From: a virus
Lineage: Duplodnaviria > Heunggongvirae > Uroviricota > Caudoviricetes
Reading direction: 5' to 3' (one strand)
Length of the DNA stretch: 38,874 nucleotides
Virus record (IMG/VR): IMGVR_UViG_643692022_000007
Part shown: positions 1 through 38,874 of the stretch, in pieces
How the letters are laid out: each line of letters opens with the position of its first letter
Position numbering within the stretch: the stretch's first letter is position 1
Program-made: the position numbers and the translations under genes
The notes under the pieces: generated by a model
The model's input: only the letters and a program-made list of their open reading frames with translations
Databases searched by the model: none
What the model was told of the DNA's origin: nothing

Positions 1-1950
1 ATGAAATCTGTGAAATATAGACCTGATATTGACGGTTTGCGCACATTGGCCGTGCTGATGGTTATCTTGTACCATATTGGTGTACAAAAAATAAGCGGCG
101 GTTTTATAGGTGTTGATGTTTTTTTTGTTATTTCTGGATATCTCATCACTGGAATCATATATCCTAAATTACAAGACGGGACCTTTAGCTATGAAGACTT
201 TTATCTGCGAAGGATAAAAAGAATTTACCCAACTCTACTATTAGTAGTTGCAGTGACATTCATTGCATCATATTTCTTCATGATGCAAACAGATTTTAAA
301 GAATTCATAAATAGTGCTCTTGCATCGTTGCTTTCATTAAGCAATTTCTTTTTCATGTTGAACACTGGTGGTTACTTTGACCAGTCTACAGACAATCTCC
401 CGCTTTTACACACATGGTCATTATCTGTTGAAGAACAGTTTTACATTCTTTGGCCGATAATATTAACCATAGCATTTAAATTTAAGAAGGGAACAGTTAT
501 ATTCATAGTTTCCCTTTTGTTATCCATTGGGTATTCTCAATATCTAACATTCACTAACCCTTCATTTTCTTACTACATGATACCATCTAGAGCTTTCGAG
601 TTGTTAATTGGTGGTATGTGCTCAATTTATCTAAAAAATACATCCCCTACAATCAAGATCAGATCTTTACTTGCATCGTTAGGTGCAACAATTATTATTG
701 CCTCATCATTAATACTGTCAAAGAATTCAAACTTCCCTGGATTGAATGCGCTACCAGTATGTCTTGGAACTGCAATGATAATAATTGCTGGTAATGGCAA
801 TATTTATCCATCAGTTAACAAAATCCTAAGTCTTAAGCCGATTGTTTACATAGGAAAAATATCCTATGCTGCTTACTTATGGCATTGGCCATTAATTGCT
901 TTTTATAATTATAGAGGCATTCCTTTAACACCGTTAAATCAATTAATCATTATCATTATCACACTATTTTTATCAAGCGTAACATTTCATTTCATCGAAA
1001 ATAAGACCAGATATCTGAATTTTTCATTTCAAAAAACAGTCCTGCTATTTTTCGTTTTACCTGTCATTGCGTTTATAGGAATCACCATTACTTCATATAA
1101 AACAGATGGGTTCGCTTACCGATTCAAAGGTTACATCGATGAACTGAGTGATGAAAATGATCCTAGTAAAATAAGAAGCAATTGCCATACAAACTATTAT
1201 AAAAACAATTGGGATATCAAAAGAATAATCCCAGAGTGTAATATTGGTGACACATCAAGACCTGTTGATGGATATCTATGGGGAGATTCATTTGGAAATG
1301 CAAGCGCAGGGTTCTTTGACTCTTATGGGAAGGCTAACGGGCTTAACTTTCAAGAAAGAACAATAAGCTGGACCCCACCTATACCCGCAACCTCCTTTGG
1401 TCTCCCTAACTTTAAAAATGAATATAAAACCAGCACAGCAAACTTTACTTCTTGGATATTCAATGAATCTCTAAGATATAAGTACGTTGTATTATCTGCA
1501 GACTGGAGGCAATATGACAAATGTTCTCGTGATGAAATCACTGGTATACCTCATGAATGTGCTCTGTTTGATTCTAATGGTAACAACATCACCAGAGACT
1601 ATAGAAATAGAGTTGAATCCATGATTAAAGAATACATCAATCACGGCGTGAATGTAATAATCTTTAACTCTGTTAATGGCATTGATTTTAATAAAATAAA
1701 ATCAGGGAAAATAAGTGGAAAAGACATTTCCACAAAAGAATACATGAAAAAAGAGGTTGTAGGGAGTGATGAATTTATTCATTATCTTGTTAAAAAATAC
1801 CCACAAATTACTTATATTGATCCTAATAATATTCTCTGCAAAAATGGTTTATGCACAGGTCAGATTAATGGCAAAATAATTTATAGAGACGGTGGCCATT
1901 TAAACTGGTCTGGTTCAAAGGAACTTGGAAAACTTTACGTTAAAGAGTAA
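1..1950 (+). CDS. Membrane O-acyltransferase (acyltransferase-3 family with C-terminal SGNH-like extension); likely O-antigen acetyltransferase, lysogenic-conversion moron
   Basis: 649-aa ORF starting at base 1. N-terminus MKSVKYRPDIDGLRTLAVLMVILYHIG plus many hydrophobic helices, typical of OafA/Oac-type enzymes. Very AT-rich; lies distal to and convergent with the tailspike gene. Confidence 0.75.
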   Translation: MKSVKYRPDIDGLRTLAVLMVILYHIGVQKISGGFIGVDVFFVISGYLITGIIYPKLQDGTFSYEDFYLRRIKRIYPTLLLVVAVTFIASYFFMMQTDFKEFINSALASLLSLSNFFFMLNTGGYFDQSTDNLPLLHTWSLSVEEQFYILWPIILTIAFKFKKGTVIFIVSLLLSIGYSQYLTFTNPSFSYYMIPSRAFELLIGGMCSIYLKNTSPTIKIRSLLASLGATIIIASSLILSKNSNFPGLNALPVCLGTAMIIIAGNGNIYPSVNKILSLKPIVYIGKISYAAYLWHWPLIAFYNYRGIPLTPLNQLIIIIITLFLSSVTFHFIENKTRYLNFSFQKTVLLFFVLPVIAFIGITITSYKTDGFAYRFKGYIDELSDENDPSKIRSNCHTNYYKNNWDIKRIIPECNIGDTSRPVDGYLWGDSFGNASAGFFDSYGKANGLNFQERTISWTPPIPATSFGLPNFKNEYKTSTANFTSWIFNESLRYKYVVLSADWRQYDKCSRDEITGIPHECALFDSNGNNITRDYRNRVESMIKEYINHGVNVIIFNSVNGIDFNKIKSGKISGKDISTKEYMKKEVVGSDEFIHYLVKKYPQITYIDPNNILCKNGLCTGQINGKIIYRDGGHLNWSGSKELGKLYVKE

Positions 1951-1957
1951 TCATAGA

Positions 1958-1982
1958 AAAGGCGCCGTTAAACGGCGCCTTA
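1958..1982. terminator. Bidirectional rho-independent terminator between the convergent acyltransferase and tailspike genes
   Basis: Perfect hairpin AGGCGCCGTT-taa-ACGGCGCCT flanked by AAAA on one side and TTATTT on the other, between stops at 1950 and 1989. Confidence 0.8.
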
Positions 1983-1988
1983 TTTATA

Positions 1989-4427
1989 TCAAACATTAAG
2001 AGTTTGAATTATATCAGTATTACCTTTATTGTCGACTGGATAGTTACATGATAAAGTTGAATTTATAGTCAAGTTTTCACCAAACCAAAATTTATTTGAT
2101 GTCGATACTGATGAGGACCCAACCCCATCAATTTTTAAACACAACAGAGCATTTATGAAATTATTCCTAACACATCTAATTGTCTTATAGTGAGACAACC
2201 ACGATTGTTCCCCATCGTCTCTAAATAATGTAGCAACACTCTGAGAGATAAATGATTGTGAGGTAATTGTGTTGCAAGTTAACTCCATAATACTATTGGG
2301 TGAACCAAGTGATATACCTGATGGTAAACTAGCAATAACATTACCACCCCTTAGTATATTTCTATTTACTCGAAGTATCTTTGGAGTATAACCGCTTGCG
2401 CTTAAATCAAGAAAAAATGATGAGACAGTACCTAACTGATTACCTGATATTTCTATAACGCAATCAGAAGAACATTTAACATTGAATCTATTATATGTAC
2501 CAGTGAAATTGTTATTTGTTAATGATACTTTTTGATACCCACCTCCAGAGTTACTCCACATAGCTCCAAAAAATGGCGTAGATGGCAAAGATGATGACCA
2601 TCTAAAGTCATTTCCATCAATAAATAGCTCCTTACTATAACTACCAAAACTTAAAGAGCAATTTCTTATTTCATTATCATGAATGAATACACGCTCAAAA
2701 TTACTAACATGTAAGTTGGCGGTTCCTGATGTTAGTAACCTACCCATAATATTATTAGTAAGACGCAGGACTGAATTTGAAATTTCATCTTGATCTACGC
2801 CAATTATCATTCCAGTGCTTGTGATATTAATAATATTGTTATCTATCTTCCAGTCTGAGTTTGTAATATGCGTATACAAAGTTAAAAATGACGGCGCGGA
2901 AAAATAATTGTCCGATATGGATACATTATAAGAATTCATAATGTAATCATTATTTCCAGATATTCCTAAAAGAAGGATTCTATCCTTTGAACGGACGGTA
3001 TTACCTGTAATTTCTATACTATGAGCCCATCCTGTGTCAAACCACTCAGTCCCCCTGTTGGTGTATACCATCATCCAATAGCCACTAGTTGTAGCAGTAT
3101 TTCCAGATACTGTTATTTGCCCCCATGACTGTATAGCATATTCAGATCCAACCATACCATGCCCCGTATCGAATGCCATGCATCCATCAATACAATCAAA
3201 CGTATTGCCGGTAACATCATATCTGTTAAACCCAAATCGACCTTTAACTGCACCATTTCCACGAGTATTTATTCTATTTCTGAAAGTATTGCCGGTTACT
3301 GTAATATCACCAATTAATATACCATTTCCTTGATTGGCAAATGCTTGACCAGCACAGTACACAGCATGGTCATACCATCCAAGAAATGAGTTTCCAGAAA
3401 CACGCAAATTCCGCGCATTCCCTGCTATACAACTGCCAGGAGCATCTTTAAAAACCATATCAAAAACGACCAGTCCTGACGTTTTTTTGTCATGGTTATA
3501 ATATGTCTCACCAGCAACTGGAATATTACCATCAGGACCATGTATATAAGGAGACGTACCACCTGGTTCGATATCACCATAATAAGTTTGGTCTGGAATT
3601 CCTGTAGTGCTGCTGGTTCCCGATGCCGCAACTTCAATTGAACGTGCATTACCATCAATTTGTAACCCATGCACCGACTGAGCACCTACAGCACCACTCA
3701 GGAATCGGAATAATTTACGGGTATCTCTTGCCGGATCAATCTCGGTCGTAGAACCTTCAACAAAGTATGTGCGATACCGGCGAGTAATAGTTGCTGAACC
3801 ATCGCCCCATACTGAACGAACATATGACCATACATTAACAGCCGAATCAAAACAGTATATTCCAGTTGGGAAGTATACGGAGCATTTAAGATTATGCGCC
3901 TCATCCATGACCATCTGAACTTTAGGCTGATGGTTTATTGAAAGGTCACCAGATGCCAAAGCAGCCAGCTCTGCTTCGTTCATATATTTTGTAGCCAGAA
4001 TACTTGGTGTCTTCTCTACATATTCATCAAGTGTTCCATATCGGGTGTTTACAAGAGAACCATTGCCATTAGCTAATTCAAGGCGCAACTGGTCAGGATC
4101 GTATTTCAGTACATTAGGATAATAGAACTGCTGTGCCCCGTACGCATCATAAACAGCCATAGAATGGCCTTGCACAGTTACGAACTTGGCAATCTGTCCG
4201 TTATATACCGGATATCCAGCGGCGTTAATGATGATTGGTTGCGATACAGGAACGTGAGAACCGTCTTCGTTTTCCACATAAACCTGAATCTGGTTTTCAG
4301 GATTTACAGGGTCAGTGTCAATTTTACCGATATAAATTTTGCCATTGGCAACCGCTTTAAAAGAACGCGCCATAGTGAAAAGTTGCGAAGGCATCGATAC
4401 GATCACATTGGCTGTAATGTCTGTCAT
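1989..4427 (-). CDS. gp9: Tailspike protein: P22-type N-terminal head-binding domain fused to a divergent beta-helix receptor-binding domain
   Basis: 812 aa. The first ~110 residues ([58 protein letters not shown]...) closely match the remembered P22 tailspike N-terminus. The rest has repeated xTGNTx motifs typical of a right-handed beta-helix. The 3' two-thirds of the gene is AT-rich. Confidence 0.9.
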
Positions 4428-4484
4428 TTAATTTGCTCCAGATACAATGAATCGCCGCAGCGTGGCCACGGTGAAATTTGGGCA

Positions 4485-4509
4485 TAAAAAAACCCAGCCG
4501 AAGCTGGGT
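4485..4509 (-). terminator. Rho-independent terminator between gp16 and the tailspike gene
   Basis: Minus-strand hairpin ACCCAGC-TTCG-GCTGGGT followed by a T-run (plus strand shows the A-run then acccagccgaagctgggt), in the 132-bp gap. Confidence 0.65.
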
Positions 4510-4559
4510 CGTTGCGTTGGTTATCTGTCAGTAGTTATGTACTTAGTTAATTATTTATT

Positions 4560-6404
4560 CTATTGTTCTGCTGTAATTTGGCTTGAAAGTATAGGGCGTA
4601 TCGCATTTGCAGCATTATTTAGCGCTCTTTCATAGGCTGGTGTTCCTGCTTTGGTGTTAGCCAAACGAAGAAGCATATTCCGTGCGGCTTTGGACTCATA
4701 CAAGCGCATCATTGCACCGAAACCAGCCTCAAGCCCCATTGATACGCCAAGAGTTGCCGTTGCGCCAATCGTTCTTATCCGGTTGGCTTGCGATTGCCCT
4801 GTCTGAGTTACTACATTTGCGGTGTCTGACCTTGCTGTTTGCTGTAGAACTTCATGAAGAGCATCAAGCTCTTTCATGTGCTTTCCAGAAAAAATAGTGT
4901 TGTAAATTTCACCACCTGACTGAGATTTCAGCTTATTAACTTCCGTGATGAACTTGGCTGGAGAGTCACCGGCCTTTTCCGCTATTTTGCTGACGTAAGC
5001 TGCACGCATAGCATCTTTCCCCTTATCATCCAATGCGATCCAGATTCGTTTCACGTCAGATGGTTTTCTGCTTAATACAACGGTATTTATAAGTTCAGGG
5101 CTGGCTTCACTACTTGCCTTATTGAGCTTGTTAGCAATGTTTTTATTAAGCACCTTATTATAAACGTTTGCATAATCGGAATTTGCTTTAAGGTATTTTG
5201 CTGCGTCTGAAGCACCGAGGTTTTTAGCAACTGCGTTACGAAGGTCTTTTGACATTGCATTCTCTACCATATTGGTAGCTGCTTTTGCCTGGTTGGGGAA
5301 GACCATAGCATCTCCCTGAACATTAGATCTAAATGCCGTTCTGTGCTGACGCAGGAGATCAAACGTAACATCCAAATCAGTTGCAGGGTTTGCTAATTCT
5401 TCACGTAGGTTACGCAAGGATGTAAGCAGGCTTTGATTGGCAGACGTCCCAAGCCGTTCCTGTCTTGCGATCGCTGTATTCAGAGCATTCATAGTGTTTG
5501 TGGTATCAACTGCGGCATTACCCATTTTATTGGTGACGTCATTGATAACTGCGCCAGCAGAATCCTTCCGTCCCCTTAACGTGGTGGTCAGAGATTTCAC
5601 CACATCATCAGGGTTGTACTCACCAAAACGGTCAAAATAATTACTTACCAACTTACTACGCGTTGCATATTGCTCTGCCCTTTTACTGCCAGTTCCAAGA
5701 ATGGCCCCCTCAGCATCCTGAGTAAGACCACGAGTGAATGCATTTTTCGGTGGGATGACATCAGATGTCATAGGTGTCACGCCCATCGATTCTGATGTGG
5801 CAATTTTTTTCGCCACTTCTGGCGCAATATCGCCTTTTATAGCCGTTATTCCACGCCCTATTCCCTTTGCTGCTGCGGAAAGAACACCCTGAGCGGCAAG
5901 GTTAACTCCGGCATTTCTTGCTGCATTTTGTGCGAAATCGCCTTTCTGATTTGCGGCCTCTGCCAGTGATCCAATAGCCATGCTTCCTGCCGTTCCAACT
6001 CCTGGAACTAAATACCCACCAATTGTTTCACCTGCTTGTGCGTAGGGGTCTGTCGGTCTGTCTACTGGACGATAAACATCATCCAATACTTTTGGCCCAC
6101 CAAGCCCCTGACTGATTGCATTAATCAGACTTGCGCCACCCTGCAATACGTCAAATGGTATGTTTACCAGACCACGACCAGCCTGTTCTGCAATTTGCCC
6201 TGCACTTTGACCACCAGTGAGCCAATCGCCAGCTTGTTGCATCAATGATGGTTCTTCCTGTGTTGGTGCATTATTGGCCTGATTAACTGTTTGTTGCTGA
6301 ACAGCCTGACCAGCAAAATACTCATCAATGGCGGTGCCAATATCTTCGGTGCTCGTACCATCAGGAAAGGTAAATGTCTTACCGTTTGCAGTTACTTTCA
6401 TCAT
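4560..6404 (-). CDS. gp16: Ejection (internal virion) protein, P22 gp16-like
   Basis: 614 aa (P22 gp16 is about 609), last gene of the gp14-gp7-gp20-gp16 block; Gly/Ala-rich N-terminal region. Confidence 0.8.
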
Positions 6405-7813
6405 TCCACCGTAAATTGAATGCCTGATTTTGAGGTATATGATCCAACCTGATTCCGTGGTTCTCCTGAAGGTGTCGAATCTTGTGCTGGCGCTGCGTCA
6501 GTATTCATTGACATATACCGCTTAACGGCACTCCCCAATGATTCACCTTTTTTAACATCCAACCCCAATATCTGACCGCCATTACGCGATTGTCCAGGGT
6601 TGCCATTCGCGCTCATCCACTCGGCTTTAAACTCATTAAACTGCGCGTTTCGTCGCTCAAGGTTTGCCATTGCATCAAGCCATCTTGCGACCGTCTCAGG
6701 GTTATCCATGTCAGTTGGCGCACCCTGTCGAACGATCTCAACGTCTTTATCCGTTGCTGGGCCGGGAGGTAGGAATTTAAGAACCTGACTGTTAACAAGG
6801 GCATTTTGGCGAATGCGCAAATCACGCAATGTTGTATCGCTTCCGGTAAGTTTTGCGAACATGTTCTGTGCGTTACCGAACAAACCTGTCGTTGGTTTTT
6901 CTGCTCTGAACTGTTGAGCAAGCGCACTCATAGAATTGGCTGAGTTTGATGATGCTGTAGCATTGTTTACAGCCGTCTCGATGCCTTTTTCCATGTTTAC
7001 TGACAGCTTAGGTGCTTCGCTAATCAACTGCTGAGCCTTTTCCTGCGCTTGCTGCATCTTAAACCCGAACTCTTGCTGATCCAGAGCCAAGCGCTGTGCT
7101 GCGATATTGTGCCCAGTCATTGCTGACTGATAGGAAAGGTTTTGCCCTCTCGCCTGAAGTGCTTCTCCAGCCTGATTGCTGCGGATTGTCTCTGCCAGCC
7201 TGCCTCGGTCAATCTCACGACCAACCATCTTGTCCTGAACATTGAAGTAATCAATCGGACCAAGAGCAGCCATCCCAAGGTGATCAACAAACTCACCAAA
7301 TCCTGAAGGGTTCTGCTGATACATCTGAGCAACGCTGTTAGGGTCAACACCGACGCGAGTCAGTTCCTTGGCGTTGTTTTGCAGCCATGATTGCATCGCT
7401 TCTGGAGATGATGACGCAAGGCGAGCGCCAGCCGCTAATGTGCCGATAGAACTGCGCTGGTCTTCGTCAGCCCACTTCATGCCTGACTGAATCTTCTCTA
7501 ATTGACCAGGATATTTGGTCATCAGATCTCGCACCTGCTGTCGATCACCTGACTGGATGGCTGCCGCATATTCTTTTTGGAATGCAGCATCCGCTTCCTG
7601 TTGCTTTGCGGCTTTATATGTTTGAGCGACACTACCCAGCCCCTGCAACGCCTGAAGGCCGATGTTATTACGTCCTGAACGCTCCATCTCGTTATTCTGT
7701 CGAATGTATGCAAGCGTGGCGTCTGCATCACTTGCTCTTGGAGCGTTGGAGTTCATGCCGCCTAACCCGGCAAGAAGCGCGCCTGTATTACCAGCCTGTT
7801 GCCATGTAGCCAA
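6401..7813 (-). CDS. gp20: Ejection protein, P22 gp20-like
   Basis: 470 aa (P22 gp20 is about 471); position between the gp7-like and gp16-like genes; 4-nt overlap with gp16. Confidence 0.8.
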
Positions 7814-7825
7814 GAGACACCTCCA

Positions 7826-8479
7826 TTAAAAAAGTGAACCAAGAAGACCGACGCCGGCACCAATTGCTGTACCCCAACCAGGCATGATTGCAGTACCTGC
7901 AGCTGCACCTGCCGCCGCTCCACCCAAGGCGCTCTGAAATCCTGATGGTTTATTCGCATTAGCCGCAGATGCTGCCGCCTGCTGTTGATACAATTGGCTG
8001 ACGTTGTTAGCGTAGTTCTGCCCAGCGTTTGCCTGACCTGTAAGAGCACCAAGGCCAATGTTTGCCAGATTGTTGTAGTTGTTCATCTGACCTGACAGCC
8101 AGTTTTGACCGAGTGTAGGTGCGATTGCAGCTAACTGGTTTCCTGTTGCTGTAGAGCCTAATCCACCAGTTGCCTCTGCTGCTGCCAGACTCTGGTAACG
8201 CGCCTGACCAGCAAGGTCTTTGTACTGCTGGGAGTTGTAATACTGGTTAAGCGCCTGACCTTGCCCCTGAAGAGAGGAAAGATTTTGCAACTGTGATACG
8301 TACTGCTGAGCGAGTGGTGTGAACGGTGCAAGGTTCTGCATGTTCGTTTGCCACATTTCACGCTGCAGTTCGATGCCCTTTTCAGTTGCGCGTGCCTGGG
8401 CTTTTGAACCGCCATCACTGCCACCTTTGCAGTAAACAGTTTTGCTGAGGTGCTTATTGGCAATCTGGAAAATTAACAT
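7826..8479 (-). CDS. gp7: Ejection protein, P22 gp7-like
   Basis: 217 aa, Gln/Ala/Gly-rich with a hydrophobic Gly-rich C-terminus; synteny with P22 gp7. Assigned mainly by position and size. Confidence 0.6.
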   Translation of the reverse strand: MLIFQIANKHLSKTVYCKGGSDGGSKAQARATEKGIELQREMWQTNMQNLAPFTPLAQQYVSQLQNLSSLQGQGQALNQYYNSQQYKDLAGQARYQSLAAAEATGGLGSTATGNQLAAIAPTLGQNWLSGQMNNYNNLANIGLGALTGQANAGQNYANNVSQLYQQQAAASAANANKPSGFQSALGGAAAGAAAGTAIMPGWGTAIGAGVGLLGSLF

Positions 8480-8936
8480 TCTTTAGCTCCTCGTATTTTG
8501 AGCGCGGTAACTGATAAATCGTGATGCCTACAGGCTTTCCATTGCTGGTATAAGCATCATCAAGGTGACCAACACGGGTAGCGCCAAGCAAACGGATAAT
8601 TGCCCGTCCGTATTTGGTGGTGTCAGGAACCATGGTGATGCTGTTAAGGAATGGTGAGTTTTCGAGAAGCCATTTGCAGAATAATCGATGACCTTGCAGT
8701 GCATATTCACCACGGAATCCGGGGTCGTACACCGCATGGCATTCAACAACGCTATGCCAGAAGTTACGCACTTCATGAACGCCAGCCAGCACTAATCCTT
8801 CGTAGATGCCGAGGTATACCGCATCAGGCTTGATGTAGTATTTATCTCCACTGTCTACGATATTTCCCGTGTTTGCCGGGTTGTTGAGGAATTCTGCAAG
8901 CTTCACCGGATTATCGATGAGCTTTATTTCCATCAC
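8454..8936 (-). CDS. Virion assembly/ejection-associated protein in the P22 gp14 position
   Basis: 160 aa between the tail needle and gp7-like genes; assigned by synteny only. Confidence 0.45.
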
Positions 8937-9781
8937 TGCTCCGCAATGATTTTGATGGTTGTGGCAGTAAACGCCGCACCATTTGACTGAATGGTTAACG
9001 TGCTGCCATTTGTAGCAAGAAAGCCGTCTTTATCCACGCTGAAGAACGTAGCTAACAAGATGTTATCGGTTGTTGTCGCCGAGTTGCGACTGCTTACCAG
9101 AGTGTCAGGAACAGAGCCGGAAAATGTTAGCTGCATTGACCTGTTGGCGGTTCCGCTGGGCCACGTCCCGACAATCGACAGCTTGAAGAACAAGGTTTTG
9201 TTCTCGTTGAACACAACCATCTTGTTGTTAACGGTGTCGAAGAATGGTGCCAACGTGCCGGATGACGGCGTGAGCGTTTTCAGCAGGCTAACAAGGTTGG
9301 TCGGCGCTGTCGGGATGGTTACAGATACGCCAGAGTAAACAACTTCTGACTTCTTGCGCGTAGTGGCATACTCAAGAGCATCGATGCGCGTTTCATGGTC
9401 TGAAAGCGTGTTTTGAATGGCGACAACTTCATCCGTCAGATAATCAATATCGTTTTCTGCTGTCGTTAATCGTGAATCAAGTCCGACTATCGCCGCTTCT
9501 GCGTTAGTAATCCTTGTTTCGTGGTCCTGAATCTTCGCTTCAGCTGATGCCAGTCGAATTTCGTGATCAACCAGAATCACATCCTGCTCATCGTTCCTGA
9601 CCTGTGCATCATAAGCGCCTTGTCCGGCCTCGTTGGCCTTGTTCGCCACATTACCAACATCAGCACCCTGTGCAATAACGTAAAGCAGATACGACTGCGA
9701 GAAGATATTGCGTGGAAGGATTGATGTATCGAGCCGCGTCGCCTGAACAATAACAGGTGTATTGAGATTCGAATCCGCCAT
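8933..9781 (-). CDS. gp26: Tail needle protein (P22 gp26 family) with an extended C-terminal domain
   Basis: 282 aa. N-terminal ~140 residues ([43 protein letters not shown]...NDEQDV) match the remembered P22 gp26 coiled-coil region. The C-terminal ~140 aa is a different, longer domain. Confidence 0.85.
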
Positions 9782-11199
9782 TACTCAATCCTTATCTGAG
9801 CACCAGACAGAGTGACAGGTGACTTCGTGATAACGCGCAATTTGAAGCCAATGTTTTTCCTGATGCGCCCTACTTTCTTCCACAAAACGCGTTTGTCGTA
9901 AACGAACGGTTCATTCTGCTCAATCATCTGCTCACGCCCGTAATTGATGCCGTCAGTGGTTGCAGACAGAAACAGGCGGTCAGCGTACTGCGCAACACCC
10001 GTCGATGATTCCACCTCCAGATCAAAGCATCTGGCGTTATCTGCTTTGAAGAGTGGAGTAAACAGCAGGTGTTCTTGCTGTAGCCCATACTGGCTGCTGA
10101 TGTCGAATTGCAATTTCCCGGTCACGGACTCCAGCTTATCGCCGCACGTTATCTGATTGCCTTCGTAAATGAAGTCGATAGCGCGGTACACATCGTCATA
10201 CAGGCCTGTTTTCAGCACACACCATTGCGGACCATTGGCGCTTGAAGATGCGTCGTACACCAGAACATGGCGCGGAAGATGGATAATCAGCAGTTCATGA
10301 GCATCAAACCGCAACGATTCCATCACGCCATCAGCCAGTTCATCAGCAGTGTAGGAGCGTAGTATTTTCTCAATGCTCGCGCTGGCGATTGGTGATACCT
10401 GACCGGAGCCGATGATATACACAGACGGCGCACCTGTTGCCGGATTGCTGATAAACGCATAGGAATCAGCAAACGGCGTTTTGCAGTAAGTTCCGGCAAT
10501 GCCTTTCTGCACCATCAGTGATGGCTGTGCGACATACAAAGCGGCACCAACGGTGGTTGCACCAGTCAGGGAGAAATATTCAATCGTCGATGAACCAAAG
10601 CAGACGATGAAGTCTCGCCATGTACCTATGCCGATGATGCCATCAGGCTGAGATTCTGCGCGATATTGTGCGCTGTATCGGTCAGGGTGTGATTCGTCTT
10701 CAAGGTCAGTGATAAACCATGAATCAGTACCGTCTTTTGACCACGCATAACGCCCACGTAAGCGCGTAATGTCACGAACTGAACCTAACTCGTACTGTGT
10801 GAATCCGCTGTCTGTAGGCCAGTTTGAGACGGTTTTAACCGTACCATCATAGCGATACTCGACCAGTTGACCATTAACGCCTACAGCCTGAGATGTTCGA
10901 CCATGCGCCATTGATACGCGGCCACTTCCGGCGACGTCACCGACTTCGCTTTCGCCTTTGTAGAGCTTGCCGCCACACACACGATAAACAGCACTCTGCG
11001 CCATGTTGTACTCGACGCCGCGAGATACACCGTTCACATCAGAACGTTTGGCAATGCCCGGGAATGAGCGAAGATATCCGCTGCTGTTGAGGATTTCTTT
11101 GGGGGTTGCCAGCATATTCACTGGCAGATAGTCGATATAGTCGGCGTTTCGGAAGTCTTTGCCGACACCTTTCATAAGCGGAAGTTGCTGAATCGGCAT
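9781..11199 (-). CDS. gp10: Tail hub/adaptor protein, P22 gp10-like
   Basis: 472 aa, the same length as P22 gp10; lies between the gp4-like and needle genes. Confidence 0.8.
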
Positions 11200-11677
11200 T
11201 TATTCGCTCCCGTCATCGCAATGTTCCTTCCGGTGGAAGTAATTCCAACCGTTCCACTTCGCCAACTGGTTACCACTACCAACAGGCATACGGTTTGGAT
11301 AACCGGACTTACATTTAGCGGCTTTTGCTCTGTCCATTGCAGACAGTTTGACGAGTCTCTCTTTCCCGTATCTGGCAGTGGTTATAAGTTTTGCAGACGC
11401 TTCCAGCGCATAATCCGGAGCAATGCGGCAGGCAAGGTTGAAAATGACGGCATTGATAGCGTTATTTGATAAACCGTGTTCATCGCCAGGATCTGGAGCG
11501 ACATCTGCATCAGCGAAAATGTAGCCAACGTTGATACCTGGTGACGCATCACCGCCAAGCCACTCAGCCATCATCATTTCAAGGTCGTTGACGCCATCTT
11601 CCATGGACTGCGGTTCGACATCGGTTAACGTGGCATTTGATGCCACACCGAGCTTACGTAATGCCGCAAGAACTAAA

Positions 11678-11700
<23 letters not shown>
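11200..11700 (-). CDS. gp4: Tail adaptor protein, P22 gp4-like (start taken at an internal ATG downstream of the repeat)
   Basis: From [33 protein letters not shown]... the product is 166 aa, matching remembered P22 gp4 in sequence and length. The longer track ORF (to 11811) adds an (SQ)n leader that is probably another frame of the repeat, not part of gp4. Confidence 0.8.
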
Positions 11701-11950
<250 letters not shown>

Positions 11951-11962
11951 GCTTGTCTCCAG

Positions 11963-11988
11963 ATAAAAAAGGGAGCCGAAGCTCCCTC
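11963..11988 (-). terminator. Rho-independent terminator or attenuator just downstream of the coat gene
   Basis: Minus-strand hairpin GGGAGC-TTCG-GCTCCC followed by TTTTTT, between the coat stop (11995) and the next start (11950). Confidence 0.7.
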
Positions 11989-11994
11989 TGGTTA

Positions 11995-13290
11995 TCACGC
12001 GGTCTGGTTAGGCAGACCAACACCAATTGCCTCTGGTCGTACAGCACATGCTGAATACCACACAGCAATACGGCACTTACCAGACAGAGTGTTGATATCA
12101 CCCTGCGTTGCGAAGATGCCGTTAACACCAATACCAGGAATGCTGAAGGAAGAAGTTTTCATGCCAGCAAACAGTTCATGAGTTACCGGGATCGGCTGAG
12201 ACAGCAGACGGATTGAGTCATCAGCCCAGAACACGTTAGCGGTGGTTGTTGCCACGTTCAGAACATTTACCGGAGTGGTATCAGCAAGAGAGGTGTTTAC
12301 GTTAGCGTAAGCCTTCTCTTCTTTTGTCAGTGACGCGTCATCCAGTGCAATCGGTTTCGGCGTGATTTCGAGGTGAGTACCATCGATCACACGGGTGATT
12401 GAGAAAGTAGCATCATCAGTCAGCACGTTCTTCGCCATCTGAGACAGGAATTTCACACCAGTGAAGCTGATTTTGTCGCCGCGCTTAAATCCGGTGGTGG
12501 AGGATACGGTCACCGTTGCAACACGGTTGTCGACGTTCTCTTTGTTACCATCGGTATCAAGGGTGTATGCCTGCGGCTTAAACTTCTGCGCACCAGAAAC
12601 AGTTACACCAGTAGCGGTTGACTTGGTAACTGCCGGAAGTTTCGGTGAGCGAAGAATTTCATCAAAGCCAGCAATCTGACGCTGAATAGTACCGTTGCGA
12701 TACGCTTCTTCAGGAACGCGACCGAAGATGTCACCATCTACCAGGTTGCGGCCTGCTTTGCGGTAATCGTCAGGGTTCAGGAAGTAACTGATGCCCATAT
12801 CGCGGTTTAGCTCACGGGAGAACATCAGGCGCTCTGCATCAGACACAAAATCCCAGCCAGACAGGCCAGTAGATGGACCAATTGCGCGGGTATCGTGAAC
12901 AACAAGTGAGCCCATTTCGGTTGCCTGTTTGGCAATTGCTGACTCAATGTTATTCGCCAGTTTTTTGGCGGATGCCTGGATGCGGCGACGGTAAGAACGC
13001 TCATCACACAGGTCATCTGCACGAAGCTCGAAGAAATCGTTATCCGGATCGCCCATGTTGCATTTTACGGAGAGTTCCAGAATCCCGGTTGCGTTGCCAG
13101 TTAAATCCCAGCCAGTCTGAGTTGGCGCTTCCTGCTCAACAGGCATCCACACGGTGTTGCTTGAACGTTGCATGGATTCTGCCGGAGGGGTGTATTTTGT
13201 CACTTTGGACGCCATTGGCGTCAGGTTCTGGACGGTTTCGATGATTTCATCCAGAGCATACGTGACCAGTTGACCTTCATTTAATGCCAT
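11995..13290 (-). CDS. gp5: Major capsid (coat) protein, P22 gp5 family
   Basis: 431 aa; close match along the whole length to remembered P22 coat protein (MALNEGQ...[12 protein letters not shown]...RDMGISYF...GLPNQTA). Confidence 0.95.
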
Positions 13291-14201
13291 TATCGAATTC
13301 CTTTATTCAGTTGCGCCTTGAGCTTACGGTACGTCTCTACATCCCCTTTGTTTGCTGCCGCTTCCATCTGCTTTTCAATCGCAGAGATATTTGCAGCAAC
13401 AGCGTGTCCCTGAATGGGTTCATCAGGTAACGGGGCTTCTGAAACAGGTTTGGCTCGAGGCTTTAGAGTTAAACGTTCTGACAGTCGAGTGAGTTCAATC
13501 AGCGCGGATTGCCCGTCCATCGCCAGCAACTGGCGTGTTTTCTCAGGATTAGCACCAAGGTGATACATGAGAGCGGCGGATTTCTCAGGGAAGAGGCGCA
13601 TGATGTCGGCACCGACTGCTGGCGGCACCAGTTGCATGAATGCATCCTCTTTCTCCTGATAGTCAGGGATATTGAGCTTTTCCGCTGCGTCGTAGTGCTT
13701 ACGGGCTGCCTCGACGTATTGCGCTGATTGCTGGGTGAACTCCTGAGTTTTGCGACCCTGCTCGGCGACAGCCTGGCTTCGTGCGTCCATAGCCTTGATC
13801 TGCCATTCACTGTTTGCCTGCTGGAAGGCAGCCAGTGCGCGGCTCTGGTCATAGTCGTACTTAGCCAGTGCGTCTTCGGAAAGATAATCGTTAGGGTCTG
13901 GTTGTTTTGGTAACTCAGGGTTCACCCGCAGGTGCTCCGGCAACTCTCCACGCTTAACCGCTTCCATCTGCTGCTCAAGCTCACGCTGGCGTTTGCGTTC
14001 GATGCGGCGACGGGCAAATTCAGCATTAGTTGCCGGGTCTTGTTTTGGTTTCTCATCGTCTTTCAGGACAATCTCGAAGCCTTCTTCCTGACCTGCGTTG
14101 TCGTTGGCATTATCGACAACTAAGCCATCAGCAGATGCCGCTGCATGATTGCCGGGCAGGGTTAATTCTTCAGAAGCCTGAATGTCGGTGGTTTGGTCCA
14201 T
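13290..14201 (-). CDS. gp8: Scaffolding protein, P22 gp8 family
   Basis: 303 aa, the same length as P22 gp8 and a close match ([50 protein letters not shown]...). Confidence 0.9.
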
Positions 14202-14214
14202 GATTAACTCTCTC

Positions 14215-16380
14215 TTATTGAGGTGTCTCGGCTACTCCGCCGGAGGGGATTTGAACTTGACGCATAAGATTCGCGAAATCCATGCGTTGTGAATGAGTCT
14301 GGTCTGCATCTTTAAGAAGCAGCTCAGCGTTAGCACGAGCGTCCTTGCTGCGCTGTTGCTGGAATTGACCTACGAGCTTGAGGTACTCACGCAGTTCTGC
14401 CTGCTTGTCGAGGTCCATATTGTTGAAGATTTCTGCAATCTTCGCGGCGTTGAGTTGGTTTTGGGCTTCAACCTTGGCGGCTTCAACCTGAATCTGCGCC
14501 TGTTGGTTCTCTGCCTTGAGCAATTCAGCCTGACCTTGCAGAAGGATGCCCTGCGCCTGAATTTGCTCTGCTGATGGCTGCTGCGGCTGCTGTTGAGCCT
14601 GCTGTACCATCTCCATCTCTTCAGGTGTTTCTGGTTTCTTCAGCCCCATCATCACCAGTTGCTTGTTCGCGTACTCTCGCATCATCTCGACGCCTTTACC
14701 GTCAAGCAGCGTGAAGTATTGCAGCATCAGCATCTGGAACTCTGGAGTACCTTGCGGAACCTTGGTTAGCAACTCCTGAATCTCTGCGCGGTTCTGTTCC
14801 TTCATACTCTGGAAGGATGGCCCAACGTCTGTATAGCACTCATATCGACCGCGAATGTCGTTGAGTGTGACCACATTGCCAGACTGGTAATCGACAACTT
14901 GCGCATAGAGTTGAACGTCTTTCTCGCTTCCATCTTCAAGTGTCAGCGTTACATGACGAGGAACGTCATAAATATCGTTTACCATTGAGGCATAAATCTC
15001 GCCATCACGTCGCATTGCGGTAGCCAGGTTATCCTGAAACACGTATGTCTCAAGGTCTGCCCGCATGTTCAGTTGATTGACGGTATCGAAAGCGACCTGA
15101 GAGTTTGCTGCCTGCGCATCAACGCCAAGACTAGCCACCTCTTTCACTGCGTTGGTGGCAGCCTCAAGCATGTAAGCGTTGGCTTGCGGCACTTCAGGGT
15201 TTTCCATGTAGGAGATTGGACCAATCGGCAGGTCGTTACCGTTTTCATCGGTCCTGTTCTGCAGATAGTACGGATAGTCATCATTTCCACCGTACATGTA
15301 TTCGTAGCCTTCGATTTGCTCAGGGAAGAAGGTAGGTTTCTTCTTCGGTGAACGAGCAACAATATCGGCGTTGAACGACATGATCATGTTACGAAGGCGC
15401 TGACCGTCTTTCGTCAGCCTTACCACTCCTTCGTAGCACTCCTTGTCACCAGCGAATGACCATTCGCCATACACTGGAACGATTGGAATATGCTCTCCGG
15501 CTATCTTCTCGCGGTCTTTCAGTATCTGCGTGCAGGTGATGATCGACTTATACACACGCCGACGCTTGACCTTACGCTCTGCTACCTTAATGAATCCACG
15601 ATTAGCCAGGTCGTCGATGACGTCTTTGATATCCTGCTGGTAATAGCTGACCGGCTCACCTGTCAGCGGGTCGCGGTAGATAAAGACTTTCTCTTTCTTC
15701 TCTTCTACCTCGTAATACTCAGCGACGTAGACGACATCATTCGATATCCAAGGGAACAGCCATGTATCGTTCGGATTCTGGAAAGATGGCAAGGTATCCG
15801 GATCAATACCGTAATCCTCTGCAAACTCTTTCCAGCCATTGCGTGACAAAGCGTTAATCACCGTGCAATGCTTAGCGTCGCTCTTATCCATCTGCTTGCT
15901 GTTGGCGTCCCATATGACGTGTGAGCAGGCTTCATGGATTGGCAGGCGTCGAATTACCTGATTGTTACTTGTTGGATCGTTGTCTTCGTACTGCGTGACC
16001 AGACGCCATGCACCAACGCCGGACTCTATCTGCTCACGAACGCCAACGTTAACGGCAATTTTTGCCGTGTTATGGCGCATATCAGTACGATACATCCCCA
16101 TCAGCACATCGGCAGCATCAGGATTAGCGCCGTCTTTTGGTCTGAAGAGAACGTCGATAGGGTTCCGGCGCATCTCTGCGACCAGTTTCCTGACCACCGG
16201 GCGAACAACATCGAATTGTCCGCGATATTGCAGGGTCGTGTAGTTTGATAGCCAGTCATCCCATTGCGACACTCGGCTAAAATACAGGTCATTTGTCGCC
16301 TCGGTTCTGGCTTCATCGCTCGCCATCCAGTCTGCGTCAAACTTACACAGAATGGAATTGAGTCTGTTTTCATCGGCCAT
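14215..16380 (-). CDS. gp1: Portal protein, P22 gp1 family
   Basis: 721 aa (P22 portal is about 725) with a long Gln/Ala-rich C-terminal helical region; lies between TerL and scaffold. Confidence 0.9.
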
Positions 16381-17880
16381 TTAAGTTCTCCGTGCGATGG
16401 GCCTGATTGGGGCTGGTATCTTTTTCTCTTTTGGTTTTTTGATGTCGCGCATCATTTTGGCGAAGCGGCGCATCATGTATGCATAGCGAACGGCGGAGAG
16501 AACGTCATCGTTAAGCTTGACGATTTTCCCGTTTTCATCACGGTGATAGAGGCGGAACTCCTCAAAGAATGGCTCACAGGTGTTGAATACTTTGAAGCGA
16601 CCATCGAGCATCATGTCGCGCAATTCAGTGATGCCAGGCTCCACCGCGTTACCGCCATCAGGCCATGTCGCATGCTCCTGCAACATCATAAAACCAGCAT
16701 CTGCATACTGCCCTTTGAGCTGCTCACCGCCGCCCTTCTCGTGCTGATTTCCGTCATGAGGCCATGCTGTTGGCACTTTATGCGCCCATGATTTAACAGC
16801 TCCCCATGCCTGAACGGCTGTTTTTTCTTTCGCCTTCCACACGCGTGAAACGTAGATTGTGTCTGCGTCCTTATCCCACCAAAGCTGAACCTGCGCCTGT
16901 GGGTGATCCCATCCGAAATCCATCCCGCCAATTACGTAGAAGTGATCAGGACACTCGAACGGCTGGCACTTAATCGTCTCTTCCGGTATCTGGAAGATTC
17001 GACCGCTACCCATCGTAGGAATACCGCGAGCACGAGCCTCTCTCTCATGCTCGGGATAGGATGCGATGATTTGCTCTTTCTGCTCGTCGGTGTAGTGCTC
17101 AGCGTCGTAGATGGTCATGTTGACCACTTTCTGCGACTTGCTTGGATTCTTCAGGAACTTGGTAACAACGTCAGACATCCCCATCAGCGGGGTAAACGTC
17201 AGAATTGAGAATTGCCCGTATTTGTTGGTACGGGTAAGACCTTCGCCATAAATGCTGTATGGTGGTTCTTCGTCAAACCACACGCCGTGGATTGTGTCAC
17301 CCTGCCAGCGAGCACGGCCTTGCGAGTATGGCTTGAAGTAGCAGATTGAAATGCCATCTTCAACGCCATCAGCCGTGTGATGCTTAACCAGAAGATGATC
17401 AACAAGGTTCGGAAAGAAAGGAGACTTCTTCCAGCTAATGATGTCTTCTTTCGGTATGGAACCGTAGCCAGGCTCATCATTCTCTTCAATACGACCGCAC
17501 AGGATGCGTTGAGTCGTTTTGGTTACAGTCTCGTTTGTCTCGCCACCAATCCAGAAGACAACAGGCTCATAAAAACGCTTACCTTTCCACTCACCGCCAT
17601 ATTTACCATCAGCAGGATAGCCTTTTGTGCCCGGATAACGCCCTGTAAGGTGAAACGCTACTTCAGCAGCACCAGTAAATGACTTACCAAGCTGGTTACC
17701 AGCCATAAAACAGCGCTCTGGATAGTCATGCCCGGCGTCGATGAACTCACGCTGTTTGCTGTATGGCGTAAATTCATATAGCAGGTGTGTGTTCCGGTAG
17801 TTCTCTTCTTCTTCGAGTAGCTCGAGCAATTCGATTTGCTCTTCGTCGCTCAGGTTATCAAGAATCGCGTCCAGTTCCAC
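16381..17880 (-). CDS. gp2: Terminase large subunit, P22 gp2 family
   Basis: 499 aa, the same length as P22 gp2; directly downstream of terS and overlapping it. Confidence 0.9.
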
Positions 17881-18352
17881 GGTTGAATAGCTCCTTGATA
17901 CGAGAGCGTCGCTTATCGCGATCTCCCTTATCAGGTGTCACGTCTTCAACTTGCGACTGCTCTTTGAGGCCCAAATCACGGGCGATGATGTTAGCGTTGA
18001 GAAGGTCAGCGGCTGCGCCAGAGAATTTCTGGTCGTAGATGACCTGCTCTGCTCGCGTAACGACTTCAGATAAATCTTCTCGCAGGCGATATGTGCGCCA
18101 TGTTTCAAGCGTCACATCAATGAACAGAGTGAGGCCTGTAATAGTCATCGCTCGCATCTTGGCGATAGGCTCTTGTATCACTTCACCCTGATACGAGAAC
18201 GCCTTCATCTCCCATAGCGGGTTAGCTTCTACCCACTCGAAGTATTCACAACAAGCAGCCCACAGCGCCTCAGGCGATTCGAATTTAGGATTTCGCCCAT
18301 GACTACTGCGGGCCTCCCAAAATCGGTTGCCCTTTGGTGCTGCCATATTCAT
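17858..18352 (-). CDS. gp3: Terminase small subunit, P22 gp3 family
   Basis: 164 aa, near-identical to remembered P22 gp3 ([50 protein letters not shown]...); contains the pac sequence. Confidence 0.9.
18058..18079 (-). other. pac: pac site (P22-type headful packaging recognition sequence) inside terS
   Basis: Minus-strand sequence GAAGATTTATCTGAAGTCGTTA, encoding EDLSEVV of TerS; matches the remembered P22 pac consensus. Confidence 0.75.
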
Positions 18353-18369
18353 CTCACTTAGCTGTTATT

Positions 18370-18549
18370 TCAGGCTGAGGACTCTTTCGCGCCTTCAATC
18401 AATGACTGCTTCAGCAATTCAAGTGTGCCAATCGCCTCGCATAAACTGATTTCACCATCGTAATCATGGATGACGCTTTCCAGCCTCTCGTATAGCTCTT
18501 GAGTAATTGGGAATTTCTTCTCCTTACCCAAATTGATTACGCGGCTCAC
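18370..18549 (-). CDS. Possible small protein (about 59 aa, GTG start) between ORF80 and terS
   Basis: Hand-translated open frame VSRVINLGKEKKFPITQELYERLESVIHDYDGEISLCEAIGTLELLKQSLIEGAKESSA with GGAG about 6 nt upstream of GTG. Below the 60-aa track cutoff. Confidence 0.25.
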   Translation of the reverse strand: MSRVINLGKEKKFPITQELYERLESVIHDYDGEISLCEAIGTLELLKQSLIEGAKESSA

Positions 18550-18550
18550 A

Positions 18551-18793
18551 TCATGCTCCGGTAGTGAACAGGTCTAACGCTTCCTTCGATTTACGCACCG
18601 CTTCAAATGTGCGGATCGTGATATCCGAATTAGCGCCGCCTGACTGGAAGTGAATTTTGAATAGCTCAAGCTTCAGTTCGTCAGTGCCAATGAACTGAAA
18701 TGCTTCTTCTGCGGCTGCGTTCTGGTTCATGACCAGTTTGTAAATCTCTAACTGGAATTTCTGTTCTTCAGTCATGGGAATAATCTCTGCCAT
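18551..18793 (-). CDS. Hypothetical protein in the P22 orf80 position
   Basis: 80-aa ORF with GGAG before the ATG, between rha and terS; no domain recognised. Confidence 0.5.
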   Translation of the reverse strand: MAEIIPMTEEQKFQLEIYKLVMNQNAAAEEAFQFIGTDELKLELFKIHFQSGGANSDITIRTFEAVRKSKEALDLFTTGA

Positions 18794-19145
18794 TGTTGGC
18801 TCCGTTTATCCGTTAAAAGGGATATCAGTTAAGTTATCCCGTGTAGGGTATAAGCCATTGTCGAGACCATTCATTGAATGGCCTCTGCAATAACCGATGT
18901 CTTTCCATCAGTCCGCCACCACAAAGAATCTTTTTTGCCATAAGGCAGGAGGTTCATCTTTCAGTGGCTGCCAGTGTTATTTCCCCACTTACTGGCTTGG
19001 GTTGTGTCGCTGTACTTCCGTAACTGGTGGTGCACAGATTTAGTTAAATCTGTTCTCGCCTGAACTATCTTTTACATACCCGGATTGTGGGGATGTAAAT
19101 CACGGTTTCATTATCAAGCCCACCCGTAGATGGGCTTTGGAATGG

Positions 19146-19664
19146 TCACTTTGGCAGTCCGGGGATCGATATTTGCGCCTGCTGCTCAAGCCTTTCGATT
19201 CTTGCTATGAGTTGCGGTTTTTTGATCCTGCCCCAGCGGTTCAGCAAGCGTCCTGACATACTGGCAACATCCTTTTCCTTCATGAACTCCAGCATTAACT
19301 CGTTGTGCTCTCTTTGGTATGAGTGAGCCATCTCCATCAGCCTGTCACGCATCCAATTAAATGCTTTGATAAACGCCTCTTTGATGGCGGCAGCTTTTTT
19401 GCCGGTAAACGACATGATGATGTACATCGCACCGTCTTTGGAAATTTCATATTCAACATACTGATTACCCTTGTGTTCATAGGTAACCCGCGAAAAGTTG
19501 CTGGTTAGAAATTCATCCGAACAGTCTAGCTTTTCGATTTTCTGAATGATGTGGTGATGCTGCTTGTCGAAGTAAGCTGCTACCTTGCGGGAGGTTGTGA
19601 TCACGCGATCACCAGAAACAACCACCATGTCCCGGAAATCGAGATTAGCCAATTGATGATTCAT
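19146..19664 (-). CDS. rha: Rha-family phage regulatory protein
   Basis: From the internal ATG the product MNHQLANLDFRDMVVVSGDRVITTSRKVAAYFDKQHHHIIQKIEKL... is about 172 aa and looks like Rha. The longer track ORF (to 19907) is probably upstream read-through. Confidence 0.65.
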   Translation of the reverse strand: MNHQLANLDFRDMVVVSGDRVITTSRKVAAYFDKQHHHIIQKIEKLDCSDEFLTSNFSRVTYEHKGNQYVEYEISKDGAMYIIMSFTGKKAAAIKEAFIKAFNWMRDRLMEMAHSYQREHNELMLEFMKEKDVASMSGRLLNRWGRIKKPQLIARIERLEQQAQISIPGLPK

Positions 19665-19804
19665 AGCGTCTTTACCTTTTAGAAAGTGAGCCTGTCTCAC
19701 AGAAAAGCCGCCCGAGAGAGGTCGCCACCTATAACGGCATTTCTCAGGCTCGCTTACTGAAAGGCTCTCGTTAATATGCGCGTGAGATGCGCTGTGAAAT
19801 TCAG

Positions 19805-19832
19805 ATATAAAAAAGCCCCGCGAATGCGAGGC
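19805..19832 (-). terminator. Rho-independent terminator downstream of the lysis cassette
   Basis: Minus-strand hairpin GCCTCGC-attc-GCGGGGC (one mismatch) followed by TTTTTTATATCTG. Confidence 0.6.
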
Positions 19833-20006
19833 TAAATCCTGGTGTTTGTGATGACTGGCTCTTATCTCAACGCAGCCCCTTACCGCGCGCCATATGCTTA
19901 ACTTCAAGCATCAGCAATGAGATGTTTAATCTGGATTCACTCCAGAAGTGATCACCACCCTGTCTACAGAGCCAGATGTGAAGGATGATGAGTAAAATTA
20001 TCGCTA

Positions 20007-20474
20007 TCATCGAAGGCATTGCGTCCTGATGTATTCCTGAAGCGTTCTCAGTGCTGTTTGGTCGCGGATAATTCCGTCCCGGACACCGAGAACGTTTCGT
20101 CCAGCAACTGGAGAGAGTTCGACGGTGGCATCATTGCCCATGCCGGAGGTGCGGGAGGTTTCGGTTGAGGCTGGCACTTGACACTTTCCTTTGACGAGCA
20201 CCCTGCCACCATTATCAAGCTTGCGCCGAAGAGCATCATTTTCAGCTTTCGCATCAGCTAACTCCTTCGTGTATTTAGCATCGAGTGCATCAGCAGAACG
20301 CTGGCGCTGCTGCATGTCAGCGATGGTGGCGGTCGCCTGCTTCAGCTCACTGACTTTTTTATCACGCTGTTCTTTATAGGTAATGGCGTTATCACGGTAA
20401 TGATTAACCGCCCATGACAGACAGACGATGATGCAGATAACCAGAGCGGAGATAATCGCGGTTACTCTGCTCAT
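20007..20474 (-). CDS. Rz: Rz i-spanin
   Basis: [34 protein letters not shown]... matches remembered lambda Rz; N-terminal TM helix plus coiled coil; ATGA overlap with the endolysin stop. Confidence 0.85.
20048..20254 (-). CDS. Rz1: Rz1 o-spanin lipoprotein, embedded in the +1 frame of Rz
   Basis: [21 protein letters not shown]... has a signal peptide and lipobox (VAGC) followed by a Pro-rich segment ([11 protein letters not shown]), like lambda Rz1. Confidence 0.75.
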
Positions 20475-20974
20475 TGTTGCCCCCACAAACAGACTTCACG
20501 CTCAATCTCACGGCGAGTCATCAGCCCTTTCCATTGCTTACCGCCAGCGTATGTCCAGCGCCGTAGCTGATCACATGCGCCTTTGATATCACCCTGGTTT
20601 ATTTTGCGAAGAAGCGTCGATGTTCTGAAATTGCCAGCACCCACGTTGTAGACGAACGAGTAAAGAGCGCCGCGCGTTGTTTCCGGTATATCGACTTTGA
20701 TGTACGGGTTAATTTGTCTGGCGACCGTGGCAAGGTCTTTATTCAGGAGGGCTTTGCATTCTGCTTCGGTATACGTTTTACCGAGCATGATGTCTTTTCC
20801 GGTGTGTCCGTGACATACAGTCCATACACCAACAATATCTTTGTATGGTATGTAGCTAACACCTTCCAAACCATCGTTACCACTTGGTCCAGTGATTAAC
20901 ACAGATGCTATAGCAATAGCCCCGCCACTTATCGCCGCTATTACGCTATTTCGTAGTGCCGGTGACATTGCCAT
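20471..20974 (-). CDS. R: SAR-type endolysin (phage 21 R-like lysozyme)
   Basis: 167 aa; Gly/Ala-rich weakly hydrophobic N-terminus ([19 protein letters not shown]), then a lysozyme domain matching remembered phage 21 R. Confidence 0.85.
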
Positions 20975-21149
20975 TCAATCTGTCCTCGCGCTCTTTGCGC
21001 TTGTAGTACCAGTTGATGCCAAATGTGCCGACAGTACAAAGAATACCAATGATGACAGCCCAGTCATTCAGGGAGAGAATGCCACCCATCGCAGTCAGTC
21101 CTCCGAAGCTGTAACTGAACCATTCTCTGATTTTGTCCATACGGTACAT
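20946..21149 (-). CDS. S: Class II holin (pinholin-like) with dual-start motif
   Basis: 67 aa with two predicted TM helices and a charged C-terminus (KRKEREDR); N-terminal MYRMDKI has two Met separated by a basic residue; lies directly upstream of the SAR endolysin. Confidence 0.7.
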
Positions 21150-21155
21150 GCTCTA

Positions 21156-21171
21156 CCCCTTCATTGAGGGG
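21156..21171 (-). promoter_or_regulatory. Stem-loop just upstream of the holin start, analogous to the lambda sdi structure
   Basis: Minus-strand CCCCTCAATGAAGGGG hairpin a few nt before the holin ATG, where lambda has CCCCTTATTGGGGG. Confidence 0.5.
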
Positions 21172-21547
21172 ATTTGCTCTATTTAATTAGGAATAAGGTC
21201 GATTACTGATAGAACAAATCCAGGCTACTGTGTTTAGTAATCAGATTTGTTCGTGACCGATATGCACGGGCAAAACGGCAGGAGGTTGTTAGCGCAACCT
21301 CTTGCCACCCGCTTTCACGAAGGTCATGTGTAGAAGGCCGCAGCGTAACTATCACTGATGAATTCAGGATAGCCAGTGGCTACGGCTCAGTTTGGGTTGT
21401 GCTGTTGCTGGGCGGCGATGACGCCTGTACGCATTTGTTGATCCGGTTCTGCTTCCGGTATTCGCTTAATTCAGCACAACGGAAAGAGCACTCGGTGCAT
21501 TTAAGCCAAGCCCCATAAGGGAGAATGCTCTTACCTGTTGTGCAGAT

Positions 21548-21742
21548 ATAAAAAATCCCGAAACCGTTATGCAGGCTCTAACTATTACCTGCGAACTGTT
21601 TCGGGATTGCATTTTGCAGACCTCTCTGCCTGCGATGGTTGGAGTTCCAGACGATACGTCGAAGTGACCAACTAGGCGGAATCGGTAGTAAGCGCCGCCT
21701 CTTTTCATCTCACTACCACAACGAGCGAATTAACCCATCGTT
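21548..21742 (-). ncRNA. 6S-type short pR' transcript ending at tR'
   Basis: Region matches remembered lambda pR'-tR' sequence; terminator hairpin AATCCCGAAAC(A/C)GTT...AACGGTTTCGGGATT plus T-run at about 21549-21607. Confidence 0.7.
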
Positions 21743-21780
21743 GAGTCAAATTTACCCAATTTTATTCAATAAGTCAATAT
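21743..21780 (-). promoter_or_regulatory. Late promoter pR' with overlapping qut site
   Basis: Minus-strand TTGACTTATTGAATAAAATTGGGTAAATTTGACTCAACG, matching remembered lambda pR' (-35 TTGACT, -10 TAAATT), directly downstream of Q. Confidence 0.75.
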
Positions 21781-21819
21781 CATGCCGTTAATATGTTGCC
21801 ATCCGTGGCAATCATGCTG

Positions 21820-22443
21820 CTAACGTGTGACCGCGTTCAAAATGTTGTCTGCGATTGACTCTTCCTTGTGGCATTGCACCACCAGAGCGTCATACAGCGG
21901 CTTAACAGTGCGTGACCAGGTGGGTTGGGTAAGGTTTGGGATTAGCATCGTCACAGCGCGATATGCTGCGCTTGCTGGCATCCTTGAATAGCCGACGCCT
22001 TTGCATCTTCCGCACTCTTTCTCGACAACTCTCCCCCACTGCTCTGTTTTTGCTATATCAACCGCGCGGCCTGTACCGTGGCAATCTCTGCATCTTGCGC
22101 CCGGCGTGGCGGCACTACGGCAATAATCCGCATAAGCGAATGTTGCGAGCACTTGCAGTACCTTTGCCTTAGTATTTCCTTCAAGCTTTGCCACACCACG
22201 GTATTTCCCCGATACCTTGTGTGCAAATTGCATCAGATAGTTGATAGCCTTTTGTTTGTCGTTCTGGCTGAGTTCGTGCTTACCGCAGAATGCAGTCATA
22301 CCGAATCCGGCTTGTGATTGCGCCATCCCCATAGCAGCCATCACATCAGTACCGGAAAGAGAGTCAGAAGCCGTGGCCCGTGGTGAGTCGCTCATCATCG
22401 GGCTTTTTGGCGAATGAAATTTAGCTACGCTTTCGAGTCTCAT
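21820..22443 (-). CDS. Q: Late-gene antiterminator Q (lambda-type)
   Basis: 207 aa, essentially identical to remembered lambda Q ([49 protein letters not shown]...). Confidence 0.95.
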
Positions 22444-23105
22444 GCGCCTTCTCCCTGTACCTGAATCAATGTGAGGTTTCCGCAGAACACTGCGCCGGTA
22501 TCGATATACATCTGGTTGGCAAACTTGAGTGGTTTCACTGCTGGCGTATGACCAAAGATGAACGTGTCCGCGCCTTTGATTTCTTTCACGACCCCGTCTT
22601 GTGAGTTGCTGATTCGTTCGCGGTTCCAGATTACCTGCTGATGATCAACTGGCTTTCCAAACTCGTATTCGTCACAAGGATAATCGGCGTGGCAGATGAC
22701 ATATTTTTTACCTTTGCTCACCAGTTCAATGATTAACGGAAGTTCATCTGCTTTATGGGCAAGAGCTTTAGCCAGAATTTCTTTGTCGTAATCGAGATTA
22801 AAGAACCAGCCACCGCCATTAAACAGCCAGTGATTGACGTTTCCACGCTCTGATAAGCCATCAATCATCATTTGCTCATGGTTTCCACGTACAGCTTGGA
22901 ACCAGGGGAATGTGATTAATTCCAGACATTCGACGTTCTCTGTACCGCGATCGACCAAATCGCCAACCGAGATAAGCAGGTCTTTTTTGGTGTCGAATCC
23001 TATCGTCTCCAGTTTTTTCATCAGGTTCGTGTAGCATCCGTGCAGATCGCCAACTACCCAAATATTTCGGTATTTGCTGCCATCAATTCTTTCGTAATAG
23101 CGCAT
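22440..23105 (-). CDS. ninI: Ser/Thr protein phosphatase (lambda NinI / PPase)
   Basis: From [29 protein letters not shown]...GNHE the product is about 221 aa and matches the remembered lambda phosphatase. Confidence 0.9.
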
Positions 23106-23289
23106 CTCTTTCACTCCATCCGCGATGAACCATAAGAACGTCGTTGACGATGGCGTGCATTTTCCCGTCTTTATCATCAACGTATTTTCTTACCGTGCCG
23201 CGACTACATTTCAGTCTGCGTGCCACTTCTGTCTGGTTTCCGTATGCTTCAACGAGCATGTCTGGAATGGTTTTTACTGAGAACGTCAT
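23083..23289 (-). CDS. ninH: NinH
   Basis: 68 aa, matching remembered lambda NinH ([37 protein letters not shown]...). Confidence 0.85.
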
Positions 23290-23897
23290 GCGGCCTCACT
23301 TCTGCTATTTCGCAGGTCTTTGAGTTTCTGTTGGTACTCTGCCTTGATCGCCTTGCACTCTTCGATAGTCCAGCGATGGCGGTTATGGTTTGATTCGATT
23401 TCGTCTACTGCTTCCTGCCCGATGCGATTAATCAGTTCGACGCGATACGGAACGAGATTTCCGCTTTTGTGCTGGTTGCACACCACGCATTGCTTGTGAA
23501 TATTGCGTTCATCAAATCGGAGTTGAGGCGCCGCAGCAGTTGTCCGGTAATGCCCGGCATCCCACTGAGCAGACGTGAGCGTTCCGCACGAGATACATGG
23601 TAAGTCGCGGTCTCTTTCTCTGATGAAGGCGTTTACGGCTTGTTGGGCTTGTTTAATCCAGTAACTGCGGGGCTTTAAGGCGAGTTTTCGAATCTTAAGT
23701 TTATCTTTCTGTTTCTGCTCCTCTCGTCGTCGTTTCTTCTCTGCTGCCTTTTCCGCTTTTTCGCGTTCTTTACTTCGTCGTTCGAGTGCTATCTTGGTTC
23801 CACACTCTGGAGAGCACCACCACTGATTAGCGAATGCAGGGTGAAACCATTCCCGGCATTCATCGTTTTTACATCGTCTTCGCGCTGGTTTAGCCAT
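23286..23897 (-). CDS. ninG: NinG (Rap recombination endonuclease)
   Basis: 203 aa, matching remembered lambda NinG ([41 protein letters not shown]...). Confidence 0.85.
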
Positions 23898-24282
23898 GAC
23901 GTCTCCCCCATTTCTCTTGGCATCTCCTCAACCACACTCGCATATTTTGGCTGGTAATATCGGTATGCTCTCCGCTGTATTCCTTTTGTGAGTGCTTGCA
24001 TCTCACATAAACAAATACGGCAAGCAATGGATATGCGAATAACAAAATAAATAACAGAGCTGTAGCAACAGATACTTTCACAAAAAATGCAGGCAACTCT
24101 CTGACCTGATAGTCTGGAAAATCCAAGAATTCATCGATTATGTTGTTAGCAACATTGGTAGTTGCAATACATGCGACTGACAGACAATCAAAATAATTAA
24201 AGTCATATCCAGCCGCAGCAGCCCATGTTGGATTGTCTTGAAAATGTTTAAACGTTATTTGTCCGTATCGGCTAATCACCAT
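23890..24282 (-). CDS. Hypothetical membrane protein inserted between ninF and ninG
   Basis: 130-aa ORF with one strongly hydrophobic helix ([19 protein letters not shown]); overlaps the ninF stop and ninG start; AT-richer than flanks. No such gene in the lambda or P22 nin regions as I remember them. Confidence 0.45.
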
Positions 24283-24451
24283 CGTCTTCTTCCTCGTACA
24301 TTGAGCTATTCGGATCGCTCATCAGTTCTGCACAGCAGTGCTCACACACGTGAACTTCCAGCACATGCAGCTTCTGACCGCAGTTATCGCACGTTAAAGC
24401 TCGCTCGACGCTTTCTTTCTGGTATTGAAGGGATTGGGATGGGCTAAGCAT
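24272..24451 (-). CDS. ninF: NinF
   Basis: Hand-translated 59-aa [62 protein letters not shown], matching remembered lambda NinF. Below the track cutoff. Confidence 0.7.
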   Translation of the reverse strand: MLSPSQSLQYQKESVERALTCDNCGQKLHVLEVHVCEHCCAELMSDPNSSMYEEEDDGD

Positions 24452-24834
24452 TATTGGATTCTCCGCATCATGAGAAAGACAATCATGGCGGCACGGAGTG
24501 GATTGTCATATGCGACACCAACATTCGGTCCGGCATCATCAAACAAGTCCCTTGCGTTGTCTGTAGCGCACGGCATTGAGGGATTGTCTAAAATTATGCT
24601 GATGTTGTTTTCAGTGATAATCGGCCATGCGTCTGCTGGGTTTGCGCATGGGTTAAAGGATCCGCGCTCAACTTCTACTTCAACTGCGTCTCCGTTTACA
24701 ATGTCTCCCTCAAATGAGATAAACACCATCGCGCCATTCTCACCTTCTTTGTAATCCGGTGATCCGTTATGAATGGCTTCGAATACTGCCACGTTAATTT
24801 CAAAATCACTTAACTGTGAATAATCCATTGTCAT
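24451..24834 (-). CDS. Hypothetical acidic protein between ninE and ninF (the P22 ninX position)
   Basis: Start [28 protein letters not shown]... overlaps the ninE stop (ATGA); product about 127 aa; function unknown. Confidence 0.5.
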
Positions 24835-25007
24835 TTCCTCGCACGATGTCTTAGCCACCGGATATCCCACAGGTGAGCCGTGTAGTTGAATGTTTTTACG
24901 TCAGATTCTTTTGGGATTGGCTTGCGTTTATTTCTGGAGCGTTTCGTTGGAAGGTATTTGCAGTTTTCGCAGATGATGTCGGTGATACTTCGTCGCTGTC
25001 GTCTCAT
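24831..25007 (-). CDS. ninE: NinE
   Basis: Hand-translated 58-aa [61 protein letters not shown], matching remembered lambda NinE; ATGA overlaps on both sides. Confidence 0.7.
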
Positions 25008-25420
25008 TCGTACCTCCTGTCGGTAAATCTGACACCATGACCAATAGCCCAGGCTGTTGTGTACTCGATAAGACTTGCCATACGCTTCACACTCATCTGC
25101 GCGCTGCTTTCGCGAATGTTGACGTATTCGCCTTCAAGCCCGGGAAAAACATCAGCTTCCTGTTTTGTTGCCACTGCATGACCGCTAATCAACAAAACCT
25201 TCCATTGTTCCGGTTTTAACCATTTGCCGCACCATTGAACCTGACGAGCGATATCCGCCAGCATCGCGTGAAATTTTGCGTTCTGGTCAAGGTTGCGCTT
25301 GTAGTCAGTAATGCGGATGGTAACTGGCTTGTCTTTATCGAGTGGTGTTGCGAGGATGGCGTTGATTGCGGCTTGCTGTTGTTGTTTACCACGGAGGAAG
25401 ATTGTTTGCTTCATCGTCAC
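25004..25420 (-). CDS. ninB: NinB-like (Orf family recombination mediator)
   Basis: 138 aa; the segment [35 protein letters not shown] resembles remembered lambda NinB (RSLDQNRKLWACLGDVSRQVEWHGRWL). Confidence 0.6.
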
Positions 25421-25713
25421 TCCTTCACTTTGACTCCAGCAGCGCGGATGTTTTCCTCATAAGCATCCATTCCATCACCGAAGCCATTGGAATAATCAAC
25501 AGTAAACCCTTTGGCTAAGGCTTCTCTGCTGTCGATAAACTTTGGCGCGGTTATTTCAATAGCTGCTCGCGATGCCTGCCATGCCTCCCATGCAATCTCA
25601 ACCTTGATGTGCATAATCTTCATCACGTCACTTGAAACGTGATATTTGTTTTTAAACCATTCTTCAAACTGCTTTCTTGATTCGTCCATATCAATCCCCG
25701 TTAGTCGTTTCAC
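25417..25713 (-). CDS. Hypothetical protein (start uncertain)
   Basis: 98-aa ORF, translationally coupled to ninB; no domain recognised. Confidence 0.4.
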   Translation of the reverse strand: MKRLTGIDMDESRKQFEEWFKNKYHVSSDVMKIMHIKVEIAWEAWQASRAAIEITAPKFIDSREALAKGFTVDYSNGFGDGMDAYEENIRAAGVKVKE

Positions 25714-25912
25714 TCACGAATCTGACAAAACCAGCCATGTTAATTTGCATGAGTTTTTTCAACACCTTGTCTCTTCGACTACGTTTTTGTTTTGGCCTGT
25801 GGTTGAATCTTTCACAAACTGGAAGGCTTGATGATTTCCAGTACCTATTTCGCCTTGCTCCATCTTCCGCCATATCAGCATGAATAAGGTCTGCGAGTGT
25901 GCTCATATTCAT
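25691..25912 (-). CDS. Hypothetical basic protein
   Basis: 73-aa ORF in the operon between helicase and nin genes. Confidence 0.35.
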   Translation of the reverse strand: MNMSTLADLIHADMAEDGARRNRYWKSSSLPVCERFNHRPKQKRSRRDKVLKKLMQINMAGFVRFVSETTNGD

Positions 25913-25920
25913 CTCTCCAG

Positions 25921-26103
25921 TTACATTGGTTTTGTAATGTTGCTAGTCATCGTTCGAATAACAAAATGCGTAAGTAACCTTGCTTTCCACATGTAAATCT
26001 CTTCAAGGCGAGATAAATCTACGAATACCGGACCTTTGTAATCTGGTCTCGATGCCCTTATGTATGAGCTAATAGTTTGTGCATCTTGCTCGTCAAGATT
26101 CAT
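25921..26103 (-). CDS. Hypothetical protein
   Basis: 60-aa ORF in the same operon. Confidence 0.3.
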   Translation of the reverse strand: MNLDEQDAQTISSYIRASRPDYKGPVFVDLSRLEEIYMWKARLLTHFVIRTMTSNITKPM

Positions 26104-26296
26104 GACTTCCCTCTCTAACAGACTTCAGATTATTCCACTCCGTTACCGCACTGCGATAATTCGCGGCCGCCACAGCAGCGTGGTTAGCGCAGTAGATTTG
26201 GCACCCGTTCTCCATGTCGAATATTGTCGGTGATTTTCCGCATTTACATTTTTTGGCACGCGGTGCGTCTGAACACATTCCGTTAACGGTGTCCAT
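26093..26296 (-). CDS. Hypothetical Cys-rich small protein
   Basis: 67 aa with CKCG...C...C spacing suggestive of a small metal-binding fold; first ORF after the terminator below the helicase gene. Confidence 0.4.
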   Translation of the reverse strand: MDTVNGMCSDAPRAKKCKCGKSPTIFDMENGCQIYCANHAAVAAANYRSAVTEWNNLKSVREGSHES

Positions 26297-26321
26297 CAGG
26301 ATCCCCCTCGTTCTTAATCCA

Positions 26322-26350
26322 ATAAAAAAGGGCTACTGTGTAAATAGCCC
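26322..26350 (-). terminator. Rho-independent terminator between the replication and nin modules (tR2-like position)
   Basis: Minus-strand hairpin GGGCTA-tttacacag-TAGCCC followed by TTTTTTATTGG. Confidence 0.7.
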
Positions 26351-26377
26351 CTGTTATTAGCTCAGTGATGTAGATGG

Positions 26378-27754
26378 TCATACGTCAGCCCCTTGTGCAT
26401 ATCGTCTGCCACGTGCACCGGGTGCATTTGATGTTGTGCAAATCTGTCTGGCTTCATCCTGGTCACATGCAACAAAGTGTCCGTTGCAGAACTGCTGGTA
26501 AACCGTACCAAGCGAGCCAAAACGGTTTTTCGTCACGATGATTTCAGCAAATGGCGCGGCGCTACTGTTCTCGTCATATACAGCTTCCCGATAGAGCATG
26601 ATGATTGAGTCTGCGTCCTGTTCAATGCTTCCTGAATCACGCAAATCTGCGTTTGTCGGGCGTTTGTTTGGTCGCTTCTCAACATCGCGCGAAAGCTGAC
26701 TTAGGGAGATAACAGGCGTTTTCAGGTCTTTCGCCATCGCCTTCAGGCTTCCGGAGATGTGAGCAATTGCGAGGTCGTTGCGATCTGCTTTCGGCTTCTC
26801 AATCAGGCCAAGATAATCCGCCATGATGAGTGACAGGTTTGGATTTTCCTGTTTATGCCGTTCTGCGATTGAGCGTATTTCTTCGACCGATAACCGCGAG
26901 GCATCGACTACCCATACATCCAAATCCGCAAGCTGACTCATGCCGTTAGCAACACGTGCCCAGCCCTCGTCATCCATCGATGCAGGATTTCGCAGTACGC
27001 TAACCGACATCCTCCCGGCGTTGGCAATGCTTCGTTCTGCAATCTGCAATGCGCTCATTTCCATCGAGAAAATCAACACTCCTCGCCGGACGTCAGAACC
27101 AGGAATAACGCGGCTTGCAACGCCTTCGGCAATCTTCAGCGCCAGCTCGGTTTTACCCATACCAGGACGAGCAGCGATTATCACCAGGTCTTCCGCGTTC
27201 ATCCCTCCGGTGATGGCATCAAGTTCTTCGATTCCGGTCTTCAGGGTATCGGACTCTTCTCCGTTCCTCAGACGCCTGTCAAGCGTGTCAGTGTAGTCAG
27301 TGATGATTTCACCCAACCGTACAGGTTTAACCTCGTCACGGGGCTTTCTGATGGCTGAGAGACGCTTTACAAGTTCATCCATCGCCTGACTCGATGCGTC
27401 GATGGTTCCGCTCTGAATTGGTTCACGCATTTCATCCATGATTTCCAGCACCAGACGGCGGTGATAGTTATCCGCGACCATTCCGGCATATCCCTTCAGG
27501 TTTGCGGCACTCGGGCAGTTTTTGCTGGTCATCAGGATTGACGTGAAATGCTCCTCTCCGCACGCCTCGGCAACCATCAGCGCGTCGATTAGGTTTCTGT
27601 TTCGCGCCTGCTTGCGGATAACCTCGAAGGCTTTCCGGTAGAGCGGAATTGAAAACGCTTCCGGCTCAAGCGTTGCCAGAACGTCACTGGCAGTTGGTGT
27701 TAATCCACCAATCAGCAGGCCACCGATAACGCTCGCTTCGATATCCTGTTTCAT
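26378..27754 (-). CDS. Replicative DNA helicase, DnaB family (P22 gene 12-like)
   Basis: 458 aa with a Walker A motif ([12 protein letters not shown]) and DnaB-like architecture; directly downstream of the O-like gene. Confidence 0.9.
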
Positions 27755-28698
27755 GCAATCCCCCTGTCTGCAAACTTCCCTTCACGAACTCCCGTTAACG
27801 AATCTTCTCTCAGCAGGTAATCAAAATCGGCCGTCCAGCCAGTGTCGTTGTCTCCGAAGTAAAACGGCTTGGCCTGATGTACAAACGCCCTGACATACGC
27901 TCTGAAACCGTCCACGTTTGGCGTTTTCAGTTGCGGGATGATTTTCTTCAGGCGGCGTTTGCGTTTCTCGTTGACCGCAACAGCGTGTGGCAGTCTGTCA
28001 CCGACTTCGGTGTTGTAGGCGTTCAGGAAGGATTCGTAGTCGATTCGTTCTGCCTTGCGACGTTCAGGTTTAACCTTCCCATCACCTCCCCCATTGGGGG
28101 GTAGGGGGGTATTATTTATATTCTTGTTAATACCTTCTTGTTCATGATGTGCGGTTGTTTGTGCGGCTTCATGTGCGCTTTCATGTGCGGCATGTACTCT
28201 GAAAGCCGCGCCATTGCTGGCTTCGTCATGTGCGTCATCATGTGCGGTTGTTTGTGCGGCTTCATGTGCGGGTGAATTGTTCATTTTTTGAGCGTATTCA
28301 TGGTAATTTGTGACGGTGATCACACGACCTTTTTGCTTCTCTCCATCAATGGAGATCATCCCCTCTTTCACAAAAACCTGAAGCATCCGCTCAACCTGAT
28401 CACGGCTTGCCGGCTTGCCATGCCTGTCGCATAACTGAAGACCTAAATCAGCTGCTGTCACAACCAGTTGACCGGGTTGCAGATGCCATTCATGACCTTT
28501 GAAATTCGCTTTGTATGGCTTTCTGGCGGCATTCAGGAGAAGGTTTTCCCACAGGGTGCGAAGATAAACATCTTTCGCCCATGACTGTTTCAGAATGCTC
28601 CGGTACAACGGAATGTAACCAGTTTTCTGGTTCTCCATCCTGTTGCTCCTGCGCTCGTGTGCGGCGCTGAAATCGTAGATTTTTGCTGTATTGCTCAT
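27751..28698 (-). CDS. Replication initiation protein (lambda O / P22 gene 18 analogue) containing the origin iterons
   Basis: 315 aa; N-terminus [10 protein letters not shown] resembles lambda O (MTNTAKILNF); internal repeated peptide [10 protein letters not shown] arises from DNA iterons within the gene. Confidence 0.8.
28140..28280. repeat. ori: Candidate replication origin: array of direct repeats (iterons) with adjacent G-run/AT-rich segment
   Basis: Roughly 36-bp unit catgatgtgcggttgtttgtgcggcttcatgtgcg present twice (about 28141 and 28239); six or more copies of tcatgtgcg-like core; followed at about 28083-28140 by gggggg runs and AT-rich sequence. Confidence 0.65.
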
Positions 28699-28700
28699 AA

Positions 28701-28973
28701 CTACCTGCCTTGACGAAAGACCTTAAGAACATCGTTAAACTGACTTACGGATATGTCTTCTTTGAGCAGCTTTTCCAGAAATGCGTTTGGAATGAACGTA
28801 TATCCCTCCTCTTTTGGTAGAGACGGGAGCAACGCCCTTGCCTCAGCCTTCAGAAGCTCAGTTCTGGCAACTTTCACAAAAGAGATTTGAGTTCTTTCAT
28901 CAATGGAACGAAGGAAGCGCAAACGCTTAACTTCTTTGTGTGTATCAGGTGGATTAAAGCCTTTGTTTCGCAT
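28701..28973 (-). CDS. Hypothetical protein between cII and the initiator gene
   Basis: About 90 aa from MRNKGFNPPDTHKEVKRLRFLRS..., GAGGT about 7 nt upstream of the ATG; no equivalent in lambda. Confidence 0.4.
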   Translation of the reverse strand: MRNKGFNPPDTHKEVKRLRFLRSIDERTQISFVKVARTELLKAEARALLPSLPKEEGYTFIPNAFLEKLLKEDISVSQFNDVLKVFRQGR

Positions 28974-29048
28974 ATAATTACCTCGTTGGATGTTGTTAAA
29001 ATTCCATTTGTATTTGATCAGAACGCTCGGTTGCCGCCGGGCGTTTTT
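28972..29048 (+). ncRNA. oop: OOP-like antisense RNA overlapping the 3' end of cII
   Basis: Plus-strand GATCAGAACGCTCGGTTGCCGCCGGGCGTTTTTTATTGGTGAG matches the remembered 3' end and terminator of lambda OOP RNA, antisense to cII. The 5' end is inferred. Confidence 0.6.
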
Positions 29049-29292
29049 TATTGGTGAGTCCATCAAGCGCATACTTAAAAGCCCTGCTAATCGGACTGAT
29101 GTCTGATGCCATTCCAAAAGCACACAGGACCGAAGCAATAAACCTCCAGTCCGTTCTGCTTATCTTCGATTCATGACAGCCAATCATCTTTGCCAGACCG
29201 CGCTGGGTAAGCGTTGACAGGTTGATGAGTAAATCTGTTTCTGCGCGATCAACGTCACGCTGTGATAGTTTGCTGTAACTTGTTTGTTCCAT
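28996..29292 (-). CDS. cII: CII transcriptional activator
   Basis: 98 aa; C-terminus TNKKRPAATERSDQIQMEF matches lambda CII almost exactly; N-terminal HTH region diverged. Confidence 0.85.
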   Translation of the reverse strand: MEQTSYSKLSQRDVDRAETDLLINLSTLTQRGLAKMIGCHESKISRTDWRFIASVLCAFGMASDISPISRAFKYALDGLTNKKRPAATERSDQIQMEF

Positions 29293-29356
29293 TTCTTACT
29301 ATTTCCATAGGTAAATAATCACTAATACTCATCTTTCGATGAGTGCTTAATTAGTT

Positions 29357-29391
29357 ACCGCGTTGTCGGCGGTGCAGATTGATAAAGAGCG
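29357..29391 (-). promoter_or_regulatory. nutR: nutR (boxA plus boxB) between cro and cII
   Basis: Minus-strand boxA CGCTCTTTA and boxB hairpin ACCGCCGACAACGCGGT, which resembles P22-type boxB. Confidence 0.65.
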
Positions 29392-29398
29392 GTGTTAC

Positions 29399-29626
29399 TT
29401 ATGCAGCCAGAAGGTTCTTTTTACTTATTTCAAGCATTTCGCTTGCTTGATATTTGCCACCAGAAATCTCTTCGATTTTTGAGGCGTATTTCGTTTTCCC
29501 AAAAAACTCAGTCTTAGGGAGGAAGCCGTTTTTGAGCCACTTATAGACAGCCCTTTCGCTAACTCCACAAGCCTTCGCAACTTCAGGTATGCCGACACCT
29601 TTAATCGGCTCATCAAGATTTTGCAT
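29399..29626 (-). CDS. cro: Cro-like repressor (HTH)
   Basis: First gene rightward of the divergent operator region; from MQNLDEPIKGVGIPEVAKACGVSERAVYKWLKNGFLPK... about 75 aa with a clear HTH. Confidence 0.7.
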   Translation of the reverse strand: MQNLDEPIKGVGIPEVAKACGVSERAVYKWLKNGFLPKTEFFGKTKYASKIEEISGGKYQASEMLEISKKNLLAA

Positions 29627-29704
29627 AGGAATGTCCTTTTTCGTACTTTCAGTACGCATTATGATTGAACTGAAAGTTTTTGCAAGTGCTTTAGTATCGT
29701 ACTC
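29627..29704. promoter_or_regulatory. Divergent OR / pR / pRM control region with repeated operator-like motifs
   Basis: 78-bp gap between divergent cro and cI. Contains palindrome CGTACTTTCAGTACG, a related inverted copy AACTGAAAGTT, and another CGTACT abutting the cI ATG. No SD before cI, consistent with a leaderless transcript. Confidence 0.65.
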
Positions 29705-30412
29705 ATGGTTCAGAATGAAAAAGTGCGCAAAGAATTCGCCCAGCGGCTAGCGCAAGCCTGTAAAGAAGCTGGTCTTGATGAACATGGTAGGGGAATGGCT
29801 ATAGCCCGTGCCCTTTCTCTTTCGTCCAAAGGCGTTAGCAAATGGTTTAATGCTGAGTCTTTACCGCGTCAGGAAAAAATGAATGCGCTTGCGAAATTTC
29901 TAAACGTTGATGTTGTTTGGCTTCAGCACGGCACTTCCTTAAATGGAGCGAATGATGAAGATACTCTTTCATTTGTTGGCAAATTAAAAAAAGGGTTAGT
30001 GCGCGTGGTTGGTGAGGCAATTCTTGGTGTTGATGGTGCCATCGAGATGACCGAAGAACGCGATGGGTGGCTCAAGATTTATAGCGATGATCCAGATGCC
30101 TTTGGCCTTCGTGTAAAAGGAGATAGCATGTGGCCTAGAATAAAATCAGGAGAATATGTACTCATTGAGCCTAACACCAAAGTATTCCCTGGTGATGAGG
30201 TGTTTGTCAGAACCATCGAAGGACACAACATGATCAAGATTCTTGGCTATGACAGAGATGGAGAATACCAATTTACAAGCATCAACCAGGACCACAGGCC
30301 AATAACGTTGCCTTATCATCAAGTAGCAAAAGTGGAGTATGTGGCTGGTATTCTGAAGCAATCTCGCCATCTGGATGACATCGAGGCAAGGGAATGGCTG
30401 AGAGATTCCTGA
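29705..30412 (+). CDS. cI: CI-type repressor (N-terminal HTH, C-terminal S24/LexA-like autopeptidase)
   Basis: 235 aa; HTH-like N-terminus; C-terminal domain with GDSM serine motif (VKGDSMWPRI) and downstream Lys, as in LexA/CI self-cleaving repressors. Confidence 0.9.
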   Translation: MVQNEKVRKEFAQRLAQACKEAGLDEHGRGMAIARALSLSSKGVSKWFNAESLPRQEKMNALAKFLNVDVVWLQHGTSLNGANDEDTLSFVGKLKKGLVRVVGEAILGVDGAIEMTEERDGWLKIYSDDPDAFGLRVKGDSMWPRIKSGEYVLIEPNTKVFPGDEVFVRTIEGHNMIKILGYDRDGEYQFTSINQDHRPITLPYHQVAKVEYVAGILKQSRHLDDIEAREWLRDS

Positions 30413-30518
30413 CATCAAAGTCATAGAGTGAGTTTTCTAGTTAGAAATAGTGGTCAATGGGTACGCTTAGGTAAACCGTTTAAACATAATAAACAAGCCA
30501 TATAAGATGAAATAAATC

Positions 30519-30896
30519 ATGAGCGATAAAGAGTTTAAAGTACTTAATTTTGATGATTTTGCTCATTATTTGAGCACATTGAACGGCGAACAAATTTGTC
30601 CAATGTGTATGGAAGAGTCATGGACGCTTTTCACCCCAAACAAGCTTCCTCCAGAAGACGAGGATAGGTATGTAATAAGTTCTATCCCAGGATCACTTAT
30701 TTCAAGTAAAAAACCTGAAAAATCAAATCTCTTCTTCAGAAGTTACAACAACGATGTCCTCCTGATGCAATGCAGAAATTGTGGATACATGGCATTTTTT
30801 AATTATAAAAAAGTCCAAGAAAACCTTGAATCAGGGGATTATATAAAAAAAGAAGATATAGATATGGTGGATGAAAATGACAAATCAGAAGACTGA
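30519..30896 (+). CDS. Hypothetical small zinc-ribbon-like protein (immunity-region moron, gene A)
   Basis: 125 aa; two CxxC pairs (CPMC at about residue 27, CRNC at about 85); acidic C-terminal tail; strongly AT-rich; first gene downstream of cI on the same strand. Confidence 0.6.
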   Translation: MSDKEFKVLNFDDFAHYLSTLNGEQICPMCMEESWTLFTPNKLPPEDEDRYVISSIPGSLISSKKPEKSNLFFRSYNNDVLLMQCRNCGYMAFFNYKKVQENLESGDYIKKEDIDMVDENDKSED

Positions 30897-31356
30897 TTTC
30901 TTCCGTCCAATGGAGTATGATAATAACTATGAGCAATTTGGTGTTATAGAAGCACACAGGAATGGTCGTTCTACTCCGTCATATCAGCCAGGCACCATTG
31001 GTAAGGATATCCCGGTTATTATTGCGCATAAGTTAAGCGATCAACCAGCAGGGGGTGAGCCACAGATGAGCGTAAAATCACTGTCACGTTGGGAGTTTTG
31101 GCTAGGGATTTTCACTGCCATTATTGGGATATTTTCCATTGTTGTAGGAGCAACGTGGACAATTTCTAATAATATCAATGATAAGATTAATGCATCAAGA
31201 CAAGAGCTAACCGGGAACATCCAATCCAGTCGAGCAGAAATCACGGCAAGAATTGACAGGCTCGAAGATAAGATGGAGTCTAATTTCAAAGAAACATCAT
31301 CGAATCTGTTCAAAATACAGGCAATTCTAGAAGCAAAATCCGACAAAGAAAAATAA
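30871..31356 (+). CDS. Hypothetical single-pass membrane protein with C-terminal coiled coil (immunity-region moron, gene B)
   Basis: 161 aa; MKM N-terminus; one TM helix (WEFWLGIFTAIIGIFSIVVGATW); heptad-like C-terminus; overlaps gene A by 26 nt; followed by a terminator. Confidence 0.6.
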   Translation: MKMTNQKTDFFRPMEYDNNYEQFGVIEAHRNGRSTPSYQPGTIGKDIPVIIAHKLSDQPAGGEPQMSVKSLSRWEFWLGIFTAIIGIFSIVVGATWTISNNINDKINASRQELTGNIQSSRAEITARIDRLEDKMESNFKETSSNLFKIQAILEAKSDKEK

Positions 31357-31363
31357 GAAAGTC

Positions 31364-31388
31364 CGGCCTCAGCGCCGGGTTTTCTTTG
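31364..31388 (+). terminator. Rho-independent terminator after the moron pair
   Basis: Hairpin CCGGC-ctcagc-GCCGG followed by GTTTTCTTTG, right after the gene B stop. Confidence 0.6.
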
Positions 31389-31539
31389 CCTTACGATCCC
31401 CACACCTAATAACACCTTAACCAATTGTATTTATTGAAAAATTGATAGATACAACTTGCTAAACCACGCAATTCTGATCCCTGCAGCATAACCTTCATCC
31501 GCAACATTTACAAAAATAAATTTCCTTATATATCAAAAT

Positions 31540-31660
31540 CATATTTCGTATAGTTAATAAATCACAAACAATTCGTACCAATAGTTCTTGATAATATCGA
31601 ACTATTGGTTCATTATTATCGCCATCAGCAGGACGCTGGTAGCCAAACGGAACAGATTGG
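31540..31660 (+). promoter_or_regulatory. Candidate OL / pL region upstream of nutL and N
   Basis: AT-rich gap containing an 11-bp perfect inverted repeat ACCAATAGTTC(n11)GAACTATTGGT and CGTAC motifs shared with OR; GATAAT and TATAGT -10-like hexamers. Exact promoter not resolved. Confidence 0.4.
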
Positions 31661-31663
31661 CAG

Positions 31664-31697
31664 GCTCTTTAACTTCGATGGGGCGCTGACAAAGCGC
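31664..31697 (+). promoter_or_regulatory. nutL: nutL (boxA plus boxB)
   Basis: boxA-like GCTCTTTAAC followed 10 nt later by boxB hairpin GCGCTGACAAAGCGC (P22-type), about 120 nt upstream of N. Confidence 0.75.
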
Positions 31698-31816
31698 AAA
31701 CAGATACCAAACGAGATGGGTTTGGCGGTGATGTGAATTGCAGCTGCAACGACAGCAACCAGAAGATCAGCATCTGGCGCATCACCACCAAAGCCATTTC
31801 ACATGAGGAAAATATC

Positions 31817-32158
31817 ATGACGGTAATCGTGTACGGGAAATCAACATTCGCAGGAAATGCCAAAACTCGCCGTCATGAGCGGCGCAGAAAGCTGGCTATC
31901 GAGCGTGATGCCATCTGCAACATCATCGATTCGATCTTCAGTACAGACAGTGAGGAACCTGTTCAGGAAGCCCCGAGAAAGCGTTTAAGCCTTTCTGAAA
32001 AAGCAATATCACTCGGAAGCCTTCGCTGCAAGAAGTCAGAAGAAGTCGAGCGTAAACAGAATCGTATTTACTACCGCAAGCCACGCAGTGAAATGGGTGT
32101 GACTTGTTCAGGTCGCCAGAAGCAACGCGGAAAATCAATTCCAGCTTATTACGATTGA
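31817..32158 (+). CDS. N: Antitermination protein N
   Basis: From MTVIVYGKSTFAGNAKTRRHERRRKLAIERD... (arginine-rich motif) to a C-terminus ...VTCSGRQKQRGKSIPAYYD resembling lambda N (ITCSGRQKIKGKSIPLI); GAGGAA before the ATG. Confidence 0.85.
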   Translation: MTVIVYGKSTFAGNAKTRRHERRRKLAIERDAICNIIDSIFSTDSEEPVQEAPRKRLSLSEKAISLGSLRCKKSEEVERKQNRIYYRKPRSEMGVTCSGRQKQRGKSIPAYYD

Positions 32159-32166
32159 GGTGAGAT

Positions 32167-32304
32167 ATGCTCAAGAAAGTCAAACGCCGACTTTACAAAG
32201 AAGGTAGATATTCATGCCAGTTGCCAAAATGCGACACAACAAAATGGAGTGTCGATGATTGGTGTAACTGGATAGATAGATACGGAACTTGGTGGGATAA
32301 ATAA
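32167..32304 (+). CDS. Hypothetical small Cys/Trp-rich protein (45 aa)
   Basis: Hand-translated MLKKVKRRLYKEGRYSCQLPKCDTTKWSVDDWCNWIDRYGTWWDK; strong SD GAGGTGAGAT immediately before the ATG, right after the N stop. Confidence 0.35.
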   Translation: MLKKVKRRLYKEGRYSCQLPKCDTTKWSVDDWCNWIDRYGTWWDK

Positions 32305-32428
32305 CAGGTAACTTAAGCGTATTTACTTTCGCAGCAAACAACTTATTTGAGGTGAGATATGGAAGAAGAATTTGAAGAGTTCGAAGAGCATCCTCAGGAT
32401 GTGATGGAACAATACCAGGACTATCCGT

Positions 32429-32629
32429 ATGACTACGACTATTGATAAAAATCAATGGTGTGGACAATTCAAGCGATGCAATGGATGCAAGCTGCAATCG
32501 GAATGCATGGTTAAGCCTGAAGAAATGTTTCCTGTAATGGAAGATGGGAAATATGTCGATAAATGGGCAATACGAACGACGGCAATGATTGCCAGAGAAC
32601 TTGGTAAACAGAATAACAAGGCTGCCTGA
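32429..32629 (+). CDS. Hypothetical small Cys-containing protein (start uncertain)
   Basis: 66-aa track ORF MTTTIDKNQWCGQFKRCNGCKLQSEC...; overlaps an upstream 28-aa acidic ORF that has the better SD. Confidence 0.3.
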   Translation: MTTTIDKNQWCGQFKRCNGCKLQSECMVKPEEMFPVMEDGKYVDKWAIRTTAMIARELGKQNNKAA

Positions 32630-32669
32630 TGGTGGCCTTTATTTTTGGCATAAACAACAGAATAAATAC

Positions 32670-32709
32670 TGCTCCGTGTATTCATTCCAACGAGTGAATA
32701 CACGGAGCA
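32670..32709. repeat. 15-bp perfect inverted repeat (strong hairpin)
   Basis: TGCTCCGTGTATTCA-(10 nt)-TGAATACACGGAGCA, between the small-ORF cluster and the coiled-coil gene. Confidence 0.85.
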
Positions 32710-32798
32710 ATGTCGCTCGTAACTAAACAGGAGCCGACTTGTTCTGATTATTGGAAATCTTCTTTGCCCTCCAGTGTGGGGGCTTTTTTGATGGAGGA

Positions 32799-33770
32799 TA
32801 TATGAGTGAAGTAACAGATTTAGTTGTTATTGAAAAAGCAAATGCAATGATTGTATTTCAGTCTGCTGACCAGATTGAAGAAATTCTCCAAAAGGTTGAA
32901 CGTGAAGTTATGTCCTTTGTGCCTGATATCACAACGGCAAAGGGCAGAAAGGAGATCGCTTCTCTGGCGTATAAAGTTGCGCAGACGAAAACATATCTCG
33001 ATGGTCTTGGCAAAGACCTTGTTGCTGAACTGAAGGAAATTCCAAAGCTAATTGATGCCAACCGCAAGACAGTGCGCGATCGCCTTGATGAACTGAAAGC
33101 CAAGGCACGCCAGCCTCTTACTGATTATGAGGAAGAACAGGCGCGAATTAAAGCCGAAGAAGAAGCTAAGGCAGCAGCTGAAGCTCTCGCAAAGCAAATT
33201 GAGTCTGACCATGAAATAGCGATTTTGATGGATCGCGAATTTGACCGCCAAAGAGAAGAGGCAAGACTCAAAGCGGAGCAGGAAAAGCGAGAGCATGAAG
33301 AACGCTTAAAAAGAGAAGCTGAAGAGAAAGCCAGAGCAGAAGCCGAAGCAAAGGCAAAAGCCGAAATTGAAGCAGCAGCAAGACGAGAAGCAGAGGCTAA
33401 GGCCGCAGCGGAACGTGCAGAGCGTGAACGCATTGAAGCCGAGCAACGAGCACAGCGCGAAGCAAAAGAGGCAGCAGAACGAGCTGAAAGAGAAAAGCAT
33501 GCGGCAATTGAAGCAGAACGCCGAAAAGCACAGGAGGAGGCTGAACGAATCCGGCTCGAGGCTGAAGCAAAAGAGCAAGCCAGAATAGCAGAAGAAAAAA
33601 GAATCAAGGACGAAGAAGAGCGTAGAGCAAAGGATAAAGCTCACCGGAAAGAAGTAAATAACAAAATACTTGCTGACCTTATCAAGGTTGGCGCATCAGA
33701 AGATGTTGCTAAAAATATCATAACAGCCATCGTAAAAGGCGAAGTATTCGCAACAAAAATAACCTACTAA
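32799..33770 (+). CDS. Hypothetical highly charged coiled-coil protein with Ala/Glu/Lys/Arg repeats
   Basis: From MSEVTDLVVIEKANAMIVFQ..., about 323 aa; central ~200 aa low-complexity (AEAEAKAKAEIEAAARREAEAKAAAERAERERIEAE...); globular ends. Confidence 0.6.
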   Translation, partial: YMSEVTDLVVIEKANAMIVFQSADQIEEILQKVEREVMSFVPDITTAKGRKEIASLAYKVAQTKTYLDGLGKDLVAELKEIPKLIDANRKTVRDRLDELKAKARQPLTDYEEEQARIKAEEEAKAAAEALAKQIESDHEIAILMDREFDRQREEARLKAEQEKREHEERLKREAEEKARAEAEAKAKAEIEAAARREAEAKAAAERAERERIEAEQRAQREAKEAAERAEREKHAAIEAERRKAQEEAERIRLEAEAKEQARIAEEKRIKDEEERRAKDKAHRKEVNNKILADLIKVGASEDVAKNIITAIVKGEVFATKITY

Positions 33771-33793
33771 TAAACCAACATAAGGAACCACCC

Positions 33794-33925
33794 ATGATTT
33801 ACGCAATCGCGGGAGGCGCTCGCATGGGTGCCTTCCAACTAAATGAATCTTTACTTGAACGAATCACCCGTAAATTACGTGACGGATGGAAAAGAGTTGA
33901 GGTCTTATTATGCGCAATGAAATAG
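33794..33925 (+). CDS. cIII: CIII-like protein (FtsH inhibitor)
   Basis: Hand-translated 43 aa MIYAIAGGARMGAFQLNESLLERITRKLRDGWKRVEVLLCAMK; core matches lambda CIII (MQYAIAGW...ESLLERITRKLRDGWKRL); AAGGAA SD. Confidence 0.75.
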   Translation: MIYAIAGGARMGAFQLNESLLERITRKLRDGWKRVEVLLCAMK

Positions 33926-34062
33926 CCATCAATCACCAGATACTTCGTGCAGCACAGAACAAAGCAGTAATAGCCAGATTTATTGGTGATTCCAAAATGT
34001 GGCTTGAAGCAAATAAAGCGATGAAATCAGCTATCAACCTTCCGTGGTATCGCAGGAAATGA
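33910..34062 (+). CDS. kil: Kil-like protein
   Basis: Hand-translated 50 aa MRNEIAINHQILRAAQNKAVIARFIGDSKMWLEANKAMKSAINLPWYRRK; resembles lambda Kil (..IATFIGDEKMFREA..); overlaps the cIII stop. Confidence 0.55.
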   Translation: MRNEIAINHQILRAAQNKAVIARFIGDSKMWLEANKAMKSAINLPWYRRK

Positions 34063-34229
34063 GTTTTACAGATAACTGGTCAGACGAAGAATTCATTCGT
34101 CAGATGAAAGAATTAATCGGTAACGAAGGAGATATTCATGTCACTTGCAACCACAGTGAAGGAGAGCAAGTTACAGAGACGCATGTACACGCAGCAGGCG
34201 TTAATGTATCGCCAGAAGGGAGATCGTGA
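34059..34229 (+). CDS. Hypothetical small protein (P22 arf position)
   Basis: About 56 aa from MSFTDNWSDEEFIRQMKELIGNEGD...; ATGA overlap with kil; upstream of erf. Confidence 0.35.
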   Translation: MSFTDNWSDEEFIRQMKELIGNEGDIHVTCNHSEGEQVTETHVHAAGVNVSPEGRS

Positions 34230-34318
34230 AGGTGTTCGCGTATTTTTAAATGCGGCAAAGACTGAAGTATTAAATCAGCGTTATTTCCTTGGGCCATGTC
34301 CATTCTGAGAACAATCAT

Positions 34319-34924
34319 ATGAGCAAAGAATTTTACGCAAGACTGGCAGCTATTCAGGAGAATCTGAACGCGCCAAAGAATCAGTACAACTCATTCGGCA
34401 AATATAAATACAGAAGCTGCGAAGACATTCTTGAAGGCGTTAAGCCGTTACTGAATGGCCTGTTTTTATCAATCAGCGATGAAGTTGTGTTGATTGGTGA
34501 TCGGTATTACGTGAAAGCCACGGCAACTATTACCGATGGCGAAAACAGTCATACGGCAACCGCTCTTGCACGAGAGGAAGAAAGCAAGAAAGGAATGGAT
34601 TCTGCACAAGTTACGGGAGCTACAAGCTCTTATGCACGCAAGTATTGCCTCAATGGTTTGTTCGGCATTGATGATGCGAAAGATGCAGATACAGACGAGC
34701 ATAAACATCAGCAGAACGCAGCAGCAAAGCAATCAAAACCATCACCTACACCTGAACAGGTTCTAAAAGCATTCACTGACGCAGCATTGCAGAAAAACAC
34801 CGTAGAAGAGCTTAAACAGGCGTTCGCCAAAGCGTGGAAGATGCTCGAAGGCACACCGGAGCAGCACAAAGCGCAGGACGTTTACAACATCAGACGAGGC
34901 GAATTAGAAGGAGCGGCTGCTTAA
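34319..34924 (+). CDS. erf: Erf single-strand annealing recombination protein
   Basis: From MSKEFYARLAAIQENLNAPKNQYNSFGKYKYRSCEDILEGVKPLLNGLFLSISDEVVLIGDRYYVKATATITDGENSH..., a close match to remembered P22 Erf. Confidence 0.9.
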   Translation: MSKEFYARLAAIQENLNAPKNQYNSFGKYKYRSCEDILEGVKPLLNGLFLSISDEVVLIGDRYYVKATATITDGENSHTATALAREEESKKGMDSAQVTGATSSYARKYCLNGLFGIDDAKDADTDEHKHQQNAAAKQSKPSPTPEQVLKAFTDAALQKNTVEELKQAFAKAWKMLEGTPEQHKAQDVYNIRRGELEGAAA

Positions 34925-35307
34925 TGGCACATTCGATTACTGTAAGACTAAACAAGCCCGCAAGAGAGTTTCAGACCGGGGAAAATATCGGATTCAACAT
35001 CCGTGCTGGCGTTCAGTATTACGATCGCCAGACAAAAAAGAAAGAATGGACAAACTACAGCGCCGTTGTATTTGCCAAGCCGGGAGCGCAAGCGGATTAC
35101 TACCGTAGTGTTCTTGTTGAAGGTGGCATTGTTGAAATTACCGGAGAAAACATCAGGGTTGATGTTTATCAGGGGCAAAATGGTCAATCAATCAATCTTG
35201 AATTACTGAATGCAAAGATTGGATTTGCAACTTCAGGAAACAGCCAACAGCAGCAAAGTAGCAATCATCAAAATCATCCTGAATACGACGATTCAATTCC
35301 CTTCTAG
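34924..35307 (+). CDS. SSB-like protein with C-terminal DDSIPF tail
   Basis: 127 aa from MAHSITVRLNKPAREFQTGENIGFNIRAGVQYYDRQ...; Gln-rich linker then ...PEYDDSIPF, resembling the bacterial SSB tail DDDIPF; TAATG overlap with erf. Confidence 0.5.
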   Translation: MAHSITVRLNKPAREFQTGENIGFNIRAGVQYYDRQTKKKEWTNYSAVVFAKPGAQADYYRSVLVEGGIVEITGENIRVDVYQGQNGQSINLELLNAKIGFATSGNSQQQQSSNHQNHPEYDDSIPF

Positions 35308-35330
35308 ATTTGCAAAACAAGGATTCCATT

Positions 35331-35627
35331 ATGCCAGCGCCTCTGTATGGTGCGGATGACCCGCGCCGCTGTTCCGGCAATTCCGTATCGGAGGTGCTGG
35401 ATAAATTCAGGAAAAACTACGACCGGATAATGTCGCTACCGCAGGAAACGAAAGAGGAAAAGGAATTTCGCCATTGTATATGGCTTGCAGAGAAAGAAGA
35501 ACGCGAGCGGATTTACCAGACATCAATCCGACCATTCCGCAAAGCCACATATACCCACTTCCCTGAATATATCGACCCGCGCCTGCGTAATTACCGCTCA
35601 CGCTATGGCGCTATCAGTAATGACTGA
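35331..35627 (+). CDS. Hypothetical protein, possibly Abc2-like anti-RecBCD factor
   Basis: About 98 aa from MPAPLYGADDPRRCSGNSVSEVLDKFRKNYDRIMSLPQETKEEKEFRHCIWLAEKEERERIYQ...; position after erf matches P22 abc genes. Identity rests on weak recall. Confidence 0.35.
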   Translation: MPAPLYGADDPRRCSGNSVSEVLDKFRKNYDRIMSLPQETKEEKEFRHCIWLAEKEERERIYQTSIRPFRKATYTHFPEYIDPRLRNYRSRYGAISND

Positions 35628-35638
35628 GGAATTAACAA

Positions 35639-35928
35639 TGAAAACAATGAAGCTAAACATCGACCTCGGAAAATACGTTATTACCGGAACCAAACACGAC
35701 CTGATTCTTAGCGAAAGAGGAATTATCAAAGAAGGCGAGAATGCAGGGAAAGAAACGCTCAGTCGTATCGGTTATTACAGCAAGTTTGAGCATCTGGTTA
35801 AAGAGTTATGCAACCGTGAAATCCTGTTATCTCAGGCGCAGACGCTACAGGATATTCAGCAGCATATCGAGACTTTAGGTGTGTCACTTAGCATGGCTAT
35901 TGACCAGTTCGTGGAGAGTAAATCATGA
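35639..35928 (+). CDS. Hypothetical protein
   Basis: About 96 aa from [28 protein letters not shown]...; GAGGAA SD. Confidence 0.4.
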
Positions 35929-36092
35929 GAGGACTTGCATACAATCCCGGCATTCTTCCGGCAGAAATGATTATTCGCCAACGCGTAAAGCCAATGCCAT
36001 CGAGAGAGGAATTGCTTAAGAGAAATTCTTTTCCATCAGTGAATCAAAACAAATATCTGAATGCGATGTGGCGCAAAGGAGGCAACCAGTGA
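35925..36092 (+). CDS. Hypothetical small protein (55 aa)
   Basis: Hand-translated [55 protein letters not shown]; ATGA overlap with the upstream stop. Confidence 0.3.
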
Positions 36093-36358
36093 GTGAGTCA
36101 AAATGCCAAATTAATGGCAATAAGATAGAACCGTGCGCGGTGTTGGCAAAATCTCTCGAATATGGAAATCCAACATTCAAGAGTAAAGGCATATTTATCC
36201 CGGAGCGTGTGAACATAAACACCGGCGAGTCAGGCATAGATATTGCTCAAATTCACTCGGGGAAATATATCGGTCGTGGCGTTGCAATGTGCTTTTGCCC
36301 GTTCTGTGGTGAAAGTTTGAAAACGTGGGAAGCGGAGGCAGCCAGTGAGCAAAATTGA
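36089..36358 (+). CDS. Hypothetical protein with C-terminal CxCxxC motif (GTG start)
   Basis: AGGAGG then GTG; product [22 protein letters not shown]...[28 protein letters not shown]; GTGA overlap with the upstream stop. Confidence 0.4.
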
Positions 36359-36899
36359 CCATCAGGCACTGCGTGAGGTGGCGGAACGTGCAATTCCAGC
36401 AATGGAACGCCTGTTAATGTTGCCAGCTGATGATGATTTGTTAAGTGAACAGGAACTTAAAGATTACGGTGTGGATATTGATGCGCTCAATGCCTTCAAA
36501 TTTCTGACCGGACCAGAAACCGTGCTGGCGCTGCTGGATGAACTGGAAAGGAACCAGCAATACATCAAATCCCGCGACCAGGAGAACGAGGATATTGCGC
36601 TAACGGTAGGGAAACTGCGTGTTGAGCTGGAAGCAACAGAGAACAACCTCATTGATAGTGAATGCCATGTTGCTGAACTAGAAGAAGCACTACGCGACAA
36701 GCAGGCGTTACTTGAAGCCTCAGAAAAGCGCATAGCAGAACTGGAAGCACGGGAGGTTGTACTGCCGCGTGCGCACGATGTTCACCCATTAGGGCCGCAG
36801 TCGGCGAAAATTTTTTGTGAGTTTCACCGGAGTATCGTGAACAGATGCTCCGATGAGATTCGCAAGGTTGGCGTCAAAGTCAGCATCAAGGGGAATTAG
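36345..36899 (+). CDS. Ead/Ea22-like coiled-coil protein
   Basis: 184 aa; [33 protein letters not shown]... with a central coiled-coil heptad region; assigned by general resemblance to lambdoid early-region Ead/Ea22-type proteins. Confidence 0.45.
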   Translation: MSKIDHQALREVAERAIPAMERLLMLPADDDLLSEQELKDYGVDIDALNAFKFLTGPETVLALLDELERNQQYIKSRDQENEDIALTVGKLRVELEATENNLIDSECHVAELEEALRDKQALLEASEKRIAELEAREVVLPRAHDVHPLGPQSAKIFCEFHRSIVNRCSDEIRKVGVKVSIKGN

Positions 36900-36903
36900 G
36901 GAT

Positions 36904-37560
36904 ATGGCTGAACTAACCAAAGAATGGCTGAAGCAAACTATCGCTGAATACGAAGCCAATCGTGATGAATTACCGTTTGGACTGGATACCAACAGTGCCA
37001 TTGAGCTTCAGGCGTTCAAGTTGGCGCTGGCATCGCTGGAAGCAGAACCAGTTGCTTATATTTTCAAACATCCGGCTGGAAAATTATTCTGGGCTTTAAC
37101 GGATGAAAGCAATAAAGATCAATCGGACGTTATTCCTGTTTATGCCGCCCCTCCAGTGCCAGTAGTACCTGCTGCATTACCTGAGAACGACGATGAGGAC
37201 GGGCATGACATTGATTATCTTGAGCCATCTGAAGTTTACTCGCTTGGGCGAACAGCTGGCTGGAACGCCTGCCGTGCTGCCATGCTTCATGGTGCCGAAC
37301 CTGTAAGCCAAACTTACAAGTTGAACGAGCTATCTGGCAACTCTCCGGTAACTCCTGATGGTTGGATAAGCTGTAGTAAGCGAATGCCGGAGAAATACGA
37401 TTTCGATATCTGGGTATTCTCTCTATCCAGAGGTGTTCTTGACGGGCTACAGTGGGATGGCTCGATGTTTACTGATGATGAATATCAGTTCGTTATTCAT
37501 GACGCCACGCATTGGATGAGAAAAGCATATCCAGCAGCACCACAGCAGGAGGTCGAATGA
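36904..37560 (+). CDS. Hypothetical protein
   Basis: About 218 aa from MAELTKEWLKQTIAEYEANRDELPFGLD...; Trp/Asp-rich C-terminal domain (KYDFDIWVF...WDGSMFTDDEYQF). Confidence 0.45.
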   Translation: MAELTKEWLKQTIAEYEANRDELPFGLDTNSAIELQAFKLALASLEAEPVAYIFKHPAGKLFWALTDESNKDQSDVIPVYAAPPVPVVPAALPENDDEDGHDIDYLEPSEVYSLGRTAGWNACRAAMLHGAEPVSQTYKLNELSGNSPVTPDGWISCSKRMPEKYDFDIWVFSLSRGVLDGLQWDGSMFTDDEYQFVIHDATHWMRKAYPAAPQQEVE

Positions 37561-37832
37561 GCAGGGTGAACGGGAGCAAGCCGCCTAAGTACATGCCGGT
37601 AATGAACTCCGCCAAGCCAGTAAAGCTAACCTATGAGCAAGTAATGGCGCTTCCGTTGATGTCGGATGTTTATGTAAGGATGAATGACGGTAAAATTTTG
37701 AATGGTAAGCTCGCTTCGCACTCAGATTATCTCGTCGGATGTCCGGTAGTCGACATAGGTGAATCGAGGAGCATTGGAATTGGATACGAGGGGGAAATTA
37801 TCGCAGCAGCACCGAAGCAGGAGGTGAAGTGA
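37557..37832 (+). CDS. Hypothetical protein
   Basis: About 91 aa from MSRVNGSKPPKYMPVMNSAKPVKLTYEQVMALPLMSDVYVRMNDGK...; ATGA overlap with the upstream stop. Confidence 0.4.
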   Translation: MSRVNGSKPPKYMPVMNSAKPVKLTYEQVMALPLMSDVYVRMNDGKILNGKLASHSDYLVGCPVVDIGESRSIGIGYEGEIIAAAPKQEVK

Positions 37833-38116
37833 TGTACTCCTTCGCGAAATATACGGTTATTGACTGGATAGCATTCCTTCAGGTTTTGCTCATCTGGTTT
37901 TATATGGCTTACAGGAGTGGACAGTGGATTGTCAGTGTAGCCTGTAGCAAGGGATGGCGTTGGTGGAACCGAAAGAATAAAAAAGCACTGGCATTGGATT
38001 CGTTTTACGAAGCATTCAATCTTAACAGCCTTCAGCCTGGTTCTGTCATTGTAGTCACCACTAAAAGCGGCATGACGATACAAATTCACAAGCCAAAGGA
38101 GGAAGGTCGTGGCTAA
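37829..38116 (+). CDS. Hypothetical small membrane protein
   Basis: 95 aa with one hydrophobic helix (IDWIAFLQVLLIWFYMAY); overlaps the upstream stop. Confidence 0.4.
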   Translation: MMYSFAKYTVIDWIAFLQVLLIWFYMAYRSGQWIVSVACSKGWRWWNRKNKKALALDSFYEAFNLNSLQPGSVIVVTTKSGMTIQIHKPKEEGRG

Positions 38117-38390
38117 CCTGCAACTTGCCGTTAAAGGTGAATACTTCGATGCCATGATTCGTGGAGAGAAAACGGAAGAGTATCGCCTGTGTAATGACTA
38201 CTGGAATAAGCGAATTATGTTCCGGGAGTATGACCGCCTGATTATCACAAAGGGATATCCGAAGCGCGACGACTTCAGTCGCAGAATTGACGTCCCGTAT
38301 GAAGGGTATGAAATCAAGACAATCACACACCCCCACTTCGGCGATAAACCGGTAAAGGTGTTCGCGGTAAAGGTGAATATTGATGGCTAA
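38109..38390 (+). CDS. Hypothetical protein, possibly ASCH/PUA-like small beta-barrel
   Basis: 93 aa MANLQLAVKGEYFDAMIRGEKTEEYRLCNDYW...; pattern resembles ASCH-type domains seen in phage early regions. Confidence 0.35.
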   Translation: MANLQLAVKGEYFDAMIRGEKTEEYRLCNDYWNKRIMFREYDRLIITKGYPKRDDFSRRIDVPYEGYEIKTITHPHFGDKPVKVFAVKVNIDG

Positions 38391-38484
38391 ATCAGCAGCA
38401 GAACGCAACTAACAAACCTCGCACCGTCGAGGTTTTCTTTTATCTTAACTCGCTACGGCGAGTTTTGTTTTATGGAGATGATAA

Positions 38485-38652
38485 ATGCACTTCCGAGTCA
38501 CAGGTGAATGGAATGGAGAGCCATTCGACAGGGTTATCGAAGCAGAGAACATCAACGACTGCTATGACCACTGGATGATATGGGCGCAGATAGCACATGC
38601 AGACGTAACCAATATTCGAATTGAAGAACTGAAAGAACACCAAGCCGCCTGA
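38485..38652 (+). CDS. Hypothetical small protein (55 aa)
   Basis: Hand-translated MHFRVTGEWNGEPFDRVIEAENINDCYDHWMIWAQIAHADVTNIRIEELKEHQAA; GGAGATGA SD; stop lies inside the following terminator stem. Confidence 0.3.
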   Translation: MHFRVTGEWNGEPFDRVIEAENINDCYDHWMIWAQIAHADVTNIRIEELKEHQAA

Positions 38653-38667
38653 TGGCGGTTTCTTTTT
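38644..38667 (+). terminator. Rho-independent terminator upstream of the excisionase-like gene
   Basis: Hairpin CCGCC-tgat-GGCGG followed by TTTCTTTTTG. Confidence 0.7.
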
Positions 38668-38682
38668 GCCTGGAGAATTAAG

Positions 38683-38874
38683 ATGACCGATACCAGCCTG
38701 ATTCCTGAGAAAGAAGTGATGAACAAGCTCGGTGTTTCATCACGTCAGACAATCTGGAACTATACCAAACGGCACGGATTTCCGAAGCCAGTCAGAACCC
38801 ACCCCAAATCATACCTTCGTGAAGCTGTTGAAGGGTGGATTCTTAACGGTGGCGTTAATCAGAAATGCTCCTGA
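38683..38874 (+). CDS. Excisionase-like small DNA-binding protein (Xis/AlpA-type)
   Basis: 63 aa; MTDTSLIPEKEVMNKLGVSSRQTIWNYTKRHGFPKPV... is typical of small winged-helix excisionases; last gene of the early-left operon, where xis precedes int. Confidence 0.5.
   Translation: MTDTSLIPEKEVMNKLGVSSRQTIWNYTKRHGFPKPVRTHPKSYLREAVEGWILNGGVNQKCS

Follow-up and report, generated by a model that had tools for sequence, protein, structure and literature searches.

The window (the whole stretch of DNA analysed, 38,874 nucleotides) comes from a P22-like prophage of Escherichia fergusonii ATCC 35469. At the locus described here the gene order is int, an AT3-SGNH acyltransferase gene, a convergent tailspike gene and gp16, without immI. 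The features are as follows, in window coordinates:

1-1950, plus strand: AT3-SGNH membrane acyltransferase of 649 amino acids, with an AT3 transmembrane domain (residues ~1-370) followed by a linker (SGNH extension) and a periplasmic SGNH domain (residues ~371-649)
1951-1988, no strand assigned: 38-bp gap between the convergent genes, with a GC-rich hairpin at 1959-1981, a candidate bidirectional intrinsic terminator
1989-4085, minus strand: receptor-binding domain of the tailspike (residues ~115-812), a right-handed parallel beta-helix of a rare sequence family
4086-4427, minus strand: head-binding (particle-anchoring) domain of the tailspike, P22/Sf6 type (residues 1-114; PF09008, match to Sf6 gp14)
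4428-4559, minus strand: 132-bp intergenic region between gp16 and the tailspike, with a terminator-like hairpin only
4560-6404, minus strand: P22 gp16-type DNA-ejection protein (PF26808 on an identical product)

Layout and state of the locus

The tailspike ORF as a whole occupies 1989-4427 on the minus strand and encodes 812 amino acids. Both this ORF and that of the acyltransferase are intact, and identical copies occur in at least 22 contigs each (24 for the tailspike and 22 for the acyltransferase), so that a reading of the locus as a dead remnant was rejected. The acyltransferase gene lies at the prophage end, beside int or att: it adjoins the host junction in E. fergusonii, and in three comparative loci (L010, L014 and L001) it lies beside int at argW. 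Conversion genes usually sit at prophage ends. The gene is on the strand opposite to the late operon, from which the hairpin would insulate it. A single weak promoter-like site, 82-110 nt upstream, is not above the frequency found in shuffled sequence, and phase variation of the gtr type (Dam/OxyR) was set aside because just two GATC sites lie upstream.

The first-pass annotation had proposed that the convergent genes share a bidirectional terminator. A hairpin with a 10-bp stem (AAGGCGCCGTT-AAA-CGGCGCCTT, 1959-1981) does lie in the 38-bp gap and folds on both strands, with energies of -20.2 kcal/mol on the plus strand and -19.0 kcal/mol on the minus strand; none of 200 shuffled sequences was as stable on either strand. 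An imperfect U-rich tail follows it on both strands, but the terminator scan calls it on the plus strand only, and function in both directions is no stronger than plausible from the sequence. The hairpin is also kept in the cassette as it occurs in Citrobacter, described below.

The absence of the immI genes (ant, mnt, arc and sieA) between gp16 and the tailspike, likewise remarked on at first pass, was confirmed: the 132 bp between these genes contain only the terminator-like hairpin at 4510-4491 on the minus strand. This gap is homologous to the sequence immediately upstream of the CUS-3 and HK620 tailspikes, and the immI-less order of gp16 and tailspike is not unusual, because it is common to HK620, Sf6 and BTP1. 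A Rha/antirepressor-like gene is located elsewhere in the window, at 19146-19907.

The acyltransferase and the tailspike

The gene convergent with the tailspike was described as AT-rich and as encoding a 649-residue membrane acyltransferase, and its composition (GC 0.337, GC3 0.298) and domains agree with this. The product matches Acyl_transf_3 (PF01757; residues 9-328, E = 1.4e-36) and a fused SGNH domain (PF19040; residues 395-647, E = 1e-30) in Pfam, and phrog_6705, 'O-antigen acetylase', at 2e-160. Its AF2 model (pLDDT 90) contains about 11 transmembrane helices and an alpha/beta domain, and the top fold match is the SGNH domain of OafB (6SE1; TM 0.63 on target). Salmonella OafA and OafB share its two-domain architecture, with the essential residues at equal or near-equal numbering. 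The R/K-X10-H motif of TMH1, the GG-F/Y-XGV-D loop and RXXR, which are essential in OafA, OafB and Oac, are all found in the enzyme. It has R14, H25, D39, RxxR, Ser430, Asp630 and His633 at the OafA-essential positions, mutation of which abolishes activity (PMC7448272). In an alignment of 30 homologues R14, H25, GGFIGVD39, R71-I-K-R74, G428-D429-S430 and H633 are invariant, and Asp630 is the consensus. As far as its sequence tells, the enzyme appears intact and of the right family for glycan acylation.

In contrast to these shared features, the enzyme belongs to a lineage distant from OafA and OafB. A phmmer search with the single sequence against solved structures found no relative, and only a profile of homologues reaches OafB 6SE1 (E = 1e-4), aligned through GDS (block I) and DxxH (block V). 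Identity is 78-94% to four close clusters and at most 40% beyond them; with GtrC of the Salmonella phage BTP1 it is 41.5%, over residues 1-303 (the AT3 domain) only. Members of the OafB/family-2 GtrC group are 77-99% identical among themselves (PMC4413052), and orthology with that group (rhamnose 2/3-O-acetyltransferases) was therefore rejected. Judged from these alignments, the acyltransferase resembles OafB in its working without being its orthologue. Since the similarity to BTP1 GtrC is restricted to the AT3 domain, substrate and position are not transferable by homology.

The tailspike was expected to keep a P22-type N-terminal head-binding domain and to change to a different sequence from about residue 110, and both points were borne out. 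Residues 1-113 match Head_binding (PF09008, E = 1.1e-66); the closest solved head-binding domain is that of Sf6 gp14 (7sg7; E = 1e-64, residues 1-119), and this region has 86-94% nucleotide identity to CUS-3, HK620, Sf6 and others. Solved tailspikes of P22, Sf6 and related phages give no sequence match beyond residue ~119, and nucleotide similarity to deposited phages ends at window position ~4084-4090, corresponding to tailspike residue ~113-115. The remainder had been called an AT-rich beta-helix. GC3 is indeed low throughout the receptor-binding domain (0.22-0.29) compared with 0.43 in the head-binding domain, which marks a compositional break at the domain junction (gp16 and gp20 have 0.36-0.46), but total GC is not uniformly low, with 0.434 in residues 115-339, 0.375 in residues 340-539 and 0.330 in residues 540-812.

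AlphaFold predicts that residues 115-812 form a long right-handed beta-helix (pLDDT 85.9, pTM 0.85). In the comparison with HK620, Sf6 and P22 called for at first pass, the HK620 tailspike, an endo-N-acetylglucosaminidase, is among the best structural matches, and the sequence is unrelated to those of Sf6 and P22. Identity to the HK620 beta-helix is ~10-13%, so far as the models go a generic fold resemblance only. On the same footing, the modelled tailspike shares the construction of known O-antigen tailspikes: after a P22 head-binding domain comes a confidently predicted beta-helix. By sequence, the receptor-binding domain belongs to none of the characterised families (P22, Sf6, HK620, CUS-3, Det7 and CBA120), and a PHROG search gave no family for it. 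Invariant acidic residues are present (e.g. D214 and D239-H240 in receptor-binding-domain numbering), but the conserved acidic residues could not be mapped to a groove, and neither a catalytic family nor catalytic residues could be assigned.

Full-length relatives of the domain are rare: a profile search of 1.84 billion representatives, whose matches fell mostly on the N-terminal anchor columns of the alignment, gave 12 matches at E <= 1e-30 and about five clusters with full-length relatives. Among deposited isolates only 'tail spike 3' of the Kuttervirus Vi01 and KEP4 (Ackermannviridae) have a full-length relative, with 52% identity over 99% of the length. Unlike the phage studied here, these are virulent myoviruses with another N-terminal anchor, in which a conversion gene was not noted. 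The literature searched yielded neither the receptor of the Vi01-type tailspike relative nor a usable O-antigen structure or gene cluster of E. fergusonii.

Proposed function and related systems

We interpret the locus as a cassette for lysogenic conversion and receptor specificity, located at one end of the P22-like E. fergusonii prophage, a reading drawn from sequence to which we assign a probability of roughly 0.7. Six trimeric tailspikes on the virion would attach to the tail via the conserved head-binding domain, and the beta-helix domain would bind, and probably cleave, a particular polysaccharide of the host surface, with O-antigen as the likeliest candidate. The convergent gene would supply the lysogen with an inner-membrane AT3-SGNH enzyme, whose AT3 domain would carry acetyl from cytoplasmic acetyl-CoA across the membrane and whose periplasmic SGNH domain would pass it to a sugar of the tailspike's own target polysaccharide. 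The modified receptor would no longer be bound or cut by the tailspike, so that the same phage and its relatives would be barred from superinfection and the serotype of the lysogen changed; the lysogen's O-antigen would also be spared from tailspikes freed by spontaneously induced sister cells. Here we infer the substrate, acetyl as the transferred group, expression in the lysogen and the block of the tailspike.

The closest parallel is BTP1 (Lederbergvirus), a temperate P22-like phage with the same order of int, AT3-SGNH gene (~640 amino acids), convergent tailspike and gp16, a hairpin in a gap of ~40 bp, no immI between gp16 and the tailspike, and an acyltransferase with the same domain pair and motifs. 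It differs, besides the low identity of the acyltransferase, in having a gtrA remnant upstream, which the window does not have, in its endorhamnosidase (as in P22), to which the receptor-binding domain of the window is unrelated in sequence, and in its host, Salmonella as opposed to Escherichia or Citrobacter. The GtrC/OafB acetyltransferase of BTP1 is both required and sufficient to protect against BTP1 infection, and in a mutant the prophage tailspike shortens the O-antigen (PMC4413052). In the P22-like Shigella phage Sf6, also without immI, an O-antigen acetyltransferase gene lies between the tailspike and int, and acetylation by Oac blocks Sf6's own tailspike (PMC9558356). In contrast to the enzyme described here, Sf6 Oac is AT3-only, without a periplasmic SGNH domain, and the receptor-binding domains of the two phages have no sequence similarity past residue ~119. 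By analogy, the match in layout to BTP1 supports a receptor-masking role. The first-pass annotation had seen in this locus a receptor-specificity and serotype-conversion module, and the AT3-SGNH residues, the phrog_6705 match, the BTP1 gene order and the joint transfer described below all speak for it; the implied novelty was overstated, because the arrangement is of a known type. The locus is a further example of the established module type that recognises a surface sugar and then masks it.

The same logic of recognition and masking would hold, unchanged, if the pair targeted a polysaccharide other than O-antigen, such as capsule (K antigen), colanic acid, enterobacterial common antigen or peptidoglycan. 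Peptidoglycan, capsule and other glycans are among the substrates of AT3-SGNH enzymes (PMC9558356), capsule-specific domains occur on P22-type anchors (e.g. the CUS-3 endosialidase), and in fold comparison the beta-helix is roughly as similar to capsule depolymerases as to O-antigen tailspikes. We nevertheless consider such a target unlikely, since the nearest phage family is annotated as O-antigen acetylase, the best structural match of the periplasmic domain is an O-antigen enzyme, OafB, and sister members of the tailspike family adjoin gtrABC operons. These operons are O-antigen glucosylation systems.

Exchange of the two genes between phages

The acyltransferase gene, the hairpin and the receptor-binding domain form one contiguous low-GC3 block of ~4.07 kb. 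GC3 is 0.26-0.30 in both genes, compared with 0.43-0.46 in the head-binding domain and gp20 and 0.36 in gp16, which is a backbone neighbour outside the mobile cassette. Positions -330 to 4442 of the window are 99.2% identical to L010 and L014, argW prophages with another P22-like backbone; gp16 of the argW phage with the 99%-identical cassette has no nucleotide similarity to gp16 of the window. Positions -9 to 4061 are 91% identical in two Citrobacter prophages (L018 and L024) whose tail protein is of siphovirus type and whose tailspike anchor is of TSP1 type, and the edges of this shared block are the acyltransferase start and tailspike residue ~122. The pair has stayed together in at least two separate transfers, which differ in their left-hand junctions: one, into another P22-like backbone, included the head-binding domain, and the other, into a siphovirus-type phage, did not. 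As the alignments read, the two genes move jointly between unrelated phage backbones. A scan of genome contigs with the receptor-binding-domain alignment contributed one locus, and exact-protein look-ups and IMG/VR supplied most of the loci compared.

In other members of this tailspike family the slot is occupied by different glycan-modifying genes: AT3-only acyltransferases (with a receptor-binding domain of 70% identity), gtrABC (56%) and a GT4 glycosyltransferase (42%). The pairing is frequent and not obligatory, since a Salmonella P22-like prophage with a receptor-binding domain of 70% identity has no modifier; a virulent T7-like phage with the receptor-binding domain also has no modifier gene. 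Many different genes, including an IS element, are found behind the tailspike, and the slot is sometimes empty. Such variety would be expected if the adjacency were incidental, the slot being a general moron insertion site and the acyltransferase aiding the host (for example in evading immunity or in resisting unrelated phages) with no specific relation to the tailspike; moreover, co-transfer of the pair could reflect mere physical linkage, if tight. We regard this explanation as quite improbable, however, because the pair was kept through those separate transfers with their different junctions, because a second, unrelated pair (the 56%-type domain and gtrABC) was likewise transferred co-linearly across anchor types, and because the functional link has been shown directly in BTP1 and Sf6.

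Dependence on O-acetyl groups is known for some receptor-binding proteins of phages. That the enzyme here creates the receptor which the tailspike requires, or that the tailspike is a non-enzymatic binder, as the unassignable catalytic residues and the adhesin PfbA among the top structural matches might suggest, seems very improbable, since a prophage that made its own lysogens adsorb its progeny would waste virions, all characterised phage O-antigen acyltransferases adjacent to tailspikes act as a block, and virulent phages without the acyltransferase also carry the receptor-binding domain.

Within the preferred reading, a conversion cassette that masks the tailspike's own receptor, we tentatively suggest, at somewhat less than even odds, that the acyltransferase and the receptor-binding domain may be inherited as one unit, a 'key plus lock-changer' cassette that recombines whole between podoviruses, siphovirus-type phages and possibly other temperate phages, always breaking right after the anchor domain. 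The same rule may hold family-wide, each receptor-binding subtype having a cognate modifier (AT3-SGNH, AT3-only, gtrABC, GT4 and perhaps a secreted esterase). In that case, the gene that follows a prophage tailspike could serve as a systematic predictor of the receptor chemistry that the tailspike cannot tolerate.

With this locus, the known phage modules of this type gain a new tailspike of uncharacterised specificity and an enzyme distantly resembling OafA/OafB. It provides a clean natural case in which a receptor-binding domain and a presumed masking enzyme are exchanged as one block of ~4 kb, across phages of differing morphology and between Escherichia and Citrobacter. The locus is of limited practical consequence: O-typing of E. 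fergusonii, E. coli and Citrobacter from genotype would overlook the predicted modification, and the tailspike domain is a candidate typing or depolymerisation reagent once its glycan is established. In contrast to the intact copies, a decayed copy of the pair is present in E. coli GDSC2227PM, in which the acyltransferase gene is split and the tailspike has an internal stop.

Gene layout and the tailspike junction

The window is a P22-like prophage, with ends set at the start codon of the first gene and the stop codon of the last. Its genes are as follows:

1-1950, + strand: acyltransferase (649 aa)
1989-4427, - strand: tailspike (812 aa)
4560-6404, - strand: gp16
6401-7813, - strand: gp20
7826-8479, - strand: gp7
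beyond gp7, - strand: remaining P22 late operon, including portal, scaffold and coat
far end of the window, + strand: early-left genes, among them repressor, N and Erf
38683-38874, + strand: excisionase-like ORF, also of the early-left group, at the window's end

Exact-protein look-ups assign the window to Escherichia fergusonii ATCC 35469 (CU928158.2), and found unchanged copies of the tailspike in at least 24 contigs and of the acyltransferase in at least 22, from genomes and sequencing runs. The first-pass annotation described the two genes as convergent, with a shared bidirectional terminator; the 38-bp gap between them contains a candidate for such a terminator, a hairpin with a 10-bp GC-rich stem (approximately -20 kcal/mol on both strands), a stability reached by none of 200 shuffles. 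The same annotation stated that the P22 immI region is missing between gp16 and the tailspike. This is correct, because the 132-bp gap there holds only a terminator-like hairpin and no immI genes. Although immI is missing, an antirepressor-like gene is present elsewhere: a Rha-like/antirepressor-family regulator lies at 19146-19907 (- strand), in the stretch that separates the lysis genes from the terminase (phrog_518, 8e-80). Two small ORFs without assigned function are located between the repressor and N (30519-31356, + strand), the usual place for exclusion or moron genes in P22-like phages, and the early-left operon includes a 339-aa ORF, also without assigned function (32751-33770, + strand; phrog_1376).

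The tailspike was said to keep a P22-type head-binding domain and to differ from about residue 110 onwards. The domain was recovered at residues 1-113 (E 1e-66). The solved Sf6 and P22 tailspikes align with residues 1-119 and nowhere beyond, megablast against 50 697 phage records gave similarity confined to 4084-4543, and the boundary of the mobile cassette described below falls at 4061 within the gene. These three limits place the junction at residues 114-122. The claim that the C-terminal part is AT-rich holds in one respect: GC3 drops sharply at the junction, from 0.43 in the head-binding domain to 0.22-0.29 across the receptor-binding part (gp16, 0.36; gp20, 0.46), but total GC declines only gradually along the protein, from 0.43 to 0.33. 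The proposed beta-helix was borne out by modelling of residues 115-812 from a 32-sequence alignment, which predicted a long right-handed beta-helix (pLDDT 85.9, pTM 0.85); fold searches with this model returned generic matches only, as expected of such a fold.

The receptor-binding domain belongs to a rare sequence family, with 36 clusters among 5.8 billion proteins and around five full-length clusters at 50% identity (1.84 billion representatives). It has no PHROG match, and the only deposited phages with a full-length relative are Vi01 and KEP4 (Ackermannviridae; 52% identity). Members are fused to three virion anchors (P22 head-binding, TSP1/Gp66-N and T7-tail), which is the usual modularity of tailspikes. 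Compared with the tailspike of L025, an E. fergusonii-type variant with 77% overall identity, nucleotide identity is 85% across 2637-4434, and only around 68%, or unalignable, across 2002-2636 (the last ~200 codons). This suggests a second recombination point within the domain, near residue ~597.

The membrane acyltransferase

The 649-aa product of the first gene had been called a membrane acyltransferase, and its domains agree: Acyl_transf_3 (E 1e-36) precedes an SGNH domain of the kind found in AT3 fusions (E 1e-30). Its GC3 is 0.30. Upstream of the gene, at ~100 nt, there is only one weak promoter-like site, a number no higher than chance would give. Mutagenesis of Salmonella OafA identified R14, H25, D39, R69/R72 and the SGNH triad S412/D587/H590 as essential (Pearson et al., PMC7448272). 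The counterparts in the window enzyme are R14, H25, S32-GGFIGVD39, R71-I-K-R74, G428-D-S430 and D630-G-G-H633. All of these essential-residue equivalents except D630 are invariant in a 30-homologue alignment with identities down to 33%; D630 is found in the window enzyme and in the alignment consensus. When the 30 homologues were turned into a profile, it hit 6SE1, the periplasmic domain of OafB, at E 1e-4, with the GDS and DxxH blocks aligned. 6SE1 is also the top PDB fold match for the AlphaFold model (pLDDT 90), in which around eleven membrane helices precede an alpha/beta domain. The human transmembrane acetyltransferase HGSNAT (8vlu, CoA-bound) ranks lower and is the sole membrane acetyltransferase among the matches listed.

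Relatives of the enzyme comprise four close clusters at 78-94% identity and then fall to 40% or below, and BTP1 GtrC/OafB shows 41.5% identity over the AT3 domain only, so that the enzyme represents a separate lineage. The residue, profile and fold matches, taken with this separate lineage, therefore predict a protein that works in an OafA/OafB-like manner, with a substrate that homology does not reveal. A pair directed at a glycan other than O-antigen would be compatible with such an enzyme; the PHROGs class is 'O-antigen acetylase' (2e-160), and we regard this alternative as improbable.

Movement of the pair and history of the locus

The segment from -330 to 4442 is 99.2% identical to loci in which the pair adjoins an argW-type integrase. 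The carrier there is a different P22-like backbone (gp16 of 665 aa, gp20 of 431-462 aa, gp7 of 230 aa), and its gp16 has no nucleotide similarity to that of the window. A shorter segment, -9 to 4061, is 91% identical to prophages of Citrobacter werkmanii, whose tailspike carries an anchor of TSP1 type; the adjoining tail protein there is 68% identical to its counterpart in siphoviruses, phage C1, Skate and vB_EcoS_ASO78B among them. The common segment runs from the acyltransferase start codon to tailspike residue ~122. These alignments indicate that tailspike domain and acyltransferase move as one block. In a prophage remnant with an 84%-identical acyltransferase, a family tailspike still adjoins it as its final 49 codons. 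A second, independent co-linear block with 72% nucleotide identity is shared by L041 (5368-10054) and L037 (8565-13251), the carriers being a Salmonella P22-like prophage and a siphovirus-type prophage; it contains a receptor-binding domain (56% identical to that of the window), gtrC, the greater part of gtrB and a 152-aa ORF, and has its junction at the same tailspike residue, ~122. Incidental adjacency of the two genes is a rival account, which we consider improbable, to about the same degree as a different glycan target.

On the acyltransferase side of the E. fergusonii prophage there is no integrase, and the host gene sbmC is reached after ~940 bp. The first 330 bp upstream of the window (14428-14757 of L002, the E. 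fergusonii ATCC 35469 locus) are 99% identical to the argW-type loci L010 and L014, and consist of the last 61 bp of the argW-type int plus the 270-bp int-acyltransferase spacer. These sequences are most simply read as a recombination scar: a P22-like phage integrating at sbcB would have taken over its entire tailspike-acyltransferase end from a relative of argW type. In other genomes the excisionase-like ORF, which is extremely widespread (~35 000 indexed blocks of the sequence collection), runs into the 3' end of an integrase gene (392 aa) that is convergent with it and lies next to sbcB. Probably it does likewise in E. fergusonii, and the window was probably clipped just short of its own integrase.

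The module occurs in only one of 5426 complete E. coli genomes (GDSC2227PM, locus L001), and that copy is decayed: its acyltransferase gene is broken into two parts, a stop codon interrupts the tailspike, and immediately upstream of this damaged tailspike an HNH endonuclease gene (16518-17027) has been inserted. Phage Kapi1 has an HNH endonuclease annotated at the equivalent position.

Proposed O-antigen recognition and modification

The arrangement is of an established type, described in general terms in PMC10408124. In Salmonella phage BTP1 the gene order is xis, int, a gtrA remnant, gtrC (AT3-SGNH), convergent tailspike and gp16; as in the window, a hairpin occupies a gap of ~40 bp and immI is absent. 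GtrC-BTP1 is necessary and sufficient for protection from BTP1, its expression is not phase variable, and lysogens without it have O-antigen shortened in a tailspike-dependent manner (Kintz et al., PMC4413052). Oac of Shigella phage Sf6 is an AT3-only counterpart (PMC9558356).

In the favoured mechanism, the virion beta-helix would bind, and probably cleave, the host O-antigen; the prophage AT3-SGNH enzyme would acetylate the same O-antigen in the periplasm; and the acetylated chain would resist the tailspike. Same and similar phages would thereby be excluded, the serotype changed, and the lysogen's own LPS shielded from free tailspikes. We give this mechanism as a whole a probability of roughly 0.7, and the first-pass interpretation of receptor specificity with serotype conversion is the best available. 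The converse, a tailspike that needs the acylated glycan as its receptor, is very unlikely. New here are the receptor-binding domain, which is rare and uncharacterised, its partner enzyme, distantly OafA/OafB-like, and clear evidence that the pair travels as a single cassette between genera and between phages of different morphotype.

Genes behind the tailspike in relatives, by receptor-binding domain identity to the window
77%: unclassifiable 503-aa membrane protein
70%: AT3-only acyltransferases
56%: gtrA-gtrB-gtrC, with or without the 84%-identical acyltransferase
42%: GT4 glycosyltransferase
39%: secreted GDSL esterase

In the more distant relatives this position is thus taken by further genes acting on glycans. 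Exceptions are one Salmonella prophage with a family tailspike and no modifier, one locus with an IS element behind the tailspike, and a virulent T7-like carrier of the domain without a modifier gene, as expected of a phage that does not lysogenise. The 503-aa multi-pass membrane protein (L025, 9124-10635, - strand) is convergent with the 77% variant tailspike and has no match in Pfam, PHROG or NCBIfam; a role in O-antigen modification, as a member of no class so far described, is possible. The 392-aa GDSL/SGNH esterase of C. werkmanii NBRC 105721 (L023/L031, 9137-10315, + strand) follows the 39% tailspike in the same direction, and its N-terminus resembles a signal peptide; the tailspike's partner here could be a deacetylase in place of an acetyltransferase. 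IMG genome 2684622552 carries two P22-like prophages (L025 and L030) with family tailspikes 77% and 42% identical to that of the window, the first being followed by the unclassified membrane protein and the second by a GT4 glycosyltransferase.

Follow-up and report, generated by a model that had tools for sequence, protein, structure and literature searches.

An apparently unoccupied cargo-gene hot spot with two copies of a covarying stem-loop upstream of the packaging genes of a P22/HK620-like phage

What lies between rha and terS in this P22/HK620-like phage, where a first-pass annotation had pointed out two small ORFs and a long stretch without any? In the window (i.e., the whole 38,874-nucleotide stretch of viral DNA that was analyzed, IMG/VR record IMGVR_UViG_643692022_000007), all genes of this region are carried by the minus strand. 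The lysis/accessory block ends with rha (19146 to 19664), whose ORF ends at 19146 and actually starts at the ATG at 19664, yielding a 172-amino-acid (aa) form with matches to Pfam families Phage_pRha (1e-23) and ORF11CD3 (8.8e-24) and to the Rha-like regulator phrog_518 (5.5e-80). On the other side, terS (17858 to 18352) is of the P22 gp3 type (PF16677 GP3_package, 3.6e-33; phrog_606, 2.3e-72). Both small ORFs were recovered between the two genes as previously described, one of 80 aa with an ATG start (18551 to 18793) and one of 59 aa with a GTG start (18370 to 18549), and so was the gap at 18794 to 19145, which is overlapped by no ORF of at least 60 aa on either strand, the longest being 49 aa. 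It measures 352 nucleotides (nt), more than any other ORF-free stretch of the window (runner-up, 298 nt), and only 6.4% of the window is without ORF cover; in random sequence of equal composition, about 18 gaps of this size are found, and the gap stands out only against a densely coded genome. Its fold scores z = -5.4 against shuffled sequences (z = -3.95 in a separate control), ranking 5th among 111 equal-sized segments of the same strand. Conservation, on which the first-pass annotation had made its reading depend, is strong for both small ORFs and for the gap: the latter is 95.5% identical to a segment of HK620 without annotation, and ORFs and gap together are 96.1% identical to HK620 hkbM/hkbN plus the 353 bp upstream, where nothing is annotated. 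Pieces of the gap were found in 2,557 of 5,426 complete Escherichia coli genomes (47%), and the annotation of P22 lists orf25, orf80, and orf59c in the same order.

The 80-aa ORF, preceded by a GGAG Shine-Dalgarno sequence at 18800 to 18803, encodes a DUF2560 protein corresponding to P22 orf80, HK620 hkbM, and Sf6 gp67. It matches PF10834 with 143.3 bits (cutoff, 25) over the full length of the profile (residues 5 to 76 on positions 1 to 72 of 72) and phrog_571 with 6e-41, and its AF2 model is a four-helix protein with a pLDDT of 70. The 59-aa product, HkbN, belongs to phrog_3546 (E = 5.7e-43; residues 1 to 59 on positions 1 to 59 of 59) and corresponds to P22 orf59c, HK620 hkbN, and Sf6 gp68. 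Its GTG start is plausible from the sequence, with a GGAG 6 nt upstream and the same start annotated in HK620, P22, and Sf6; it is placed 1 nt past the TGA stop of the DUF2560 gene, a spacing that suggests translational coupling. Compared with the small genes of P22, HK620, and Sf6, those described here show no notable difference, having full-length family matches, the same order, and the same place before terS. The 90 DUF2560 homologues, down to approximately 60% identity, were enterobacterial without exception. Neither small protein found a match in the PDB, be it by Foldseek or by sequence searches, no family was assigned in a Pfam scan of 50 distant HkbN relatives, and a literature search on DUF2560, orf80, orf59c, and hkbM/N returned nothing relevant. 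As far as sequence comparison can tell, DUF2560 and HkbN are real, conserved late genes.

The gap itself contains two hairpins that can be aligned as one motif of approximately 46 nt, both on the minus strand. Copy 1 (19104 to 19149; covariance-model match of 57.4 bits, E = 2e-11), abutted by the rha stop codon, is the hairpin that had already been noticed, and its 9-bp stem (19129 to 19137 with 19116 to 19124) and outer 4-bp stem (19141 to 19144 with 19109 to 19112) were both confirmed. Its fold consists of a lower stem (CATT/AATG), a 2-by-2 internal loop, and a 9-bp upper stem (AAGCCCAUC/GGUGGGCUU) closed by a UACG loop. Copy 2 (18851 to 18897; 57.8 bits, E = 1.6e-11) has a lower stem with four core pairs (AUUG/CAAU) and up to eight pairs in the predicted fold; above it come an internal loop (CA/GA) and a 10-bp upper stem (GAGGCCAUUC/GAAUGGUCUC) capped by an AAU loop. 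With 7 plus 9 (or 4 plus 10) bp around the 2-by-2 internal loop, the stem reaches 16 to 19 stacked positions. A single further match, with only 16.2 bits and inside an 812-aa ORF, was dismissed as a third copy and is probably due to chance.

In many relatives, copy 2 occurs as a second allele (in 17 to 41 of some 80 distinct rows, the number varying with the position), in which the stem is left intact by three G-C to A-U double changes together with a G.U to G-C change. Across the motif, pairing holds in 94.6% of 905 pair cells, compared with 30 to 53% when the partners are slid, and 6 of the 16 hairpin pairs show changes on both sides; a pair-shuffle control was also run, but relatedness alone can exceed it. 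Since the relatives are 92 to 99% identical, these compensatory changes stem from few independent events, essentially the two alleles of copy 2 and the difference between copy 1 and copy 2. One U.G wobble is kept in 50 of 57 distinct sequences and is the best-conserved non-Watson-Crick pair, other wobbles being common, and several other positions toggle between C-G and U-G; the wobble pairs form only in sense-strand RNA. The covariance model yielded 140 matches in 86 loci, all in the sense orientation and at the two hairpin positions only. The element starts 7 to 20 nt past the stop codon of diverse upstream genes and was found, in more than 100 loci, 3' of the stop codons of Rha, HkbL, Rz, Sf6 g65-like, and other genes. 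What follows is, depending on the phage, P22-type terS, another terS type, or an HNH gene, and the hairpin is kept at the same junction even in phages that have no neighboring gene in common. By the standard of compensatory substitution, the alignments qualify this motif as a conserved structured RNA element. Of the structured RNA earlier suspected in the gap, this much stands, namely, that two of its hairpins are copies of one covarying stem-loop; it matched no Rfam family, and the remaining structure is without covariation.

That remaining sequence falls into two parts. A conserved noncoding core (18896 to 19021, minus strand) was present in P22, BTP1, HK97, ST64T, Sf6, and HK620 and, in total, in 149 loci; it varies freely at 18997 to 19021 and is constrained at 18896 to 18996 (101 nt). 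Measured throughout on the same 94 haplotypes, nucleotide diversity in the constrained part (0.0145) is about five times lower than at DUF2560 third codon positions (0.079) and in the 5' part of the core (0.079), in a sample that was partly picked for an identical DUF2560 protein and in which linkage may lower diversity nearby. No reading frame is conserved among relatives on either strand of the core, and no compensatory changes were seen at 18896 to 19021, where RNAalifold predicts helices without covariation and the two common substitutions are located at helix ends. Two short ORFs were rejected as genes: a 35-aa ORF on the minus strand (18834 to 18941), the start of ST64T "orf-118," has no Shine-Dalgarno sequence and a C terminus that varies (18 to 45 aa), and a hydrophobic 19-aa ORF on the plus strand, following AGGAGG (18964 to 19023), has a nonconserved stop and frameshifts in some relatives (19 to 49 aa). 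The 118-aa "orf-118" itself is an in-frame fusion with DUF2560 through a 34- to 37-nt deletion. The second part, a spacer at 19022 to 19102 (minus strand), is lineage specific, being confined to relatives of the HK620/Sf6/Gally/IME10 type and replaced by 10 to 25 nt in HK97, ST64T, and mEpX1. Two more hairpins are predicted there, at 19072 to 19098 and in a 20-bp near-palindrome at 19034 to 19053 that occurs once in the window, and no covariation supporting the spacer hairpins was seen.

Judging from the alignment with relatives, the gap is the moron/cargo-gene hot spot already known from lambdoid late operons, here unoccupied. In P22, the pid moron is situated between orf25 and orf80, a position that is empty in some relatives (PS34) and taken by a different insert in others (Cenens 2013, PMC3573128), and the pid locus of P22/BTP1 (PMC3573128; Wolput et al. 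2022, PMC8835761) occupies the same genomic position as the gap. The window is 92 to 97% identical to the P22/BTP1 pid flanks at 19021 to 18835 and from 18807 onward; homology with BTP1/P22 ends at 18835 and restarts at 18807, with pid in between and on the opposite strand. This second insertion point (18807 to 18835) overlaps a small hairpin at 18819 to 18840 that is followed by UUUU. Unlike P22 and BTP1, the window has no pid, Ppid promoter, or pid terminator, being unoccupied as in HK620 and PS34, and it has an additional upstream hairpin and spacer (19022 to 19149) that those two phages lack. The other insertion point, at 18895/18896, is likewise empty in the window, and exactly there Sf6 carries gp66 (126 aa), mEpX1 carries mEpX1_063, and IME10 and Gally carry inserts of 413 bp and 256 bp, respectively. 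Over 142 loci, at least nine classes of insert were distinguished, and 78 loci were empty. Cargo between the core and the downstream genes is found in almost half of the loci, shifting the spacing by 100 to 1,300 nt. With no insert at either point, no promoter-like site, and three terminator-like sites, a number at chance level (1.4 expected from shuffles), what the window contains is a site for morons and not a moron. Breakpoints cluster at 19096 to 19109 and at 18862 to 18894, i.e., in the hairpins, and in Stx phage 2851 and several contigs, a single hybrid hairpin replaces the whole interval between the two copies.

We consider it reasonably probable, if well short of certain, that the gap is an unoccupied late-operon hot spot in which the twin RNA stem-loops act both as processing or protection elements and as recombination linkers and which has no promoter of its own. 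The region would then belong to the distal portion of a Q-dependent late operon in a Lederbergvirus (P22/HK620-like) on the minus strand, an operon that would start upstream of the holin gene, and it would be flanked by the lysis/rha accessory block on one side and by the packaging genes on the other. Its skeleton, as comparison with relatives shows, consists of two stem-loop copies bracketing the core at 18896 to 18996, the first copy beginning at the stop codon of whichever gene is upstream. In the late polycistronic mRNA, the stem-loops may fold into intercistronic processing elements or elements protecting 3' ends, which might leave the lysis/accessory and packaging/head messages free to differ in stability. 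As DNA, the same conserved 40 to 50 bp might be linkers whose homology lets recombination exchange, add, or remove cargo cassettes.

Several other readings were weighed against this one. We regard it as very improbable that the packaging genes are controlled from the gap, be it by a promoter of its own or by a small RNA acting in trans, even though the constrained core contains no ORF, the gap is the longest noncoding stretch of the window, and weak, nonconsensus promoters exist in this region in relatives (the pid locus). Between 18200 and 19800, not a single sigma-70-like site (-35/-10 with 16- to 18-nt spacing) was found on either strand, compared with a mean of 2.2 expected by chance from shuffles, in a consensus scan that is blind to weak or non-sigma-70 promoters (the pid promoter itself is a poor match to the consensus). 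The packaging-operon promoter that the first-pass annotation had considered possible in the gap thus finds no support, and the genes are located inside the Q-dependent late operon. Nor do the hairpins look like intrinsic terminators: the sequence directly 3' of the hairpin is GAUAAUGAAACC for copy 1 and GACAAUGGCUUAUACC for copy 2, neither of which is a U-tract, and a terminator scan flagged neither copy. An intrinsic terminator in the sense direction was also lacking 3' of the core, and the core's helices showed the features described above, i.e., no compensatory changes and common substitutions at their ends. Rfam searches returned no family at threshold, either for the gap and its flanks (at E ≤ 10) or for 4 relatives and 14 further loci. 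Proteo-phage-1 (RF03044) was discarded as a candidate, with 16.8 bits (gathering threshold, 42; E = 4.1) and both hairpins of the model deleted; a full copy was absent from 18 related loci, and a literature search on the family found nothing. No tRNA or tmRNA was detected in the window. Moreover, a promoter or leader for DUF2560/terS would poorly tolerate the cargo found 3' of the core in so many loci. Published accounts of epsilon34, Sf6 evolution, and LF82/Gally make no mention of the gap, and pac is located inside terS and not in the gap (Gally paper). Quite improbable, too, is the idea that DUF2560 and HkbN form a functional pair tied to packaging (as terminase accessory factors) or a toxin/antitoxin-like module. 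In its favor, both genes are directly upstream of terS, the HkbN start is just past the DUF2560 stop, HkbN is always downstream of DUF2560 (79 of 79) and never occurs without it, and its predicted model resembles ribbon-helix-helix (RHH) domains (Arc/MetJ/CopG), many of which are antitoxins or DNA-binding accessories, e.g., TraM and TraY. However, fewer than half of 80 DUF2560 loci contain HkbN, so that the obligate co-occurrence of a type II toxin-antitoxin pair is not observed, and neither protein matched a toxin or antitoxin family in Pfam, NCBIfam, or PADLOC (best match, JetB at E = 0.011), leaving the earlier suggestion of such a pair without support. The alternative suggestion, packaging accessories, agrees with the position, DUF2560 always being found directly upstream of terS, but fits less well with the optional nature of HkbN and with the terS genes themselves, which are of at least three unrelated types; two distant HkbN relatives are not adjacent to terS at all.

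The stem-loop might also act at the DNA level only, as a palindromic recombination linker or as a site for a dimeric DNA-binding protein of the phage (candidates being Rha, KilA-N, and the RHH-like HkbN), with no function as RNA. We find this unlikely: the conserved U.G pair and the C-G/U-G toggles break the symmetry of the DNA while keeping sense-strand RNA paired, and no candidate binder co-occurs with the element, because its neighbors are many unrelated sets of genes, from which Rha, KilA-N, or HkbN may be missing. The antisense strand of the hairpin also scores far lower (13.6 versus 57.8 bits), a difference that arises partly by construction. Finally, the gap could be functionless debris, i.e., scars of cargo insertion and deletion that are similar through recent ancestry and frequent recombination. 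The lineage-specific spacer, the variable ends of the short ORFs that start in the core, and the deletion that created ST64T "orf-118" without obvious harm all speak for this view, and conservation alone is weak evidence against it because all relatives are so closely related. Yet the core is far less diverse than third codon positions and its own 5' flank in the same haplotypes, hairpin pairing survives double substitutions, and the hairpin is kept at a junction where the neighboring genes all differ; we therefore deem debris distinctly unlikely.

The preferred reading, a hot spot framed by stem-loops that may process or protect mRNA, has counterparts in known systems. Phage T7 RNase III sites and E. 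coli REP elements are stable hairpins between cistrons of an mRNA, with an internal loop and no U-tract, and an RNase III site spans about two turns of an RNA double helix that frequently includes an internal loop. Like these, the hairpin described here is located between cistrons of a long mRNA, follows a stop codon, and is repeated in one region. In contrast to them, it shows no sequence similarity, each genome has only one or two copies of it, invariably at a single junction, and its helix (16 to 19 bp with an internal loop) is shorter than that of typical RNase III substrates, the processing site being a prediction. As in the linker or boundary sequences of lambdoid phages (Susskind-Botstein model), a short conserved segment is found where mosaic joints cluster at gene boundaries. 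The Sf6 record contains such a boundary sequence nearby (bsq7, in Rz), and the hairpin is not among the bsq features annotated in the stretch of that record that was examined. Unlike these linkers, the hairpin segment also displays compensatory base changes, which point to selection for structure in addition to common descent.

Much more speculatively, and in our estimate very unlikely, the twin stem-loops and the 101-nt core would together constitute an undescribed cis-acting unit of lambdoid late operons. By analogy, such a unit could be a docking site for cargo capture at the hairpin junctions, functionally like integron attC, or it could be a regulatory RNA tuning lysis/accessory relative to packaging/head expression; it would be common to P22-like, HK97-like, and Stx phages and would occur in roughly half of all E. 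coli genomes.

In summary, the region is mostly explained already, by homologues of the long-annotated P22 genes orf80 and orf59c and by an empty pid/cargo hot spot. What is new is the skeleton of this hot spot, a covarying stem-loop present in one or two copies at the junction of lysis-accessory and packaging genes plus a constrained core, which is without annotation in phage records, PGAP, and Rfam. If the hairpin turns out to act in the processing or stability of mRNA, it would help account for the ability of lambdoid late operons to accommodate frequent insertions of cargo without the expression of head genes being disturbed, and it would provide a handy landmark for morons in prophages.

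The genes in and around the region of interest (18370-19145) all lie on the minus strand, as established by ORF calls and by Pfam and PHROG assignments, in the order Rz (20007-20486), rha (from an ATG at 19664 to a stop at 19146; Pfam Phage_pRha and ORF11CD3), the ORF-free stretch (19145-18794, here called the gap), an 80-aa ORF (18793-18551), a 59-aa ORF with a GTG start (18549-18370), terS of the P22 gp3 type (18352-17858), and terL. The identities of these genes and their location in the late operon are firm. In a megablast search, the 776 bp of the region matched phage HK620 over the full length with 96.1% identity, the counterpart there being hkbM and hkbN together with 353 bp upstream that carry no annotation; large portions were also found, at 95 to 98% identity, in Gally, Sf6, Sf101, P22, BTP1, and about 200 other phage records. 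These identities mark the window, judged from its sequence, as P22-like (Lederbergvirus) and, within that group, as belonging to the HK620/Gally type. A mechanically called 253-aa ORF with a TTG start (19146-19907, minus strand) is an over-extension of rha; the Pfam Rha domains fit a 172-aa protein from the ATG at 19664. With that start, the interval between Rz and rha becomes a second ORF-poor stretch (about 19665-20006), whose sole ORF is one of 50 aa (19867-20019). Within the Rz gene, a 68-aa ORF in another frame (20048-20254, minus strand) has a lipoprotein-like N terminus and occupies the position of Rz1 in P22 and Sf6.

ORF calling confirmed the two small ORFs proposed in the first-pass annotation, as well as its claim that 18794-19145 holds no ORF of 60 aa or more. 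At 352 nt (versus 298 nt for the runner-up), the gap is the longest ORF-free stretch in the window; because random sequence would yield many such gaps, it stands out solely by comparison with the rest of a genome in which ORFs cover 94%. The hairpin described there is equally real, with a 9-bp stem (19129-19137 with 19116-19124) and an outer 4-bp stem. The gap folds better than its shuffled versions (z = -5.4), and in a control with same-sized windows over the whole minus strand as background (mean z, -0.93; standard deviation, 1.4), its z of -3.95 ranked fifth of 111, a fold stability that is notable but not exceptional. On the same strand, 352-nt windows in 21121-21824, 13729-14080, and 32385-32736 folded at least as well when measured against shuffles (z = -4.3 to -5.2). 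Of these stretches, the first lies between a Q-like gene (21820-22443) and the holin gene (20946-21149) and, therefore, probably holds the late promoter or leader. An internal promoter or a small RNA within the gap is an unlikely alternative reading. Searches of the gap revealed neither a tRNA nor a sigma-70-like promoter, and an Rfam scan gave no match at threshold: the top candidate, Proteo-phage-1 (16.8 bits versus a required 42), lacked both hairpins of the model and did not turn up in any of 18 related loci.

The 80-aa protein is a full-length DUF2560 protein (PF10834, 143 bits; phrog_571), with P22 Orf80, HK620 HkbM, and Sf6 gp67 as counterparts. The 59-aa protein (phrog_3546) corresponds to P22 Orf59c, HK620 HkbN, and Sf6 gp68, and its GTG start, preceded by GGAG, lies 1 nt past the DUF2560 stop. 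Each has dozens of enterobacterial homologs, the most distant about 60% identical, and the pattern of conservation is of the kind seen in proteins; by these comparisons both are real genes. In a sample of 80 IMG/VR loci encoding an identical DUF2560, its gene stood directly before terS in every case, in combination with at least three unrelated terS/terL types, with HkbN encoded in between in fewer than half. In L007, L014, and about 15 other related loci, hkbN (18380-18548) is missing by a precise deletion with a constant junction (18549|18379), such that terS directly follows DUF2560. HK97-type phages have kept just the first 27 DUF2560 codons, ahead of an HNH gene. A profile search with HkbN in a representative set of 1.84 billion proteins returned about 200 small proteins, of which 50 distant members had no match in a Pfam scan; two of these are encoded away from terS, either among early/replication genes or at a distance of 2.8 kb. 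That the two proteins form a functional pair, either in packaging or as a toxin and antitoxin, would agree with the presence of DUF2560 upstream of HkbN in 79 of 79 cases, HkbN never occurring without it. Nevertheless, DUF2560 occurs without HkbN in more than half of the 80 loci and neither protein matched a toxin-antitoxin or defense family, while the variety of adjoining terminases and the two HkbN relatives remote from terS do not fit an accessory to one particular terminase. Together, these results argue against a toxin-antitoxin pair and against a factor dedicated to a single terminase. AF2 models of moderate confidence show four helices for DUF2560 (pLDDT, 70) and two strands plus two helices for HkbN (pLDDT, 76); our guess is that both are late accessory proteins that the phage can do without, with HkbN perhaps binding DNA as a small dimer.

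When compared pairwise by BLAST with annotated relatives, the gap fell into mosaic segments. The first, the hairpin (19151-19103), directly follows Rha, HkbL, Sf6 gene 65, or ST64T Rz and is also present in HK97, Stx phage 2851, and SPN3UB; the second (19102-19022) is confined to HK620/Sf6/Gally/IME10 types, and the third (19021-18896) is shared by nearly all relatives, including P22, BTP1, HK97, and ST64T. Next comes an insertion point (18895/6) that is occupied by Sf6 gp66, mEpX1_063, an IME10 insert, or a Gally insert, followed by a fourth segment (18894-18835), a second insertion point (18835-18807), which in P22 and BTP1 holds pid on the opposite strand, and finally the DUF2560 leader. 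Cenens et al. (2013, PMC3573128) placed pid between orf25 and orf80, a spot at which relatives harbor other inserts or none at all, and the promoter, long 5' UTR, and terminator of pid have been mapped (Wolput et al. 2022, PMC8835761). Between the third segment and the DUF2560 leader, 142 loci contained anything from nothing to 1.4 kb, in at least nine insert classes, the site being empty, as in the window, in 78. The sequence comparison thus shows the gap to be a cargo-gene hot spot (Cenens et al. 2013, PMC3573128; Wolput et al. 2022, PMC8835761), unoccupied here. Pieces of it occur, mostly unannotated, in 2,557 of 5,426 complete Escherichia coli genomes. The 1.4-kb insert, in L077 (about 2050-2790), lies between the third segment's core and the downstream hairpin copy (18851-18897) and includes an ORF of 246 aa. 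The proteins encoded by other inserts measure 61, 72 to 85, 80, 89, and 118 to 126 aa, and in one E. coli genome a "Gp49 family protein" is annotated under the insert. Upstream of the rha start, 41 bp (19660-19700, minus strand) are 98 to 100% identical to sequence upstream of hkbK (KilA-N) in HK620 and many contigs and are kept though the downstream genes differ; this makes it, by sequence, a further module boundary with a shared linker.

The module junction contains a stem-loop in two copies, structurally conserved, sense oriented, and with recombination joints inside. Extraction of the sequence upstream of a conserved anchor from all loci revealed a second allele (ATTACA AAAGCCATTC ... GAGTGGCTTT GATAAT) of a hairpin at 18891-18857, one in which all pairs are kept, with three G-C-to-A-U double changes, one G.U-to-G-C change, and one U-A-to-U.G change. 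This hairpin and that reported in the first-pass annotation are copies of one motif (alignment A1): a lower stem, (G)CCAUU/AAUGG(C), a 2x2 internal loop, CA/GA, an upper stem of 9 to 10 bp, and a variable loop. Across 12 representative sequences, 96% of pair cells were paired (versus 29 to 54% with partners slid) and five pairs changed on both sides. A covariance model picked out just two copies in the window (19104-19149 and 18851-18897; 57 to 58 bits) and 140 across 86 related loci, invariably in the sense orientation of the late operon and at no positions other than these two. Among these 140 hits, which comprise 57 distinct sequences, pairing holds in 94.6% of cells, with six double-change pairs, versus 30 to 53% in slid controls, although relatedness alone can beat a shuffle control and the relatives are so close that independent compensatory events are few. 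A weak match at 3451-3499 (minus strand; 16.2 bits; E = 0.11), inside an 812-aa ORF (1989-4427), is probably due to chance.

In a further 119 contigs found by pattern, the upstream genes are highly diverse, and the hairpin starts 7 to 20 nt past their stop codons, in many cases overlapping the stop (TAG CCATTA...); what follows it is DUF2560, one of several types of terS, or an HNH gene. In Stx phage 2851 and several contigs, all that lies between the two copies gives way to one hybrid hairpin that joins the 5' part of copy 1 to the 3' flank of copy 2, and mosaic breakpoints cluster at 19096-19109 and 18862-18894; recombination within the shared hairpin sequence is therefore evident from these alignments. 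A linker or operator acting solely as DNA is a less likely alternative. One U.G wobble recurs in 50 of the 57 distinct sequences, and toggling between C-G and U-G is common, both of which fit pairing in the sense-strand RNA better than they fit a symmetric DNA site. Restricted to the HK620/Sf6/Gally-type spacer, and present a single time in the window, a near-perfect 20-bp palindrome (ACAGATTTAACTAAATCTGT, 19034-19053) could serve to bind a protein or simply form a hairpin.

The core of the third segment (18896-18996) hardly varies: its pi across 94 haplotypes is 0.0145, versus 0.079 both at DUF2560 third codon positions and in the 5' flank of the core (19021-18997), a contrast that may be exaggerated by linkage to a selected DUF2560 allele. 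No conserved ORF or co-varying helix was found in the core among relatives; we regard it as a constrained noncoding element, and functionless debris is an unlikely reading of the gap. Two ORFs were rejected as genes: a 35-aa minus-strand ORF from 18941, which lacks a Shine-Dalgarno sequence and has differing C termini among relatives, and a 19-aa plus-strand ORF behind AGGAGG, the stop of which is not conserved and which is frameshifted in some relatives. ST64T "orf-118" (L006 1648-2004) looks like an annotation artifact, in which the 80-aa DUF2560 homolog (L006 1762-2004) is extended to an ATG equivalent to 18941 because a 34- to 37-nt deletion, also present in L031, L070, and L071, joins the equivalent of the 35-aa ORF to it in frame. 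The pac site of the close relative Gally lies inside terS, not in the gap. The middle of terS (18050-18230, minus strand) reaches a pi of 0.30 among relatives, far above its two ends and the neighboring genes, which suggests exchange or diversification of a specificity-determining segment.

We propose that the region is transcribed solely within the Q-antiterminated late mRNA, in which the stem-loops would serve as processing sites or 3'-end barriers, parting the lysis/accessory message from the packaging/head message, and that the conserved hairpin DNA would double as homology for the exchange of cargo cassettes. By analogy, with no claim of family membership, the stem-loops would act much as T7 RNase III sites or REP elements do. 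As a whole, this picture is our best explanation and a reasonably probable one; the specific role in RNA stability or processing is a tentative suggestion, rather doubtful by itself. The first-pass annotation had observed the region correctly, while its interpretation was mostly not borne out. Neither the small ORFs nor the hot spot is new, the window adding one further instance with an empty site. What the analysis adds, modestly, is the conserved pair of hairpins and the constrained core, for which neither Rfam nor the records examined have an annotation.

Follow-up and report, generated by a model that had tools for sequence, protein, structure and literature searches.

Introduction

Lambdoid phages exchange modules at short conserved boundary sequences. 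In phage lambda, the 6S RNA exists as a real transcript; it is bound by Hfq, and under Q it is read through (bioRxiv 10.1101/2024.10.31.621285). P22-like phages commonly have terminators inside their operons, for which partial termination and the stopping of non-antiterminated transcripts have been suggested as roles (PMC8022706). We analyzed two terminators of this kind in a phage window, by which we mean the whole stretch of 38,874 nucleotides.

The Shared 13-mer

The string TTTTTTATATCTG occurred in exactly two copies in the window, copy A (19802-19814) and copy B (21543-21555), which lie 1741 bp apart on the minus strand. No further copy was found in the window when one mismatch was tolerated. 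Both copies begin at the final base of, or immediately 3' of, a strong hairpin, and the stems of these hairpins are unlike each other. The preliminary description had reported an identical 13-nt minus-strand tail behind tR' and behind the terminator after Rz, with different stems, and the exact positions and hairpin folds bear this out. It had also raised the case of a match confined to the generic T-run; the match goes 7 nt past the T-run and then stops. In a 100-nt alignment of the two sites, identity was limited to CGGG and the 13-mer, with stems and flanks at chance level. Searches with blastn-short and nhmmer, to E=100, detected no further similarity between the flanks, with only chance 7-mers.

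The tR' Site

The following features surround copy B:
21820-22443, minus strand: Q antiterminator gene of the lambda type, 207-aa ORF (Pfam PF03589 Antiterm, E 2.7e-57)
21749-21777, minus strand: late promoter pR', TTGACT-17 nt-TAAATT (promoter scan; lambda homology)
21556-21606, minus strand: tR' hairpin at the 3' end of the 6S RNA, with CCCGAAAC...GTTTCGGG as its interrupted stem (fold −24.9 kcal/mol, z −5.8; lambda homology)
21543-21555, minus strand: copy B of TTTTTTATATCTG, consisting of the U-tract (21550-21555) and ATATCTG (21543-21549), the latter making up the opening 7 nt of the tR'-distal module
21475-21542, minus strand: tR'-distal module, a long-range helix around a variable insert, with 5' arm CACAACAGGTAAGAGCA (21526-21542) and 3' arm TGCTCTTTCCGTTGTG (21475-21490)

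A 401-nt region, hairpin and tail included, was 94.1% identical to lambda 44529-44937 (J02459, NC_001416), and in related records this region carries annotations for a promoter, a qut site, and a terminator. pR' lies directly after the lambda-type Q gene, and the coordinates place tR' about 190 nt farther downstream. By this homology, the copy B hairpin is a lambda-type tR', the predicted terminator of a 6S RNA after Q and pR'.

The tR'-distal fold over 147 nt gave −59.7 kcal/mol (z −7.1). Both arms of this helix are kept between phages, and the enclosed insert differs. The 5'-arm variants CAC, UGC, and UGU each pair with the invariant GUG, through G.U pairs. Covariation of the predicted helix stays at the level of suggestion, because the 3' arm is invariant and the variation is confined to the 5' arm.

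The Lysis Cassette and the Post-Rz Terminator

The lysis cassette (20007-21149) sits between the two copies of TTTTTTATATCTG, and copy A lies behind it. The features are:
20946-21149, minus strand: holin (ORF; lysis-cassette Pfam set PF16080, PF00959, PF03245, PF06085)
20471-20974, minus strand: endolysin, a lysozyme (ORF; same Pfam set)
20007-20474, minus strand: Rz (ORF; same Pfam set)
20048-20254, minus strand: Rz1 (ORF; same Pfam set)
19867-20019, minus strand: 50-aa hydrophobic ORF in the interval from Rz to the terminator (no Pfam family)
19814-19833, minus strand: post-Rz terminator hairpin AGCCTCGC-ATTC-GCGGGGCT, 8 pairs of which 6 are G-C, 4-nt loop (terminator scan; −14.1 kcal/mol, z −5.2)
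19802-19814, minus strand: copy A of TTTTTTATATCTG, consisting of the U-tract (19809-19814) and ATATCTG (19802-19808), the latter forming the leader module's 5' edge

Phage epsilon34 has an annotated conserved hypothetical protein, gp67, in the position that corresponds to the 50-aa ORF. Its homologous hairpin site is annotated as 'Rho-independent terminator'. In the window, T6 follows the stem directly, on the strand that also encodes Rz and rha. The post-Rz site is a predicted Rho-independent terminator that closes the lysis cassette. A promoter overlapping the copy A tail, which could drive rha independently, was detected neither by the promoter scan nor as a conserved −10 by eye.

The Leader RNA Upstream of rha

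Downstream of copy A, comparative folding gave a conserved structured leader:
19665-19792, minus strand: conserved structured leader (comparative folding)
19778-19792, minus strand: mini-hairpin GCGC-N7-GCGC of the leader
19735-19764 (5' strands) and 19675-19710 (3' strands), minus strand: long hairpin of the leader, in which CCUUU is matched to AAAGG, the ribosome-binding site, by a helix of 19757-19764 with 19675-19682
19713-19718, minus strand: loop segment CUCUCG, complementary to the 5' flank CGAGAG (19765-19770)
19146-19664, minus strand: rha-family regulator gene, 172 aa (Pfam PF09669 Phage_pRha, E 1e-23; PF10549)

The proposed pairing held in 84.2% of cells, compared with 74.5% in shuffled and 30-52% in slid controls. 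Twenty-one pairs had changed on both sides against 11.7 expected (0/500 shuffles), and RNAalifold scored 10 of 19 leader pairs as compensatory. Such changes were present in every leader helix. The loop-to-flank pairing may form a pseudoknot or an alternative conformation; each of its helices taken singly was not significant against shuffles, and the support is comparative and comes from 7 or more sequence versions found in the same place.

At the gathering threshold, no Rfam 15 family matched anywhere in the window, the leader included; a search of 19100-21900 at E<=10 gave only implausible matches (E 0.87-9.6). Leader copies precede Rha, KilA-N, GIY-YIG, or HNH genes, and about 20% of E. coli genomes carry them. 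The leader is a predicted covarying RNA outside the Rfam families, and its fold would sequester the ribosome-binding site. Rha is linked with IHF, which prompted us to look for an IHF site (WATCARNNNNTTR) in TATCTGAATTTCA. By eye, 7 of the 9 specified positions agreed; natural variants destroy the WATC core, and the candidate was rejected.

Mosaic Joints in Related Phages

BLAST homology stopped at the T-run, at query positions 241-244 for the Rz site and 253 for tR'. Tails were counted among the IMG/VR matches listed, a redundant set of mostly enterobacterial prophages. The Rz hairpin was followed by T-run plus ATATCTG in 44/125, and the other tails included ATTGCCATTACA, ATTGCAACAAAG, ACATCTG, GCAATAA, and more. 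The tR' hairpin was followed by ATATCTG in 91/119 and by ATTTGGG, the start of a tRNA-like module, in 23/119. The comparison spanned hundreds of related phages. A search for the same tail in them, as proposed earlier, found it in many, and the hairpins also occurred with unrelated tails.

Downstream modules also stood behind other hairpins. At locus L197, another hairpin stands ahead of ACATCTG and the leader. Locus L231 combines a Q and a late promoter of the phage-21 type with a hairpin of its own, and then comes T6ATATCTGCACAACAGG..., the whole tR'-distal module. T-arm-like GGTTCGATTCC strings prompted a tRNA search there; ARAGORN found no tRNA in the L231 tR'-distal insert or in the whole window. 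In locus L211, a transposed HNH-plus-leader module has TTTATATCCG at its 5' end, ahead of a leader copy and without any terminator. Among 74 loci without a lambda-type tR', tails such as ATTTCCATTAC, CCATTTTTTGAG, and GCGTTTTAAGC were observed, with L231 as the exception.

The heptamer is near-invariant after tR'; after Rz it follows RYRYCYG, with chiefly transitions. The natural variants ATGTCCG and GTATAGG alter most positions, and in leader variants L019 and L069 the heptamer is wholly absent. As judged from these genomes, the heptamer moves with the downstream module and not with the hairpin. The T-run is a mosaic recombination joint at both sites, where hairpins and tails recombine freely.

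Exchange between the two sites was examined separately. The hybrid joint of the tR' hairpin with the leader continuation had 0 matches in IMG/VR, and the predicted deletion joint was present in 0/5426 E. coli genomes. The sole match to the reverse pattern was L231, which is a different late terminator. Identical tails occurred in 12/56 genomes with both sites, among the matches listed, and tail combinations assorted freely.

These results separate two suggestions of the preliminary description, a short duplicated segment from recombination and a conserved downstream element. The recombination idea holds for the T-run as a mosaic junction at both sites and is not supported for duplication between them: similarity ended with CGGG and the 13-mer, the tails were uncoupled, and neither hybrid nor deletion joints were found. 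Conservation of each heptamer as the start of its own module stands. The heptamer is not an element common to both terminators, because the same hairpins bear other tails and other late terminators lack it.

Probability of a Common Heptamer

A naive test gave 0.08 expected copies of TTTTTTATATCTG and two copies in 0/100 shuffles; this copy-number test is post hoc, and fairer tests were weak. The window has 33 exact direct repeats of at least 13 nt, compared with 11.6 ± 3.6 simulated, and ATATCTG occurs 10 times in it. A first estimate used single-linkage clustering of terminator hairpins, which collapsed to 16 clusters and was replaced. Independence was then defined by clustering on nt 8-30 of the downstream modules. 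This gave 124 independent post-terminator modules in related phages, and in 19/7626 of their pairs (0.25%) the first 7 nt were identical. With 8 terminators, equal to 28 pairs, this rate gives a chance of about 7% per window for at least one common 7-nt tail. Matches of 6-7 nt were common between unrelated modules, for example tR2 ATTTGGGGGAG and ATTTGGGTCAG. The sequence just 3' of terminators was strongly biased, being A/T-rich and mostly starting with AT.

As counterpoints to coincidence, we recorded that the 7% chance is not negligible, that a T-rich string with ATATCCG stands in a third context (L211), and that one variant at the Rz site, ATATCTGCAACAAAC, stays similar to ATATCTGTGCAACAGG, the tR' form, over a few additional bases. 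The conservation of the heptamer in each family, L211, and the longer-resembling variant leave room for a very old common origin or for a weak constraint on both sites, for instance to keep an AU-rich linker single-stranded ahead of a helix.

Interpretation of the Common Tail

We consider it likely that the two sites are known intrinsic terminators and that their common tail is the generic T6 plus a heptamer that most likely coincides at two recombination joints. Both would be ordinary Rho-independent terminators of a mosaic P22-like E. coli phage, within its Q-dependent late operon. tR' would end the short pR' transcript (6S RNA), and the other terminator would close the lysis cassette. Polymerase without Q modification would stop at the U-tract. 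By analogy with lambda biology, Q-modified polymerase would be expected to pass the terminators and go on to transcribe the lysis genes, rha, and the virion genes. T6 would be the functional U-tract that any such terminator requires, and ATATCTG would be the first 7 nt of two different modules, the tR'-distal helix and the rha-type leader. The T-run would serve as the joint at which lambdoid phages swap upstream and downstream modules, and this genome would by chance combine two modules with the same starting heptamer. The A/T-rich, AT-starting bias after terminators would help such a coincidence.

An old recombination relic is an unlikely explanation. The modules, or their first bases, would then come from one sequence joined through T-run microhomology, with T6ATATCTG alone still recognizable. 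The mosaic joints at both sites and the hairpin switching of L197 and L231 are compatible with this origin, as are the occurrence of TTTATATCCG at the 5' end of the transposed module and the slightly longer likeness of one variant (ATATCTGCAACA against ATATCTG(TG)CAACA). However, the alignment, blastn-short, and nhmmer to E=100 gave nothing past the 13-mer, IMG/VR had no hybrid joints, the tails assorted independently among the matches listed, and sharing of 6-7 nt is common between unrelated modules.

A further reading takes ATATCTG as the conserved 5' edge of portable structured-RNA modules of the late transcript, the leader at the Rz site and the long-range helix at tR', instead of as terminator sequence, and makes U6-AUAUCUG a common module-joining or RNA-processing site; as a whole it is rather improbable. 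We regard as very improbable a functional element selected at both sites, in which U6-AUAUCUG would tune termination or Q read-through as AT-rich downstream DNA, or would serve, as an AU-rich single-stranded stretch linking the terminator hairpin to the following helix, as an RNase E-type processing site of the read-through late transcript. Terminator-distal sequence can alter the efficiency of intrinsic termination in vitro, each copy is flanked by a terminator hairpin on one side and a conserved downstream helix on the other, and the heptamer is conserved inside each family, all of which would suit such an element. It is opposed by the unrelated tails that the same hairpins carry in nature, by leader variants L019 and L069 and other late terminators without the heptamer, by the variants ATGTCCG and GTATAGG that differ at most positions, and by the absence of co-variation of the two tails within genomes among the matches listed.

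A coding constraint was rejected as almost certainly wrong: both copies do read Gly-Phe-Phe-Ile-Ser in open frames (...TVSGFFISAQQ... and ...HSRGFFISEFH..., from an orf-64-like ORF that spans tR' and from a long frame, initiated at TTG, that runs over the Rz terminator), but the T-run varies as T5/T6/T7 among Rz-site homologues, which breaks the frame, and the frame crosses a terminator hairpin and the structured leader, with downstream sequence replaced wholesale in relatives.

On the preferred reading, coincidence at two joints of ordinary terminators, one of them the textbook tR' of lambda, the 13-mer match itself matters little. It illustrates the joining of lambdoid modules at the T-runs of terminators and warns against reading too much into short common tails. 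The neighboring leader at rha is more interesting than the tail match. If it controls translation, it would help to explain how potentially toxic rha-type accessory genes are restrained in a late operon.

Comparison with Known Systems

The tR' site is closest to that of lambda, with the same Q family, pR' hexamers, interrupted hairpin, and T6ATATCTGCACAACAGGTAAGAGCATT continuation as at copy B. Compared with lambda, the insert inside the tR'-distal helix differs, and the downstream lysis genes are not lambda S and R. The post-Rz/gp67 terminator of epsilon34 is homologous in position to copy A, with about 90% identity over the region. The next gene in epsilon34 encodes a hypothetical protein (GIY-YIG-family in the RefSeq copy), whereas here the rha leader follows, starting with ATATCTG. 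The copy A site, with a canonical GC hairpin and T6, belongs with the terminators within the late operons of P22-like phages, including those discussed for phage L.

The leader resembles leaders that sequester the ribosome-binding site, with CCUUU-AAAGG pairing and compensatory changes; unlike described cis-regulatory RNAs, it has no Rfam 15 family. In contrast to exchange at boundary sequences in lambdoid phages, the hybrid and deletion joints that were sought gave no sign of 13-mer-mediated exchange between the two sites. As at lambdoid mosaic junctions, homology with relatives breaks at or within the T-run at both sites.

Two terminators with the same tail

In the window (38,874 nt), the 13-mer TTTTTTATATCTG was present in exactly two copies, at 19802–19814 (copy A) and 21543–21555 (copy B), both on the minus strand with a spacing of 1741 bp. 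No further copy was found in the whole window with one mismatch permitted. Both copies started where a strong hairpin ended, and each site showed a canonical hairpin and T6 in the right orientation and position. The preliminary description of one 13-nt minus-strand tail behind two differing stems was borne out, as the copies are exact and an 8-pair hairpin after Rz stands against the long interrupted stem of tR'. The features, in reading order, are the following.

Minus strand, first in reading order: lambda-type Q gene (PF03589)
Minus strand, after Q: promoter pR' (TTGACT, 17 nt, TAAATT)
Minus strand, from pR' to the tR' hairpin and copy B: transcribed segment of about 190 nt
21556–21606, minus strand: tR' hairpin, long interrupted stem CCCGAAAC...GTTTCGGG (−24.9 kcal/mol, z −5.8)
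Minus strand, after copy B: holin (PF16080)
Minus strand, after the holin: lysozyme (PF00959)
Minus strand, after the lysozyme: Rz (PF03245)
Minus strand, embedded in Rz: Rz1 (PF06085)
19867–20019, minus strand: 50-aa hydrophobic ORF, overlapping the end of Rz and stopping 33 nt before the terminator hairpin
19814–19833, minus strand: Rz-site hairpin AGCCTCGC-ATTC-GCGGGGCT, 8 pairs (−14.1 kcal/mol, z −5.2)
19665–19792, minus strand: conserved structured leader of about 130 nt, after the second hairpin and copy A, between the Rz-site terminator and the rha-type start codon
Minus strand, after the leader: rha-family gene (PF09669)

The window represents a mosaic, P22-like phage of E. coli and was matched best by phage APC_JM3.2, with 58% of the first 25 kb covered at 96.7% identity. 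No Pfam family was found for the 50-aa ORF; the epsilon34 ORF corresponding to it, by position alone, is a conserved hypothetical protein (gp67).

Module exchange at the T-run

Of the 13 nt, T6 forms the terminator's U-tract; the other 7 nt, ATATCTG, open two different modules that lie downstream. Sequence comparison indicates that the T-run is a mosaic joint at terminator sites, because the hairpins carry varied tails and the heptamer stays with the downstream module. Megablast matches to other phages often ended exactly at the tail (query 241–244 at the Rz site, 253 or 277 at tR'). IMG/VR contigs with either hairpin and a T-run were gathered regardless of continuation, and counts are among the matches listed (119 stretches each). 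The Rz hairpin continued into the T-run and ATATCTG in only 44/125 of these matches; other continuations among them were ATTGCCATTACA, ATTGCAACAAAG, ACATCTG, GCATCTG, GTATCTG, ATGCGC, and others, and inclusion of variant hairpins gave further tails such as ATGTCCG, GCAATAA, and GTATAGG. Among the matches listed for tR', the hairpin was followed by ATATCTG in 91/119 and in 23/119 by ATTTGGG, with which a tRNA-like module begins.

The heptamer travelled with the downstream sequence, not with the hairpin, in several of the loci fetched for comparison. L197 showed a different hairpin (AGCCAG-ATTAATC-GCTGGCT), then T5-GACATCTGAAATTCACC and the leader as in the window. In L231, whose Q and late promoter are of the phage-21 type, the locus's own hairpin was followed by T6-ATATCTGCACAACAGGCAAGAGCAC...GTGCTCTTACCGTTGTG, a clean case of modules exchanged at a terminator T-run. 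At 1880–2040 (minus strand) this locus has a 21-type Q-like protein, a QBE-like TTTGAGCAATTGAGCAAT repeat, and the different late terminator hairpin, behind which lies the lambda-type module distal to tR', T6ATATCTG included. Ten loci, among them L211, had a diverged leader copy and an HNH-endonuclease gene inserted among the opening bases of the pR' transcript; TTTATATCCG preceded the leader copy with no terminator ahead.

The HNH module (L211:1606–2288, about 680 bp including a diverged leader copy of its own) was likewise inserted precisely in L161, L162, L165, L182, L193, L198, L209, L215, and L228. Its insertion points in the lambda-type pR' transcript are GACTCAA/GAATGGCAG and GGGATA/GATGGGTTAATTCG. 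The insertion changes AACGAT to AAGAAT and thereby retains a −10-like sequence, at the position of the lambda promoter-proximal pause element.

Copy B is followed by the helix CACAACAGGUAAGAGCA/UGCUCUUUCCGUUGUG (z −7.1 over 147 nt), and the insert it surrounds is variable. This long-range helix (CACAACAGGTAAGAGCA/TGCTCTTTCCGTTGTG; window 21475–21542 and L231:1780–1880, both minus strand) directly follows tR', and its insert differs among phages. The 5'-arm variants CAC, UGC, and UGU still pair with an invariant GUG via G·U pairs, and TGCTCTTT in the 3' arm presumably resembles the boxA core. Strings like a tRNA T-arm (GGTTCGATTCC) were seen in some inserts, in which ARAGORN called no tRNA.

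Coincidence, common origin, or common function

A naive shuffle test gave 0/100, which overstates the significance of the match. The window held 33 exact direct repeats of at least 13 nt compared with 11.6 ± 3.6 in simulations, or 25 without the tandem array and the 31-nt repeat. ATATCTG itself occurred 10 times, and 5/7 simple terminator tails in the window started with AT. The post-terminator sequences of some 250 related loci, clustered on nt 8–30, fell into 124 independent modules; 19/7626 pairs of these (0.25%) agreed in their first 7 nt, about 40-fold over uniform expectation, an example being tR2 ATTTGGGGGAG and the alternative tR' tail ATTTGGGTCAG. The window's 8 terminators form 28 pairs, for which the chance of one or more such matches is about 7%. 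The shared tail is a generic U-tract plus a heptamer, and the identity of the heptamer probably reflects coincidence of two independently assorting module starts.

Sequences right after lambdoid terminator T-runs were strongly biased in the related loci, most beginning with AT and often with ATTG or ATTT. The tandem array (TCTGGC × 9.7, perfect, 11748–11805) is located at the 5' end of a minus-strand ORF of 203 aa (11200–11811), a short way downstream of a further intra-operon terminator, whose T-run starts at 11970 and whose tail is ATCTGGAGACAA. Within a 315-aa minus-strand ORF (27751–28698), the stretch 28147–28271 has the direct repeat of 31 nt (at 28147 and 28240) together with TGTGCGGCTTCA-like tandem repeats of 12 nt; these look like origin iterons in a replication-initiator gene, as in lambda O.

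An old common origin of the tail is a minor and rather improbable alternative. The two sites do share CGGG and the 13-mer, and in the 100-nt alignment identity was confined to these. Blastn-short with 150 nt upstream and 150 nt downstream gave chance 7-mers only, and even at E = 100 the leader HMM had no match in the tR'-distal region. Among IMG/VR contigs, none showed a leader-type continuation behind the tR' hairpin; the reverse pattern gave one match, L231, and this locus is no hybrid between the sites. The predicted deletion joint was found in 0/5426 complete E. coli genomes. The duplicated segment from recombination that had been proposed finds no support in these results.

A shared function of the tail at both sites is very unlikely. 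When the same tail was sought in related phages, ATATCTG did recur after each hairpin, but the hairpins also carried other tails. Tails assorted freely in the 56 loci that had both sites and were identical in only 12 of them; tR'-ATATCTG co-occurred at the Rz site with ACATCTG, GCAATAA, ATGTCCG, GTATAGG, and others. The 74 loci without a lambda-type tR' had late terminators with unrelated tails, and the L019 and L069 leaders lacked the heptamer (T-run, then A, then the GCGC hairpin). The earlier suggestion of a conserved downstream element common to both sites did not hold.

Leader RNA upstream of rha

The leader occurred once in the window and in 115/230 sources (229 fetched loci and the window), for example at L018:2656–2794, L146:9017–9158, and L089:5168–5283. 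It was present in 1088/5426 complete E. coli genomes (about 20%), with no RNA feature annotated there in RefSeq, and had no Rfam match. The downstream genes differ by phage (Rha, KilA-N-like, GIY-YIG, HNH, unknown ORFs). The leader comprises a mini-hairpin (GCGC-N7-GCGC), a long imperfect hairpin with CCUUU at its base predicted to pair with the AAAGG ribosome-binding site of rha, and a stretch of the apical loop that is complementary to the 5' flank. RNAalifold gave 19 pairs, 10 with compensatory changes. The full structure had 84.2% of cells paired, compared with 74.5% when shuffled and 30–52% with partners slid, and 21 pairs were altered on both sides against 11.7 expected (0/500 shuffles). 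The loop-flank helix showed at least seven sequence versions at one position: CGAGAG/CUCUCG, CACAGAA/UUCUGUG, CCCGAG/CUCGGG, CCCAGAG/CUCUGGG, CACCGA/UCGGUG, CCAAGAGC/GCUCUUGG, and GAAAGU/ACUUUC, a single version being too short for significance by itself. As the hairpin is long, this pairing may be an alternative conformation rather than a true pseudoknot.

Relation to known terminators

The shared tail itself is of low interest; the neighboring rha-type leader RNA merits separate follow-up. The heptamer requires no function of its own and would contribute at most an A/T-rich unpaired spacer from the terminator hairpin to the next helix. By analogy with lambda and P22, polymerase from pR' unmodified by Q would terminate at tR', stray transcripts would stop after Rz, and Q-modified polymerase would read through both terminators. 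The lambda 6S RNA ending at tR' is a real Hfq-bound transcript, found even in lysogens and read through under Q (bioRxiv 10.1101/2024.10.31.621285). The roles suggested for P22-like intra-late-operon terminators are partial termination or halting of transcripts without antitermination (PMC8022706). The pR'–tR' region showed 94% identity to lambda 44529–44937, with promoter, qut site, and terminator annotated in related records, and the homologous hairpin at the Rz site is annotated in phage epsilon34 as a Rho-independent terminator. Both elements are therefore real and of already known kinds: one is the lambda tR' of textbooks, the other a terminator within the late operon, of the P22-like type.

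Follow-up and report, generated by a model that had tools for sequence, protein, structure and literature searches.

Late control and lysis genes

The DNA that was analysed, here called the window, is a stretch of 38,874 nucleotides from a viral genome. The region considered in this study carries all of its genes on the minus strand (Table 1), and each feature that an earlier note on this DNA had named was found where that note had placed it. A module map was drawn from blastn searches and alignments against lambda, SPN9CC, Kapi1, Emek, phiKp_30, phage 21 and DLP12.

Table 1. Features of the late control and lysis region, with positions in the window
Feature	Position	Strand	Basis and remarks
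Q late antiterminator, lambda type	21820..22443	-	207 aa; 205/207 aa identical to lambda Q; PF03589, 191 bits
pR' late promoter, TTGACT-17 nt-TAAATT	21749..21777 (21777-21749)	-	promoter scan and lambda identity; lambda's Q-binding/pause region just downstream
6S RNA region, ending at tR'	21550..21742	-	identical to lambda; stem from ~21608, T-run 21555-21550
Conserved stem CACAAC-AGG-TAAGAGCA / TGCTCTT-TCC-GTTGTG with hypervariable loop (21525-21492)	21475..21542	-	122 instances compared
Variable leader module bounded by GTTGTGCTG ... CAGCACAAC	21396..21480	-	in certain other phages, tRNA genes occupy this slot
Conserved 240-nt linker	21154..21392	-	pairwise blastn and alignment; common to lambda, SPN9CC and Kapi1, whichever holin comes next
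sdi-like RNA hairpin CCCCU-CAAUGA-AGGGG	21156..21171 (21171-21156)	-	folds in isolation; -7.5 kcal/mol
Class II holin, HP1 family, MYRMDK...	20946..21149	-	67 aa; PF16080, 75.1 bits
SAR endolysin, R21/RrrD type	20471..20974	-	E = 1.8e-106 to 3HDE, 2.4e-107 to 4ZPU
Rz i-spanin	20007..20474	-	PF03245, 98 bits; N-terminal half lambda/21-like, C-terminal half P22/Kapi1-like
Rz1 o-spanin lipoprotein, embedded in Rz	20048..20254	-	PF06085, 71 bits; lipobox VAGC in translation

The upstream half of the region closely follows lambda. Positions 21819-21524 of the window, from the Q stop codon through pR', the 6S region and tR', are identical to lambda 44510-44805 (296/296 nt). The wider similarity runs from 23400 to 21154 at 96.7% and stops 5 nt short of the holin ATG (21149), with a single 31-nt substitution (21523-21493) inside the lambda-like stretch. 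Set against lambda element by element, Q is 99% identical, pR'-tR' 100%, and the leader 96-97% down to the Shine-Dalgarno sequence. By sequence criteria, all components of a lambda-type late control module are present: the Q type, the pR' hexamers, the Q-binding/pause region, 6S and tR'. The start and end of the 6S region were placed via lambda homology. A simple terminator scan did not flag tR', because the tR' loop exceeds the size that the scan permits. These alignments assign Q, pR', the 6S region, tR' and the untranslated leader to lambda, and the likeness to lambda described in the earlier note, including its extension to the holin start, was borne out. In phage 21, by contrast, Q, pR' and the leader all differ from those of the window.

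Downstream of the holin, a SAR endolysin and an Rz/Rz1 pair follow, as had been proposed. The endolysin aligns end to end, N-terminal SAR region included, with the phage 21 lysozyme 3HDE (residues 3-167) and with RrrD (4ZPU). Few positions differ from R21, the catalytic residues are aligned, and a second in-frame ATG (20968) falls on R21 Met1. The corresponding lambda enzyme is the R transglycosylase, whereas that of the window is a SAR lysozyme. The Rz1 lipoprotein gene lies inside the i-spanin gene in another reading frame, which is the layout of a two-component spanin. Similarity to phage 21 DNA (90.8%) is found only at 20969-20227, which corresponds to the endolysin and the N-terminal half of Rz; the Rz breakpoint lies near 20227, and by alignment Rz/Rz1 is itself chimeric. 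Since the phage 21 similarity is limited to these parts, the cassette itself is a mosaic.

A leader stem with a hypervariable loop

The untranslated leader contains a conserved stem, written as RNA CACAAC-AGG-UAAGAGCA / UGCUCUU-UCC-GUUGUG (window 21542-21475). The phage instances that were compared carry 68 distinct loops, falling into 32 unrelated clusters; in lambda the stem is the same but the loop differs. The stem is always located between Q and the lysis genes, with a constant orientation and irrespective of the Q type; the neighbouring Q genes were assigned to three families, each scored by a separate query. The repeats that bound the adjacent variable module show a compensatory difference with respect to GTTGTGGTG/CACCACAAC in other phages. 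The stem adjoins a slot in which tRNA genes and morons occur.

Rfam returned no match at gathering thresholds over the whole window; for 21100-21850, the matches with E up to 10 did not rise above chance level. Full-text searches for the stem sequence gave nothing relevant, and a published description of the stem was not found. A tRNA was ruled out, as ARAGORN finds none in the window. AgvB and AsxR were ruled out as well: those anti-sRNAs vary at the 5' end, are conserved in their 3' part and carry a terminator. Within about 7 kb, the loop has no complementary or repeated partner beyond the level given by loops of other phages, and compared with shuffled sequence the loops hold no extra structure. 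We tentatively consider it possible that the untranslated late leader is no passive spacer, and that it may form a modular array of conserved RNA stems with hypervariable apical domains. The stem could be processed into phage-specific small RNAs, or it could mark the place where cassettes of late-leader cargo are exchanged, and it may be worth a study of its own.

The holin and its translational start

The holin is the 67-residue protein with an MYRM start and two predicted membrane segments that had been described before. In its hydropathy profile, the first segment is weak and the second strong. Its family is a different matter. The profile score for PF16080 stands well above the cut-off of 28.8 bits, while PF04971 (P21 holin S) reaches 19.5 bits, under its family cut-off of 26. 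BLASTP against S21 gives E = 0.27, and 21149-20970 has no nucleotide similarity to phage 21 DNA. An S21-type identity of the holin is thus refuted, so that in the earlier description of a phage-21-type lysis cassette the endolysin stands and the holin does not. The protein is 100% identical to gp13 of the Salmonella phages PS119, SPN9CC and BTP1, it occurs unchanged in 31 phage records, and one homologue is labelled 'HP1 family phage holin' in RefSeq.

The founding member of PF16080, the holin of Haemophilus phage HP1, acts as a pinholin. It is partnered with a SAR endolysin encoded by an overlapping gene, and was shown experimentally to form small, non-leaky lesions (PMC7312051). It has 78 aa, with neither a dual-start motif nor a known antiholin. 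S21 (71/68 pinholin-antiholin) belongs to another Pfam family and its pairwise similarity to the window holin is not significant, but the two share an M-x-x-M start, a weakly hydrophobic putative TMD1, a strongly hydrophobic putative TMD2 and a stem-loop over the Shine-Dalgarno sequence; Gly, Ala, Ser and Thr make up 9/18 residues of TMD1 in the window holin and 12/22 in S21.

The dual-start motif comprises Met1 (21149-21147) and Met4 (21140-21138), with Arg3 in between. Lambda S (S107/S105) likewise has two in-frame starts and an intervening basic residue. The second start lies 6 nt downstream in lambda S and 9 nt downstream in the window, and S105 has three membrane segments where two are predicted in the class II holin of the window. 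Just upstream, the 3' arm of the hairpin overlaps the Shine-Dalgarno sequence GGGGU (21159-21155), 5 nt from the AUG. The lambda sdi hairpin has the same CCCC/GGGG arms at the same distance from its first AUG; its loop is UUAUU on a 6-bp stem (-9.7 kcal/mol), while the less stable window hairpin has the loop CAAUGA on 5 bp. With both arms those of sdi and the loop alone different, we take the hairpin to descend from lambda sdi, so that a likeness first noted from its position is, by alignment, one of homology. In SPN9CC the hairpin has one extra G and the loop CAAUAA. The pattern CCCCT-CAATGA-AGGGG has a single match in the 38.9-kb window, with 0.08 expected by chance. An equally stable Shine-Dalgarno hairpin was found at 0/52 other gene starts in five lambdoid phages, where the mean hairpin energy was -0.97 kcal/mol.

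To place these features in a wider context, we surveyed 78 genomic loci of holin relatives from Citrobacter, Yersinia, Photorhabdus, Xenorhabdus, Morganella, Kluyvera and others. In 68 of 74 readable cases the start had the form M-x(1-2)-M with an intervening K or R, despite divergence of the surrounding codons, which makes the motif a conserved family trait. In the few exceptions, the Mets are separated by neutral or acidic residues (MIM, MTM, MCM, MADM) or there is just one Met. Since the HP1 holin also lacks a dual start, the motif is not universal in PF16080. Of 57 distinct upstream sequences, 52 have a hairpin adjacent to the Shine-Dalgarno sequence with an energy of -3 kcal/mol or lower. 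About 10 different stems occupy the same position (for example CACUCC/GGGGUG, CACUCU/GGAGUG, UCCGA/UCGGA, UCCGU/ACGGA and UCCC/GGGA); it is the position relative to the Shine-Dalgarno sequence and the ATG that is conserved. The mean hairpin energy of the relatives was -5.8 kcal/mol, against -3.2 when the 5' part was shuffled.

In the long-type subgroup, 89.6% of cells were paired, compared to 38-49% with the partners slid, and two pairs showed compensatory changes; given the modest covariation and the phylogenetic relatedness of the sequences, the compensatory support is moderate rather than strong. RNAalifold found no consensus structure for the short-type upstream regions, since loops of unequal length were misaligned by MAFFT, and a position-anchored hairpin search with controls was used in its place. 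The pairing probability of the Shine-Dalgarno sequence across the family was 0.71 versus 0.61 with the 5' part shuffled, a small effect on which no conclusion is based. Among papers that cite the SPN9CC lysis study (Shin et al. 2014, AEM 80:374), nothing on start codons was found.

The conservation of the dual start and of the Shine-Dalgarno hairpins in the relatives supports the proposal of the earlier note that the holin is under holin/antiholin start-site control. The dual-start behaviour of lambda S and S21, which have the same architecture, has been demonstrated (PMC9636201, PMC3359269). In lambda, sdi sets the holin:antiholin ratio (PMC3359269), and antiholins made from a dual start have one more positive charge at the N terminus (PMC9636201). 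By analogy with what is established for these two holins, the hairpin would restrict ribosome access to the Shine-Dalgarno sequence that serves Met1, so that initiation would occur at both Met1 and Met4. The 67-aa product, with the additional charge of Arg3, would be the antiholin, and the 64-aa product the holin. The latter is probably a pinholin, which would depolarise the membrane at a set time and thereby release and activate the membrane-tethered SAR endolysin, after which Rz/Rz1 would disrupt the outer membrane.

It might be argued that only one of the two Mets is used, and that the hairpin is a general translational damper, an mRNA-stabilising structure or a relic of the linker with no role in setting a ratio. 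The HP1 holin does function without a dual start (PMC7312051), and in some few relatives either the basic residue or the first Met is missing. Met4 is poorly spaced, at 14 nt from the GGGGU sequence. In the window itself, the pairing probability of the Shine-Dalgarno sequence (0.51) is no higher than in the shuffled control (0.63); the short hairpin folded in context has an unremarkable z-score of -1.0, and in a 141-nt context fold a competing 13-bp long-range linker stem overlaps two bases of its 5' arm. Against this reading, most readable relatives retain two Mets with K or R while nearby codons diverge, and hairpins built from many different stems persist at a position where, at other gene starts, they are rare. 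The demonstrated cases of lambda S and S21 also speak against it, and we consider a single start unlikely.

Origin of the joint between leader and holin

Alignment confirms that a mosaic boundary lies at the holin start: between a point 5 nt upstream of the holin ATG and the start of Rz, lambda S and R are exactly replaced by an HP1-family class II holin, of the gp13 type known from PS119, SPN9CC and BTP1, and a SAR endolysin of the phage 21 type. Among the sequences searched, the linker was found in 125 instances, of which 28 (the window counted) continue into an MYRM holin and 97 into lambda S, and the loop variant of the hairpin tracks the holin type. According to these alignments, the crossover with the lambda-type leader falls within the sdi hairpin loop: the linker, which is conserved among lambdoid phages, contributes the 5' arm CCCCU, and the 3' arm AGGGG is the Shine-Dalgarno sequence of the holin cassette itself.

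Among the closest known cassettes are those of the Salmonella P22-like phages PS119, SPN9CC, BTP1, SE1 and Emek (gp13 class II holin, gp19 SAR lysozyme, gp15 Rz). Their holin protein is 100% identical to that of the window, the DNA identity of linker, hairpin, holin, endolysin and Rz is 95-98.5%, and the linker-holin joint is the same. Upstream of the linker, these phages have either tRNA genes or a short terminator region of the P22 type, and their Q is often a different one, whereas the window has the full 6S/tR' leader of lambda. The identical linker-hairpin-MYRM holin joint was seen in 27 other sequences among those searched, mostly IMG/VR contigs. The full 1001-nt arrangement is present in 14 complete E. 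coli genomes at 97-99% identity, and at least 80% of it is covered in 18 of 5426 genomes.

In the version of the earlier note, the window is a direct lambda x phage 21 recombinant bearing an S21-type pinholin cassette. The 90.8% DNA identity of the endolysin and the N-terminal half of Rz (the half that phage 21 Rz has in common with the window) agrees with this, as do the size, the two-segment layout and the M-x-x-M start of the holin, which match those of S21. The profile scores, the BLASTP result and the missing DNA match over the holin argue against it. Mapping the breakpoint against both phages located the lambda boundary, but the phage 21 match left the holin out. In addition, phage 21 has only the first 61 nt of the linker in common with the window, and holin and endolysin as a unit correspond to the pair in PS119, SPN9CC and Emek (95-98.5% over 21322/21392 to ~20014). 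Such a direct exchange is very improbable: with the same joint between linker, hairpin and class II holin recurring widely, the sequences point to a joint that is old and common, with no special lambda x 21 event. Equally improbable is that the inverted repeat works on the opposite strand or as DNA, as a plus-strand terminator or a recombination site, since, although a terminator scan flags CCCCTTCATTGAGGGG on the plus strand and a module-type breakpoint lies inside the repeat, the plus-strand T-tract is weak (ATTTGCTCTA), no plus-strand gene ends there, the scan yield is at the shuffled-sequence level (1 found, 0.9 expected), and the relatives conserve position relative to the Shine-Dalgarno sequence and the ATG.

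The region as a whole is thus likely to belong to a mosaic lambda/P22-like (lambdoid) E. coli prophage built from pre-existing modules, of which it contains the late-gene control and the beginning of the lysis cassette. Many phages and E. coli genomes that have been sequenced already contain the arrangement. It is therefore an everyday instance of module shuffling, a textbook case of lambdoid exchange, and phage biology in general is little altered by it. What it may explain is the choice of boundary. The 5' arm of the hairpin would mimic the anti-Shine-Dalgarno sequence and the 3' arm is the Shine-Dalgarno sequence, so that a crossover in the loop would regenerate a working hairpin. Unrelated holin cassettes could in this way be swapped while the start-site control element is retained, and the complementarity of the arms would provide a concrete reason for the repeated use of this boundary. 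In Enterobacterales, almost all HP1-family class II holins have both a dual start and a Shine-Dalgarno hairpin, which suggests that the regulatory logic of lambda S and S21 extends to these proteins as a third family of holins.

Layout and mosaic origin of the late region

The late-region genes of the window are all encoded on the minus strand, and their coordinates are collected in the table. The whole window is an E. coli phage or prophage of the P22-like (Lederbergvirus-like) kind. In its structural genes it resembles phages Louie, APC_JM3.2 and IME10, and in its early region HF4s and HK544. Positions 1-38874 look like a near-complete, reverse-oriented prophage of the Lederbergvirus type whose nin/Q region is lambda-like, and any one phage record covers at most about 60% of either half.

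Table. Features of the late region, in window positions.
Feature	Position	Strand	Remark
Q	21820-22443	-	Pfam Antiterm (Q)
pR' hexamers	21777-21749	-	
Non-coding leader between Q and holin		-	about 670 nt
Interrupted stem CACAAC-AGG-TAAGAGCA ... TGCTCTT-TCC-GTTGTG	21542-21475	-	just 3' of tR'
Hypervariable loop of the stem	21492-21525	-	34 nt
Leader module bounded by GTTGTGCTG ... CAGCACAAC	21396-21480	-	85 nt
Inverted repeat CCCCT-CAATGA-AGGGG	21171-21156	-	sole pattern match in window
Holin	20946-21149	-	67 aa, N-terminus MYRMDK; Pfam Phage_holin_2_3
Endolysin	20471-20974	-	167 aa, 29-nt overlap with holin; Pfam Phage_lysozyme
Rz	20007-20474	-	Pfam Phage_lysis
Rz1	20048-20254	-	embedded in Rz; Pfam Rz1

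The earlier note had described the Q/pR'/6S/tR' segment as lambda-type, with similarity continuing to the holin start, and both statements hold. Lambda DNA matches 23400-21154 at 96.7% identity, and the match ends 5 nt before the holin ATG. Q is identical to lambda Q at 205/207 positions, and the segment 21819-21524, which extends from the Q stop and includes pR', the 6S region and tR', is identical to lambda 44510-44805 at all 296 of 296 nucleotides. Relative to lambda, a single 31-nt substitution lies 3' of tR' (21523-21493), beyond which the identity is 327/339 as far as the Shine-Dalgarno sequence. An ORF within the 6S/tR' region (21466-21708, minus strand) is the counterpart of lambda orf-64 and starts at the same base. 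It has 80 aa versus 64 because the substituted loop alters its 3' end. These features argue against a conserved protein.

The 240 nt directly upstream of the holin (21392-21154), hereafter the linker, are common to lambda, SPN9CC and Kapi1, since the matches of lambda and of SPN9CC (a P22-like Salmonella phage, 95.2% over 21392-20014) both span this interval. Both flanks of the linker differ among these phages: upstream there are tRNA genes or other terminators, and downstream either lambda S or a class II holin. Emek matches 21322-20468 at 98.5%. Phage 21 shares just the first 61 nt of the linker, and matches 20969-20227 (endolysin and N-terminal half of Rz) at 90.8%. The lambda match returns at the Rz start (20474-20227, 87.9%), so what has been replaced relative to lambda is exactly S plus R. 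Rz itself is chimeric with a breakpoint near 20227. Its N-terminal half is lambda/21-like, and Kapi1/P22-like sequence (96.6%) makes up its C-terminal half as well as the mature part of Rz1. Certain parts of Rz and Rz1 interact with each other, and the position of the breakpoint implies that these parts share one source.

A conserved stem with a hypervariable loop in the late leader

Lambda carries the same interrupted stem (about 44790-44865) with an unrelated 42-nt loop. Scanning IMG/VR with the stem pattern returned at least 122 instances with at least 68 distinct loops of 33-50 nt, forming at least 32 unrelated clusters at 75% identity. Among the matches listed, the loop lengths are not multiples of three, and the stem always has a single orientation, with Q on one side and the lysis genes on the other. 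Three types of neighbouring Q gene occur (lambda, 21 and SPN9CC), each scored with a separate query, and outside the stem the flanks are unrelated from context to context. In variants where UGU replaces CAC in the 5' arm, pairing is retained only via G-U wobble on the strand of the late transcript, which hints weakly that the structure acts as RNA. The stem had no match in Rfam, no paper describing it was found in the literature, and no local complementary partner was found for the loops. A tRNA was ruled out, as none was called by ARAGORN, and AgvB and AsxR were ruled out on comparison.

Other phages bound the neighbouring leader module with GTTGTGGTG ... CACCACAAC, a compensatory difference from the ends found in the window. 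In some contigs this slot holds tRNA genes (tRNA-Arg, tRNA-Met), and in one of them, L216, three stem modules in tandem are followed by two tRNA genes (12860-13660). The module ends in lambda and the window, UUGUGCU...AGCACAA-C-CCA, resemble an acceptor stem plus CCA; ARAGORN called no tRNA there.

Identity of the holin and the position of the joint

The lysis cassette had been taken for phage-21-type, a label that fits the endolysin but is wrong where the holin is concerned. Over its full length the endolysin aligns with the structures of R21, the SAR endolysin of phage 21 (3HDE), and DLP12 RrrD (4ZPU), with few differing positions, mostly within the first 15 residues. Its ORF begins M-A-M (20968-20974, minus strand) and R21 Met1 aligns with the second ATG at 20968, which leaves the true start uncertain and, with it, the extent of the holin overlap (29 or 23 nt). 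An S21-type holin was ruled out by three comparisons: the holin scores 75.1 bits against PF16080 (HP1 family), 19.5 bits against PF04971 (P21 holin S), under the family cut-off of 26, and E = 0.27 against S21 in BLASTP. It is 100% identical in 31 phage records, including gp13 of PS119, SPN9CC, BTP1, SE1 and Emek.

An exact 25-nt linker pattern gave at least 125 matches, 119 of them in IMG/VR stretches and the rest in several reference phages and the window itself. Among those listed, lambda S (MKM...) comes next in 97 and the MYRM holin in 28, including the window. The hairpin loop variant tracks the holin type in the same matches (TATTG with S; CAATGA or CAATAA with a class II holin), so the breakpoint falls where the 5' arm meets the loop (21167/21166). 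Because the joint lies in its loop, this sdi-type hairpin is rebuilt. The nearest holin relatives without the lambda linker, from Citrobacter and Raoultella (81-82% identity), carry ...GAGGTGAGAGC-ATG with their own hairpin before it, CACCCGC...GCGAGGUG. We infer that AGGGGTAGAGC-ATG of the window is part of the cassette and that the linker contributes the 5' arm only. Lambda tR' with a class II holin is the rarer combination, found only in L098 among the viral contigs listed. Fourteen complete E. coli genomes carry the full 1001-nt stretch 20900-21900 at 97-99%, and at least 80% of it was covered in 18 of 5426 genomes. The linker-holin joint is old and common, and the region is an ordinary, already widespread lambdoid mosaic.

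The start-site hairpin and a probable dual start in the holin family

The CCCCT...AGGGG hairpin reported before the holin is indeed there, its pattern matching once in the window versus 0.08 times expected by chance. The stem is 5 bp long and its energy is -7.5 kcal/mol, compared with -9.7 for lambda sdi, the stem-loop at the S start, and -10.2 for SPN9CC. Folded in context, the hairpin reaches a z-score of about -1, the Shine-Dalgarno pairing probability shows no excess over the shuffled control, and in a 141-nt context fold a 13-bp long-range linker stem competes for two hairpin bases. By itself, the window hairpin is weak evidence.

The competing inverted repeat is formed by GGATTTGTTCTAT (21208-21220) and ATAGAGCAAATCC (21172-21184), both on the minus strand. 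Its 3' arm includes the two C with which the sdi-like hairpin begins, and the long stem is favoured in the 141-nt fold. Among the matches listed, only 1 of 124 full-length instances differs in the 5' arm, and nearly all remaining variation is in the loop; the search pattern itself specified the 3' arm.

The comparative evidence is stronger. It comes from 78 genomic loci encoding holin relatives in Enterobacterales, 74 of them with readable starts. An M-x(1-2)-M motif with K or R between the methionines was present in 68 of these 74 (MTRM, MRM, MRRM, MQRM, MYRM, MKM and others), the exceptions having neutral residues (four) or a single Met (two). A hairpin of -3 kcal/mol or lower, ending 4-12 nt before the first AUG, is present in 52 of 57 distinct upstream sequences, with about 10 different stem sequences. 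Shuffling the 5' part raises the mean hairpin energy from -5.8 to -3.2 kcal/mol. For comparison, the mean at 52 other gene starts in five lambdoid phages was -0.97 kcal/mol, and none had a hairpin as stable as -7.5. Pairing reaches 89.6% of cells in the long-type subgroup, versus 38-49% with the partners slid, and compensatory changes occur at two pairs (GC to CG, AU to UA). The S21 start region of phage 21 also folds as a stem over the Shine-Dalgarno sequence.

Lambda S and S21 each yield two products, the holin and a longer antiholin whose N-terminus has one extra positive charge (PMC9636201), and in lambda the sdi structure sets the holin:antiholin ratio (PMC3359269). The HP1 holin acts as a pinholin with a SAR endolysin partner, without a dual start (PMC7312051). 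In the window, Met1 and Met4, the two in-frame candidate starts, may both be used; the 67-aa form would be the antiholin through Arg3, which lies between them, and initiation at Met1 would be limited by the hairpin. The predicted first membrane segment of the holin has Gly, Ala, Ser or Thr at 9 of 18 residues, versus 12 of 22 in S21, a composition that suggests a pinholin-like topology change. Membrane depolarisation would then free the SAR endolysin, and lysis would be finished by Rz/Rz1. Taken across the relatives, the start motifs and hairpins lend support to a proposed conserved dual-start control in this holin family.

Follow-up and report, generated by a model that had tools for sequence, protein, structure and literature searches.

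Two blocks of short head-to-tail repeats inside an O-like initiator gene very probably mark the replication origin of a P22-like or lambdoid phage

The question raised by this locus was whether the repeated DNA in the middle of a predicted phage initiator gene is the origin of replication, and which protein would read the repeats. The locus lies in a window of 38,874 nucleotides (IMG/VR record IMGVR_UViG_643692022_000007), by which the whole stretch of DNA that was analysed is meant. The initial annotation had proposed that an iteron array embedded in an O-like gene marked the probable origin, and this proposal was supported by the comparative evidence presented here. The repeats are very probably binding sites of the phage's own initiator, and the locus is most likely a phage replication origin of the lambdoid type, situated within the initiator gene.

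The initiator gene (27751-28698, minus strand) encodes a protein of 315 aa and carries the origin elements in the region that encodes its interdomain linker. Searches against Pfam returned Phage_rep_O (PF04492) at 56.6 bits, above the cut-off of 28.7 (E = 3.7e-15), and PHROG 345, named 'replication initiation O-like', matched both domains of the protein; PHROG families named 'DnaD-like helicase loader' also matched the N-terminal domain. A sequence search of the PDB with the whole initiator gave no meaningful match. Taken with an N-terminus that could be aligned to lambda O and a C-terminal domain like those of P22 gp18 and HK97 gp54, the Phage_rep_O match bore out the initial description of the gene as O-like. 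At the DNA level the gene was 97-98% identical to the O or 'replication protein' gene of phages CUS-3, HF4s, JEP4 and Gally, and equally so to that of dozens of Stx2a-converting phages. The cI, cro-like and cII genes lie upstream of it in gene direction. Immediately downstream is a DnaB-family replicative helicase gene of the P22 gene 12 type (26378-27754, minus strand, 458 aa), the start of which overlaps the initiator stop codon and the product of which matched the Pfam DnaB_C domain (E = 8e-78) and the DnaB N-terminal domain (E = 4e-13). Because of the Pfam match of the initiator, the O genes of its relatives and these neighbouring genes, the window was classed as the genome of a P22-like or lambdoid phage whose replication module pairs an initiator with a helicase.

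The limits of the two initiator domains were set by Pfam, PHROG and the mosaic joints described below. The N-terminal domain (residues 1-135, encoded at 28294-28698 on the minus strand) is a predicted winged-helix origin-binding domain, and the C-terminal domain (encoded at 27754-28110, minus strand) is a predicted helicase-recruiting domain of the P22 gp18/HK97 gp54 type. The arrays, the AT-rich stretch and the C- and G-runs occupy approximately codons 143-205 of the reading frame, between the two domain coding regions. An AF2 model of the N-terminal domain was of moderate confidence (pLDDT 71.8) and contained helices at residues 44-58, 82-88 and 99-111 and a hairpin at residues 115-129. When this model was compared with the PDB using Foldseek the matches were weak (E ≥ 3.6e-3) and consistently to winged-helix proteins (CAP, MarR, CodY and RbkR); they were taken as a hint of the fold only. 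The homologues of the N-terminal domain in the protein records were mostly 'partial' and ended in the repeat region, and they were used for the structure alignment and not for the arrays.

Between 28147 and 28271, eight copies of a single 8-bp core were found, which reads CCGCACAT in gene direction. The cores fall into two blocks of four, strictly spaced at 12 bp within each block, and 45 bp separate the blocks from start to start. Array I, the first in gene direction (28228-28271, minus strand), has its four cores at 28264-28271, 28252-28259, 28240-28247 and 28228-28235, reading CCGCACAT, CCGCACAA, CCGCACAT and ACGCACAT, respectively. Array II (28147-28190, minus strand) has its cores, also at 12-bp spacing, at 28183-28190, 28171-28178, 28159-28166 and 28147-28154, reading CCGCACAT, GCGCACAT, CCGCACAA and CCGCACAT. 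On the plus strand the motif TGTGCG starts at 28148, 28160, 28172, 28184, 28229, 28241, 28253 and 28265, and eight of the 17 plus-strand copies in the whole window are inside 28148-28270; five of the eight core copies are exactly TCATGTGCG. When the window was shuffled 300 times, the densest 150 bp contained between one and three cores, compared to the eight observed here within 124 bp. The eight cores share one orientation, and CCGCACA was absent from the opposite strand within the array.

As had been noted initially, a unit of 36 bp is present twice (28142-28177 and 28235-28270, an offset of 93 bp); 35 of its 36 positions are identical. The DNA repeats do yield a repeated ten-residue peptide in the linker, at residues 144 and 175. 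The multiple tcatgtgcg-like cores described with them were also found, although they number eight and not six. BLAST matches at two places per record were attributed to an off-register self-match at the 93-bp offset and not to a second locus.

Read in gene direction, the linker consists of four 12-bp units with a core that is CCGCACAT or differs from it by one base, a 33-bp spacer, four further 12-bp units, then CATGAACAAGAAGGTATTAACAAGAATATAAATAATA and then CCCCCCTACCCCCCAATGGGGGAG. The interval between the cores of the two arrays (28191-28227) sets the 45-bp start-to-start gap. Its centre (28202-28220), which reads CCAGCAATGGCGCGGCTTT in gene direction, was kept in phage L and in all of the specificity classes described below, regardless of the sequence of the core. 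A hairpin in the spacer, GCCA-GCAA-TGGC, was considered and dropped, as relatives do not maintain it.

Directly adjoining the arrays is an AT-rich stretch of 37 bp (28110-28146) with a GC content of 21.6%, a predicted DNA-unwinding element. It has the lowest GC content of any 37-mer in the replication module and ranks within the lowest 0.8% window-wide; 26 of its 37 bases are purines in gene direction. It is followed by a C-run/G-run element (28086-28109), which reads CTCCCCCATTGGGGGGTAGGGGGG on the plus strand, contains a C5-ATT-G5 inverted repeat and encodes TPLPPNGGG. The same element was found in HK97 and Salmonella phage P6 and within the annotated rep_origin of P22, and it corresponds to the right arm of an origin of the P22/HK97 type. 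The order first described for these parts, with G-runs and an AT-rich stretch after the repeats, holds in gene direction, that is, on the minus strand; on the plus strand the G-runs come first, followed by the AT-rich stretch and then the arrays. The GC skew profile around the locus was uninformative at the scale examined. Rfam gave no match in 26000-31000, and a search between cII and O for an oop-like antisense RNA found no match within three mismatches to the conserved 28-nt oop promoter/5' sequence, which was taken from PMC3349717.

The likeness to lambda ori that was initially proposed lies in the arrangement of these elements. As in lambda, the putative origin is located within the initiator gene, between the regions encoding the N- and C-terminal domains, and the order of repeats, A-rich or AT-rich stretch and inverted repeat (palindrome) is shared with lambda and with P22. 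The extreme N-termini of the initiators are homologous (MSNTAK in the window; MTNTAK in lambda O, which begins MTNTAKILNF), and both loci have approximately eight recognition elements at a pitch of about 11-12 bp, if the four lambda iterons are counted as two half-sites each. The proposal that the specificity would differ from that of lambda was supported as well. The lambda annotation places four iterons inside O at 39034-39118, and these are contiguous 18-bp sites with dyad symmetry (TCCCTC...GAGGGA), whereas the window has eight 8-bp head-to-tail cores in two blocks about a fixed 33-bp spacer. The 18-bp dyad sites of lambda bind O dimers. Iterons of 18-20 bp with dyad symmetry, as found in lambda, P22 and HK97, were not found at this locus. 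Furthermore, the N-terminal domain of lambda O is barely alignable with that of the window (32% identity over 69 aa), its C-terminal domain is different, and lambda has the P loader in place of a DnaB-type helicase.

The right half of the locus is that of P22 and HK97. It shares with these phages the AT-rich part from 28125 onwards, the C-run/G-run element, the DnaB-type helicase and the C-terminal domain of the initiator, which was 99% identical to HK97 gp54 and 58-60% identical to P22 gp18 (58% by BLASTP, E = 5e-51; 60% by tblastn). In the P22 record the rep_origin inside gene 18 spans the iterons, the AT-rich stretch and a CCCCCTTACCCCCTAAAGGGGG element. Unlike the window, both phages combine an N-terminal domain resembling that of lambda O with four iterons of about 20 bp, which have dyad symmetry and other sequences.

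The closest description in the literature concerns gene 18 of Salmonella phage L/ST64T, for which a putative origin with six listed repeats has been predicted from the sequence (Zaworski et al. 2020, PMC8022706; MW013503); a bipartite geometry was not described in that paper. In phage L, three plus three short head-to-tail repeats surround a conserved centre, ACCAGTAATGACGCGGC, with the peptide SNDAA; an AT-rich stretch follows the repeats, and the O-like gene adjoins a DnaB-like helicase gene. The bipartite arrangement about a centre CCAGYAATGRCGCGGC is common to both loci: the window has 4+4 repeats with a gap of 45 bp and CCAGCAATGGCGCGGCTTT, and phage L has 3+3 repeats with a gap of 44 bp and CCAGTAATGACGCGGC. 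The core of phage L is different (TGTCCAACGGA), as is its period of 11 bp. By BLASTP, residues 1-312 of the initiator aligned with residues 1-299 of L gp18 at 22% identity (E = 1.7e-10). The locus combines the bipartite short-repeat class proposed for phage L with a right arm of the P22/HK97 type. An origin inside the initiator gene is expected for lambda/P22-like phages, and the layout seen here is a less studied form of it.

Other known origins were more distant. Biochemical work on the origins of Stx phages is available only for the lambda-type O proteins of 933W and P27, which have six lambda-like iterons and a P loader (Kozlowska et al. 2020, PMC7466680). These Stx-converting lambdoid phages also carry iterons inside O, and the allele found in the window occurs in approximately 49 records of Stx2a-converting phages; it belongs, unlike theirs, to a different N-terminal domain family. 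Origins also lie inside genes for DnaD-like replisome organizers in phages of Gram-positive bacteria; one example, Lactobacillus phage phiAT3 ORF30, has an N-terminal domain that is a distant relative (approximately 31% identical), directly followed by five TGTCAATCAA repeats with a period of 11 bp. In phiAT3 these form a single tandem array and the partner protein is a DnaC-like loader; a bipartite layout and a conserved spacer were not seen at that locus. Plasmid iteron origins of the RepA/pi type also combine head-to-tail repeats, winged-helix initiators and an adjacent AT-rich unwinding element, and their iterons are 17-22 bp long, spaced at about 22 bp and usually located outside the rep gene. 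The locus in the window does not conform to this type, as its cores are 8 bp long, spaced at 12 bp and located inside the gene.

Plasmid iterons have dual roles, in origin function and in its control. By the same token, the arrays in the window might bind the initiator for control, be it autoregulation, titration, handcuffing or incompatibility, with replication starting elsewhere, and a ninth core-like copy at 28655-28665, near the 5' end of the gene, would suit such a role. This ninth copy was not conserved in the related Klebsiella phage Mulock, however, and the eight clustered cores adjoin both the lowest-GC stretch of the module and a right arm that in P22 forms part of the annotated origin. 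The only other tandem repeat in the window was a coding hexamer repeat at 11748-11805. A purely regulatory array was therefore considered unlikely, and the interpretation of the locus as an origin was retained.

To describe variation in the initiator gene, two sets of relatives were used: a close set of 64 distinct alleles from IMG/VR, the N-terminal domains of which were 98-99% identical to that of the window, and a distant set that comprised phage records obtained by tblastn and 36 prophage loci found by scanning a single genome of each species, with N-terminal domains that were 46-87% identical. Among the 64 alleles the linker was the most polymorphic part of the gene, and the variation avoided the cores. 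Non-singleton polymorphic sites accounted for 2 of 64 core positions, 23 of 61 positions between the cores and in the spacer and none of the 37 positions of the AT-rich stretch, compared to 3.7% of positions in the N-terminal and 8.1% in the C-terminal domain. Positions between the cores were approximately tenfold more variable than the cores (Fisher p = 7e-7).

Across the distant set the geometry was preserved while the core changed. The spacing 12,12,(12),45,12,12,(12) was kept in approximately 38 lineages, nearly all of those that could be read, with N-terminal domains that were 46-99% identical; in distant lineages the arrays are followed by CATGAACAAGAA and then by the AT-rich stretch. 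The core differed according to the class of the N-terminal domain, and six classes were distinguished: CCGCACAT in 21 lineages, CCGCGCAT or CCGAGCAT in nine, CCGATGAA or GCGATAAA in three, GAGGTAAC in two, and GTCGAA and CGATACAC in one lineage each. In a sequence logo of the CGCACA class, in which the six positions used for matching are biased and only the flanking positions are not, a C preceded the motif in 106 of 137 units and a T followed it in 116 of 137. A corresponding logo for the CGCGCA class was discarded because matching with one mismatch had caught shifted registers.

These comparisons bear on whether the repeats matter at the level of the protein only, as a His-rich low-complexity linker (AH-x-x) that binds metal or acts as a flexible tether, with the DNA repeat being incidental. 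In favour of such a role, the arrays are in frame, their period equals four codons, Ala-His recurs eight times in the linker peptide, and many amino-acid changes are tolerated in the linker. In the sister classes, by contrast, unrelated peptides (PDEP, VEGS and EVTN, compared to AHEA in the window) are encoded by arrays of identical DNA geometry, and in phage L the 11-bp period generates no codon repeat at all. Among the alleles the variable positions were those between the cores, where changes alter the amino acid.

Synonymous positions within the cores were fixed. Linker Ala codons beside His, Gln or Leu in the CGCACA and CGCGCA classes were GCA in 134 cases, GCG in 41, GCT in 18 and GCC in none, whereas outside the linker the Ala codons were GCT (198), GCC (194), GCA (169) and GCG (126). 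Judged from their position, the 18 GCT codons belong to a YAQ motif upstream of the arrays, so that neither GCC nor GCT occurs in any array core. The codon before the core Ala ended in C in 177 of 193 cases, which included essentially every array core, and the codon after it was CAT in 149 cases and CAC in three. Copies at one locus almost invariably agreed with one another, being GCA throughout or GCG throughout; three loci had single exceptions, and part of this uniformity could come from gene conversion between repeats. Fixed synonymous sites, together with unrelated peptides on the same geometry, argue for a constraint on the DNA of the cores and not on the protein, and a role confined to the peptide was judged to be very improbable.

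The core sequence tracked the N-terminal and not the C-terminal domain of the gene that contains it. In Mulock, an N-terminal domain that was 80% identical to that of the window is combined with a C-terminal domain of the lambda type and with a loader of the lambda P type, and eight CGCACA cores are present with the spacing seen in the window. Conversely, a contig that shares the C-terminal domain of the window, with only 52% identity in the N-terminal domain, has CGAT-type cores, and HK97 and P6, which share the helicase and have C-terminal domains that are 99% and 97% identical, respectively, carry N-terminal domains of the lambda type and iterons of about 20 bp with dyad symmetry and other sequences. 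The N-terminal domain travels with the arrays in mosaic relatives.

The joints of this mosaic were located by BLASTN. The match to HK97, P22 and P6 runs from 28125 onwards, and that to Mulock and to Yersinia phages stops at 28115; both joints are inside the AT-rich stretch and within 10 bp of each other, which places the exchange point at 28115-28125. From 28125 through the helicase gene the DNA was 96.5% identical to HK97 and 78% identical to P22. Because of these joints, and of the domain combinations seen in Mulock compared to HK97, P6 and P22, the origin was taken to consist of two modules, a specificity module (the N-terminal domain and the arrays) and a helicase-recruitment module (the right arm, the C-terminal domain and the helicase or loader). 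A division of this kind is the classical picture for lambda O.

The possibility that the cores are sites for some other protein, such as a host factor or a phage regulator, was weighed against these results. The central spacer motif is independent of class, and some element of the region may be read by a common factor. Nevertheless, the class of core switches with the N-terminal domain of the containing gene, CGCACA cores were constant across Escherichia, Klebsiella, Xenorhabdus and Yersinia, and the core differed between prophages of related hosts. Co-variation between the core and two residues of the initiator, described next, implicates the N-terminal domain itself, and it would be quite surprising if the cores were read by anything other than the O-like initiator.

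Loci with CGCACA cores and loci with CGCGCA cores were separated by exactly two of approximately 135 columns in the alignment of the N-terminal domain. Residue 82 is Ala or Pro in CGCACA loci and Ser in CGCGCA loci, and residue 100 is Asp in the former and His in the latter. In the AF2 model these residues start the helices 82-88 and 99-111, which are predicted to occupy the positions of helix 2 and of the recognition helix of a winged-helix domain. The CGCGCA lineages were scattered in the tree of the N-terminal domain, with L106, L112 and L120 having members of the CGCACA class as their nearest neighbours; since these lineages do not form one clade, the association between residues and base is not due to shared descent alone. 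The co-variation suggests that residues 82 and 100 may contact the variable base of the core.

The region is also prone to rearrangement. Alleles with a deletion of 93 bp, which retain only three cores and lack the spacer, were found in one IMG/VR contig and on the E. coli N54 chromosome. These deletions arose by recombination between the 36-bp units; the prophages concerned are defective, or else a complete array is not strictly required. At one locus (L128) the module was duplicated. Although this recombination hot spot, with its deletion alleles, duplicated module and nearby mosaic joints, might suggest that the repeats arose incidentally, by slippage or by recombination at a mosaic junction, and serve no function, the lattice and the 45-bp gap were identical even where the N-terminal domains were only 46% identical, and the cores were invariant next to far more variable positions, which makes this explanation scarcely credible.

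Because of their geometry, the switch of class with the N-terminal domain, the fixed synonymous sites and the conservation of the cores, the repeats behave as DNA sites of the N-terminal domain. By analogy with lambda O and ori and with P22 genes 18 and 12, initiation at this locus would begin with binding of the winged-helix domain to the eight CCGCACAT cores, head to tail on the 12-bp lattice in two blocks of four. Since every core points the same way, and since blocks with an odd number of cores occur in relatives, the initiator probably binds as monomers in a head-to-tail arrangement. The nucleoprotein complex would then distort the DNA and strain the adjacent 37-bp AT-rich stretch until it opened, and the C-terminal domain, being of the P22 gp18/HK97 gp54 type, would bring in the phage DnaB-type helicase that is encoded just downstream.

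A more tentative joint reading is that the locus represents a distinct, undescribed class of O-type origin that is widespread in Enterobacterales prophages and in which initiator monomers would bind in head-to-tail order at steps of 12 bp. It is equally tentative that this class would be defined by blocks exactly 45 bp apart around a central element that is independent of specificity, with at least six natural specificity classes. The central element might conceivably be read by a common, perhaps host, factor. As the final and no less provisional part of this reading, the change of Asp100 to His with that of Ala82 to Ser could be paired with a change of A to G at position 5 of the core (CCGC[A/G]CAT).

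The six core classes on a fixed scaffold, together with the co-variation of two residues and one base, provide a natural specificity series that could be used to study how winged-helix initiators read DNA, and the comparative set lends itself to work on the separate exchange of two modules, origin specificity and helicase recruitment. Replication of Stx phages affects the dosage of the toxin gene, and for these phages the position of the origin and the specificity of the initiator are therefore of practical use.

In every record with a listed annotation, no origin feature was found under the match to the initiator allele of the window, and a likely origin has now been placed for this module of P22-like coliphages and many Stx2a-converting phages. 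The replication module was present in the P22-like coliphages CUS-3, HF4s, Kapi1 and JEP4, in many Stx2a-converting phages and in 281 of 5,426 complete E. coli genomes.

The two core arrays are separated by a spacer whose centre (window positions 28202-28220; CCAGCAATGGCGCGGCTTT in the direction of the gene) was kept in all of the core-specificity classes, the six core sequences that change with the initiator N-terminal domain among relatives. The same conserved centre was likewise present in phage L, at 22% protein identity. The peptide encoded by this segment was S-N-G/D-A-A. Among close alleles, the spacer was also polymorphic. The spacer centre may be read by a common factor.

Natural variants of the arrays were also found among the relatives. 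Two natural alleles, one from IMG/VR (L075) and the other (L131) from the chromosome of Escherichia coli N54 (NZ_CM165885.1, 1528463-1529257), had lost 93 bp in frame between the two 36-bp units; in both, a single three-core array remained and the spacer was gone. In a Sodalis MAG contig (L128), the entire array-spacer-array module, with CGATACAC/CGGTACAC cores, appears to have been duplicated in tandem (approximately 1850-2080 of the locus). In the Xenorhabdus ehlersii prophage locus (L095) the initiator ORF was truncated at 174 aa and unrelated sequence stood in place of the second array and the AT-rich stretch; this locus is probably a decayed prophage. The AT-rich stretch of the window also contained mosaic joints of two independent kinds, no more than 10 bp apart (28115-28125), one towards HK97, P22 and P6 and the other towards Mulock and the Yersinia phages.

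Most of the database proteins of the initiator family (P0001-P0068) were annotated as partial and terminated in the repeat region, suggesting that contigs assembled from short reads often end at the array.

A ninth core-like copy (GCCGCACACGA in the gene direction) was located at 28655-28665, approximately 35 nt into the initiator ORF, with a chance expectation of about 0.05; no such copy was found in Klebsiella phage Mulock. Between cII and the initiator gene lay a 90-aa ORF on the minus strand (28701-28973), the end of which was 3 nt ahead of the initiator start codon. It gave a full-length match to phrog_2519, a family of unknown function (E = 2e-57), and its interval contained no oop-like sequence and had no Rfam match.

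Repeats were also present in ORF30 of Lactobacillus phage phiAT3, in which five TGTCAATCAA repeats with an 11-bp period (1537-1591 of locus L130) came immediately after a distantly related N-terminal domain (approximately 31% identical). Two more copies were located upstream in this locus, at 1407 and 1472.

Elsewhere in the window, a perfect hexamer repeat, TCTGGC, was present in 9.7 copies at 11748-11805. It encoded the (SQ)n N-terminus of a 203-aa ORF on the minus strand (11200-11811) and, in a different frame, an (EP)n tract close to the C-terminal end of a 106-aa ORF (11678-11998), which was located immediately downstream of the 431-aa coat-like gene.

Follow-up and report, generated by a model that had tools for sequence, protein, structure and literature searches.

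The window analyzed here, the whole 38,874-nt stretch of IMG/VR record IMGVR_UViG_643692022_000007, contains the early-right operon of a lambdoid phage, which is encoded on the minus strand (Table 1). The immunity region (cI/cro/cII) is of the 933W/phi24B type. With a length of ~39 kb and no tRNA genes, the window represents a nearly complete genome of a P22-like (Lederbergvirus-type) E. coli phage; outside the early-right region, it resembles P22-like E. coli podophages, e.g., APC_JM3.2 and IME10. A sequence-only reading of this DNA had stated that the gene downstream of cII is not lambda O, and this proved correct: cII is followed by a 90-aa ORF of the phrog_2519 family, whose counterpart in phage Kapi1 is annotated as hypothetical, with the genes for the O-like initiator and DnaB-like helicase beyond it. 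NCBIfam returned no match for cII, the 90-aa ORF or the O-like protein. An 801-base stretch around the cII junction is 98.6% identical to Stx2a phages matching E. coli O121 chromosomes and 96.5% identical, over 89% of its length, to Kapi1. A shorter stretch of 119 bases (28940..29058) is 100% identical to phage CUS-3.

Table 1. Features of the early region of the window (positions are those of the whole window)
Feature	Position	Strand	Description
DnaB-like replicative helicase	26378..27754	−	Pfam DnaB_C E = 8e-78; P22 gene-12-type rather than lambda P
O-like replication initiator	27751..28698	−	Pfam Phage_rep_O E = 4e-15; phrog_345; internal iterons
90-aa ORF	28701..28973	−	phrog_2519 E = 2e-57, full length; pO-like promoter lies opposite its 5′ end
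Candidate −35, TGGATT	28950..28955	+	3/6 matches, 17-bp spacer; weak, no better than chance
pO-like −10 hexamer, TATAAT	28973..28978	+	Overlaps the start codon of the 90-aa ORF (CAT, 28971..28973)
Predicted OOP-like antisense RNA	28985..29050	+	~66 nt; start from −10 geometry, 3′ end by analogy with lambda
cII	28996..29292	−	98 aa; Pfam Phage_CII E = 2e-34; phrog_191 E = 3e-38; predicted antisense target
Predicted overlap of RNA and cII 3′ end	28996..29050	both	55 bp: stop codon, last 17 codons and one base of the 18th
Intrinsic terminator	29020..29049	+	Hairpin 29020..29047 (12 pairs, 4-nt loop); T-run 29044..29049 overlaps the 3′ arm; identical to the lambda OOP terminator
cro-like gene	29399..29659	−	
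cI-like repressor	29705..30412	+	Peptidase_S24/HTH

The terminator opposite the 3′ end of cII

The plus strand opposite the end of cII had been read as carrying a hairpin and T-run copied from the lambda OOP terminator, and alignment to lambda (NC_001416) bore this out: 29018..29058 is an uninterrupted block in which all 41 bases are those of the lambda OOP terminator region, and the flanks diverge. As in lambda, the element lies on the strand antisense to the cII coding sequence. The hairpin and its T-run were also called by a terminator scan of the window. The hairpin folds at −17.2 kcal/mol (z = −4.0), a value equaled by 0 of 200 shuffled sequences, and the terminator sequence occurs once in the window, with 0 occurrences expected. 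Because of the uninterrupted identity to lambda, the strength and uniqueness of the hairpin and the match of the CII C-terminus described below, this lambda-type terminator cannot be a chance match. A second terminator-like hairpin, with nine pairs and a weak T tail, lies on the sense strand within cII (29127..29152, minus strand) and is probably a chance match.

The same terminator sequence was found in the oop segment of a pSEVA cloning vector, which we take to be the widely used lambda t0 terminator; on that identification, termination by exactly this sequence is experimentally established in practice. When genome contigs (one genome per species) were scanned for the terminator, 28 matches were returned, mainly from unrelated taxa (Bradyrhizobium, Kitasatospora, Cuspidothrix, Ruminococcus and others). 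These matches were on short or tiny contigs, on ~48.5-kb low-coverage contigs and on one pSEVA plasmid. We rejected them as biology and read them as contamination of public assemblies with lambda control DNA or with vector (t0 terminator) DNA.

CII of the window is 43% identical to lambda CII overall, yet 19 of its last 20 residues are shared (LTNKKRPAATERS[D/E]QIQMEF), in agreement with the C-terminal match seen in the sequence-only reading. The C-terminus of CII is an FtsH/HflB degradation signal, and such a local rise in identity would fit a purely protein-level conservation, with the hairpin as a by-product of the function of the CII C-terminus. Several observations make this explanation extremely improbable. 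Specifically, cII codons 82–91 correspond exactly to the hairpin and T-run, and across 79 IMG/VR loci with this cII allele their synonymous sites were essentially invariant (synonymous diversity 0.005 compared with a mean of 0.078, the lowest of any 10-codon window), while the flanking C-terminal codons 92–99 vary synonymously. As a sign of selection this result is only suggestive, because codons 34–43 displayed equally low synonymous diversity and the sequences are related. A 99-aa cII variant bears more directly on the question. It was found at six IMG/VR loci (five distinct sequences) and carries a 3-nt insertion in the loop (CGGCAA to TGTGCAAGA), which changes the protein from RPAAT to RPVCKT and leaves both stem arms intact; the variant hairpin folds at −16 kcal/mol. 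Since the protein is altered and the stem is kept, this variant argues for selection on the hairpin itself, beyond the CII C-terminus. The vector segment, in which the identical sequence presumably acts as the lambda t0 terminator, also counts against a hairpin that is only a by-product.

At the other end of cII, on the strand opposite its 5′ end, TTGC-N6-TTGT (29270..29283, plus strand) fits the CII-binding consensus ttgy-N6-ttgy, the one used for pRE annotation in phage 434. Judged by this match, it is probably pRE, pointing to cro and cI.

The promoter region and the predicted RNA

In lambda, the −10 element of pO (CATAAT) opens with the O start codon in reverse complement and has TTGAGT 17 bp upstream. 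The annotated cII and O coordinates, the known 77-nt OOP RNA and the lambda sequence place the OOP start at the G of GTTGATAG. The window shares this geometry: TATAAT overlaps the first codon of the ORF that follows cII and lies 42 nt upstream of the hairpin. A ~90-aa ORF had been described as sitting where the OOP promoter would lie, and the hexamer indeed overlaps its start codon. Such an arrangement is not unusual, as lambda pO also lies within the 5′ end of its downstream gene, which is O there and the 90-aa ORF here. TATAAT occurs at three sites on the plus strand of the 38.9-kb window, and the chance of one falling within the ~40-nt zone admissible for a promoter is about 0.01. The element was placed by alignment to lambda instead of by a promoter scan; a consensus scan that required at least 4/6 matches in the −35 did not call pO.

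The rest of the promoter departs from lambda, in which pO reads TGtCATAAT with TTGAGT as its −35. The TG one base upstream of CATAAT, presumably an extended −10, is kept as TGnCATAAT in the CATAAT classes of this junction and is absent upstream of TATAAT in the class to which the window belongs. The position of the −35 varies between classes of downstream gene. Owing to the poor −35 and the lack of a TG extension, promoter strength is uncertain and is the weakest link in the sequence argument. No LexA-type box (CTG-N10-CAG) was seen by eye over the promoter.

From this geometry, transcription would start at the G at 28985, the seventh base after TATAAT, with an uncertainty of ~2 nt in the 5′ end. 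By analogy with lambda, the 3′ end is placed after the U-run, at the position homologous to lambda 38599. The predicted RNA is shorter than that of lambda (~66 versus 77 nt) because the spacer between cII and the next gene is 22 nt instead of 32 nt. The span of 28972..29048 (77 nt) proposed earlier did not hold, as it merely imposed the length of the lambda RNA, and we put 28972 within the −10 element. The overlap with cII is the same length as that in lambda (55 nt; lambda 38599..38653), and 28996..29050 is the presumed region of RNA–RNA duplex.

The 3′ 33 nt of the predicted RNA are identical to lambda, and the 41-nt block extends 8 nt past its 3′ end. The portion before these 33 nt follows the codon changes in cII, and the 5′ ~25 nt cannot be aligned with lambda beyond GTTG. 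Describing the whole element as a near-exact copy of lambda was thus an understatement for the 3′ part, which is exact, and an overstatement for the 5′ 30 nt, which differ. Stem-loop I at the 5′ end of lambda OOP (AGAUCCAG/CUGGAUUU) is absent: its 5′ arm AGAUCCAG is missing because of the shorter spacer, and folding of 28985..29051 gave only a 4-bp helix upstream of the terminator. This stem-loop is a trait of the lambda "long" class that not every reported OOP RNA shares; the P22 RNA, for example, is 63 nt.

A search of Rfam, which has no OOP family, covered the whole window at gathering thresholds and 28850..29150 at E-values of up to 10, and returned only chance-level matches (MicC, His_leader and others), all far below thresholds. 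Two plus-strand ORFs across the locus, 28990..29106 (38 aa) and 28887..29057 (56 aa), were dismissed as mechanical; they are antisense to cII, lack a ribosome-binding site and cross the terminator. In the searched literature, we found no transcript evidence for the short 5′ variant in CUS-3, Kapi1, phi24B or the O121 Stx2a phages.

In lambda, base pairing of OOP with the cII-O transcript forms a duplex that is cleaved by RNase III; the cII mRNA decays, the CII level drops and lytic growth is favored (Krinke and Wulff 1987; Krinke et al. 1991, as summarized in PMC12197685, PMC5488031 and PMC7067206). We consider it likely that the locus in the window is the oop gene of this phage, encoding a ~66-nt, self-terminating plus-strand RNA that is made from a pO-type promoter and is antisense to cII. 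In such a scheme, the promoter at TATAAT would transcribe the RNA, which would stop at the hairpin and U-run. Over its 3′ 55 nt, the RNA would match the end of cII in the rightward early (pR) transcript with full complementarity; this complementarity is automatic, since the RNA is cis-encoded. By analogy with lambda, pairing with the cII mRNA would yield a duplex that is cut by RNase III, and the resulting decay of cII mRNA would lower CII and bias the phage towards lytic growth. Here, we infer promoter firing, the exact 5′ end and dependence on RNase III.

The replication genes downstream of the junction

The 90-aa ORF bears traces of an O-type gene. Its C-terminal 35 residues show a weak similarity to the N-terminal domain of Phage_rep_O, in the first helix region (Pfam E = 0.047, below threshold), and pairwise BLASTP matched the ORF with residues 26–59 of lambda O (E = 5e-4). 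By these resemblances, it may be an O-like gene of which module exchange left a stub. At the start of the O-like gene itself lies a second, degenerate copy of lambda pO (28672..28707, plus strand; GAAATCGTAGATTTTTGCTGTATTGCTCATAAC compared with GAAGTTGAGTATTTTTGCTGTATTTGTCATAAT in lambda, ~30/39 or ~77% identical), in which the −10 is spoiled (CATAAC). The O-like protein begins with MSNTAKI, compared with MTNTAKI in lambda O. Together, the degenerate copy and the lambda-O-like start suggest that the 90-aa ORF, with a junction block of its own, was inserted between oop and the ancestral O-type start.

With a lambda-pO-like sequence at this position, the terminator could instead mainly end a longer RNA of ~350 nt that starts upstream, e.g., at the degenerate copy (28672..28701), and runs antisense to both the 90-aa ORF and cII; any plus-strand transcript arriving from the left would end at 29049. 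We regard this as very unlikely, as the copy lacks the critical last T of the −10 as well as the TG, its −35 is degraded, and the promoter scan called no promoter-like site there. The promoter at the cII junction remains the preferred source of the RNA.

Within the O-like gene, iteron-like direct repeats with ~12-nt periodicity (GCACATGA core) extend over 28141..28283 and are followed by an AT-rich stretch at ~28105..28140. From this arrangement, the two are likely the replication origin, which would lie ~700 bp from the pO-like promoter, compared with ~350 bp in lambda.

Conservation of the junction across lambdoid phages

An exact-match scan of IMG/VR for the terminator yielded 119–121 loci; an independent set of 79 loci was picked by the CII protein (≥95% identical) and not by the terminator. 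The terminator loci had at least five sequence-distinct 5′ blocks, namely one lambda-like "long" block, two "short" blocks, of which one is that of the window, and two rarer ones. Their downstream genes were of at least seven unrelated kinds: besides lambda O, there were ORFs of 47, 48, 53 and 86/90 aa and two longer proteins (233 and 266 aa). Among the 79 loci chosen by CII, lambda O was downstream at ~40, the 90-aa ORF at 14 and the 47-aa ORF at 10, with other genes at the rest, and the −10 was kept in all. Overall, CATAAT or TATAAT lay over the start codon at every junction (~200 loci in total). Part of this conservation may come from shared ancestry or from translation signals, since the short junction block also holds the Shine-Dalgarno sequence and the first two to three codons. 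The short 5′ block of the window is common in CUS-3/Kapi1-like phages, the O121 Stx2a phages and phi24B, and a scan of one-genome-per-species genome contigs for it gave no match.

Outside lambda, OOP RNAs have been reported in P22-like phages. The OOP RNA of BTP1 was seen by transcriptomics/RNA-seq (PMC7067206), the 63-nt oop RNA of P22 by RNA-seq (PMC13397905), and OOP-like sequences have been reported in Stx phages (PMC5488031). P22 and BTP1 share with the window the Lederbergvirus background, the O-like gene with a DnaB-like helicase, a small ORF that separates the cII-like gene from the initiator, and, in P22, a short RNA. They differ in having a C1-type cII gene, another terminator sequence and a lambda-like "long" 5′ block (TGnCATAAT...GATTGATCCAGT) (PMC13397905). 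The window thus shows the reverse combination, with a lambda-type terminator and a different, short 5′ block. The small orf of P22-type phages is missing from lambda, and in a lambda/P22 hybrid the match to lambda ends at about −19 within pO (Hayes et al. 2012, PMC3349717), so the −35 regions differ between replication modules. The survey of Hayes et al. 2012 (PMC3349717; see also Clark et al. 2001, "sequence 5") described the same gene order as in the window, with oop/pO on a conserved mosaic joint and with variable −35 and replication genes. That survey was seeded with a 33-bp "long" pO/5′-oop block at ≥90% identity (PMC3349717), which the short block of the window, GCATATAATTACCTCGTTGGATG, would escape.

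Treatment of the region as a conserved mosaic joint (Hayes 2012, PMC3349717; Clark 2001) opens another explanation, in which the element is an inherited terminator or recombination linker, i.e., a "boundary sequence" for crossover between the immunity and replication modules and/or a part of cII, with no working promoter and little or no RNA. The weak −35 without a TG extension and the loss of the lambda 5′ stem-loop are compatible with it, as is the reassortment of haplotypes on either side of the hairpin: Kapi1, for example, combines lambda-type codons 92–96 with the short 5′ block. We nevertheless consider it unlikely. The −10 is perfect, correctly positioned and kept in every context examined, and a linker role leaves both the consensus TATAAT and the kept stem arms of the loop-insertion variant unexplained. 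Moreover, the linker and oop roles are not mutually exclusive.

An oop gene at this locus is the reading that we retain. The sequence-only reading had proposed that antisense control of cII persists here alongside a different replication module; this stands in that the sequence has all the parts of an OOP-type cis-antisense gene, namely the terminator, the overlap with cII and the −10, from which transcription is predicted. Retention of oop across replication modules is correct, yet it is established knowledge. As a feature of lambda-like phages, the locus is ordinary and has been described before; this copy is unannotated and has a shorter 5′ end, and what sets it apart is the short 5′ block outside the reach of the 33-bp probe. 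The closest public records (CUS-3, Kapi1 in GenBank and the O121 Stx2a phages) carry no oop annotation; with no OOP family in Rfam either, annotation pipelines miss oop.

It is doubtful that the short 5′ block (TATAAT without TG, no stem-loop I, ~66 nt) defines a functionally distinct class of OOP. If it did, the unstructured, A/U-rich 5′ end could change pairing kinetics, stability or promoter regulation relative to lambda OOP, and phages with the short class could have another lysis–lysogeny bias and, as a consequence, another level of Stx induction.

In RNA-seq of Kapi1 lysogens, cII was reported as "highly expressed" during lysogeny (PMC12922286). We set this signal aside as evidence for OOP, as the strand handling of the read counting is not stated there (PMC12922286). 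If the counting was not strand-aware, part of the cII signal could be an OOP-like RNA from a constitutive antisense promoter.

The finding has little importance beyond annotation, where recognizing oop aids the reading of stranded RNA-seq over cII in lysogens. For the lambdoid phages, module exchange keeps the −10, transcription start and terminator of oop on a conserved joint, and everything upstream of about −19 is swapped.

Follow-up and report, generated by a model that had tools for sequence, protein, structure and literature searches.

A two-gene cassette between cI and the pM terminator of a P22-like phage as a candidate phage-exclusion module

We describe a cassette of two overlapping genes, here called A and B, which lies between the cI repressor gene and the terminator of its transcript in a P22-like prophage of Escherichia coli and is a good candidate for a new phage-exclusion module. 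The window, that is, the whole stretch of DNA analysed, comprises the 38,874 nucleotides of the IMG/VR record IMGVR_UViG_643692022_000007, the backbone of which shares 96% identity with HF4s. From the genomic context and the architecture of the encoded proteins, we tentatively propose that A and B form a two-protein exclusion module expressed in the lysogen and carried as accessory cargo by the repressor (pRM) operon. It must be noted that the stretch between cI and pL has yielded several classic exclusion systems (rexAB, the 933W kinase, Hex, and BstA), most of them with poorly understood mechanisms.

The immunity region and the limits of the cassette

The repressor is of the 933W immunity type. 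The cI gene (29705..30412, plus strand) encodes a protein of 235 aa with HTH_3 and Peptidase_S24 domains and has 97.4% nucleotide identity to 933W cI. This cI is present in 615 complete E. coli genomes. The OR region (29642..29712, no strand assigned) contains divergent pR and pM (pRM) and three operators identical to 933W oR1, oR2, and oR3 (exact matches at 29642-29656, 29666-29680, and 29698-29712), with 75 of 78 nt identical to the annotated 933W region. The counterpart of 933W cro (29399..29626, minus strand) was taken to start at the second Met of the ORF as listed, giving the 75-aa gene that is called here in prophages with an identical module. On the other side of the cassette there is an intrinsic terminator (31355..31386, plus strand), consisting of a hairpin followed by a T-run (dG of -16.1 kcal/mol), which corresponds to the 933W feature annotated as “tM, putative terminator for pM transcript” and whose core, CCGGCCTCAGCGCCGGGTTTTCTTTGCC, is identical in 933W. 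Given its A-tract before and T-tract after, it could act in both directions. It is followed by two putative OL-like operators (31574-31588 and 31598-31612) and a putative pL-like promoter (TTGATA, 17 nt, CATTAT), which together span 31574..31616 on the plus strand, and by a boxA-like sequence GCTCTTTAAC and a boxB hairpin GCGCTGACAAAGCGC, read directly from the sequence at 31664..31697 (plus strand), which we take to be nutL by its likeness to P22-type nut sites. The antiterminator gene N (31817..32158, plus strand; Pfam N_peptide, 1.4e-25; phrog_271) closes the region. No RNA family was found with Rfam over positions 29000-32500.

Homology with 933W and with two E. coli prophages stops at 30423-30428 and is found again from 31360-31379; in the comparison with 933W it breaks 11 nt past the cI stop codon and restarts at the annotated pM terminator. 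These breaks delimit an exchangeable cassette of 936 bp (30424..31359, plus strand), made up of a leader, A, and B, and they correct the limits of 30413-31390 given in the initial annotation. Between the same junctions and beside the same cI, 933W carries L0084-L0083-stk-L0081. Since homology breaks after cI and returns at the pM terminator, the cassette replaces the stk block of 933W. The description of this position as equivalent to that of rexAB proved to be exact, as the same 933W-type cI and terminator flank either A/B or the stk block. Among the related prophages, which the initial annotation suggested surveying for other occupants of the slot, 933W holds the stk block and the two E. coli prophages hold other genes. 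The 933W kinase (stk) is cotranscribed with cI and aborts infection by HK97 (PMC3564112), and the region between cI and N is a mosaic hotspot which holds rexAB and bstA (PMC8585504).

The G+C content of the cassette is 37.9%, whereas the mean for the window is 46.4% (sd 4.8); among segments of the same size, 7.7% have a value this low. The cassette is therefore AT-rich, as had been noticed, but moderately and not “much more” so than its surroundings. In combination with the sharp junctions, this composition would fit the horizontal acquisition that had been suspected. The leader (30424..30518, plus strand) is specific to the cassette, has a G+C content of 32%, lacks any terminator-like hairpin, and includes a mini-ORF (ATG AAA TAA) at 30507-30515. 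The gap from cI to A measures 106 nt, and no terminator-like site was found between both genes. A TTAAAC/TAAGAT pair considered as a promoter of the cassette's own in this gap was discarded, since its spacing is altered in L018 and the promoter scan reports nothing there.

Two overlapping plus-strand ORFs were indeed found after cI and before the terminator and pL/nutL/N. Gene A (30519..30896, plus strand), which has no good Shine-Dalgarno sequence, encodes 125 aa (14.6 kDa), and gene B (30877..31356, plus strand) encodes 159 aa (18 kDa). The end of B was located correctly in the initial annotation, but its start was placed at an alternative ATG (30871), with an MKM N-terminus; the ATG at 30877, called in identical prophages and giving a protein that begins MTNQ, is more likely. 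Counted from this codon, A and B overlap by 20 nt, and the B stop codon lies 6 nt upstream of the terminator hairpin. An antisense ORF (31041-31424) was accounted for by the composition of B.

Distribution and predicted architecture of A and B

The arrangement of A with an overlapping B behind it was seen in about 30 loci. In Escherichia, Citrobacter, Klebsiella, and Yersinia, it is preceded by no fewer than 12 different types of repressor. The repressors upstream of the pair include cleavable S24 proteins, short non-S24 HTH proteins, and a Mnt-like protein, and a prophage remnant of Edwardsiella carries the pair without any adjacent repressor. The pair was found solely in enteric and related Proteobacteria, and all copies seen belong to prophages or their remnants, none of them to a chromosomal defence island. 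The prophage of the window is carried by E. coli GCA_020386515.1 and E. fergusonii ATCC 35469. Phage N7 has the pair behind a Mnt/Arc-like gene, the end of which is overlapped by the ATG of A, in the position of sieA/orf59a in P22. The homologues of N7 and HZ41 are located downstream of mnt and next to gene 16, unlike the copy in the window. With respect to the search methods, megablast and blastn gave no match to the cassette in 50,697 phage records or in 5,426 complete genomes of E. coli, tblastn retrieved phages N7 and HZ41 only, a scan of species-representative genomes yielded one locus, and nothing was found in two scans with A subfamilies. Across genera, both proteins retain 30-80% identity, and homologues diverge to about 20%; A is as conserved as B and is never absent from the pair. 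Additionally, distant homologues of A are also paired with coil-plus-TM proteins. The comparisons support the view of the pair as a mobile module that has been conserved and that occurs behind many unrelated repressors.

The recurrence of the overlapping pair after so many repressor types indicates a real module and not chance ORFs in an AT-rich spacer. In favour of chance there are the absence of an annotated function anywhere and the poor ribosome-binding site of A. Against it, the identity across genera, dN/dS values well below 1, four cysteines that are invariant among 63 homologues, and the conserved overlap and gene order refute this explanation, to which we attribute practically no probability.

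The product of gene A is a small acidic protein (pI 4.52) with two CxxC pairs, CPMC at residues 27-30 and CRNC at residues 85-88, separated by 55 residues, in agreement with the initial annotation. All four cysteines are those invariant in the 63 homologues, and dN/dS ranged from 0.08 to 0.45. The predicted fold is a split four-Cys zinc-ribbon-like one, although the model is only moderately confident (pLDDT 66.7), and it is on this model and on the two CxxC pairs that the likeness to the zinc-ribbon class is based. We infer that A is a cytoplasmic four-Cys zinc-ribbon protein, zinc binding being assumed from the four cysteines.

The product of gene B is a predicted single-pass membrane protein. 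In the AlphaFold2 model, residues 1-65 are disordered and are followed by a single helix (residues 71-158) with a pLDDT of 85-94. The one transmembrane helix that had been claimed was located at residues 74-92 (31096..31152, plus strand), with glycines at 77, 84, and 91, on the basis of the most hydrophobic 19-residue window, the flanking charges, and the AlphaFold2 helix. The charge bias between the two flanks is weak (32 versus 21 Lys/Arg), and the topology predicted from it is accordingly weak. Residues 93-159 (31153..31353, plus strand; pLDDT 84-94) form, in the model, a long helix which is the best-conserved part of the pair. It had been described as a C-terminal coiled coil, but its hydrophobic period peaks at 3.67-3.75 residues instead of the 3.5 of a heptad, and it is better regarded as a long amphipathic helix. 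The transmembrane-plus-helix part of B had dN/dS values of 0.11-0.19 and the N-terminal tail, which evolves fast but has two conserved motifs, of 0.5-1.2; in the tail, the coding frame contained 0 stops in 868 codons, while the two alternative frames contained 40 and 103. Judged by these substitution rates, A and the transmembrane-plus-helix part of B are under purifying selection.

In addition, B contains an internal Met codon (M64; 31066..31068, plus strand), a possible second start that would give a product of 96 aa. This residue is Met in 14 of 15 lineages, N7 being without it, and an SD-like sequence precedes it in about half of the lineages. Residues 64-159 have a pI of 8.0. Synonymous resampling gave no significant signal (combined p=0.27), and the encoded Glu/Gly residues account for the SD-like sequence, so that use of the codon as a start has no support beyond amino-acid composition. 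A 96-aa gene call (P0014) lies within an intact full-length ORF.

In silico searches of A and B in Pfam, NCBIfam, PADLOC, and PHROGs identified only two PHROGs of unknown function, phrog_4293 for A and phrog_24865 for the C-terminal half of B, and the 63 homologues of A and 14 homologues of B likewise matched no family of known function. PADLOC-DB 2.0 gave 0 families at E<=10 for both proteins and only scattered chance matches for the 63 homologues of A, and PDB sequence profiles gave nothing for A. The alignment with hhalign of the A family to RexA and of the B family to RexB reached a probability of 0.2% each, and no Rex match appeared in Pfam, PHROG, or PADLOC. Several weak resemblances of B were dismissed: that of its helix to residues 46-106 of influenza HA2 (E=0.002), read as shared stalk-like composition and not as homology; that to TIGR04402, “mobilome CxxC” (E=0.056), present in just 2 of 14 members; and that to phage i-spanins (Rz) through phrog_739 (E=0.07), given that B lies in the immunity region, outside the lysis cassette, with no o-spanin partner. 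A and B are annotated as hypothetical in every source, and in the literature no paper was found that mentions EFER_2073/2074 or phrog_4293/phrog_24865. The “two overlapping exclusion genes” of Pseudomonas phage Fc02 are unrelated, as they precede the repressor and the phage is Mu-like. In these searches, neither protein could be assigned to a named immunity-region type, in agreement with the initial annotation, and the absence of a detectable relative among described systems is supported for both.

Possible functions of the pair

According to our proposal, A and B would be transcribed in the lysogen together with cI, with transcription ending at tM. This co-transcription is suggested by the lack of a terminator-like site between cI and A, by the end of B just before tM, and by the 933W-type OR/pM. 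B would be inserted in the inner membrane with its variable tail of 70 residues in the cytoplasm, and would oligomerise via the glycine-lined transmembrane helix and the long conserved helix. A would be made in step with B through overlapping translation and would either restrain B or switch it on by way of that tail. The roles of sensor and membrane effector suggested in the initial annotation would likewise follow from context and architecture. An infecting phage would disturb the pair, B would then damage membrane function, and the infected cell would no longer support phage growth, following an abortive-infection logic such as that of lambda RexA/RexB or of a membrane toxin-antitoxin pair.

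The exclusion reading is favoured by the presence of the 933W kinase in the same slot and of the N7 pair in the sieA slot, and by the gene order, with an acidic cytoplasmic protein before a membrane protein, as in rexA-rexB and in antitoxin-toxin pairs. In this regard, the fast-evolving tail of B is as expected of an arms-race surface or of one that co-varies with a partner, but its rapid change could simply be that of a poorly constrained linker. The same reading is weakened by the lack of a match to any PADLOC model and of copies in chromosomal defence islands; by the one transmembrane helix of B, unlike the four of RexB, with nothing that marks B as a pore; and by the fact that genes in the cI slot can do other things, as 434 Hex does. 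The role given to A is a guess, since the exclusion factors known to consist of one protein work without a cytoplasmic partner.

The position in N7 is also what an entry blocker of the SieA type would lead us to expect. B would then be an inner-membrane protein with a periplasmic helix and would keep superinfecting DNA from crossing, for example by interfering with the ejection-protein conduit of P22-like phages, A would aid the folding, insertion, or dosage of B, and the cell would survive. The window phage is itself P22-like, no relative of SieA was found in N7 at the position of the pair, and the short form of B would, in the model, have a type II membrane layout with a periplasmic helix of roughly 65 residues. 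Nevertheless, B has no similarity to SieA of the P22 type compared (BLASTP E=3.6; no alignment for N7 ORF14) and one transmembrane helix instead of several, and SieA works alone, whereas A is as constant as B. Moreover, the phage-facing helix is the most conserved part and the cytoplasmic tail varies, the opposite of what tracking of a periplasmic target would produce. We consider this explanation unlikely.

The order of the genes, a small acidic protein and then an overlapping membrane protein, is typical of antitoxin and toxin, and 434 Hex, in the same operon position, lowers prophage induction, specifically that dependent on RecA. The pair could on these grounds serve prophage maintenance without any anti-phage action, either as an addiction system (B as membrane toxin and A as labile antitoxin) or as a modulator of induction like Hex. 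However, the pair follows S24, short HTH, and Mnt-like repressors alike and so cannot act on one repressor type, and a toxin role of B is deduced from the gene order. Many prophage toxin-antitoxin pairs act as abortive-infection systems, so that this explanation, quite improbable as stated, overlaps with the exclusion reading. Even less probable is a role in lysogenic conversion, unrelated to phages, in which the pair would alter the host envelope (for example, its tolerance of stress, serum, or colicins). B is a predicted membrane protein, presumably expressed in the lysogen, and the restriction of the pair to enteric and related Proteobacteria would agree with such a role, but no signal peptide, lipobox, or adhesin-like domain was found in the pair, a cytoplasmic partner with four cysteines does not fit easily, and both slots used are those of demonstrated exclusion genes.

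If we return to exclusion, it is possible, and somewhat more speculative than the proposal itself, that A and B are the first members of a new and widespread family of prophage immune modules with two components, in which a four-Cys zinc-ribbon A would gate a trimeric single-pass effector B via its fast-evolving cytoplasmic tail. Such modules would travel across Proteobacteria as cassettes that plug into repressor operons of the cI, short HTH, and Mnt types, with variants bearing differently built coil-plus-TM partners. The cassette has clean natural limits and natural “swap” controls, given that the same cI and terminator occur elsewhere with other cargo. Should the pair exclude phages, it would provide a compact system for the cytoplasmic control of a membrane effector, add a family missed by current defence-finding tools, and support the treatment of repressor operons, that of Mnt in P22-like phages among them, as cargo slots worth searching. 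Should it not, position in the slot alone would be a weak predictor of function.

Comparison with known systems

Like lambda rexA-rexB, the pair lies on the cI strand between cI and the terminator before OL/pL, with a similar gap between cI and the first gene (106 nt here and 112 nt in lambda) and with the gene of the cytoplasmic protein before that of the membrane protein. In RexAB, a cytoplasmic sensor activates a membrane channel, and membrane potential is lost on infection. In contrast to A and B, RexA has 279 aa and A 125 aa with four cysteines, RexB has four transmembrane helices and B has one plus a long helix, and a gap of 15 nt separates rexA from rexB, whereas A and B overlap by 20 nt. 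The likeness to P22 SieA consists of the sieA/orf59a position in N7 and of the nature of B, a predicted inner-membrane protein of around 160 aa; SieA, however, is polytopic and acts alone, and B is always accompanied by a cytoplasmic partner. The pair shows the same association as BstA of the Salmonella prophage BTP1, which differs in that it is soluble, consists of a single protein, and acts at phage DNA replication sites; A/B had no PADLOC match.

By architecture alone, the pair resembles type II toxin-antitoxin systems with a membrane toxin (SpoIISA/SpoIISB-like), with acidic A (pI 4.5) first and the 20-nt overlap. Dual starts are known in SieB/Esc of P22 and lambda and in holin/antiholin genes, and the conserved in-frame Met of B could similarly give a shorter modulator. 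Rex-type defences of mycobacteriophages and Gordonia phages consist of cytoplasmic and membrane protein pairs encoded near the repressor; they belong to other hosts than A/B and are likened to it by description only. In Gordonia phage CarolAnn, a prophage-expressed viral defence is reported (PMC6426606). Finally, the stk block of 933W encodes proteins unrelated to A and B, which have no kinase domain and fall in other PHROG families, but it is accompanied by the same cI allele, operators, and terminator as here and is, therefore, an alternative occupant of the very same slot.

Immunity region and cargo slot

The window corresponds to a P22-like (Lederbergvirus-like) prophage, the backbone of which is 96% identical to that of phage HF4s, and positions 26000-34000 showed 100% identity to a contig of an E. 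coli draft genome. The cI gene (29705-30412, plus strand), encoding HTH and S24 peptidase domains, is of the immunity type of the Shiga-toxin phage 933W (97.4% nucleotide identity); all three OR operators match the annotated 933W operators exactly, as do 75 of 78 nt in the pR/pM region. After an AT-rich gap of 106 nt, the two overlapping plus-strand ORFs reported in the initial annotation were found, namely gene A (30519-30896, 125 aa) and gene B, ending at 31356. The start of B had to be revised: as in prophages with an identical module, it is best read from ATG 30877 (MTNQ...), yielding 159 aa and an A/B overlap of 20 nt. The elements said to lie beyond the cassette were all located, with a terminator hairpin flanked by an A-tract and a T-tract (31355-31386, dG −16.1 kcal/mol), operator-like repeats and a pL-like promoter revealed by a sequence scan (31574-31616), boxA/boxB sequences (31664-31697) that we take to be nutL from their likeness to P22-type nut sites, and gene N (31817-32158, plus strand; Pfam N_peptide, 1e-25).

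A clear Shine-Dalgarno sequence was absent at gene A, and a two-codon mini-ORF (ATG AAA TAA, 30507-30515), in frame with A and 3 nt upstream of its ATG, recurs in L018, another A/B locus. An operator-like sequence on the minus strand of the leader (30451-30465, four mismatches to oR3) is probably due to chance, since about 40 matches of that quality occur over the window. The promoter scan revealed no cassette-specific promoter and the Rfam search no RNA family. Elsewhere in the window, a replication-initiator-like ORF (27751-28698, minus strand) contains a His/Ala-rich internal tandem-like repeat, a 36-nt segment being duplicated with 97% identity (28142-28177 and 28235-28270), and a 339-aa protein rich in Glu, Ala, Lys and Arg (32751-33770, plus strand) has an HF4s counterpart annotated as a coil-containing 'antitoxin'/phi80 Agt-like protein.

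Homology with 933W and two complete E. coli genomes ends at 30423-30428, 11-16 nt beyond the cI stop codon, and restarts at 31360-31379, at the hairpin, whose core sequence is identical to that labelled 'tM, putative terminator for pM transcript' in the 933W record. Between the same junctions 933W carries L0084-L0083-stk-L0081 (L034 4269-6346), while the two E. coli prophages have one unrelated small hypothetical gene each, of 126 aa or 120 aa (L035 3826-4206; L036 3875-4383). Segment 30424-31359 is thus one of at least four cargos that alternate in the same slot, which has sharp boundaries. L0084 belongs to phrog_3467, a PHROG without functional annotation, and L0083 to a RuvC-like PHROG. The gene of the 933W kinase, a protein reported to abort infection by HK97, shares a transcript with cI, and 434 Hex is encoded at the same operon position (PMC3564112); the cI-N interval is a hotspot of mosaic diversity that houses rexAB and bstA (PMC8585504). 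The G+C content of the cassette was 37.9% vs. 46.4% for the window, a value as low being present in 7.7% of equal-sized windows. Therefore, the AT-richness reported for the cassette is real but its extent had been overstated, and low G+C together with sharp junctions supports horizontal acquisition. The lowest-GC part of the window is 1-3000 (32-35%), comprising an ORF at 1-1950 (plus strand, 649 aa) and the start of another at 1989-4427 (minus strand, 812 aa); it may be another horizontally acquired block, e.g., a tailspike or surface-modification region.

Distribution of the A/B pair

A and B each form few protein clusters, named 'hypothetical' in all sources, and all loci examined have the same arrangement, with B downstream of A and overlapping it. 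The pair follows a 933W-type cI in phage backbones of several kinds, a hybrid cI whose DNA-binding domain is a different one in L018, other S24 repressors of 206, 212, 225, 227-254 and 246 aa (Citrobacter, Yersinia rohdei and uncultured viral contigs) or short non-S24 HTH proteins of 127-139 aa, with Klebsiella spallanzanii among the carriers. As cleavable and non-cleavable repressors alike precede the pair, a role bound to one repressor type is unlikely, and we consider a prophage maintenance or induction module improbable. Two loci depart from the repressor pattern: in L029 the copy adjoins an integrase gene at the end of a prophage, and in L014, a prophage remnant of Edwardsiella, no repressor is adjacent.

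Phages N7 and HZ41 carry homologues of A (34% identity) and B (45%, C-terminal half) downstream of a Mnt/Arc-like gene, the end of which is overlapped by the ATG of A. Comparison with the P22 record showed that this pair occupies the place of orf59a and sieA, which in P22 lie between mnt and gene 16; N7 has no SieA relative there. We strongly infer that lysogens produce A and B from the transcript of cI, ending at tM, given that cI and A are not separated by a terminator, that the window prophage shares its terminator and promoter with 933W, and that the N7 pair is fused to the end of the mnt-like gene.

An exhaustive profile search assigned 97 cluster representatives to the A family, extending to Pluralibacter, Morganella and Achromobacter, with lengths of 44-160 aa and the sole exception of a 351-aa protein matching in three stretches; none of the four Cys varies among the 63 aligned members. 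Downstream of S24 repressors there are also two very distant A homologues, whose partners are coil-plus-TM proteins of a different arrangement: coil-TM-coil of 165 aa in L030 (3905-4691), and coil plus C-terminal TM of 125 aa in L032 (3012-4209), in which a DUF3024 gene lies between repressor and A. The close family is rare: blastn matched none of 5,426 complete E. coli genomes and none of 50,697 phage records, and among 100,044 species-representative genomes there was a single hit. Conservation of A and B excludes chance ORFs.

Protein features

The description of A as a small acidic protein with two CxxC pairs was accurate (pI 4.5; CPMC and CRNC, 55 residues apart). Its AlphaFold2 model (pLDDT 66.7) comprises, from the N-terminus, a helix, the first Cys knuckle with a strand, and a loop of about 40 residues, modeled poorly, that carries a conserved IPG motif. 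A beta-hairpin with the second knuckle follows, and the chain closes with another helix and an acidic tail. Its dN/dS was 0.08-0.45.

For B, AlphaFold2 modeled the first 65 residues as disordered and residues 71-158 as one helix (pLDDT 85-94), including the single TM helix anticipated earlier (hydrophobic segment 74-92), with Gly at each seventh residue (77, 84 and 91). Beyond this segment the hydrophobic period peaks at 3.67-3.75, and the N7 homologue (L001 5332-5841) has exactly 11 residues inserted in the long helix, as would suit a repeat of 11 residues (hendecad). An oligomeric stalk is suggested by weak matches to HA2 and Trimer_CC, both trimeric stalks, homology to these not being implied. 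An N-in orientation is predicted, slightly favoured by the Lys/Arg residues in the TM flanks (32 vs. 21), and the long N-terminus without a signal peptide likewise speaks for it. The TM segment and helix showed dN/dS of 0.11-0.19 and the N-terminal 56 codons 0.48-1.19. Despite this high value the N-terminal frame is translated: over 14 lineages, its 868 codons included 0 stops vs. 40 and 103 in the other two frames. In the disordered, fast-evolving residues 1-63 (30877-31065) two short proline-containing motifs are kept, [FY]x[RQE]P near residue 10 and [SV][FY]xP near residue 36, which look like docking motifs for a putative partner.

An internal Met 8-10 residues before the TM helix (31066-31068; same position in L014, L018-L029 and L037) is kept in 14 of 15 lineages, N7 lacking it; SD-like purine runs often precede it and gene callers sometimes place the start of B there. 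A second product of 96 aa is possible but unsupported, since synonymous-codon resampling yielded equally strong SD sequences often enough (combined p = 0.27). An antisense ORF over B (31041-31424, minus strand, 127 aa) was rejected as a by-product of B composition, because the frame stayed open equally long in 10-100% of synonymous-codon shuffles over 12 lineages.

Proposed role and comparison with known systems

The layout of B and the position of the pair in N7 would suit a SieA-like block of DNA entry; SieA-type proteins, however, work without a partner, and the would-be periplasmic part of B is its most conserved part, so that we regard this as unlikely. Less likely still would be an envelope conversion factor. 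Our preferred reading, held tentatively, is an abortive-infection or toxin-antitoxin-like logic, given that the cytoplasmic partner A is conserved as much as B and never missing, that gene order and overlap are compatible with stoichiometric control, and that the variable region of B is predicted on the cytoplasmic side. B would form an oligomer in the inner membrane, A would bind its variable cytoplasmic tail, and infection would release or trigger B, causing membrane damage. Taking all readings together, an anti-phage role of some kind is on balance probable.

No match to A or B was found in PADLOC, Pfam or NCBIfam, with the single proteins or across their families, and BLASTP of B against P22 SieA gave E = 3.6. 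Hhalign detected no similarity to lambda RexA/RexB (probability 0.2% each). On these results the pair belongs to none of the Rex, P22-type SieA and PADLOC/Pfam/NCBIfam families, in line with the initial annotation, which recognised no named immunity-region protein. That annotation is thus borne out as an observation and supported in part as an interpretation: slot equivalence, horizontal origin and absence of known relatives are demonstrated, while expression in lysogens is predicted and exclusion a candidate role. We would best file the pair as a candidate repressor-operon exclusion cassette made of previously undescribed protein families. Although dissimilar in sequence, A/B share with lambda rexAB the operon position, the strand, the gap after cI and the order of cytoplasmic protein followed by membrane protein. 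With 933W, the window prophage has the cI type, OR operators and tM in common, whereas the cargo between cI and tM differs.
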